Positions 1 to 31,853 of a stretch of 31,853 bases of DNA are shown piece after piece. This DNA comes from Candidatus Thorarchaeota archaeon SMTZ1-45 (GTDB lineage: Archaea > Asgardarchaeota > Thorarchaeia > Thorarchaeales > Thorarchaeaceae): contig LRSL01000106.1 in assembly GCA_001563335.1 (NCBI GenBank), positions 1 to 31,853 of the forward strand, read 5' to 3'. Under the pieces are notes generated by a model. That model had not been told where the DNA came from and searched no databases. It saw only the letters and a program-made list of their open reading frames with translations. The translations under genes and the position numbers were made by a program. Every line of letters begins with the position of its first letter. The first letter of the stretch is position 1.

Positions 1-2
1 TT

Positions 3-686
3 ACCGATGTGGCAGTTGCTTCCTATCGTACAATTGCATTCATTCCCGGAGTTGCAGCTAACGAGCGTTCAGGAGTTTGGTCTCAGAAATTTGAACCAAA
101 GAAATGGATTCCTAGATTCAGACTTCTACAAGCATGTGGTTTTGTGTTCTACATCATTTTGGCGGCTATGATGTTCTTCTTTCCACCAGTAGGTGAAGCG
201 GCTATTATGGTCACTGTGTATCTACCATTAACCTCAATCGTAATTATCGAGCTCCCAATGCAACATATATTACCTATTGTCATTCTCTTCTCTCTATTCA
301 CTGTAACAATGTTCTTTGGAGGTTTCGCTGAGATTTTAACACAAAGAGAACTATTGGATGCAATTCCTGATCGAAACAGAAACTCTCTCTACTCACTCCA
401 ACCTACAATCCTCTTGTTACTTTCGACTCCGCAGATTGCTATGTTTGGATGGTTGATACCACGTATCGGATTCCCTATGACTCTCTTGTTATGTGCCTGT
501 GTGTCACTTGTTGGTGTATTGATAATTAGGTACGCCCTCACACTTGAGAAACCTGTGATTGAAAGGAAAACTCCAGAGTCTGAGTCAGTTGAAGCAATTA
601 AAAAACATGCTAACGCTTCTGACGCAGAGATGACTCTTGAAGAGCTTACCGATGAAATTGAGCAAGTTGTTTTGAGCCCGGAGTGA
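3..686 (+). CDS. MFS-type membrane transporter, C-terminal part (5'-truncated by window edge)
   Basis: Frame is open from position 3; several hydrophobic helices; 'IPDRNRNSLYSL' resembles the MFS TM10-11 loop; acidic C-terminal tail. Confidence 0.65.
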   Translation, partial: TDVAVASYRTIAFIPGVAANERSGVWSQKFEPKKWIPRFRLLQACGFVFYIILAAMMFFFPPVGEAAIMVTVYLPLTSIVIIELPMQHILPIVILFSLFTVTMFFGGFAEILTQRELLDAIPDRNRNSLYSLQPTILLLLSTPQIAMFGWLIPRIGFPMTLLLCACVSLVGVLIIRYALTLEKPVIERKTPESESVEAIKKHANASDAEMTLEELTDEIEQVVLSPE

Positions 687-804
687 CAGAATAATTATCA
701 TTAAGAGAAGAAAATAGTCCATTCTACGAACGCTTTGATTATCGCAATATCTCTCAAGAGATTATTTAAGTCACGTAGGGAACAGACAGGGCAAATTCTA
801 GGAG

Positions 805-1152
805 ATGAACGACTTACCAACCAGCCAAGAATTGAAAGAATCTTTGAAGAAGATGGTTGGGAAGATTGAGCTACCAAAAAATAAGAAACGATTTGCTAAC
901 TACAACAAGACTCTCCAGTTTGAATTTACTGATGATGAAGATGCTGAATGTCATATTGTGTTTCATGAAGGAACAGCTAGTATAATTGACGGTCTTAGCG
1001 AAAATGCAGAGCTGTTGATTACAACATCCACTGAAACCATTATGGCCATCATTGATGGAACACTTAGTCCCACACGTGCATTCATGGCTGGCAAGATCAA
1101 AGCTCAGGGTCCTATGAATGATTTGATGAAGCTTCAAGCATTGATGAAATGA
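805..1152 (+). CDS. SCP2 sterol/lipid-binding domain protein
   Basis: 'AIIDGTLSPTRAFMAGKIKAQGPMNDLMKL' matches the SCP2 C-terminal signature (G.L.P..AFM.GKLK..G); GGAG just before ATG. Confidence 0.85.
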   Translation: MNDLPTSQELKESLKKMVGKIELPKNKKRFANYNKTLQFEFTDDEDAECHIVFHEGTASIIDGLSENAELLITTSTETIMAIIDGTLSPTRAFMAGKIKAQGPMNDLMKLQALMK

Positions 1153-1155
1153 AGG

Positions 1156-2220
1156 TTATTTTTCGTAGAAGTATTTACCCTTAGAGTAAATTATTTCATT
1201 ACCTGCAATGATTTCCCCATCATGCATTCTCTTAATCATGTCAACATGTATTGCACTGTCATTGACGCCATTGCATTCAGGAAAAGCCATGCCTAAGGCA
1301 CAGTGGACAGTATCACCAAGTTTCTCATCGAATAGAATATTCATCGTATAATGTTTGATACCACGATTTGTGCCTATAGCCATCTCACCAAGGCGGCGAG
1401 CCCCATCATCAATCTCAAGAATCTGTTTCAATGTTGATTCCTCCTTTTCTGCGGAGAAGTCAACAACCTCCCCTTTCTCGAATTTTAAGCGAACTCCTTC
1501 GATTACTTTACCTTGTTCAAGGAATGGAACATCAAAGTAGATTTTTCCTTCGACTGTATCCTCTACGGGAGCTGTGAACACCTCGCCATCTGGCATGTTG
1601 AACTTGCCATCTGCTGCTATCCAGATTCTACTTTCAGTTGATGCATAGAGATCGGTTTCTGGTCCACAGAACCGGATATCCTTGTGACTCTCGAGATGTT
1701 CTTTCATCATGTACAGATTTTTGCTCTCTTTCTCCCAGTCATGAAGACATGCATCATAGACGAAGTCACGATACTCTTCCAAGCTCATATTACCCTGTTG
1801 TGCAAGAGTTGCACTTGGATGAACAGTCAAAACCCATCTCTTTTTTGTAATAAGATCAAATATTGGTTTGGTAGTTTTTGCAGTTATCATTATCCTCTTA
1901 GGATCAACATTTGCCAAGGCTTTGGTGTTAACGGGGGATCTCAGGACAATGTAGACATCTGTTTTCTCCGCCATTGCCATAAGATGATCAGGAAAAACCT
2001 CCAGAGTTGCGTCATCTGCTCCATCATATTTAGCTCGATCAATTTCCTCGCTTATCATCATTGTAACTGAGCTACCGCCAGCTTTTGCAACCTGTCGTGC
2101 GACAGCGACAGCAAGTTCATGTGCATCTGGGTTGGCTTGAATGACAACCATGTCCCCTCTTTTTACCTCTGTACTATAATCAACAAGTATCTTTGCGTGT
2201 TCGACAATTCTAGAGTCCAA
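1156..2220 (-). CDS. M29 (AmpS/AmpT-like) metallo-aminopeptidase, copy 1
   Basis: Motifs NMPDGEVFTAP, LGEMAIG, LFDEK, HCALG, SAIHVD; TTG start preceded by AGGAGA. Confidence 0.92.
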   Translation of the reverse strand: MDSRIVEHAKILVDYSTEVKRGDMVVIQANPDAHELAVAVARQVAKAGGSSVTMMISEEIDRAKYDGADDATLEVFPDHLMAMAEKTDVYIVLRSPVNTKALANVDPKRIMITAKTTKPIFDLITKKRWVLTVHPSATLAQQGNMSLEEYRDFVYDACLHDWEKESKNLYMMKEHLESHKDIRFCGPETDLYASTESRIWIAADGKFNMPDGEVFTAPVEDTVEGKIYFDVPFLEQGKVIEGVRLKFEKGEVVDFSAEKEESTLKQILEIDDGARRLGEMAIGTNRGIKHYTMNILFDEKLGDTVHCALGMAFPECNGVNDSAIHVDMIKRMHDGEIIAGNEIIYSKGKYFYEK

Positions 2221-2243
2221 TGTAATAATCTCCTTTTTTTAGT

Positions 2244-3308
2244 CTACATCTCGTAGAAGTATCTGCCCTTGCTGTAGATCAATTCATCACCAGCGATTAT
2301 CTCTCCCTCGTGCATGGTCTTGATCATGTCAACGTGAACTGCAGACTCATTTGTTCCATTATTATCCTTGTAGGCGCGACCCAATGCACAATGAACAGTA
2401 TCTCCTATTTTTTCATCGAAGAGCATGTTTAGAGTGTATTGCCTGATACCTCGGTTAGTGCCGATAGCCATCTCCCCAAGTCGTCGAGACCCTTCATCAA
2501 CCTCAATAATTTCTTTCAGTGTTGCTTCAGCCTTTTCAGCAGAGAAATTCACAACTTCCCCCTTTTCGAATGTCAAGCGAACTCCCTCAATTACCTTACC
2601 CTGCTGCAAGAATGGTATATCAAAGTAGATTTTGCCTTCCACAGTATCCTCAACTGGAGCTGTGAAGACTTCACCACTAGGCATGTTATGTTTACCATCG
2701 GATGCTATCCATATTCTGCCTTCAGTTGATGCATATAGATCCGTTTCAGGACCTGTGAATCGAATATCCTTATGACGTTCAAGGTGGTCTTTCATTTTGT
2801 ATAAGAGTTTACTCTCCTCCTTCCAATCTAGAAGAGTGGCATCATACATGAAGTTCTGATACTCATCCATGCTCATGTCAGCTTGTTGCGCCAATGCATT
2901 TGTAGGATGAACTGTTAAGCACCATCTTTTCGAAAGATAGAGCTCCATCACTCTCTTCATAGCAATACTACGTTGAATCACTCGTTTTGGATCAACACTA
3001 GCCATTGCCTTCGTATTGCTTGGCGATCTAACTGCTATAACAACATCGACTTTCTCAAGAAGAGCCTCAAATTGTTTTGGCGCTATACTTATTGTTTCAT
3101 CGTCTGCGCCATCAAAGAAGGCTCTATCCATTTCCTCTGTACTCATCAGAGTAATGGGCACAGCCCCTTTTTCTGCGATTTTTTTATAGAGGGCAACTAC
3201 AAAGTCATGAGAATCTGGGGTGGCTCGTATTCCTACTAAGTCACCTTTCTTCACCTCAGTGCTCCATTCAACAACAATTCGAGCATGTTCTTCAATGCGT
3301 GGATCCAT
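2244..3308 (-). CDS. M29 (AmpS/AmpT-like) metallo-aminopeptidase, copy 2
   Basis: Motifs NMPSGEVFTAP, LGEMAIG, LFDEK, HCALGRAY, SAVHVD; colinear paralog of copy 1. Confidence 0.93.
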   Translation of the reverse strand: MDPRIEEHARIVVEWSTEVKKGDLVGIRATPDSHDFVVALYKKIAEKGAVPITLMSTEEMDRAFFDGADDETISIAPKQFEALLEKVDVVIAVRSPSNTKAMASVDPKRVIQRSIAMKRVMELYLSKRWCLTVHPTNALAQQADMSMDEYQNFMYDATLLDWKEESKLLYKMKDHLERHKDIRFTGPETDLYASTEGRIWIASDGKHNMPSGEVFTAPVEDTVEGKIYFDIPFLQQGKVIEGVRLTFEKGEVVNFSAEKAEATLKEIIEVDEGSRRLGEMAIGTNRGIRQYTLNMLFDEKIGDTVHCALGRAYKDNNGTNESAVHVDMIKTMHEGEIIAGDELIYSKGRYFYEM

Positions 3309-3490
3309 GTTGAATTTCCTCGGTTCATTCCGAAGTATCGCGTATCATATAGCTTCCGGATTGAGTGATTTTTGTGATGTTTCCTCGTTCTCTCAGAAAA
3401 ACTTCAGTTATCAAAATCTGGCTCAGATGTTTTTGTTGTATGAATAGATACTTAACTATTGATAAGATTATTATTTAATCCGGTGTTTCT

Positions 3491-4498
3491 TTGCAGCGAG
3501 AGAATGATAATGCTTTAGATGCTTCTGATATGATTCTTAAACTTCCGAAAGGAGAAACCGCTTCGATTGCATGGTCCCTATCAGAACCGGTTTTACTTAT
3601 CGGAATGAATGATGGTAGTGTAAGTTTAATCAAATCCGCAAGGGAGCTCAAGCTCGAAAAACCACATAACAAAGCTATCTCTGCTGTCCAGTGGAATCAT
3701 AATGGTGAGATGTTTGCCACAGCTGACCGAATTGGTTCGATAGTGCTTTGGACGAATCAGCGTATTACTTCAGTCTTGAAAGGTCATAAGAAAATTGTTT
3801 ATGATCTTTCCTGGAATCCCAAGTCTGATATTCTTGCCGCTTCATCAGGTGACAAAACAGGTTCCATCTGGGCTATGGAGGATAATATGACTGAGCTATC
3901 TGGTCACAAAGGCGCTGTAACTGTGATTGATTGGAACTCCTCGGGAACACATGTTGCTACTGGTTCTGCAGATAAAACGGTTAGAGTATGGACAACAGAA
4001 GGCAGACAAGAACAAGTACTTGAACATAAGGGAGCTCTAGCTTCTCTGATTTGGAATCCTATAGAAGATGAACTCCTCGCCACAGGTTCTTACGACAAAA
4101 CTGTCCAGCTCTGGAGAGCAGGAAAATCCACCTCTTTGATGAAGGGTCACAGAGACCGTGTTTTTGGACTTGACTGGAATAAAGATGGAAAACTATTGGC
4201 TTCATCTAGTGGTTTCAAAGATGGAGAAATCATAGTTTGGAACGATTCGGGTGAGAAAGTTGCAACCTTTGAAAATCACACGAGTAGCGTCTATCAGGTA
4301 AGTTGGAATCCAATTAGTGACATGTTAGCCTCAGCATCCTTTGATGGAACAGTAAGAATCTGGAGCATGGAAGGAGAACAAGCTGTTTTTAGACATCCCG
4401 GACCTGTATTTGCCGCTAAATGGAACAATAAAGGGAATCTCCTTGCAACAGCTGGCATGGGTATTGTTGCTATCTGGAATGTCACCAAATTCTCTTGA
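3491..4498 (+). CDS. WD40-repeat beta-propeller protein
   Basis: About 7 repeats of GH...V..L.WN....LA(T/S)(G/A)S.D.TV..W; start may be ATG at 3530. Confidence 0.93.
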   Translation: MQRENDNALDASDMILKLPKGETASIAWSLSEPVLLIGMNDGSVSLIKSARELKLEKPHNKAISAVQWNHNGEMFATADRIGSIVLWTNQRITSVLKGHKKIVYDLSWNPKSDILAASSGDKTGSIWAMEDNMTELSGHKGAVTVIDWNSSGTHVATGSADKTVRVWTTEGRQEQVLEHKGALASLIWNPIEDELLATGSYDKTVQLWRAGKSTSLMKGHRDRVFGLDWNKDGKLLASSSGFKDGEIIVWNDSGEKVATFENHTSSVYQVSWNPISDMLASASFDGTVRIWSMEGEQAVFRHPGPVFAAKWNNKGNLLATAGMGIVAIWNVTKFS

Positions 4499-4516
4499 TT
4501 CTGGTTCATTGGTTAA

Positions 4517-4921
4517 TTAGACTTCACGCTTCTCTGTCGCGTGAGTTGCACCACAATATGGGCATTTTACAGTTAATGGTCCAACCCATTCGATTCCCTC
4601 TGAACTCAATGTGGCTCCGCAGTCTGAACAGAAACGAGGTGGTTCATGGATGTATGTCTTCTCTTTTTGTTCGCTATCAGTGTGTGCTCCCATCATTCCA
4701 AACATCCCAAATCCACCTTTGGAGATACCATCCTTCATACCATATAGTATAATTCCGATCCCAACAAGGAAACTGATCATTGGAACAACCATTACATAGA
4801 ACAGTATTGTGCCAAAATTCATATCTTCCATCCAGAAAAACTGCATGAAGCCACCAAAGAAACCGCCTATCATGACTATCATGCCTATGATCATGCTTGC
4901 AATCCGTTTACCTGAGGACAT
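4517..4921 (-). CDS. Two-TM membrane protein with C-terminal zinc ribbon
   Basis: Two hydrophobic helices, then CSDC...CPYC cysteine pairs. Confidence 0.8.
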   Translation of the reverse strand: MSSGKRIASMIIGMIVMIGGFFGGFMQFFWMEDMNFGTILFYVMVVPMISFLVGIGIILYGMKDGISKGGFGMFGMMGAHTDSEQKEKTYIHEPPRFCSDCGATLSSEGIEWVGPLTVKCPYCGATHATEKREV

Positions 4922-5074
4922 TGCCCATCTCCATGTGCAACTTTCTCAATCTGGATATAGGTTTCACTATGACGGATACGGATCCTGCAATAATCCCACT
5001 TGTTTTTTCTTGAAAATGCCGCCTTAAGATATGTCACCTCATCGCGAGTATTTTAATACCGGCTGCAATTCGTA

Positions 5075-6364
5075 ATGACCACGATGGACATAGCAGGTTT
5101 CCTTATAGTTATCATTTTGATAGTCACCTTAGTGGTTGTCCTATCAGAGAGGATTAATGAAACCGCTACAGTTCTATTTGCGATGTCTCTTGCTGGAGCC
5201 ATCTTATGGTTTGCCTATGGATTTACATTCCGCGAGTTTGTTCTTCTAATGGAATGGGATACCATTCTCTTTGTCACTGCTATGCTAATTGTGGTAGCTA
5301 TAGCTGCATCATCAGGTATGTTTCAATACATCGCATTGGTTTTGTTGAAGGGGACTCAAGGCGAACCAAAGAAGATCTTTGTTACCTTCATGGGTTTTGT
5401 TTTTGTAATCTCACTATTCCTTGATCCACTACCGACGATGTTAGTAATGGGCGTGTTCACTGTTGAAGTATGTAAAGTAATCGACCTTGATTTTAGACCC
5501 ATTCTAATATCAGAAGTTATAGTGGCTAACTTTGCTTCAATACCTTCGTTTGTCGGGTCTATTCCGAATCTTGTTATCGCTGTTTGGGCAGAAACTGATG
5601 TCGCGCTCCTGGCAATCGTGTTATTCCCTTTGTCAATCATTCTATTCATTGTGACACTTTTTATTCTAATTAGATGGTATGGACCCGAACTAGACGCTGA
5701 GATCTGTTCGGATTGGAATCTACTCTATATGGTCAAGCCTAGTATTATGATAAAATCAAGACATGATTTCTACCTCTCGATAATAGCTATGAGCATCTTA
5801 GTGCTGGGTTTTACAATTGGTGCGTTGAGAGTTGAGGCATCACTAATTGCCATGATGGTTGCTTCTGCTATGCTGGTTTTTTCTCATGAACGCGCAGAAA
5901 AACTAGTTAGACAATTGTCATGGGGAACGATTTTCTTCCTTGTTGGGCTTTTTGGGCTAGTCGCCGCACTGGAAAGATCCGGTGTCATTGATGAGTTCGT
6001 TAGTGGTATTACTGGACTTATCGGAAATAACATTTTCCTAGGAATGAGTTTTCTTATTTGGATTCCTGGCTTTTTCCTGTCAGTTATTGATAATGTACCA
6101 ATTGCTGCATTACTAGCTCCACTTGGACAAAGTCTTGGTGCCACAAATGCTGTGGTGCCTTTGACCCTATTCATCGGAATCAATGTTGGTGGGTATATGA
6201 TACCATTTGGAGATGCACCAAACATGATTGCAGTTACACAAGCCAAAGAAGGAGGTCGTCCAATCAGTTTCCTTGAATTTACAAGAGTGGCGCTACCTAT
6301 AGGATTTATTCATCTGATTATCAGTACAATCTATTCCTTTCTAGTCGCATTAATGTTCGTGTAA
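5075..6364 (+). CDS. ArsB/NhaD/SLC13 (IT superfamily) ion/carboxylate permease
   Basis: About 12 TM helices; ANFAS...GSIPNLVI, IDNVP and NVGGY..PFGDAPN hairpin motifs; internal duplication (MEWDTILF / LSWGTIFF). Confidence 0.85.
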   Translation: MTTMDIAGFLIVIILIVTLVVVLSERINETATVLFAMSLAGAILWFAYGFTFREFVLLMEWDTILFVTAMLIVVAIAASSGMFQYIALVLLKGTQGEPKKIFVTFMGFVFVISLFLDPLPTMLVMGVFTVEVCKVIDLDFRPILISEVIVANFASIPSFVGSIPNLVIAVWAETDVALLAIVLFPLSIILFIVTLFILIRWYGPELDAEICSDWNLLYMVKPSIMIKSRHDFYLSIIAMSILVLGFTIGALRVEASLIAMMVASAMLVFSHERAEKLVRQLSWGTIFFLVGLFGLVAALERSGVIDEFVSGITGLIGNNIFLGMSFLIWIPGFFLSVIDNVPIAALLAPLGQSLGATNAVVPLTLFIGINVGGYMIPFGDAPNMIAVTQAKEGGRPISFLEFTRVALPIGFIHLIISTIYSFLVALMFV

Positions 6365-6424
6365 TTGTGGTTGAAGGAGAGAAATACGCATTAGATTACA
6401 TTCTTTTGGTACTTTTGTATTGGT

Positions 6425-6919
6425 TTGACTATGTTCGAAGTAATGACTGCTGCATTAAAGAACTCGATCAATGGACAACATATTCATGTTGATCCCATTG
6501 CAGCTCTGCAAAATCTAACTTATGAAATGGCATCAGAGATACCTGGGAATGGGGAGCATTCTTGCTGGCATATATTGTATCACATTGTGTTTTGGCAAGA
6601 TCTCATGCTCGAAGCACTGAGAGGAAAAGAGGATGTGAGTTGGCCCAAGAACAATGAACCAAGTTGGCCAAATGAATTGCCCCAAGACAACAAGAAATGG
6701 GATGAGCTTGTTCAAAGGTTCAAACTAGGCATTGAAGAGGCATATCAGTCTACAGAGAATATTGAATCCCTTGAGGATTTACCCTCTTGGCCTAAGGTCC
6801 CTGTTTTCAGAGCTTTGATGGTCCTTGGACAACACAATGCTTACCATATTGGTGAGATTGTAGCCACACGACAAGCTTTGGGTTTTTGGCCACCCTCGCC
6901 AGATCATAAAACCTTCTAA
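6425..6919 (+). CDS. DinB/YfiT superfamily protein
   Basis: HSCWHILYH..FWQ and HNAYHIGEI His-triad motifs; start may be ATG at 6431. Confidence 0.88.
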   Translation: MTMFEVMTAALKNSINGQHIHVDPIAALQNLTYEMASEIPGNGEHSCWHILYHIVFWQDLMLEALRGKEDVSWPKNNEPSWPNELPQDNKKWDELVQRFKLGIEEAYQSTENIESLEDLPSWPKVPVFRALMVLGQHNAYHIGEIVATRQALGFWPPSPDHKTF

Positions 6920-9306
6920 TTTGAGGAGCGTGTCACCCGAACTAGAACTGAATTGAACCCAGGTGTATGACCGAACGCAGTATGATGGTCCTTCGTTAAG
7001 AGATTGATGTTACCATCATCTTCCCACCATCCGTCTGATGACCAAACCACTCTAGGGTCAATATCTGAAGTCAAGATGAGTTTCATGTTCTTCACAATCC
7101 CTCTTTTGGATTCAACATCAACTCTATCCCCTTCCCTCAACCCATACTCCTCTGCTGTCTGAGGGTGCATTTGTAAGAATGCTCTATGCTTACCTTTTTC
7201 GTGCCTATTTGTCATCTTAATGGGTTCGGTAACTACATCATATGGACAAACATCTATAGCACACTCTCGACAACCAATACATTTCGTTACATCCCAAATT
7301 GGTACAAGGAGCCCTGTTATTTCTATAGGAATGTCGAGCATTTCGTCAGTCACATGAATCGCCAATCCTCCAACAAGCTCTCCAAGTTTCCTTCTGAGTA
7401 TTGCTTGGTCTTGAGGTGCATCTTTTGCATAGCGTTGAATAATATTGGTGCTAGGCTGTGTTAAGGCGATAGCCTCATCAGGACACTCTTCGACACATTT
7501 CTTGCAGGTTGTGCAATGTGCATAGCTTTTGACTGTACCTCCGACTTCCACTGTGGTATACTGGGAATGCAAACGCTCTCGCAATCGACCAGTTATCATA
7601 ATCAGGGGATAGTTTTCAAACACCTTGGGAGTTGAACGCGGACTCTCAAGGGGTTCTTCATGAAATGGAAGCGGGTCCAAACCTTGGTTTTCAAGCTCTG
7701 AGCAGTAGAGCTGAACCTTTCCAGTTCTTGTCTTGAATTTTCTGTCTGCAAACGGTATGCTTGGACTTTTAGTCCTCATACCTTCTGGTCTTTTTATCAA
7801 GTCCTCCAACAAAATGTTTTTGCAGTCCTCACTTTGGAGTGCCTGCCTAATCGCATCTAGTTCTGTAAGCTGGAAATACTCACTAATGCCTGCTCTTGCA
7901 GCAATACCCTTCCAGATATCCAGCTCACTTCTAGATTCGCCAAGAGGTTCAACAAGTTTTGGTGCATACTGCACAATTCTGTGCAATTCTGAGTGCACAA
8001 GATTATGGTGCTCGAAAATAAAGGTGGCAGGAAGGACGATGTCACAAAGTCGTGCTGTATCAGTCATCTCAAGATCGATGCACACTTTGAAAGGTATCTT
8101 TTCCAATGCTTCTTTTACCTTCTTTGTATTTGGCCACTGAGTCATTGGGCTTGCTGCTTGAATTACAAAGACCTTGAAAGGACTTTCATCGTGACGCAGT
8201 ATGTAATCCGGCACATATGTTCCGGAAGGAACAGCAGGCTTCATTGAAGGGTCAAGAAGCTCAGGAAGTGCTACAGCTGCTCCGTTGAATGGACTATTAT
8301 CTGAGGAAAGATACTGAAACCCCCCTCCAGAAACTCCCAAGTATCCGCAAATTGCTAATAGACTATGAACAGCTCTGGCTGCCCAAGTTCCATTGGTGTA
8401 GTGATTCATTCCTGCAGGAGCTGTTGTGATTAAAGCTGGTCCATGGGTTGCTATGACAGTAGCTAATTCTCTAATAGTGCTCTCCTTAACCCAGGTGATT
8501 TCACTTACTCTCTTGGTATCGTACTCAGATACTCGTGCAGTATACTCTGCAAACCCGTGAACATGTTTCTTCACAAACTCATGGTCATAGAGACCTCTCC
8601 TGATGATCTCATTTGATATTCCTAGAGCTAGAGCACCATCAGTTCCTGGTCGTATGGTTGTATAAAGATCCGCGGCCTTTGCATAGGGTGTTTTTCTTGG
8701 GTCGATGACAATCAACTTGGCACCATTGTCAATAGCTTCTTGGATGACTCTTTTGCAATGAATGCTTGACTCAAACTTGTTAGTTCCCCAGATGATAATA
8801 CACTTTGAGTTCGCCCAGTCTTGGAGCTCATGTGGAGGAAATGGTCCTACGTTAAATCTAGCTCCCTCATATGCACCTTCAAAACATATCTCTGTGATTC
8901 CAGGAATCATTCTGCATCCAAACGCATTTGAAAACCTGGCGGCATAGCGAGGTGCCATTCCATCATTACCTGAACCTGAATAGATTCCAACACTTTGTGG
9001 TCCATACTGTTTTCTTGCTTCTCTCATGTGTTGGGCAATTTCATCAAAAGCCTCCTCCCACGGGATTTTGATGAATGTTCCATCAGGTTGTTTTCTTTGT
9101 GGATAGAGTAATCTATCATCATAATACATTCTCAAAACGTGTGCGTATCCTTTTGGACAACATCTTCCTAAAGTATAGGGATGGTTTGGGTCTCCCTCTA
9201 TCCTTGTTATCCTTCCATCCTCAATATGTACTATGTAAGCACAAATGTCTGGACAGTTCAACGCACAGGCTGAATATTGCTTCTCTTTTGCCATTAGCAG
9301 ACTCAT
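6916..9306 (-). CDS. Mo/W-bisPGD (DMSO reductase family) oxidoreductase with inserted 2x[4Fe-4S] ferredoxin domain
   Basis: N-terminal CALNCPDIC...CCPKG Fe-S motif; VIDPRKT, IRPGTDGALALG, TDTARLCDIVLPA, YPLIMITGR...LHSQ, MHPQTAEEYGLREGDRV..ESKRG; two extra CxxCxxCx3-4CP motifs. Confidence 0.92.
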   Translation of the reverse strand: MSLLMAKEKQYSACALNCPDICAYIVHIEDGRITRIEGDPNHPYTLGRCCPKGYAHVLRMYYDDRLLYPQRKQPDGTFIKIPWEEAFDEIAQHMREARKQYGPQSVGIYSGSGNDGMAPRYAARFSNAFGCRMIPGITEICFEGAYEGARFNVGPFPPHELQDWANSKCIIIWGTNKFESSIHCKRVIQEAIDNGAKLIVIDPRKTPYAKAADLYTTIRPGTDGALALGISNEIIRRGLYDHEFVKKHVHGFAEYTARVSEYDTKRVSEITWVKESTIRELATVIATHGPALITTAPAGMNHYTNGTWAARAVHSLLAICGYLGVSGGGFQYLSSDNSPFNGAAVALPELLDPSMKPAVPSGTYVPDYILRHDESPFKVFVIQAASPMTQWPNTKKVKEALEKIPFKVCIDLEMTDTARLCDIVLPATFIFEHHNLVHSELHRIVQYAPKLVEPLGESRSELDIWKGIAARAGISEYFQLTELDAIRQALQSEDCKNILLEDLIKRPEGMRTKSPSIPFADRKFKTRTGKVQLYCSELENQGLDPLPFHEEPLESPRSTPKVFENYPLIMITGRLRERLHSQYTTVEVGGTVKSYAHCTTCKKCVEECPDEAIALTQPSTNIIQRYAKDAPQDQAILRRKLGELVGGLAIHVTDEMLDIPIEITGLLVPIWDVTKCIGCRECAIDVCPYDVVTEPIKMTNRHEKGKHRAFLQMHPQTAEEYGLREGDRVDVESKRGIVKNMKLILTSDIDPRVVWSSDGWWEDDGNINLLTKDHHTAFGHTPGFNSVLVRVTRSSN

Positions 9307-9358
9307 CGTGATTATCTGACATTAACATTTCTGATTCTTTTAACGTAATATTTATTAG

Positions 9359-9402
9359 TATTCTACTAGTATAATATTTTTATTCTACTGGTATAATATT
9401 TT
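9359..9402. promoter_or_regulatory. Tandem 22-bp direct repeat, each an imperfect palindrome; putative PadR operators of a divergent promoter
   Basis: TATTCTACTAGTATAATATTTT (9359-9380) and TATTCTACTGGTATAATATTTT (9381-9402), one mismatch; ends 3 bp before the padR GTG. Confidence 0.75.
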
Positions 9403-9405
9403 GAT

Positions 9406-10080
9406 GTGAAAAGAATGTCAAAAACAGACAGACAATCAACTGAGTTCCTCCCCTCTACCTATCTAGCAGTCCTGTCAATTCTTGGCGGAGGGGCTGAGTA
9501 TGGCTACGAAGTCAACAACATCATTGAACAGTATGGTTTCAGAGAATGGGTCGAGCTAAGATTCTCTTCAGTCTATAAGGCATTATCAGAACTTGAAAAG
9601 CGTGGTCTAATTGTAGGTAAAAAGGAAGACTATGAAAAAAAGACATCAAAGAAGACTTATCGTTTGACAAGTAAGGGTCGAACTACCCTTCAGCAGCAAA
9701 TTAAGATGTGTTTGAGTAATCCTCCACGACCAAAAACACTGTTTGACTTGGGAGTTTCAGCTATGAGCCTGATAACTCGAAGAGAGGCACTAGATGCTTT
9801 ACGGACATACAAGACAAACCTTGAACGAGGTCTACAGTTTTTGGAGTTGAATGTTCAGAACTTGGACAACTTGGAGCGTTTGAAACGAGAAGCCCCAGAA
9901 AGTATGGTTGGTTTGGTCACTGTTGATGAGTATGAAAACACTGAGAACATTGGTGCAGTTCGAGCTTTATTTGACCGTCCAGCAATTTCCGTTCGTTGTC
10001 AGATTGCTTGGCTTGGATCCTTTATCAAACAAATAGAACGCGGGGAAGGTTTCACTTTCAGTGATACCAGTAGGAGGTGA
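9406..10080 (+). CDS. PadR-family transcriptional regulator with long C-terminal domain
   Basis: YGYEV...SSVYKALSELEKRGLI...KKTYRLTSKGR winged-helix signature; start may be ATG at 9415. Confidence 0.92.
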   Translation: MKRMSKTDRQSTEFLPSTYLAVLSILGGGAEYGYEVNNIIEQYGFREWVELRFSSVYKALSELEKRGLIVGKKEDYEKKTSKKTYRLTSKGRTTLQQQIKMCLSNPPRPKTLFDLGVSAMSLITRREALDALRTYKTNLERGLQFLELNVQNLDNLERLKREAPESMVGLVTVDEYENTENIGAVRALFDRPAISVRCQIAWLGSFIKQIERGEGFTFSDTSRR

Positions 10081-10087
10081 AAAGAAA

Positions 10088-11251
10088 ATGGGTTTAAAAA
10101 TTATGCTTGAGTTTGAACATCTTCCAGGCGGCAAGAACTGCATGACTAGTTGCCTGTGGAAGCTTCTCCATCATCTGGGACATGACATCTCTGAAGAGAT
10201 GTTAGTAGGAATTGCTTCTGGATTAGGATTCATCTATTGGAAAATGAAACAAATGCCGACTCCATTTGTTGGTGGAATGAACGGAGGACGATTTCCAACA
10301 ATATTGGGGTTGGCTGTTGATAGACTAGGAGGTGAATGGAAGGTATTGAAGTCATCCTCAACGAAGCGTGCTCAACAGCATCTCCTTGAAACCTTAGAGA
10401 TGGATCAGCCTGCATTAATCTGCGCAGACATTGGCTTTCTAGATTACCTCTCACTCGGTGGAGATGACCACTTTGGTATGCATACTATCCTTGTTTATGG
10501 GATAAATGAATCAAATGATGAAGCACATATATCCGACCGATTTGCCACTCCAATTACAATTCCTTTATCACGTCTTCAAATTGCCCGTGCTTCGAAGTAT
10601 CATCCTTTCCCAGCAGAGAATAAACTCATGCAGGTGTTTATGCCAGAGATACTGAATTCACTACAAGAGATAATCCCAATGGCAATCCGAGAAAACGCTG
10701 ATTTTATGCTAAATCCACCAATTTCCAATATGGGTGCAAGAGGTATTTTGAAGTGGAAGGATGAATTTCCCAAGTATCCCAAGATTCTCCAGGACAATCG
10801 TACAATAGTGCAAGCTTTGATTGAACATTTTGTCTACATTGAAGTTGGTGGAAGCGGTGGGTCTTTCTTTCGGAGAGTATACTCCAACTTCTTGAAAGAG
10901 GCAAGCAAAGTGATGAAAGACTCCGAGTTACAAAAAATCTCTCTTCTCTATGATGACATCTGTGACGTTTGGTCTAGGTTGGCTGTCCAACTCACTCCTA
11001 ATGAGTTATCAAGTCTTGGAAGGTTGAGAGAGATTTATGTCCAAAACAATCATGATATGGAACAAAAAGGTGTGAAAGCGTTAGATCAGGTAAAGGAACG
11101 TTTGGCTGATGTACCTTCACTAATCTCACACGCTTGCAATGAGGTAGAAAATTTCAATCAATTACTAGCAGGTGTGGATGTACTTCTTGATGAACTCTAT
11201 CAAAAGGAAACCTCTGCTATGGAAGCTCTTGCAGCTTGGTCTAGTTCATAA
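10088..11251 (+). CDS. BtrH N-terminal / DUF4872 papain-like cysteine peptidase-fold protein
   Basis: NCMTSC...ISEEMLVGIASGLGFIY, HFGMHTILVYG, ISDR (Cys-His-Asp); GSGGSFFRRVYSNFLKEA; strong SD AGGAGGTGA overlapping the padR stop supports ATG at 10088. Confidence 0.8.
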   Translation: MGLKIMLEFEHLPGGKNCMTSCLWKLLHHLGHDISEEMLVGIASGLGFIYWKMKQMPTPFVGGMNGGRFPTILGLAVDRLGGEWKVLKSSSTKRAQQHLLETLEMDQPALICADIGFLDYLSLGGDDHFGMHTILVYGINESNDEAHISDRFATPITIPLSRLQIARASKYHPFPAENKLMQVFMPEILNSLQEIIPMAIRENADFMLNPPISNMGARGILKWKDEFPKYPKILQDNRTIVQALIEHFVYIEVGGSGGSFFRRVYSNFLKEASKVMKDSELQKISLLYDDICDVWSRLAVQLTPNELSSLGRLREIYVQNNHDMEQKGVKALDQVKERLADVPSLISHACNEVENFNQLLAGVDVLLDELYQKETSAMEALAAWSSS

Positions 11252-11320
11252 GTTTGTTATACTAATATGAATGGAAAGCCTAATCTTTTGGAATTGTCTG
11301 AGTTATGACTTGGTGGTAGC

Positions 11321-11911
11321 TTGTCAAAACGAATTTACACAGGGGCTGGTGATAAGGGACAGACCGGACTCCGATCGGGAGAACGAATTGATAAAGATGA
11401 TGTCAGAGTTGAGGCATATGGCACCGTGGATGAATTAAATTCGTTTCTCGGTATTGCAAAAAGATATTCTTCTGAAAGGATAGCCGGCCACATTCAAGAT
11501 GTTCAGCAATTATTGTTCTACATCAATGCTGAATTGGCATATATTCCTGATTCATCCTCCAATTCAGTTAGCTCAAATGAACATCTCAGGAAAGTTGAAT
11601 CTACTGATATAGAGAACCTCGAGAAACTGGCAGATGATCTCTCTGAAAAACTACCATTGCTGAAAAATTTTGTCGTTCCTGGAGGCACTGATGCTGCGGC
11701 ATTCTTACATATTTGTAGAACTATCTGCCGAAGGGCTGAGAGAAGAGTGTTTACTCTATCAAAATCATCTCCACTTAATCCAAATCTTCTCAAATACCTC
11801 AATAGACTCTCTGACCTACTATTTGTCTTTTCAAGGTATGAGAATATTGTTAGAGGGAATGGTGATATTCTAATATCAAAGAATGGACCTGATATTCAAA
11901 AGAGAGTTTAG
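11321..11911 (+). CDS. pduO: PduO-type ATP:cob(I)alamin adenosyltransferase
   Basis: IYT..GDKGQT, EAYGTVDELNS, FVVPGG, RTICRRAERR, YLNRLSDLLF. Confidence 0.93.
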   Translation: MSKRIYTGAGDKGQTGLRSGERIDKDDVRVEAYGTVDELNSFLGIAKRYSSERIAGHIQDVQQLLFYINAELAYIPDSSSNSVSSNEHLRKVESTDIENLEKLADDLSEKLPLLKNFVVPGGTDAAAFLHICRTICRRAERRVFTLSKSSPLNPNLLKYLNRLSDLLFVFSRYENIVRGNGDILISKNGPDIQKRV

Positions 11912-11938
11912 GTTATGAGACTCTGTAACTTAAAATGT

Positions 11939-12193
11939 CTACTCTATAAGATAGACTATGTCTTTCTCTCGAACTCTGTCAGGGACCTTGATTGCAATCT
12001 CTTGCCCTTTTGTACCAGATTCAATGACTTTCATATCCATTTGCATTGATCTGACAGTCATCTCGAAACTAGTTGTTGCACCTTCAATGCTGATTTTATT
12101 ACCAACGCTAAGTGTATCATCAAGCATAATAGCTGCGACACCTATCTTGTGGAAGTAACGAGTAATGACTCCTATTTGCTTCTTCTCTCCCAT
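11939..12193 (-). CDS. Small translation-factor-like beta-barrel protein (EF-Tu domain II / peptidase U32 C-terminal-like)
   Basis: IG.IT.YF.KIGVA...L.VG..I.I.G.TT.F...V.SMQ...G.E.AIKV..RVR..D.VY pattern; ATG at 12193 preferred. Confidence 0.75.
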   Translation of the reverse strand: MGEKKQIGVITRYFHKIGVAAIMLDDTLSVGNKISIEGATTSFEMTVRSMQMDMKVIESGTKGQEIAIKVPDRVREKDIVYLIE

Positions 12194-12406
12194 CGTGAAT
12201 GCACCCATATTTCTGATTGAAACAATCACTCAGAAAAGTTCTTCGCCCATGGGAACTTGTCTTCATCAAGTAACACATAGTGTTTCATTTAACACAAATT
12301 GATTTTTTACCCACCATGTTACAGCATGAATTGTATCTCGTTTACCGAGAGGTAGGTCTGGGAGTGATAGATTTCTAAGCTCATCACTTTAGGGACGAAA
12401 TCAATT

Positions 12407-13840
12407 TCAGTGATGATGATTGTGTGTATGCCCTTCTTCGAGTGGTGCTAGTTTCCCGAACGCTCGTTGTACTACTTCTGATAATGCAGGATGGATGTGC
12501 ATAGCTTGAAACATTGGATGGTATGTCCCTTCAGGTGTATTCATGAGATTGATAATTTCTTGAATCAAGATTGGCGCATATGGCCCTATTATTGTAGCTC
12601 CAAGGATTTTCTTATTGTTTGCATTTACAATCACACGAATCAAAGATGCTGGATTACCCATCGCAAATCCTTTAGCTGCAATTGAATAGTCTGCTTGACC
12701 GACCAACAAATTTCGTCCAGATATCTTTGCTTCTTTTAATGTCATTCCAACTGTAGCAATCGGAGGATATGAGAAAACAGCATGCGGGACTGCATTGTAG
12801 TCCATGGTTAGTAGTTCAGGTTCTGACTTCTCATACTTTGCATTAATCATCCGAACAAGGTTAATCCATACAATTTGGGACTCCTCGTTTGCGACATGTC
12901 TAAACTGATAACGGCCAATTGCATCGCCAAATGCCCATATACCCTTCTTACTCGTTCTGAAGTACTTGTCAACAATGATCCATCCATTCCTATCAACCCT
13001 AACGCCTGTCTTTTCAGGTTTGAAGAGATCTGAGTTGGAACGTCTACCTGCAGCAACCAACAACACTTCTCCTCGGAATTCTTTCTCAGTTTCGTTTTCC
13101 ATATCTTTGGCAATGACAACTTTTTCTCCATTTTCTTCTTTGACTTCAATGACTTCATAATTAGTATATACGTTCATTCTCTTCGATAGCTCTTGTTTGA
13201 GAATCTCTGATACATCTGGGTCTTCGTTTTTAACGAGGTATTTGTTCCTTCCAATGATTGTGACTTCTGTCCCTACTGCTGAGAAAAAGTGTGCAAACTC
13301 TGTAGCGATATATCCTCCACCAATAATAATCATGGATTTTGGTTGTTTCATAAGATGAAGGGCTTCATCATTAGTTAGGTACTTCACATTGTTGAGACCC
13401 TTGATATCCGGTATCAGAGGTCTTGAACCAGCTGCAATGATAATGTTTGGAGCTCTGATTTTCTTACCATGGATTTGAATAGTGTAATCATCTACGAAAG
13501 CCCCTGTTCCCTTATACCAGTCAAATCCTTCTGCGGCTTCCACTGCTTCACCTTGCATTCTACTATCATTGTCAACCTCTTCCCTCATTCTCCTCATAAT
13601 CCATGGATAATCAATCTTCTCAATGTTAATATTGATACCTAATTCTTCAAGATGTTTGGCTTCTATAATTACATCTGCCACATAAGTGAGTATCTTTGTT
13701 GGTATACAACCTCTGTTCAGGCAGGTCCCACCCATTGGTCCATGCTCTACTACTGCTACTCTCAGTCCTTGTTCATATACTGAGGATGCAACATTCATGC
13801 CTGCTCCTGAGCCAATGACAATGAGATCATATTCCCTCAT
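12407..13840 (-). CDS. Class I pyridine nucleotide-disulfide oxidoreductase (dihydrolipoyl dehydrogenase / mycothione reductase-like)
   Basis: IGSGAG FAD motif, GGTCLNRGCIP redox disulfide, IIGGGYIA..E, WAFGD, HIHPALSE; C-terminal HTHNHHH. Confidence 0.92.
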   Translation of the reverse strand: MREYDLIVIGSGAGMNVASSVYEQGLRVAVVEHGPMGGTCLNRGCIPTKILTYVADVIIEAKHLEELGININIEKIDYPWIMRRMREEVDNDSRMQGEAVEAAEGFDWYKGTGAFVDDYTIQIHGKKIRAPNIIIAAGSRPLIPDIKGLNNVKYLTNDEALHLMKQPKSMIIIGGGYIATEFAHFFSAVGTEVTIIGRNKYLVKNEDPDVSEILKQELSKRMNVYTNYEVIEVKEENGEKVVIAKDMENETEKEFRGEVLLVAAGRRSNSDLFKPEKTGVRVDRNGWIIVDKYFRTSKKGIWAFGDAIGRYQFRHVANEESQIVWINLVRMINAKYEKSEPELLTMDYNAVPHAVFSYPPIATVGMTLKEAKISGRNLLVGQADYSIAAKGFAMGNPASLIRVIVNANNKKILGATIIGPYAPILIQEIINLMNTPEGTYHPMFQAMHIHPALSEVVQRAFGKLAPLEEGHTHNHHH

Positions 13841-13841
13841 G

Positions 13842-13869
13842 TTATTAACAATGGTTAATAAGTTAATAA
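13842..13869. promoter_or_regulatory. Inverted repeat TTATTAAC-N4-GTTAATAA plus a third half-site, overlapping a probable leaderless promoter
   Basis: Perfect 8-4-8 IR at 13842-13861, extra GTTAATAA at 13862-13869; minus-strand TTTTTATTAA lies about 23-32 nt upstream of the reductase ATG. Confidence 0.6.
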
Positions 13870-13969
13870 AAATGTACTGGTTGTATCGATTCTAAAAGAT
13901 ATAACGTATAAAATCGCTACTAATAAAAGCTGGACTTTGTATGTAGAAGTACTAGGAGATTGGAGTTTG

Positions 13970-14758
13970 ATGCGAAGGAACTCGTATGCTTTGATTATAC
14001 TTGGAATCTTGCTAATACTATCAATACTTGGACCTCAGATAGATAAAACAGAAGCAGTAGGATATCATGGTTTAGTATTACAGGATACACAACCACCAGA
14101 AATTACAACTGAACCAGAAGACTTAGTTTACGCAGAAGGGACCACAGGACATAATCTCTATTGGGAATACTTTGATGAAAACCTAGCCGCTGTTGATTTA
14201 TATTTGGATGGGGCACTTATTTTCACTGATCCCATTGGAAACCACCCGACTAGCCTTTCATGGAATGTCGATGGGTTGAGCATTGGCATTTACAATTATA
14301 CATTGTATCTGGATGACATCTTTTTGCAAAGCACAACATCAACAGTTTTTGTCACAGTAACCACTGTAGATGGTACACCTTATGTAAGCCATCAATTTGA
14401 TCTGTTTCTATTTGCTGGAATGCCTACAAACAATGTCACTTGGATTGGGCTTGATTCTGATCCCGACACATATATTGTCTATCTAAATGGAACAGAAATT
14501 GATTCAGGAACTTGGTCCTCTGGCGTGCCAATTGTTGTTTTTTTGGCATCTCTTCAGATTGGTTTCTATAATCTTACTATAGTTCTGACTGATGATTTAG
14601 GCTACTCAACTTCTGATACTGTCTTATTGTATGTGCTACCATCAACCATTCCAACGAATACATTCCCCTTTCTATATGATGTGGTAATGATCATTAGCAT
14701 TGGGATTGTTCTAGGTGGCGTGGTGCTTATTGCCATTATTGCAAAAGGGAAGCGATAG
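13970..14758 (+). CDS. Membrane-anchored surface protein with two Ig-like beta-sandwich repeats
   Basis: Signal peptide (MRRN plus hydrophobic core); two ~90-aa repeats (W...D....LYL.G...IG.YN.T....DD......TV); N-glycosylation sequons NYT, NVT, NGT, NLT; C-terminal TM plus KGKR; GGAG before ATG 13970. Confidence 0.8.
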   Translation: MRRNSYALIILGILLILSILGPQIDKTEAVGYHGLVLQDTQPPEITTEPEDLVYAEGTTGHNLYWEYFDENLAAVDLYLDGALIFTDPIGNHPTSLSWNVDGLSIGIYNYTLYLDDIFLQSTTSTVFVTVTTVDGTPYVSHQFDLFLFAGMPTNNVTWIGLDSDPDTYIVYLNGTEIDSGTWSSGVPIVVFLASLQIGFYNLTIVLTDDLGYSTSDTVLLYVLPSTIPTNTFPFLYDVVMIISIGIVLGGVVLIAIIAKGKR

Positions 14759-14766
14759 ATGTGCAC

Positions 14767-14779
14767 TTTTTTCGAAAAA
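14767..14779. terminator. Oligo-T tract / TTTTTCGAAAAA palindrome, possible bidirectional terminator
   Basis: T6 run begins 9 nt after the stop codon and is mirrored by an A5 run. Confidence 0.35.
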
Positions 14780-15090
14780 CCGAGATGATTTAATTCAGGA
14801 AACTTTTACATTAATTCAGCTGCCTAAAGGATGGACAAAGAACCCAAAAAAGTAAGATTTGTCAAAATCAAGTATTGCACTAGGTTTAGGAGATGTTTCA
14901 ACATTATTTTGGAAACTGATGAACAATTGCAACACAACTTCAATGTCCATTTGAAACCCACCAGTTTGATTACTATTTAGTTTATCTTATAACTACCCAA
15001 ACAGAGTTTTGTGAATGTGTTCCCTAGAACATTTGTACATCAAGCTTAAGTGAGAAACAAATAGCAAGATAATTAGTTGAGGTCTTAAAA

Positions 15091-16983
15091 GTGAGAATGT
15101 TACAAATTCACAGCGATGGCTTCGCTTATGAAGCAAAGAGGAAAGCGCTCAAGAACGCAGAAGCAGTCAGGGAGAAAGTCTACAGGACTGAGGACTCCTG
15201 CTTAGTCAATTTCATCGCTGCGGAAACTACAGATGCTCACAATATTACTGCTGCTGCAAAGGCTACATCTGATATGATAGCCGCTGCAGCAGATGAGATC
15301 AAAGAGAAGAAGATTATCGTTTATCCTTGGGTTCACTTAACTGAGAATCCGTCAAAACCAAGTGTTGGGCTGAAACTACTCAAAACTGTTGAAAAGGATC
15401 TCAAAGAGAGAGGATTCGATGTAGTGCGTGTTCCATTTGGCTGGTATAAGGCGTTTGAAATTAACTGCAAGGGTCATCCGCTCGCTGAGCGCTCCAAAGT
15501 TCTCGATATTTCTCGGGAAATTGCCAAAGCAGCAGATGTTGATGTTACCGAAATAGAGGATCTCACGGCACTTGTAGCTGAGGAGAAATCTACCTCTGAG
15601 TTCTTTATTATGGAACCTAGTGGGAAACTAACTCCAGTCAAAGATTTCAACTATGCTAGGTATAAGGAATTAAAACTCTACATGCAATATGAAACTGCAA
15701 AAGATAGGACTGCACAAGAACCTCCTCCACATATAGATCTGATGAAACAATTGGAGCTCGTTGACTATGAACCAGGCTCTGATGCAGGTAACTTCAGATG
15801 GCCTCCCCGTGGTCTTACGCTAAAGAGAGCGATTGAGGAAAGAGTAACTGCAGAGATGGTGGCGTATGGGGCTCATGTTCTCCAAACCCCATTAATCTAT
15901 GATTATCAACATCCTTCATTGAAATCCTATCTTCAGAGGTTCCCATCCCGTCAATATGTGATTCGGTCAGGGGACCGTGATTACTTTGCTCGATTCAGCG
16001 CATGCTTTGGACAGTTCCTACTGATTTCCCAGGCACATGTTACCTACAAACAACTACCTTTGAAGTTGTTTGAGATTGCTCCATCCTATAGACGTGAACA
16101 GAGTGGAGAACTCGCTGGCATGCGTCGTCCACGAGCTTTCACAATGCCTGATATTCATGAAATTGTGGCTGATGAGGAAGGAGCTAAAGAAGCAGTACTG
16201 CGCCAACTTGAATTCGTTGAGAAACTTCAAGGAGAACTCGAAGTTGCATATGAAGTTTCATTCAGGATTCTCAGGTCATTTTATGACGAAAACAAAGACT
16301 TCATCGAAAAAGTAGTCAAACGAATTGGAAAACCTGTAATGATTGAACTCTTTGACGAAAGATATGCGTATTTCATCTTCAAGGGAGAGTGGAATGTCGT
16401 AGATGATCAAGAGAAGGCAGCTTGTCTTGGCACTATACAGATCGATGTTGAGAATAGTGAGCGGTTTAACATCAAATATGTTGACGAAGATGGGAAAGAA
16501 AAGTTCCCATTAATTCTACATACATCTCCATCTGGATCAATTGAAAGAATACTCTATGGAGTCTTGGAAGAGGCTCATAAGCAGAAAAAAGCAGGGAAGG
16601 TTCCTCATCTTCCTCTCTGGATGACTCCTGTTCAAGTACGTTTTGCCCCTGTGGATGATAGCTACGTGGATTACTGCTTGAAACTAGGTAAGACTCTTGA
16701 TAAATCTGGAATTCGTTATGAAATCGATGACCGTTCTCAGACTGTAGGGAAGAAGGTTCGGAGTGCTGAAAAACTTTGGATACCTTACATATGTGTTGTA
16801 GGTGGAAATGAGAAAGAAAGCGGAGAATTGGTGGTCAGAAGGCGAGAATTGAAGGACCAAGTGAAATTGACTGTCCAGGAACTAGCCAAGGAGATTAACA
16901 ACAAGACCAAATTTGCACCAAAACAAATGCTTCTTCTTCCAAAATTGATATCAAAACAACCAATCTTCTCGCGAGAAGTATAA
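15091..16983 (+). CDS. thrS: Threonyl-tRNA synthetase, archaeal type
   Basis: N-terminal archaeal editing domain (YPWVHL, PFGWYKAF.INCKGHPLAE.S); class II motifs YRREQSGEL.G.RRPRAFTMPD.H and GSIER; anticodon-binding domain. Confidence 0.97.
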   Translation: MRMLQIHSDGFAYEAKRKALKNAEAVREKVYRTEDSCLVNFIAAETTDAHNITAAAKATSDMIAAAADEIKEKKIIVYPWVHLTENPSKPSVGLKLLKTVEKDLKERGFDVVRVPFGWYKAFEINCKGHPLAERSKVLDISREIAKAADVDVTEIEDLTALVAEEKSTSEFFIMEPSGKLTPVKDFNYARYKELKLYMQYETAKDRTAQEPPPHIDLMKQLELVDYEPGSDAGNFRWPPRGLTLKRAIEERVTAEMVAYGAHVLQTPLIYDYQHPSLKSYLQRFPSRQYVIRSGDRDYFARFSACFGQFLLISQAHVTYKQLPLKLFEIAPSYRREQSGELAGMRRPRAFTMPDIHEIVADEEGAKEAVLRQLEFVEKLQGELEVAYEVSFRILRSFYDENKDFIEKVVKRIGKPVMIELFDERYAYFIFKGEWNVVDDQEKAACLGTIQIDVENSERFNIKYVDEDGKEKFPLILHTSPSGSIERILYGVLEEAHKQKKAGKVPHLPLWMTPVQVRFAPVDDSYVDYCLKLGKTLDKSGIRYEIDDRSQTVGKKVRSAEKLWIPYICVVGGNEKESGELVVRRRELKDQVKLTVQELAKEINNKTKFAPKQMLLLPKLISKQPIFSREV

Positions 16984-17090
16984 GGTATCAATATTGGATG
17001 GGCATTTCAAACAAAGAACAGCGTTCTACGGAACTGTTTTTACATGCCGTTCCCCACTGATTAGCAATCATACCAATAGGAGAGTCCGAG

Positions 17091-18233
17091 ATGAAGGTCC
17101 TAGTTCTTGGTTCCGGGCAAATGGGCAAAGGTGCTGCATATGACTTGGTCAAACAGGATAGTATAGAGCAGATAATCCTTGCAGATATTGATACCCAGTG
17201 TGCAGAGTCACTAGCCAAGGAAGTAGGCGATAAAGCTGTGGCTGAAACAGTCGATGCAAAGAACCGAGGTCAATTGGTGAAGATTTTTTCAAAGGTTGAT
17301 TCAGTCATCAGTGCCGTAAGTTATACAGTCAATGTACTGCACACAGAAGTTGCAATTGAAACTGGCACTCATATGTGCGATTTGGGTGGCGGGTGGACTG
17401 TGGTTCAGAAACAACTCGAGATGAATAATCAAGCAAAAGATGCTGGAGTCACCATTGTACCTGATTGTGGACTTGCACCTGGGATGGTCAGTGTTCTCGC
17501 GAGGGAAGGAATCGAATATCTCGATAGAGTTGAAAGCGTAAAGATACGCGTAGGTGGTCTGCAACAAGAACCAAGACCTCCACTCAATTACTCACTTATT
17601 TTCTCAGTAGAAGGACTCATCAACGAGTACATTGAACCCTGTGTTGCTCTTCGGAATGGGAAAATCACTATTGAAGAGCCACTAGTTGGATTCGAAGAGA
17701 TCACATTTCCTGAACCTTTCGGAAAATTAGAGGCATTCAATACAAGTGGAGGTACATCCACACTTCCCCACACTTACAAAGGGAAGGTGAACAACCTTGA
17801 TTACAAGACCATTCGCTATCCTGGTCATGGTCATAAGATGTGGTGCATAATGAAACTAGGTCTAATGGATAGCAATGAAATCGAAATTGATGGAAAGAGG
17901 GTTATTCCCCGTAAAGTCCTTGAGTCCCTTCTTGAAAAGAACTTGCCTCCTTCAGGAAAAGATGTAACCCTCGTTCGTGTGATGATTGAAGGTTGGAAAG
18001 GTACTGAATCAAGAAACATCGAGTATGAATTAATCGACTATTTTGATGATGCCTCCGGACTGACATCAATGATGCGCACCACATCGTTTCCAGCTTCAGT
18101 AACTGCTATGATGATGGCAGATGGTCGAATCTCAAAACGGGGTGTGCTCACTCCAGAGAGATGCATTCCTCCAAAGCTTTTCATTGATGAGCTTCGGACA
18201 AGAGGTATCGACATTAAACACAGGATATTCTAG
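17091..18233 (+). CDS. Saccharopine dehydrogenase / lysine 6-dehydrogenase family oxidoreductase
   Basis: LGSGQMG Rossmann motif, DLGG, DCGLAPG, GLINEY.EP, EAFNTSGG, YKTIRYPGH, MMRTT. Confidence 0.9.
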   Translation: MKVLVLGSGQMGKGAAYDLVKQDSIEQIILADIDTQCAESLAKEVGDKAVAETVDAKNRGQLVKIFSKVDSVISAVSYTVNVLHTEVAIETGTHMCDLGGGWTVVQKQLEMNNQAKDAGVTIVPDCGLAPGMVSVLAREGIEYLDRVESVKIRVGGLQQEPRPPLNYSLIFSVEGLINEYIEPCVALRNGKITIEEPLVGFEEITFPEPFGKLEAFNTSGGTSTLPHTYKGKVNNLDYKTIRYPGHGHKMWCIMKLGLMDSNEIEIDGKRVIPRKVLESLLEKNLPPSGKDVTLVRVMIEGWKGTESRNIEYELIDYFDDASGLTSMMRTTSFPASVTAMMMADGRISKRGVLTPERCIPPKLFIDELRTRGIDIKHRIF

Positions 18234-18345
18234 ATGTATATTCCCCAAAGTCAAAAAATCTTCAAAATTAGAGGAACTCAGTTTCAGAGTCAAATACTAT
18301 AATCTTTATGAATACCACATCAAACTGCATTGAGAGGTTATACTC

Positions 18346-19050
18346 ATGAAAGTCTTGGTTATAAATGGAAGTCCCCGAAAAAACCGTGGATCAACAGGAG
18401 GAATTCTTTCACACTTTGTGGAAGGCATGAAAGAGGCTCATGCTGAAATTGACGTTATTTTTTCCGAAGGTCTAGATTTGGGTGATTGTCGTGGATGTTT
18501 CAATTGTTGGACCTCAACGCCAGGGAAGTGTATCCAAGATGATGAAATGGTTCCAGTGCTTGAAAAAATCGACAATGCAGACATAGTTGTCATTGCCACA
18601 CCCGTTTATGTGGATGGAATGACTGGCTCTCTCAAGACTCTCCTAGACTGGACAATACCGTTACTTCATGGAGCTTTTGAGCTTCGTGATGACCATTGTA
18701 GACACGCGCTAAGAGAGCACGTAAAGCCTGGTAAATTTGCATTGGTGTCTGTCTGTGGATTCACAGAGATGGATAATTTTGACCCTCTCATAACACACGT
18801 TAAAGCAATCAGCAAAAACATGAATCGAGAGTTTCTAGGTTCAGTCCTTCGGCCTTATGCTTGGATATTCGATCCTGCTCAAAAACAAGGTGCTGACATT
18901 GGCGATATTTTGGACGCAGTTAAAGAAGCTGGTCGCCAGTTGGTTTCTAATGGAAAGATGGATCAAGCAACTTTGGCTACAATAGCTCGTGAAATAATCC
19001 CCCGTGATCAAGTCATACAGCTGATGCAGCAATCCTTTGGCGAGAAATAA
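18346..19050 (+). CDS. Iron-sulfur flavoprotein (ISF) / flavodoxin-family protein
   Basis: INGSPRK..ST, CRGCFNCW...GKC...D.M (Cx2Cx2Cx7C), ATPVY. Confidence 0.9.
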   Translation: MKVLVINGSPRKNRGSTGGILSHFVEGMKEAHAEIDVIFSEGLDLGDCRGCFNCWTSTPGKCIQDDEMVPVLEKIDNADIVVIATPVYVDGMTGSLKTLLDWTIPLLHGAFELRDDHCRHALREHVKPGKFALVSVCGFTEMDNFDPLITHVKAISKNMNREFLGSVLRPYAWIFDPAQKQGADIGDILDAVKEAGRQLVSNGKMDQATLATIAREIIPRDQVIQLMQQSFGEK

Positions 19051-19098
19051 TTGCGTAGAAGGAAACCACTATTCAATATACTATTGTTGGTACTAAGT

Positions 19099-20013
19099 AT
19101 GATCAAGGAAATTGAATTCGATAAAATAGATGATATAGCTCCAATTCTCGATCTTTATAGAGAACGTTATGGTGAAAACTCGTTAGCTGAGAATTTTATA
19201 GAGCAAATTAAGACCTCAGTTTCGAATGACAAAACCAGTCTTTTTGGTACATATGACAAGAACGAAATCTTGAAGGGAATTGGATTTTTTGGAAAAGCAA
19301 GTGCTAGGATCTTACTTGTTTTTGCAGATGGTAATATGGATCTTGAAAAGGAACTACTCGGTGCACTCTGCAACCGATTCCAAAAGGAATATTCACACAT
19401 TGCTACTGGTGGGGCTTGGATACCTTGGATATCTGCTCCACTTTCTCAACATCTTATTGAAATTGGTTTTGTAAAATATGACAGAGCTCATATGACACTA
19501 GATAAGAATGCAATTGAGGAATTGGACGAACCTATTCTTCCAGCTGGAATGAGTTTTGAAGTCTATTCTAGGTCAAACCGTAATGAGATATCTGAGTTAA
19601 TTTTCAGGGGCAACGATGGGAGTGTGGATCAAGATGTATTTCCGGATTTCTTTGGCTCTCTAGAGAATTGCATGAAAATGGTTGAAGATATTGAGGGAGA
19701 TAGATATGGTGAATACAAAGATGGTTCATCTTGGATTTTGAGGTTTGATTGTGTTATTATTGGCGCTTGCTTTATGACTTGCATGGATGGAGCCACTGGA
19801 TATATTCCTGATATTGTAATAGAACCTGAACATCGTGGCAAAGGATTAGGAAGAGCACTCCTTATTCATTCAATGAAGCGACAGATTGAATCTAATACAA
19901 CCATATGTAAGACTGATCTTGATGTCACGTTTAGTAATACTGCTCGATATCTATACGAGTCGCTTGGATTCTCAACTGTCGAAGAATATGCGATGTATAC
20001 TTTAAAGAGCTAA
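19099..20013 (+). CDS. GNAT acetyltransferase (tandem-domain size), copy 1
   Basis: PEHRGKGLGRALL motif A, N.ARYLYESLGF; ATG at 19099 preferred over TTG at 19051. Confidence 0.85.
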   Translation: MIKEIEFDKIDDIAPILDLYRERYGENSLAENFIEQIKTSVSNDKTSLFGTYDKNEILKGIGFFGKASARILLVFADGNMDLEKELLGALCNRFQKEYSHIATGGAWIPWISAPLSQHLIEIGFVKYDRAHMTLDKNAIEELDEPILPAGMSFEVYSRSNRNEISELIFRGNDGSVDQDVFPDFFGSLENCMKMVEDIEGDRYGEYKDGSSWILRFDCVIIGACFMTCMDGATGYIPDIVIEPEHRGKGLGRALLIHSMKRQIESNTTICKTDLDVTFSNTARYLYESLGFSTVEEYAMYTLKS

Positions 20014-20054
20014 TTTAGGAATCATTGATTTAGGGGACGGACATTGGGAGTAGC

Positions 20055-20978
20055 ATGGCACGAGTGCTCATTGCAGAGGATCTTGATGAATTTGACCTTT
20101 TGATACAGCAATACATCAATCACATTGCAGACCCACAGCTCACAGTAGAGAAACTCAAGCAACAATTAAAGCAATCAATGGAAAAAGATTCTAGATATGT
20201 TCTAGGTGCTTATGACCAAGATAACAAGGCACTTGGTTTACTAATACACAACCCAAACTTCAATCGCTCGTCACTCATTTTTGCCAATTCTGATTTCTTA
20301 GTCGAGAAAGATCTATTCGACAAGATGTTTGGAGAATTCTCAGGAATATCACCAACCATCATTCTTGATTCAGGATATCCCAAACCTTGGATTTCGTCTG
20401 AATTTTCAGAGTATGCTATTTCATTGGGATTCAAGAAACATGACCGACGCTTCATGATACTGGAACGACTTGAATCAATGGTTTATCATGATCTGCCTGA
20501 AGGATTTCATTTCACTCCCTTTTCAGAATTGGAAATTGAAGATGTGACTAAAATGGTATTCCAAAGTGTTGATGGTTCCACAGATCAAGACCTCTTCCCC
20601 TATGTCTATGGTTCTTTTGACACTACTTTAAGATTCCATAAGCGAGTCATTGCAGGTGATTTTGGAATTCACAAGCCATCATTTTCATGGATTCTGAAAA
20701 GAGGTGATGATTGCATTGGTGCTTGTTTCATAACCACGAGTGGAGAATATACAGGACATTTGATGCATCTAGCTATATTACCAGATTTTAGACAAAGAGG
20801 TCTGGGCAAGAATCTACTTCTTCATTCACTTCATAATCTGTTCGTAGTAGAACCAAATCTAAAGAAGGTTGACCTTGCTGTAACTCTAGATAATCCTGCT
20901 AGACATCTATACAAATCAATAGGATTTAAGAGAGTAAATGATATGTCAACATTTGTCTGGAAGAAGCAAAATCAATAA
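20055..20978 (+). CDS. GNAT acetyltransferase (tandem-domain size), copy 2
   Basis: PDFRQRGLGKNLL, NPARHLYKSIGF; shares DGS.DQD.FP, SWIL and IGACF with copy 1. Confidence 0.87.
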   Translation: MARVLIAEDLDEFDLLIQQYINHIADPQLTVEKLKQQLKQSMEKDSRYVLGAYDQDNKALGLLIHNPNFNRSSLIFANSDFLVEKDLFDKMFGEFSGISPTIILDSGYPKPWISSEFSEYAISLGFKKHDRRFMILERLESMVYHDLPEGFHFTPFSELEIEDVTKMVFQSVDGSTDQDLFPYVYGSFDTTLRFHKRVIAGDFGIHKPSFSWILKRGDDCIGACFITTSGEYTGHLMHLAILPDFRQRGLGKNLLLHSLHNLFVVEPNLKKVDLAVTLDNPARHLYKSIGFKRVNDMSTFVWKKQNQ

Positions 20979-20987
20979 TATAGTCAC

Positions 20988-21015
20988 AATAATGTATACA
21001 TAATAATGTATATAT
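20988..21015. promoter_or_regulatory. Tandem 14-bp repeat containing the palindrome ATGTATACAT; putative operator
   Basis: AATAATGTATACAT (20988-21001) and AATAATGTATATAT (21002-21015), upstream of an HTH gene. Confidence 0.5.
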
Positions 21016-21047
21016 TCTTCTTTGTATCTTAATATATTTGAACAGAG

Positions 21048-21332
21048 ATGAAGCTCCCACTTACTGCCTCTCGTGTTGATCTAGGTCAAGCAATGACTGC
21101 AGTTCTTCAAGTGTTAAAGAATAAACCATCAATGTCAATTGCAGGGATATCCAAAGCTACTGGAATCGATCGTAGAACTGTTGGAAAGGCTGTGGATTTA
21201 ATTCTGAATGTACAGAAGAACTTGGTCACTCAGAAGATAGAGAAGGAGAAAGTAGGGAAGGCTTGGGTCATCTCTCTAAAGAAGAAAACATCAGATCTCA
21301 TCGGTACTGCAAAAGGAAAGATCAGACGGTGA
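21048..21332 (+). CDS. Small basic winged helix-turn-helix DNA-binding protein
   Basis: MSIAGISKATGIDRRTVGKAVDLI HTH followed by a beta-wing (EKVGKAWVISL); Lys-rich. Confidence 0.75.
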   Translation: MKLPLTASRVDLGQAMTAVLQVLKNKPSMSIAGISKATGIDRRTVGKAVDLILNVQKNLVTQKIEKEKVGKAWVISLKKKTSDLIGTAKGKIRR

Positions 21333-21341
21333 TAGCTAGAG

Positions 21342-21872
21342 ATGTCATTGAGAATCAAAAACTTCTTCCTCTTAGTGATGTTTGTAATTCTCGCAAGCAT
21401 TACTTCGAATATATTGTGGGAATCTTTTAGCTGGCGGATACTTCCACAAATATTATTGATTATTATTATCACATTTATTGGTGAGCATCTAGTTTCTTCA
21501 CAAGGATACTATCACTATACTAAGCAAGATACAAATGGTCCATTTCTTAGAAATGTGCCAGTTTGGATTCTATTCCTCTGGGTTTTCTCAATCCAAGCAA
21601 GCCTTCTGATTTCATTAGGTTTGGGGATGGATATTATTCATGCATGTATAATGTCCGGTTGGTTGGCATCCATTTTTGATTTCCTTTTGTTAGAACCTTT
21701 TATGAGTCAGATGATGGAACTCTGGCGGTGGACTCCGGTGGAAAATGGCTATTTTGGTTTCATCCCTACACGATTCAATCGTTTTACTGCACCACTTGGA
21801 AATTACATCACTTGGCTTCTGTTTCCTCTATTGGCAAACTGCTTCCTTGGGATTATGATATTACTATTGTAG
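21342..21872 (+). CDS. CruF-like / carotenoid-biosynthesis (DUF422-type) integral membrane protein
   Basis: E......G.Y.Y...GP....VP.WI...W, D....EP......LW.W and P.GNY..W motifs in a multi-TM protein. Confidence 0.7.
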   Translation: MSLRIKNFFLLVMFVILASITSNILWESFSWRILPQILLIIIITFIGEHLVSSQGYYHYTKQDTNGPFLRNVPVWILFLWVFSIQASLLISLGLGMDIIHACIMSGWLASIFDFLLLEPFMSQMMELWRWTPVENGYFGFIPTRFNRFTAPLGNYITWLLFPLLANCFLGIMILLL

Positions 21873-21910
21873 TGGAATCATTAATCTAGCTGAGTGAGGA
21901 GTCACGTAAT

Positions 21911-23143
21911 GTGGATGCCATGGGAAAGTACAACAGGATTTTCTTAAAAATTCTTGATGCTCGAGATGTTCTTCATGGGATAAAACATGTTACACGGCTT
22001 GATCACACTTCTACTTTTAGCAGAATCACTGGTGGAGATGTATATCTAAAACTAGAAAATCTCCAGAAGACTGGTTCGTTCAAAGTTCGAGGTGCTGCTT
22101 ATGCTATGTCTCAACTTACAGATAAAGAGAAAGAAGCAGGCGTAATAGCAGCCTCAGCAGGTAATCATGCTCAGGGAACAGCATATGCAGCAACAAGGTT
22201 AGGAATAAAGTCAACCATTGTCATGCCAGTTTTTTCACCAGTGGCAAAGATACAGGCCACGGAAGGTTATGGTGCCAATGTTCTTCTTCATGGTGCTGTC
22301 TTCGATGATGCTTTAGTCCATGCAAGGGAATTGGCAGAAAAGACAGGTGCAACATTTCTCCACCCATTCAATGATGAGAATGTTATTGCAGGTCAAGGAA
22401 CGATAGGACTCGAAATTCTTAATGAGTGTCCAGATGTCGATGTCATTGCAGTACCAGTTGGTGGTGGAGGACTTGTGTCAGGTATAGGCATTGCAGTCAA
22501 GGAGCAGCGGCCTGAGGTTGAAGTGTACGGAGTAGAGGCGGCTTCTGCTGCATCAATGAAAGCATCAATTGAAGCAGGCAGAATCGTTAATGTTCAAAAT
22601 TTGGACACAGTATGTGATGGTATTGCTGTAAAGAGACCGGGTAGAATTACATTCAAGATTGCCAAGGATTTGCTCGCGGGTGTTGTAGCAGTGGAAGAAT
22701 TAGAAGTAACTCGAACTCTGTTCATGCTATTAGAACGGGCAAAGATAGTTGTAGAACCAGCTGGGTGTGTGGGTCTTGCAGCATATCAACATGGGAAAAT
22801 CGATATCAAAGGCAAGAAAGCCGTTGCAGTCCTATCAGGGGGTAACATCGATATGTCTTTCCTCTCACGTGTCGTAGAGAAAGAGTTATTCAGATTAGGT
22901 CGGTCTGTAAGGGTTCGAGGTTCAATTCTCGATCGTGTGGGGAGTATGAACAATGTGCTTAGTATCGTTGCTCAATCTGGTGTAAGTGTGATTGAGATTA
23001 ATCAAGACCGATTTGATCCTGATATTCCACCAAATAGAGCAGAGCTTGAGATGATCCTTGAAGTCCCTGATGACAAAGCTGTGAAGCGAATGTTGAAAAT
23101 GCTTAGCGAAAAAGGTCTAGCCTTCAGAGTTGTTGAAGATTGA
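21911..23143 (+). CDS. ilvA: Threonine ammonia-lyase (dehydratase) with one C-terminal ACT domain
   Basis: KLENLQKTGSFKVRGA PLP lysine, ASAGNHAQG, VGGGGL, EPAG, LSGGNID; ACT-like DRVGSM. Confidence 0.93.
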   Translation: MDAMGKYNRIFLKILDARDVLHGIKHVTRLDHTSTFSRITGGDVYLKLENLQKTGSFKVRGAAYAMSQLTDKEKEAGVIAASAGNHAQGTAYAATRLGIKSTIVMPVFSPVAKIQATEGYGANVLLHGAVFDDALVHARELAEKTGATFLHPFNDENVIAGQGTIGLEILNECPDVDVIAVPVGGGGLVSGIGIAVKEQRPEVEVYGVEAASAASMKASIEAGRIVNVQNLDTVCDGIAVKRPGRITFKIAKDLLAGVVAVEELEVTRTLFMLLERAKIVVEPAGCVGLAAYQHGKIDIKGKKAVAVLSGGNIDMSFLSRVVEKELFRLGRSVRVRGSILDRVGSMNNVLSIVAQSGVSVIEINQDRFDPDIPPNRAELEMILEVPDDKAVKRMLKMLSEKGLAFRVVED

Positions 23144-23165
23144 CCATCAGCAAGTATGCACTTCA

Positions 23166-24965
23166 CTAAATGATAGGTACAGTCGCCACCACAACCAATG
23201 AGAGTATGAACGCACCTATAATAATAGCTGACCATGTACTCTCAAACTCTAGTGATGCCCAAGTTGTAATTACAGCTGTCAATATTTGAACTATCAGAAT
23301 ACGCACCCAGATCACACCTAGGAGGACTATCCTTCCAGATGAAACACCAACCGCAGTAGTTCCGAAGATTATTATGACAGTCAATAAAGCCACAATAGCA
23401 AATTTGGAGAAGATGGCAAATAACATCGAGAAGGTTTTTTGATAGCGGCTAGGCCACTCTCTTCTAGTCAATAATAGACCTCGAATCCAACTAGCCTCAA
23501 CAAGAAGAAAAGGTACTGTTAGTATCATGAGAATGATTGTATTGACAAATCGAATCCCGTTTGGCCACTTAATTAAGACAAGTATAATTCCAGGTTGGAT
23601 GAATCCTGCGTTTTCGGCTAAACTCAACCAGATAAGTAACCACGCAATCCCAACTCCAGAAGAAATCAGACTCTTCAGAATATCATAAATGTGATACTTG
23701 TTTCTGAAACTCTCAATGCCTACTGATGAGATTGACTTTCTAGTTTCTTTTTGCCCTATTGTAAGAAGCATTATGATTAGGAGAACAAATGGTGCTAGGA
23801 CAAGAAATAGAATGTAACCTGTTATAGACATCAAATTCAAACAAGACATTCCAATATCCTCAAGGTTGAGTCCCACTAACGAAGCTCCAACAAAGGTGAT
23901 GACAGTAAAAGCTCCTAATAATGAACTGATTCCGAATGTTCTTTGCAAACTGTAGGACTGAATATCCATAGGAATTCGACGAGGTTTAAGTTTCTCTGGT
24001 AGGAGAATGTTCACTAACCACATCACTGGTATGACTGAGACCAGGATGAAGATTGAACCGGAAATCATTGCGATGTTTTTGCCAAAATATACTTGTTCAG
24101 TAGGGTTTCGAGTATACAATATTTGCTCTTCACCTTGAACTCCTTTGACCAGCCACGAAACAGTTTCATTTACTAAAAAGCTATCAACAACCTCAAAGAC
24201 ATGATTTGATGGACCAAACACAAGCCTGTAGGCAGTTCCATTATCTAGCGATCCATAGGTGACTCCGGCGATGGCTGAATCATTACCTGTAGCCACACGG
24301 ATTGCATTAATGGCATCTTGATTACTAACTATTTCATCGAAAGAACCAACTGCAAAGAGAAGATTTTGGGGAAACTCAACAAACTCGTCTTGATTTAGCT
24401 TACCAACATCTCCAATTGCCGCATATGCTTCTGGTGGAATTACGAAGTCTTTCAGTTCGATTGCCACTCGAAATCCAAGAGAATGAGTAAGCACTCCATA
24501 GCTTTCATTATCAACGCTCGTATAAGTGGTTTGAATATACCGAACTGCTGCATAGGCGTCCTGTGCCATTGTAGTAAAATCGGTAATATCAAACGCTAGA
24601 TTTGAGTCTCCATGACCTGGTAGATCGATGGATACAACAGTGAAGTTACGTCGCGCAAGTTCAACATTGAATGCGTATAATCCCTCCTTAGAACCTGTTA
24701 GTCCATGAATAGTGAGTATTGCTGGCATAGGCTCGTAATGGTTAGCTGTCCTTGGTGAAAAAACAAGAAATTCAACTGTCCGTCCTGGAGAGCTTTCTAT
24801 CGACATCTGCTCTACAGAAACCTCTCCCAACCCCCTATCTACAGCCCATGACACGTAGAAGGAAGACGCAATCAGGATGGATAAGATAAGGATGGTGAAG
24901 TAGAGCGGCGGTCTTTCCATGAAGTTCACCGTTTCAATGGAATCAAAACCAGCTCTCTTTGTCAT
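23166..24965 (-). CDS. Membrane-anchored alpha/beta hydrolase fused to a C-terminal multi-TM domain
   Basis: IHG, SIDLPGHGDS, THSLG nucleophile elbow, DEIV Asp, NHVFE His; N-terminal TM plus about 8 C-terminal TMs; start may be ATG at 24920. Confidence 0.8.
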   Translation of the reverse strand: MTKRAGFDSIETVNFMERPPLYFTILILSILIASSFYVSWAVDRGLGEVSVEQMSIESSPGRTVEFLVFSPRTANHYEPMPAILTIHGLTGSKEGLYAFNVELARRNFTVVSIDLPGHGDSNLAFDITDFTTMAQDAYAAVRYIQTTYTSVDNESYGVLTHSLGFRVAIELKDFVIPPEAYAAIGDVGKLNQDEFVEFPQNLLFAVGSFDEIVSNQDAINAIRVATGNDSAIAGVTYGSLDNGTAYRLVFGPSNHVFEVVDSFLVNETVSWLVKGVQGEEQILYTRNPTEQVYFGKNIAMISGSIFILVSVIPVMWLVNILLPEKLKPRRIPMDIQSYSLQRTFGISSLLGAFTVITFVGASLVGLNLEDIGMSCLNLMSITGYILFLVLAPFVLLIIMLLTIGQKETRKSISSVGIESFRNKYHIYDILKSLISSGVGIAWLLIWLSLAENAGFIQPGIILVLIKWPNGIRFVNTIILMILTVPFLLVEASWIRGLLLTRREWPSRYQKTFSMLFAIFSKFAIVALLTVIIIFGTTAVGVSSGRIVLLGVIWVRILIVQILTAVITTWASLEFESTWSAIIIGAFILSLVVVATVPII

Positions 24966-24988
24966 AAAGGTGACGATGGCTGTGAAGT

Positions 24989-25942
24989 CTAGTACTTGAC
25001 TCCAAGCTTCTTTGAGAGTTTCTCCAACATATCCTTAGTCATCGCAGCCAAATCATAATCAGGCTTCCAGCCCCATTCTTCTCGAGCCGCACTGTCATCA
25101 AGAGATGCTGGCCATGTTTCAGCAATTTGTTGTCTGAAATCAGGTTCGTAAGTTATTTCAAACTCAGGTATATGCTTCATTATTTCAGCAGCAATCTCCT
25201 CTGGTGCAAAGCTCATGGCTGTGATGTTGAAACTCCTATGCTTCAATATACTTGCATCAGCTTCAATCAGGTCTATGGTGCACTTTAGACAGTCAGGCAT
25301 GTACATCATAGGAAGATAGGTTCCTTTATCGAGGAAGGATGTGTATCTCTTATTCTTGAGGGCTTCATAGAAGATTTCAACTGCATAGTCAGTTGTGCCC
25401 CCACCAGGGAGTGTTTCCGAGCTGATAATCCCCGGGTATCGTAATGAACGGAAATCAACCCCATATCGCCTAAAGTAGTACTCTCCCCAAAGTTCGATGA
25501 AGATCTTTGAAATGCCATATGCTGTTATTGGTCGCATGATGACATCATTGGGTGTATTTTCTTTAGGAGTGTTTGGTCCAAATGCGGCAATAGAACTAGG
25601 AATCATGACTTGGTCGAGGTGAAGAATCCTTACTGCTTCAAGGACATTGTATGAACCTTCGATATTGGTTCTATAGGCAAGTTGTGGATCTTTCTCACCT
25701 GTTCCAGAAAGAATTGATGCATTGTGAATCACAATGTCAATATCATTATCAACGAGCATTGCATGTAGCTGATTCTCATCAAGCACATCAAGTTGCAAAT
25801 AAGGTCCATCTCTCTTGAGAATCTCAGGAGGCTTTTTCCTTCCAGTGGCAACAACATTTTCACCACCATACCTTTCTCTTAAAGCACCAATAAGCTCAGT
25901 TCCAATTTGACCATAACTACCAGTCACCAATATCCGTTTCAT
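24989..25942 (-). CDS. tdh: L-threonine 3-dehydrogenase (SDR / GalE-like type)
   Basis: TGSYGQIG, SILSG.GE, PSSIAAFG, YGISK, LRYPG, PGGGTTDYAV, LPMMYMPD, RQ.IA.TWP; GAGGA before ATG 25942. Confidence 0.9.
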   Translation of the reverse strand: MKRILVTGSYGQIGTELIGALRERYGGENVVATGRKKPPEILKRDGPYLQLDVLDENQLHAMLVDNDIDIVIHNASILSGTGEKDPQLAYRTNIEGSYNVLEAVRILHLDQVMIPSSIAAFGPNTPKENTPNDVIMRPITAYGISKIFIELWGEYYFRRYGVDFRSLRYPGIISSETLPGGGTTDYAVEIFYEALKNKRYTSFLDKGTYLPMMYMPDCLKCTIDLIEADASILKHRSFNITAMSFAPEEIAAEIMKHIPEFEITYEPDFRQQIAETWPASLDDSAAREEWGWKPDYDLAAMTKDMLEKLSKKLGVKY

Positions 25943-26100
25943 TCTATCAATCCTCAAGAGATGATGTGACTTGATGCTTTGGCCAAGATGTCCCCGTATT
26001 AAGTGTTGACCTCATTGTTTGAATCCTGATTATTTTCTGCTATCATAAATATGAAATGTAAACTGAGCTATACTAAAGCGTCTGAGGAGCGGGTAGTAAC

Positions 26101-26775
26101 TTGAAAACGCATATGCCTCATGAATTACTTTGGATTGGTCCATTATTTGCAGTTCTCTATATTATTCTCTGGCTACGTCGAGGCTTTGGTCCTTTTTGGG
26201 CTTTATCGGTATATGTTTTTGGCATTACAGTGTTCTTCCCTCCTGTTCTCATCCTAGCGATTGTTTTCCTATTCGTTTTTGCGAAGATCCGAAAGTATCG
26301 TGTTGCGATTATTGTTTTCTTTCTCAGTTTCTTCTATTCTGGTATTTTGCTGGAACCGTTCCCAATCCACTATCCTGGACTCTATCCTCCTCCTGTATCA
26401 ATTATGTTGAACTTGATGTTTACACCAATGATGGCGATGTTTTTCATATTCCTATTATTTGTTCAATTACCGATGTTGCTAGCTGCAACATTACTCTTGA
26501 TTTTATCAGTTCTAACTGGTTATACAATGGTTCTAGTTACTAAAAGGCAATTAGATTCCGTACAAGCTACACTACTTCTTATAATCGTACTTCTATGTTG
26601 GACTTTCAACTCGCTATTGGTTGGGATGAGCTCATTGAATAACTACATTACTCCTATTCCATTCGGTCCCCTTATTGCTTTGAATCTCATTCCCTTTATG
26701 AGAAATGATGAAGATCGAAACTCCTCTGCTGATTATTTAGACCTACCTTTAAGCAGTAACCAATCAACTGATTGA
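26101..26775 (+). CDS. Hypothetical multi-pass membrane protein
   Basis: About 6-7 hydrophobic segments; GAGGAG upstream; 3' end overlaps ppdK by 43 bp. Confidence 0.65.
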   Translation: MKTHMPHELLWIGPLFAVLYIILWLRRGFGPFWALSVYVFGITVFFPPVLILAIVFLFVFAKIRKYRVAIIVFFLSFFYSGILLEPFPIHYPGLYPPPVSIMLNLMFTPMMAMFFIFLLFVQLPMLLAATLLLILSVLTGYTMVLVTKRQLDSVQATLLLIIVLLCWTFNSLLVGMSSLNNYITPIPFGPLIALNLIPFMRNDEDRNSSADYLDLPLSSNQSTD

Positions 26776-29474
26776 ATAGCGGCCTGAGCTGCAGCCAATC
26801 GAGCAATCGGAAGTCTATAAGGTGAACATGAAACATAGTCAAGGCCAATCTCGTGGAAGAATCCAACTGACCTGGGGTCTCCACCATGTTCACCACAGAC
26901 ACCAAGTTTGATGTCTGAACGAGTCTTTCTTCCCCGTTCGATTGCAATCTCAATGAGCTGACCAATACCTCTCTTATCGATGCTTACGAATGGGTCATTC
27001 CGTAAGATATGTCGGTCGAGATACTCAGGCAGGAATGAATCAATATCATCCCTGCTGAAACCGAAGCCCATCTGCGAAAGGTCATTGGTTCCAAAACTGA
27101 AGAACTGCGCACTCTGTGCCATGTCTCCTGCTCGCATACATGCTCGAGGAATCTCGATCATCGTGCCATAGAGGTACGGAATATCAAAACCAACCTCACT
27201 CCTAACCTCATCATAGACCTTCTCAACTATCAATTGCATGGTCTTGAGCTCTGCTGAACCAATAGTGACTGGAATCATGATTTCCAATTGGACCTTCTTT
27301 CCTTCTTTGATGAGTTCTGCACCAGCTTCGAGAATCGCTCTGACCTGCATCTCATATATCTCAGGATATGTGATTCCTAACCGGACTCCACGGTGCCCCA
27401 TCATAGGGTTGCTCTCGTGGATTTGTTCTCCTCTCTTCCTGACTTCCTCTACATCAATCCCTAGAGCATGAGCAAGTCGTTCTAGTCCAATTCTAGACTG
27501 CGGTACAAACTCATGTAGTGGCGGATCTAAAAGTCTGATTGTTACTGGGAGGCCATTCATCACTTCGAGTGTTGCTTTGATGTCCTCTTTCACAAATGGT
27601 TTTAGCTCAGCAAGAGCGTGAAGTCTCTCGGTTCGAGTCTTACTAAGAATCATCTTTCTCAGAAGGAAAAGTGGTTCATCACTTCCCTCTCCATAGAACA
27701 TGTGCTCTGTCCTAAGAAGACCAATTCCCTCTGCTCCGAAATCAAGAGCTATCTTTGCGTCCTCTGGAGTATCAGCATTAGCACGAACTCCAAGCTTTCG
27801 ATATTTATCGATAAGCCCCATGAACTCCTTTAGTTTAGGATTTTCAGTAGCCTCAATCATTGGAAGTTCACCTTCATAGACGAGACCTTGAGTGCCATTG
27901 AGTGTGAGTATATCGCCTTCCTTGTAGATCTTCCCATTTATTGTGAGTGTCTTCTCGAAGGTGTTGATATCGAGCCCAGCTGCACCTACAATGCAGCACT
28001 TACCCCATCCTCTTGTCACAAGAGCTGCGTGACTCGTCATACCACCACGTGCTGTAAGGATTGCATTTGCAGCTCGCATTCCTTCAATATCCTCCGGACT
28101 GGTTTCCTCTCGAACAAGGACAACTTTTCTTCCTTTCTTGCTCCATTCAACAGCTGCTTCAGAAGTGAAAACAATTTGACCCATGGCGCCACCTGGACCT
28201 GCAGGAAGTCCTCGAGTAATTGCAGTCGAGTTTTTCTCTGCTTCTGGGTCTAGTATCGGATATAGAAGCTGACCAAGTTGCTCAGGGTCTACTCTAAGGA
28301 TGGCAGTTGGTTCATCGATGAAATTGGTTCGCAGCATATCCATTGCTATGTTTAGAGCTGCTGTAGCAGTTCGCTTACCGACACGATGCTGCACAAGGAA
28401 TAGCTTGCCCTCTTGAATTGTAAATTCGATATCCACCATATCTTTGGTATCTTCTTCCAGTGTGTTTTTTATTTCTACAAGCTGTTTGTAAATATCTAGC
28501 ATTGTTTCTTCAAGGGTTGGTAGATCTTTACTCTGCTCGTTCTTACTCTCCTCGTTCATTGCGTTGGGAGTTCGAGTTCCTGCAACGACATCCTCACCCT
28601 GCGCATTAATGAGAAATTCCCCATAGAACTTATTCTCACCAGTTGCTGGATTCCTTGAGAAAGCAACACCTGTTGCTGAACTTTCACCCATGTTGCCAAA
28701 TACCATGCTTTGGACTGTACAAGCAGTACCCCAATCATCGGGAATGTTCTCAATCCGGCGATAAGCAACAGCACGATTTCCGCCCCAGCTCTTGAAGACT
28801 GCACCTATTGCAGCCCATAGTTGCTCATAGGGATCATCTGGGAAGTCCACACCTAATGTCTTTTTGATTGCATCCTTGAACTCTTCAACGAGATCCTTAA
28901 GATGTTCAACATTAAGACATGTGTCTGTCAAACAGCCAACATCTTTCTTCTTTCTCGCGAGAATCCTCTCGAGCTGTTGGCGAATCCCATGTCCTTCCTC
29001 CGGTTCTATCCCTGCCGCTTTCTCCATGACCACATCAGAGAACATCATGATAAGTCGTCGGTATGAATCATAGACAAACCGCTCATTTTGTGTAGTTTCA
29101 ATGAGACCAGGAATAGTAGATGTGGTGAGACCAACATTGAGAACAGTTTCCATCATACCTGGCATGGACTGTCTTGCACCTGATCTGCAGGAAACGAGGA
29201 GCGGATTTTTAGGATCTCCGAATTTCATGCCCATATATTCTTCAATCTGTGCCATCGCATTCTTAACTTCTGATTTGACTTCCTCACTGAGACCTCCAGA
29301 AGCTAAGTACATATTGCAGACATTTGTAGAGATTGTAAAACCTGGTGGAACAGGGAGGCCAAGTAGAGTTGCTCCAGCAAGAGACGCTCCTTTTCCACCA
29401 AGGAGGTTCTTCATTGTACCATCACCGTCGGCTTCACCTGAGCCAAATATATACACGTGTTTTTCCTTACTCAT
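26733..29474 (-). CDS. ppdK: Pyruvate, phosphate dikinase
   Basis: LGGKGA.L, PLLVS.RSGA..SMPGMM, NAQGEDVVAG.RTP, RGGMTSHAA (phospho-His), GIGL.RTEHMF, SFGTNDL, GVCGEHGG; GGTGG before ATG 29474. Confidence 0.97.
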   Translation of the reverse strand: MSKEKHVYIFGSGEADGDGTMKNLLGGKGASLAGATLLGLPVPPGFTISTNVCNMYLASGGLSEEVKSEVKNAMAQIEEYMGMKFGDPKNPLLVSCRSGARQSMPGMMETVLNVGLTTSTIPGLIETTQNERFVYDSYRRLIMMFSDVVMEKAAGIEPEEGHGIRQQLERILARKKKDVGCLTDTCLNVEHLKDLVEEFKDAIKKTLGVDFPDDPYEQLWAAIGAVFKSWGGNRAVAYRRIENIPDDWGTACTVQSMVFGNMGESSATGVAFSRNPATGENKFYGEFLINAQGEDVVAGTRTPNAMNEESKNEQSKDLPTLEETMLDIYKQLVEIKNTLEEDTKDMVDIEFTIQEGKLFLVQHRVGKRTATAALNIAMDMLRTNFIDEPTAILRVDPEQLGQLLYPILDPEAEKNSTAITRGLPAGPGGAMGQIVFTSEAAVEWSKKGRKVVLVREETSPEDIEGMRAANAILTARGGMTSHAALVTRGWGKCCIVGAAGLDINTFEKTLTINGKIYKEGDILTLNGTQGLVYEGELPMIEATENPKLKEFMGLIDKYRKLGVRANADTPEDAKIALDFGAEGIGLLRTEHMFYGEGSDEPLFLLRKMILSKTRTERLHALAELKPFVKEDIKATLEVMNGLPVTIRLLDPPLHEFVPQSRIGLERLAHALGIDVEEVRKRGEQIHESNPMMGHRGVRLGITYPEIYEMQVRAILEAGAELIKEGKKVQLEIMIPVTIGSAELKTMQLIVEKVYDEVRSEVGFDIPYLYGTMIEIPRACMRAGDMAQSAQFFSFGTNDLSQMGFGFSRDDIDSFLPEYLDRHILRNDPFVSIDKRGIGQLIEIAIERGRKTRSDIKLGVCGEHGGDPRSVGFFHEIGLDYVSCSPYRLPIARLAAAQAAIQSVDWLLLKGRSK

Positions 29475-29539
29475 CTTATCACTACCCACCAGCATAATAT
29501 GATTCAAGGTGAGGTTCTGGCTGAAGTTCAGAAGCCAGG

Positions 29540-29560
29540 TTTATAATAGCATTAATGCTA
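29540..29560. promoter_or_regulatory. TATA-like box (TTTATAA) abutting the perfect 14-bp palindrome TAGCATTAATGCTA
   Basis: TTTATAA at 29540-29546, palindrome at 29547-29560, in the divergent ppdK / PLP-enzyme intergenic region. Confidence 0.55.
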
Positions 29561-29719
29561 ATCATCAATTAGGGGAGTTCAATCCTCTAAACTGTGTCGA
29601 TGTTCATTGTAGTTCATATTAAACTGCCTATTGTGGCGCATACAGCATCAATCTGTCAATCCGAAACCCTTTTTCGTAGATTAACTCGGTGCTGTGTGAC
29701 TTTATGCGAGGATTGTAAT

Positions 29720-31186
29720 ATGATTGACTTGATGATGAATGAAACCCAACTTGAGAGAACAGTTGAAAGGTGTCGAGAACGTAACATAGTTATTCCGACT
29801 TTAGAACAGATGAAGGATCCTAGTAAGACTCCTGAAAGAATAAAGGATGAATTGAAAGATATCGCGCTCTGGGATGTCGTCCCGCAAAACCTCTTCAGAA
29901 TTACCTGGAAGAATGAACCAGTCGATAAGGGAGGTCTCTTTAGACCTATTGCGAACTATATGGAAATTCCACCAGAACTCACAGGCGTGGATGCACGAAT
30001 AATCGCTCTTGTTGGCAAATGGTTTCCTACGGGTGCCCATAAGGTCGGAGCAACATTTGGATGTCTGGTTCCTCCATTGGTAACGGGTCAGTTCGATCCA
30101 ACCTTTCATCATGCTGTTTGGCCATCTACAGGTAACTACTGTCGAGGTGGAGCATACGATGCAACCTTACTTGCTTGCGAGTCAATAGCAATTCTCCCAG
30201 AAGAAATGTCTCAAGAACGGTTTGATTGGCTTAGTACAGTTGCAGGCGAGATAATTAAGACTCCAGGTAGCGAATCAAATGTCAAGGAAATCTATGATGA
30301 GGTAGCACGAATTAAAGCTTCAAGAAACGATGTTTTTGTCTTCAATCAATTTAGCGAGTTTGGTAACTATCTATGGCACTACGAAGTCACGGGTCATGCA
30401 ATGAAAGAAGTTCTTGACAAGGAGCTAGGTAATGATACTTTCAGAGGTGTCTGCTTGACAACAGGATCTGCAGGAACACTTGGATGTGGCGACTTCATGA
30501 AGCAGGTATATCCTACCTCTAAGATTGCTGCAGGTGAGGCTGTGCAATGCCCTACACTTTGGCTCAATGGTTATGGAGCTCATAGAATCGAGGGCATTGG
30601 TGATAAACACGTTCCCTGGATTCACAATGTCCGCAATACAGACATGATTATTGCTATTGATGATGCTGACACAATCAATCTAATGAGGCTCTTCAATGAA
30701 CCGGAAGGTAGAAAGTACCTCATCAATAACATTGGCGCTCCAGAGGAAATTGTTACAAAACTCGATTTGCTTGGAATCTCGAGTATTGCGAATCTGTTAA
30801 TGAGCATCAAATTCTCAAAGTATTATGAATTAACAAAGAATGATGTTGTACTTACAGTCTTCACAGACTCAATGGATATGTATCAGTCGCGCATTCGTGA
30901 GAATCGCACTACACAAGGCGAATACTCTGAGAAAACTGGAGTGAAAGATTATCATAGATATCTAATGGGGCAGAAGCTTGATGCAATGATTGAACTAAAT
31001 CATTACGATAGAAGACGCGTTCATAATCTCAAGATGTTTACTTGGATAGAACAACAAGGCTTCGACTTAGACGAGCTCGATGCTCAATGGTATGATTATC
31101 CCGCGTATTGGGAACATATTCAAAAGACGACTCCTCGAATTGATGATTTGATAACCCAATTCAATGAAAAAGTGGGTCTGATATAA
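29720..31186 (+). CDS. Fold-type II PLP-dependent enzyme (cysteine synthase / tryptophan synthase beta superfamily), uncharacterised long form
   Basis: PTGAHKVG (Schiff-base Lys), STGNY, TGSAGT phosphate loop, HRIEGIG, GISS; GAGG before ATG 29720. Confidence 0.85.
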   Translation: MIDLMMNETQLERTVERCRERNIVIPTLEQMKDPSKTPERIKDELKDIALWDVVPQNLFRITWKNEPVDKGGLFRPIANYMEIPPELTGVDARIIALVGKWFPTGAHKVGATFGCLVPPLVTGQFDPTFHHAVWPSTGNYCRGGAYDATLLACESIAILPEEMSQERFDWLSTVAGEIIKTPGSESNVKEIYDEVARIKASRNDVFVFNQFSEFGNYLWHYEVTGHAMKEVLDKELGNDTFRGVCLTTGSAGTLGCGDFMKQVYPTSKIAAGEAVQCPTLWLNGYGAHRIEGIGDKHVPWIHNVRNTDMIIAIDDADTINLMRLFNEPEGRKYLINNIGAPEEIVTKLDLLGISSIANLLMSIKFSKYYELTKNDVVLTVFTDSMDMYQSRIRENRTTQGEYSEKTGVKDYHRYLMGQKLDAMIELNHYDRRRVHNLKMFTWIEQQGFDLDELDAQWYDYPAYWEHIQKTTPRIDDLITQFNEKVGLI

Positions 31187-31370
31187 GCCATTGGTTAAAA
31201 GCTGGTAAAGGTGTTCGCATGTTTTCAAGCTAGTCCAAACACCATTTCCTGAAATAGCTAGTACAACTAGAAATAGGGTATCATCGTTGAGAAGTTGGGA
31301 TGCAGAGAACAAAACAGTGTCCTGAATTGTCTTTGTATAAGAAAAAACACTTCTCTTCGGAGGCCAGCTA

Positions 31371-31853
31371 TTGAAAAAGACCTGGATAGTCATGATTCCG
31401 TTTCTATGTATCATGCTAGTCTGGGTGCCAATATCTGCTCCAATTTCAGAGAATCCATCAACTCAATTCCTCATTCAAACTACTCATTCTAAGGCAAAGC
31501 CAGTAAGTCTATCCCACACATTGGATGCAAAAACCGGGATTTTAAATCCAGTTTTAATACAGCACTTTGGCGCTGCATCAGGAGTCCAACCTTCTTCTGT
31601 CGGACGTACTGATACAGACCCCACTCCAAGTTCAGAGGTGTTCTGTCCGGTTGGTCCTCAAGGCAACTATCGCTCAGCAGATTGTAGTGGAGGCTATTTC
31701 GTAGTTGGTACTGGAGGATCAGCTGATTTTGGTTCTTCTCAAGGAACAATCTCTCTTTGGATAAAATGGGATGGTGCAGCACCTCATGGAAGATTCTGGG
31801 GTCAACATGACGACTTTGAAACTCGTTGGTCAATAAATAGACTCACACTAGAT
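31371..31853 (+). CDS. Secreted protein with LamG/concanavalin-like domain (3'-truncated; missing from the ORF track)
   Basis: GGAGG at 31359-31363, TTG start, frame open to the window end: MKKTWIVMIPFLCIMLVWVPISA...QGTISLWIKWD...GRFWGQ; GTISLWIK is typical of LamG strands. Confidence 0.72.
   Translation, partial: MKKTWIVMIPFLCIMLVWVPISAPISENPSTQFLIQTTHSKAKPVSLSHTLDAKTGILNPVLIQHFGAASGVQPSSVGRTDTDPTPSSEVFCPVGPQGNYRSADCSGGYFVVGTGGSADFGSSQGTISLWIKWDGAAPHGRFWGQHDDFETRWSINRLTLD

Follow-up and report, generated by a model that had tools for sequence, protein, structure and literature searches.

An enzyme of the MopB type that carries a ferredoxin-type module inside its own domain IV is encoded on the minus strand at 6916..9306 (stop codon included) of the window, i.e., the whole 31,853-nt stretch of Thorarchaeota DNA that was analyzed. 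This 796-aa protein, here called MopB-Fd, is probably a cytoplasmic, stand-alone MopB-type oxidoreductase of one Thorarchaeial family, in which the spliced-in iron-sulfur clusters would extend the wire at the FS0 cluster. Few redox catalysts are as well studied as the MopB enzymes, whose known electron wires are separate subunits or terminal fusions. A dicluster domain spliced into a loop of domain IV, which caps the cofactor, would be a different build of a single-chain catalyst with its own wire. We found no description in the literature of an insert in domain IV of MopB enzymes, and the available part of a 2023 MopB survey names Asgard 'AH-like' homologues and mentions no insertion. A Thorarchaeota 'thiosulfate reductase' is linked to Seitz 2016 and Liu 2018 in one sentence of a review.

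Domain anatomy of MopB-Fd

By its domains, FS0 motif and ligand cysteine, MopB-Fd is a member of the MopB/DMSO-reductase superfamily of the Mo/W-bisPGD type, and its orthologues are about 790 aa long and 66-86% identical. The FS0 [4Fe-4S] motif C14-x3-C18-x3-C22 ... C50 (CALNCPDIC ... CCPKG; 9157..9267, minus strand) falls within a Pfam match to Molybdop_Fe4S4 (PF04879, residues 11-61, 41 bits), and its four cysteines are kept in at least 90% of 91 aligned sequences; the clade shares this motif. The MGD-binding Molybdopterin domains II and III follow at residues 65-470 (7897..9114, minus strand; Pfam PF00384, 3.4e-47), and a further search matched this range as well. Both the PF00384 match (161.6 bits) and the Molydop_binding match (PF01568, 74.2 bits) score above cut-off, and the clade retains the cofactor-binding residues that hardly vary among the relatives (W173, G174, N176, D202, P203, P220, G221, D223, T415, T417 and N768). 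Among the best 25 NCBIfam families listed, none of the MopB equivalogs (NasC, PhsA, DmsA, NapA, ArrA and others) reaches its cut-off for MopB-Fd.

The original prediction had named the cysteine of ITEICFEG as the likely metal ligand and had taken the enzyme to be probably cytoplasmic, with no TAT signal and no beta or gamma subunit gene nearby, and these points are supported. The cysteine, Cys141 (8884..8886, minus strand), occurs in all 91 sequences and lines up with the Cys that binds tungsten in acetylene hydratase 2e7z ('MYMCIGN'), in keeping with a likely role as Mo/W ligand. Pfam gives no TAT_signal match in MopB-Fd at E<=0.1, and the first FS0 cysteine is already residue 14; among relatives, P0160 and P0268 do match TAT_signal. 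No beta or gamma subunit gene was found beside MopB-Fd in the window or in 21 orthologous loci.

Domain IV is split in two. Its N-terminal piece (YPLIMITGR..RLHSQYTTVEVGG; residues 566-591; 7534..7611, minus strand) aligns with the first strand and the HSQ segment of 60/60 relatives, while the C-terminal piece (residues 702-787; 6946..7203, minus strand) matches PF01568 with 1.1e-20. This match covers profile positions 22-109 of 110, and since it begins at position 22, with positions 1-21 missing, the start of the domain (YPLIMITGR..RLHSQY, residues 566-583) sits upstream of the insert. The two pieces are separated by a long-linker dicluster ferredoxin-type domain of 112 residues (592-703; 7198..7533, minus strand), which is present in 31/31 clade rows of the 91-row alignment and has no counterpart in 60/60 of the nearest relatives outside the clade. 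The insert occupies the surface loop after the HSQ segment of domain IV. In the insertion-free relatives, the HSQ segment is followed by the 'IHP..A..GI..GD' segment within about 20 residues.

Pfam recognizes Fer4_9 at residues 597-690, where the score of 27.8 bits just exceeds the cut-off of 27; no other Fer4 model reaches its own cut-off. The first cysteine motif, C598-x2-C601-x2-C604-x3-C608-P609 (CTTCKKCVEECP, residues 598-609; 7480..7515, minus strand), has the canonical CxxCxxCxxxC(P) spacing. The second, C676-x2-C679-x2-C682-x4-C687-P688 (CIGCRECAIDVCP, residues 676-688; 7243..7281, minus strand), is non-canonical in having four rather than three residues before the last cysteine (CxxCxxCxxxxCP), and this spacing is kept across the clade. 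Both motifs occur in 130 of the 132 clade sequences, the two exceptions being fragments (593 and 657 aa) that are cut short at the C-terminus. In 22 genomes the eight cysteines are invariant, although identity over the whole insert is only 48-72% there. As read from these comparisons, the conservation pattern of the motifs is far beyond chance, and the insert should bind two more [4Fe-4S] clusters, one at C598/601/604/608 and one at C676/679/682/687.

With a split Molydop_binding domain, a Fer4_9 match and conservation across the clade, the proposal that a ferredoxin-type module interrupts domain IV is borne out, as is the premise that the distance from HSQ to 'P..A...GI..GD' is normally short. 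The boundaries were slightly off. The motifs had been placed at 7483-7515 and 7246-7281, where the ends are right and the starts should read 7480 and 7243; the span of 7195..7545 and about 115 aa narrows to 7198-7533 and 112 aa in the alignment; and the linker, noted as about 65 aa, counts 67 residues between C608 and C676.

The AlphaFold model of the whole protein is confident (pLDDT 90.2, pTM 0.89) and weakest at the cysteine motifs, with mean pLDDT in 10-residue blocks of 58 (601-610), 58 (671-680) and 47 (681-690), and values below 50 at residues 678-686 in motif 2. The modelled insert runs through a strand, the motif-1 helix, a strand, two linker helices, a strand, motif 2 and a final strand. 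This order is compatible with a (beta-alpha-beta)x2 dicluster fold, but pLDDT is 47-58 at the motifs in this whole-protein model. Modelled alone from 22 sequences, the insert reached a mean pLDDT of 53.2, which is too poor for use.

Distribution and origin of the insertion

The MopB-Fd gene was found in 25 of the 43 genomes of the window's Thorarchaeial family and in 0/157 genomes of 26 other families in the phylum sample. Among 1.84 billion representatives, the clade comprises one full-length 50% cluster and two fragments, and the score falls from 1294 to 464 bits at the next match outside it, a 699-aa sequence of 38% identity that is matched in two stretches. A search for homologues with the same insertion and a tree, both suggested by the original prediction, have now been made, and the 31 carriers group together as a single clade (support 1.0, stem 0.80). 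As this tree was built with the insertion columns removed, the grouping indicates a single origin of the insertion.

Outside the clade, a single homologue of the insert was found, namely the N-terminal domain of a protein of 304 aa in the window's own genome (C77:16015-16929), here called Fer4-MvhD (FlpD). The two were matched by a profile search of this genome (E 1.1e-10), by BLASTP (E 2e-9; 29% identity in a collinear stretch of 112 residues that takes in the linker) and by hhalign (97.2%, E 3.8e-11, 97 columns). They share both motifs, a helical linker of about 65 residues and a 'V/I-P-x-x-x-x-G' element before motif 2. Unlike the insert, however, the Fer4-MvhD domain shares its chain with an MvhD [2Fe-2S] domain, is encoded among hdrA/B/C genes and has a motif 2 with the canonical x3 spacing. 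The C-terminal half of Fer4-MvhD matches MvhD subunits of Hdr complexes (9sw2_D, 3.6e-33; 7bkb_F, 1.5e-30), and HdrA-type genes flank its gene, which also has HdrB-like and HdrC-like genes to either side. This donor-like paralogue was detected only by the profile search of the own genome. A word search with residues 588-706 for a stand-alone donor matched 72 of 166 near-length candidates and 16 of 68 shorter ones; all of these matches are members or fragments of the MopB-Fd family, and each carries PF00384 and/or PF01568. The insert is restricted to one Asgard archaeal family and, by homology, comes from that family's own Hdr/MvhD machinery, which makes it a dated, traceable case of domain recruitment.

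We also considered whether the insert is a circular permutation with its halves swapped relative to NuoI-type proteins. This was rejected, since Fer4-MvhD repeats the unit 'helix - VPE..G - Cys motif' twice and either half matches.

A proposed built-in electron relay and other readings

Judged from sequence, the best reading of MopB-Fd is a built-in electron relay, which we regard as likely on balance. In 5 of the 15 loci of insertion-free relatives, a Fer4 protein of 105-134 aa starts 1-12 nt after the MopB stop codon; these mini subunits resemble HydN/ArrB/DmsB types and contain eight to ten cysteines. Near MopB-Fd, no gene of this kind was found in the window or in the orthologous loci. Other relatives carry Fer4_11 as a terminal fusion, at the C-terminus in P0148 and at the N-terminus in P0185, with Molydop_binding intact in each. 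It is these downstream two-cluster subunits and terminal fusions that make a relay the best reading of the insert. The two insert clusters would lengthen the FS0 wire until it reaches the protein surface. Through them, the Mo/W center would exchange electrons with a redox partner, either ferredoxin or a redox complex, and the insert would take the place of the small iron-sulfur subunit that in some relatives is a protein of its own, encoded beside the catalytic gene. Such a relay would offer a compact template for engineered self-wired Mo/W catalysts, and an entry point to a redox reaction in the cytoplasm of the archaea most closely related to eukaryotes.

As the mini subunit was seen in only 5 of these 15 loci, a partner subunit is not universal in the group. 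The mini subunits are about the size of the insert, but they are separate polypeptides of the Fer4_11/HydN type, and Pfam gives no Fer4_11 match in MopB-Fd. Homology between the two was considered and rejected (hhalign 37%, covering an 18-column motif only); with no detectable homology, the parallel is one of functional analogy only.

Known systems place the wire elsewhere. The CISM enzymes (PsrAB, DmsAB, FdnGH, ArrAB) have a separate four-cluster beta subunit, where the extra [4Fe-4S] clusters would relay to FS0 as proposed for MopB-Fd. ActB of alternative complex III and NasA-type assimilatory nitrate reductases join a MopB module to electron-transfer Fe-S domains within a single chain, but there the extra domains are at the chain end and not inside domain IV. 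In the ESM Atlas, the best scores were 0.80 for residues 560-796 of MopB-Fd and 0.89 for residues 1-150 of the Fer4-MvhD paralogue, both with generic Fer4 or ActB-like matches that serve as leads only; matches of the ActB/NasA kind scored only 0.79-0.80.

The kinship with Fer4-MvhD, whose domain sits inside an Hdr gene cluster and is the only insert homologue outside the clade, raises the alternative that the insert mainly serves to dock and wire the enzyme to the HdrA/MvhD machinery of flavin-based electron bifurcation. The enzyme would then be a substrate-specific input or output module and not linked to free ferredoxin. We find this unlikely. In its favor, neither protein was found outside this one archaeal family in the phylum sample, and an MvhD gene adjoins an FDH-like MopB gene in two genomes (G027 and G093), which means that MopB-MvhD coupling exists in this Thorarchaeial family. 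However, the two proteins do not co-occur, as full-length Fer4-MvhD was found in 9 sampled genomes, of which 4 carry MopB-Fd and 5 lack it, and only 4 of the 23 MopB-Fd genomes encode Fer4-MvhD. Neither an hdr nor an mvhD gene adjoins MopB-Fd in 22 loci, and common domain ancestry does not prove a common partner. A related proposal is that the insert is a copy of the MvhD/HdrA adaptor, by which the enzyme would plug into a bifurcating Hdr complex and couple its substrate to bifurcation, while also using a scavenged pterin cofactor. Scavenging is invoked because the Mo/W-cofactor pathway was not found in most carrier genomes; the proposal as a whole is rather improbable.

By sequence, no solved structure is closer to MopB-Fd than acetylene hydratase of Pelobacter acetylenicus (2e7z; E 1.9e-56; structural alignment Z 36.6, 28% identity). 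Like MopB-Fd, this is a cytoplasmic, single-subunit enzyme that has an FS0 cluster and binds its metal through a Cys at the position corresponding to Cys141; it is without the domain IV insertion, and the FS0 spacing of MopB-Fd is C-x3-C-x3-C. This closeness raises the alternative of a non-redox, acetylene-hydratase-like enzyme in which the extra clusters only keep the metal reduced (reductive activation) or sense redox. The need of acetylene hydratase for a strong reductant would fit, and three insertion-free relatives (L028, L029 and L035) adjoin genes for an aldehyde:ferredoxin oxidoreductase and an Fe-alcohol dehydrogenase, as expected for aldehyde-forming hydratases. The active site argues otherwise. 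Trp179, Trp293 and Trp472, which we take to form the hydrophobic substrate ring (literature numbering, i.e., chain index +3), correspond in the phmmer alignment to a gap, Thr and Leu, respectively, so that the ring is not kept. Asp13, presumably next to an FS0 cysteine, has no clear equivalent, as D20 of MopB-Fd lies between C18 and C22 and is shifted by one position. The fused Fer4_11 domains or mini subunits of related enzymes also point to redox catalysis, and we give the hydratase reading little probability.

Formate dehydrogenase H of E. coli (1fdi) gives the best structural superposition of the MopB-Fd body (Z 39.1, rmsd 2.5, 643 residues aligned), and the formate dehydrogenase alpha model TIGR01591 is the best NCBIfam match, at 288.3 bits far below its cut-off of 666.25. 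The active-site signature of these enzymes is Sec or Cys followed by His, whereas the ligand of MopB-Fd is followed by Phe (C141-F142). To our knowledge, formate dehydrogenases are without an inserted ferredoxin. Judging by the active-site residues, the substrate of MopB-Fd would be neither acetylene nor formate.

The cofactor pathway itself is hard to find. In the window's genome, which is 87.7% complete, MoaA, MoaC, MoaE, MoeA, ModA and WtpA were not found; this genome holds 10 AOR genes and 2-3 MopB-type matches despite the pterin pathway not being found. MoaA was likewise not found in five high-quality carrier genomes, and neither MoaC nor MoeA turned up in 15 of the 23 sampled MopB-Fd genomes. 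These gaps weigh against the main reading of MopB-Fd. The missing Moa and Moe genes would be expected if MopB-Fd were a cofactor-less MopB-like iron-sulfur protein that has lost Mo/W-bisPGD and serves in pure electron transfer, as do NuoG, QrcB and ActB. We hold this to be very improbable. MopB-Fd retains the classical MGD-binding positions and an invariant ligand, Cys141, and the pathway-less genomes still keep FDH-like MopB genes together with 4-13 AOR genes, which makes the missing pathway a property of the organism and not of MopB-Fd. That many pterin-dependent enzymes occur without a detectable pterin pathway could be as important as the relay for Asgard physiology and cultivation.

An artefact of assembly or gene calling (a chimeric contig) is refuted for practical purposes. 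Only contigs of run X1, possibly the source of this DNA, span the N-terminal border of the insert, and no contig of the independent runs X2, X3 and X4 covers 7546-7872. The same architecture, however, recurs in more than 130 sequences of many sources and in 25 further genomes, and a 688-nt contig of the independent study X2 spans 6853-7540, a stretch that takes in nearly all of the insert and its C-terminal border and shows 2 differences. The original prediction had listed a commonplace architecture, unconserved cysteines and a misassembly as outcomes that would speak against it; the architecture is not common in characterized MopB enzymes, the cysteines are conserved and no misassembly is seen.

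Genomic neighborhood of MopB-Fd

Downstream, MopB-Fd converges with a DinB_2-family gene (6425..6919, plus strand; Pfam), the two stop codons overlapping by 4 nt. This is a recurrent neighbor, found in the flank of 11 of the 22 orthologous loci. Beyond it lies a permease of the CitMHS/ArsB type (ion-transporter superfamily; 5075..6364, plus strand; Pfam CitMHS, 1.3e-44), for which NCBIfam gives only weak MamN/ArsB/DASS matches. It recurs in the flank of 7/22 orthologous loci and, as a lead only, could be a carrier of the MopB-Fd substrate or product, which hints that one of these may be an anion. On the other side, a PadR-family regulator gene (9406..10080, plus strand; Pfam) is divergent from MopB-Fd, and a gene of this family adjoins MopB-Fd in 4 of 12 loci, namely the window's own and three others.

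A ferredoxin-type module within domain IV

The MopB-Fd gene lies at 6916-9306 on the minus strand, the strand of all its features given here, and is an open frame of 796 residues. In the predicted product, Pfam matches all three domains that mark catalytic subunits of Mo/W-bisPGD enzymes (MopB, DMSO-reductase family), namely Molybdop_Fe4S4 (residues 11-61), Molybdopterin (residues 65-470) and Molydop_binding (residues 702-787), the last aligned only from position 22 of the 110-position profile onward. The part of domain IV that precedes this match, YPLIMITGR..RLHSQY, occupies residues 566-583, and a Fer4_9 match at residues 597-690 (27.8 bits, cut-off 27) separates it from the Molydop_binding match. 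The original prediction had placed a ferredoxin inside domain IV and expected a Molydop_binding domain split around Fer4, which is what the Pfam scan returned; its coordinates for the two Cys motifs were correct to within one codon. These motifs are CTTCKKCVEECP (residues 598-609, nt 7480-7515) and CIGCRECAIDVCP (residues 676-688, nt 7243-7281). Between C608 and C676 lie 67 residues. The second motif has four residues instead of three ahead of its last Cys, a detail absent from the original prediction.

The insert, residues 592-703 (nt 7198-7533), is found in 31 of 31 aligned sequences of the Thorarchaeial MopB-Fd clade and has a counterpart in none of the 60 best non-clade representatives in a 91-row alignment. 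In these insertion-free relatives, the stretch from HSQ to the 'IHP..A..GI..GD' segment spans only about 20 residues. Both Cys motifs are present in 130/132 clade sequences, the remaining two being fragments of 593 and 657 aa, and all eight insert Cys are invariant across 22 genomes while overall insert identity is just 48-72%. A tree calculated without the insertion columns groups the 31 carriers together with a support of 1.0, and the stem leading to them is long (0.80). An exhaustive search of 1.84 billion representatives recovered the clade as one 50% cluster plus two fragments; at the first match beyond it, a 699-aa protein with 38% identity matched in two stretches, the score drops from 1294 to 464 bits. 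With a word-indexed search, we retrieved over 110 full-length proteins that are about 790 aa long and 66-86% identical to MopB-Fd; nearly all of those bearing organism names were labelled Thorarchaeota. Within a 201-genome phylum sample, the gene was found in 25 of 43 further members of the window's family and in none of the 157 genomes from 26 other families.

Misassembly at the insertion borders, which the original prediction had itself raised, is excluded because many independent assemblies show the same architecture. An independent study provides a 688-nt contig that spans 6853-7540 with two differences from the window. The N-terminal border of the insert is bridged by one run only, which is possibly the source of this DNA.

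The whole-protein AlphaFold model, based on the 91-row alignment, has a mean pLDDT of 90.2 and a pTM of 0.89. Within the insert, the means of 10-residue blocks range from 47 to 86 and are lowest at both Cys motifs, as expected since the model holds no clusters; folded alone, the insert gave a useless model (pLDDT 53.2). In the whole-protein model, the secondary structure predicted for the insert runs strand, motif-1 helix, strand, two linker helices, strand, motif 2 and strand, an order that would fit a (beta-alpha-beta)x2 ferredoxin core with a helical excursion. The body of MopB-Fd can be superposed on FdhH (Z 39.1, rmsd 2.5, 643 aligned) as well as on Nap, acetylene hydratase (Z 36.6, 28% identity) and formate dehydrogenases other than FdhH.

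Enzyme class, gene neighbourhood and Fe-S partners

None of the 25 best listed NCBIfam families reached its equivalog cut-off, and the best match, FDH-alpha, scored 288 bits where 666 are required. Among proteins of solved structure, acetylene hydratase is nearest in sequence (1.9e-56), and its ligand Cys aligns with C141 of ITEICFEG, the residue predicted from the outset as the likely metal ligand. However, the three tryptophans that form the hydrophobic ring of acetylene hydratase align in MopB-Fd with a gap, Thr and Leu. In formate dehydrogenases a His follows the ligand Cys, whereas this residue is Phe in MopB-Fd. In the 91-row alignment, the classical MGD-contact positions are retained (W173-G174-x-N176, D202-P203, P220-G221-x-D223, T415/T417 and N768), as is C141, and with these residues in place MopB-Fd looks, by sequence, like a cofactor-binding enzyme. 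A 2023 survey of the MopB superfamily reports seven homologues of the 'AH family' from Asgard MAGs and, in addition, unnamed lineages with Cys coordination whose best matches are AH-like or PsrA-like; the available portion of its text does not mention an inserted ferredoxin (PMC10100899). A 'thiosulfate reductase' has been reported in Thorarchaeota, according to a review (PMC6646929). Our literature search for MopB enzymes with an inserted ferredoxin found nothing relevant.

No signal peptide was found in MopB-Fd. The original prediction of an enzyme with no TAT signal held, as Pfam gave no TAT_signal match; the first FS0 Cys is already at residue 14, and two relatives do match TAT_signal. The proposed lack of beta and gamma subunit genes also held, as no Fe-S, NrfD-type or cytochrome subunit genes are present near MopB-Fd in the window, and the gene is likewise stand-alone at 21 orthologous loci. 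On this evidence the protein is cytoplasmic, as originally proposed, and gene order points to a single-subunit enzyme.

A divergent PadR regulator gene lies upstream, and a DinB_2 gene (Pfam), backed by a CitMHS/ArsB-type permease gene (both within 5075-6919), converges on the 3' end of MopB-Fd with overlapping stops. The DinB_2 gene occurs in the flank of 11/22 loci and the permease in 7/22, with 11 loci having 1.5-kb flanks only. The permease, at times in two copies, and/or DinB_2 converge on the 3' end in several genera (L008, L017, L020, L021, L024, L025). The adjoining permease is only a hint that the substrate is an anion. The window also holds two tandem M29 aminopeptidase genes (1156-3308, minus strand), a WD40 beta-propeller protein of 335 aa whose profile matches are eukaryote-like (3491-4498, plus strand), and two tandem GNAT acetyltransferase genes (19051-20978, plus strand).

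We examined 15 loci of insertion-free relatives from Bathyarchaeota, Dehalococcoidia and Deltaproteobacteria MAGs. At five of these, a 105-134-aa Fer4 protein (mini subunit) begins 1-12 nt past the MopB stop; it contains eight to ten Cys and weakly matches HydN/ArrB/DmsB-type proteins. Two further proteins have an intact Molydop_binding domain and a fused Fer4_11 module, C-terminal in P0148 and N-terminal in P0185. Therefore, this MopB branch does employ small Fe-S partners, as a separate subunit or terminal fusion in the relatives, while the Thorarchaeial clade carries a module of similar size within the chain. We consider it fairly probable that MopB-Fd is a self-wired cytoplasmic Mo/W enzyme, in which two predicted inserted [4Fe-4S] clusters would replace the small Fe-S subunit used by relatives. 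Homology between insert and mini subunit was not detectable (hhalign 37%, with a motif of 18 columns matched); the two are parallel in function but not by descent.

In one Bathyarchaeota MAG (L027:4989-9897), two MopB genes, for proteins of 696 and 692 aa, stand in tandem, and behind each comes a separate gene for a small Fer4 subunit, of 105 and 134 aa. In Dehalococcoidales and Deltaproteobacteria MAGs (L028, L029, L035), insertion-free relatives adjoin aldehyde:ferredoxin oxidoreductase (AOR) and/or Fe-alcohol dehydrogenase genes, a context that would fit an aldehyde-forming (hydratase-like) reaction. In P0240 (720 aa), a protein from the exhaustive search, a glycerol-3-phosphate acyltransferase (PlsY-type) domain precedes FS0 and the Molybdopterin domain and no Molydop_binding match was found; a truncated record or fused gene call is the probable cause.

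Origin of the inserted domain

A profile of the insert built from 22 genomes found one further match in the window's own genome (E 1.1e-10), the N-terminal half of a 304-aa protein, which is the only homologue of the insert found. Its C-terminal half is an MvhD/FlpD domain (Pfam FlpD, 5.8e-36) that matches the solved MvhD chains 9sw2_D (3.6e-33) and 7bkb_F (1.5e-30). The insert and the N-terminal domain of this Fer4-MvhD protein are collinear over 112 residues, long linker included (29% identity, E 2e-9), and profile-profile comparison gave 97.2% probability (E 3.8e-11, 97 columns). In the phylum sample, the protein is found in 10/43 genomes of the window's family and in 0/157 genomes of other families. 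This homology and family restriction argue that the insert is a lineage-specific long-linker dicluster domain, presumably recruited within Thorarchaeia; alternatively, the transfer may have run in the opposite direction.

The Fer4-MvhD gene lies in a large Hdr gene cluster (C77:12571-21625 of the same genome; L046:3572-12626, minus strand), between two HdrA-type genes and with HdrB-like and HdrC-like genes on either side. The cluster encodes an HdrC-like protein (191 aa), an HdrB-like CCG protein (314 aa), an FAD/Fer4 oxidoreductase (421 aa), an HdrA-MvhD fusion (653 aa), the Fer4(long-linker)-MvhD protein (304 aa), HdrA (676 aa), and further HdrC-like (160 aa) and HdrB-like (302 aa) proteins. 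The recruited insert might be an Hdr/MvhD adaptor, so that MopB-Fd plugs into an electron-bifurcating complex. We regard this as improbable; the two proteins show no co-occurrence, as four of nine sampled genomes with Fer4-MvhD have MopB-Fd and five do not. Separately, two genomes of the family (G027:C40:111240-113075 and G093:C32:23146-24981) have a stand-alone MvhD gene immediately upstream of an FDH-like 675-677-aa MopB gene. This arrangement suggests that Thorarchaeia, like methanogens, have a link between formate dehydrogenase, MvhD and Hdr.

Supply of the pterin cofactor

Searches of the window's genome, at 87.7% completeness, found none of MoaA (Mob_synth_C), MoaC, MoaE, MoeA_N, WtpA and ModA. 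The same genome nevertheless encodes 10 members of the AOR family and gave 2-3 matches of MopB type (two strong, and a weak one of FwdB size at 20 bits). Across a 45-genome family sample, MoaC is found in 12 genomes and MoeA in 14, their distribution being coherent by genus, while AOR matches (4-13) occur in 45/45 and MopB matches in 41/45. Neither MoaC nor MoeA is found in 15 of the 23 sampled MopB-Fd genomes (two of the 23 being fragments), including several that are 95-97% complete, and MoaA was not found in five MopB-Fd genomes without MoaC and MoeA. Since the pathway absence is common to FDH-like MopB genes and AORs, MopB-Fd is not singled out as cofactor-less. Our literature search on pterin supply in pathway-less genomes retrieved, in the text accessible, no paper addressing it. 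Collectively, many pterin-dependent enzymes without a pterin pathway suggest cofactor scavenging or another, novel pathway.
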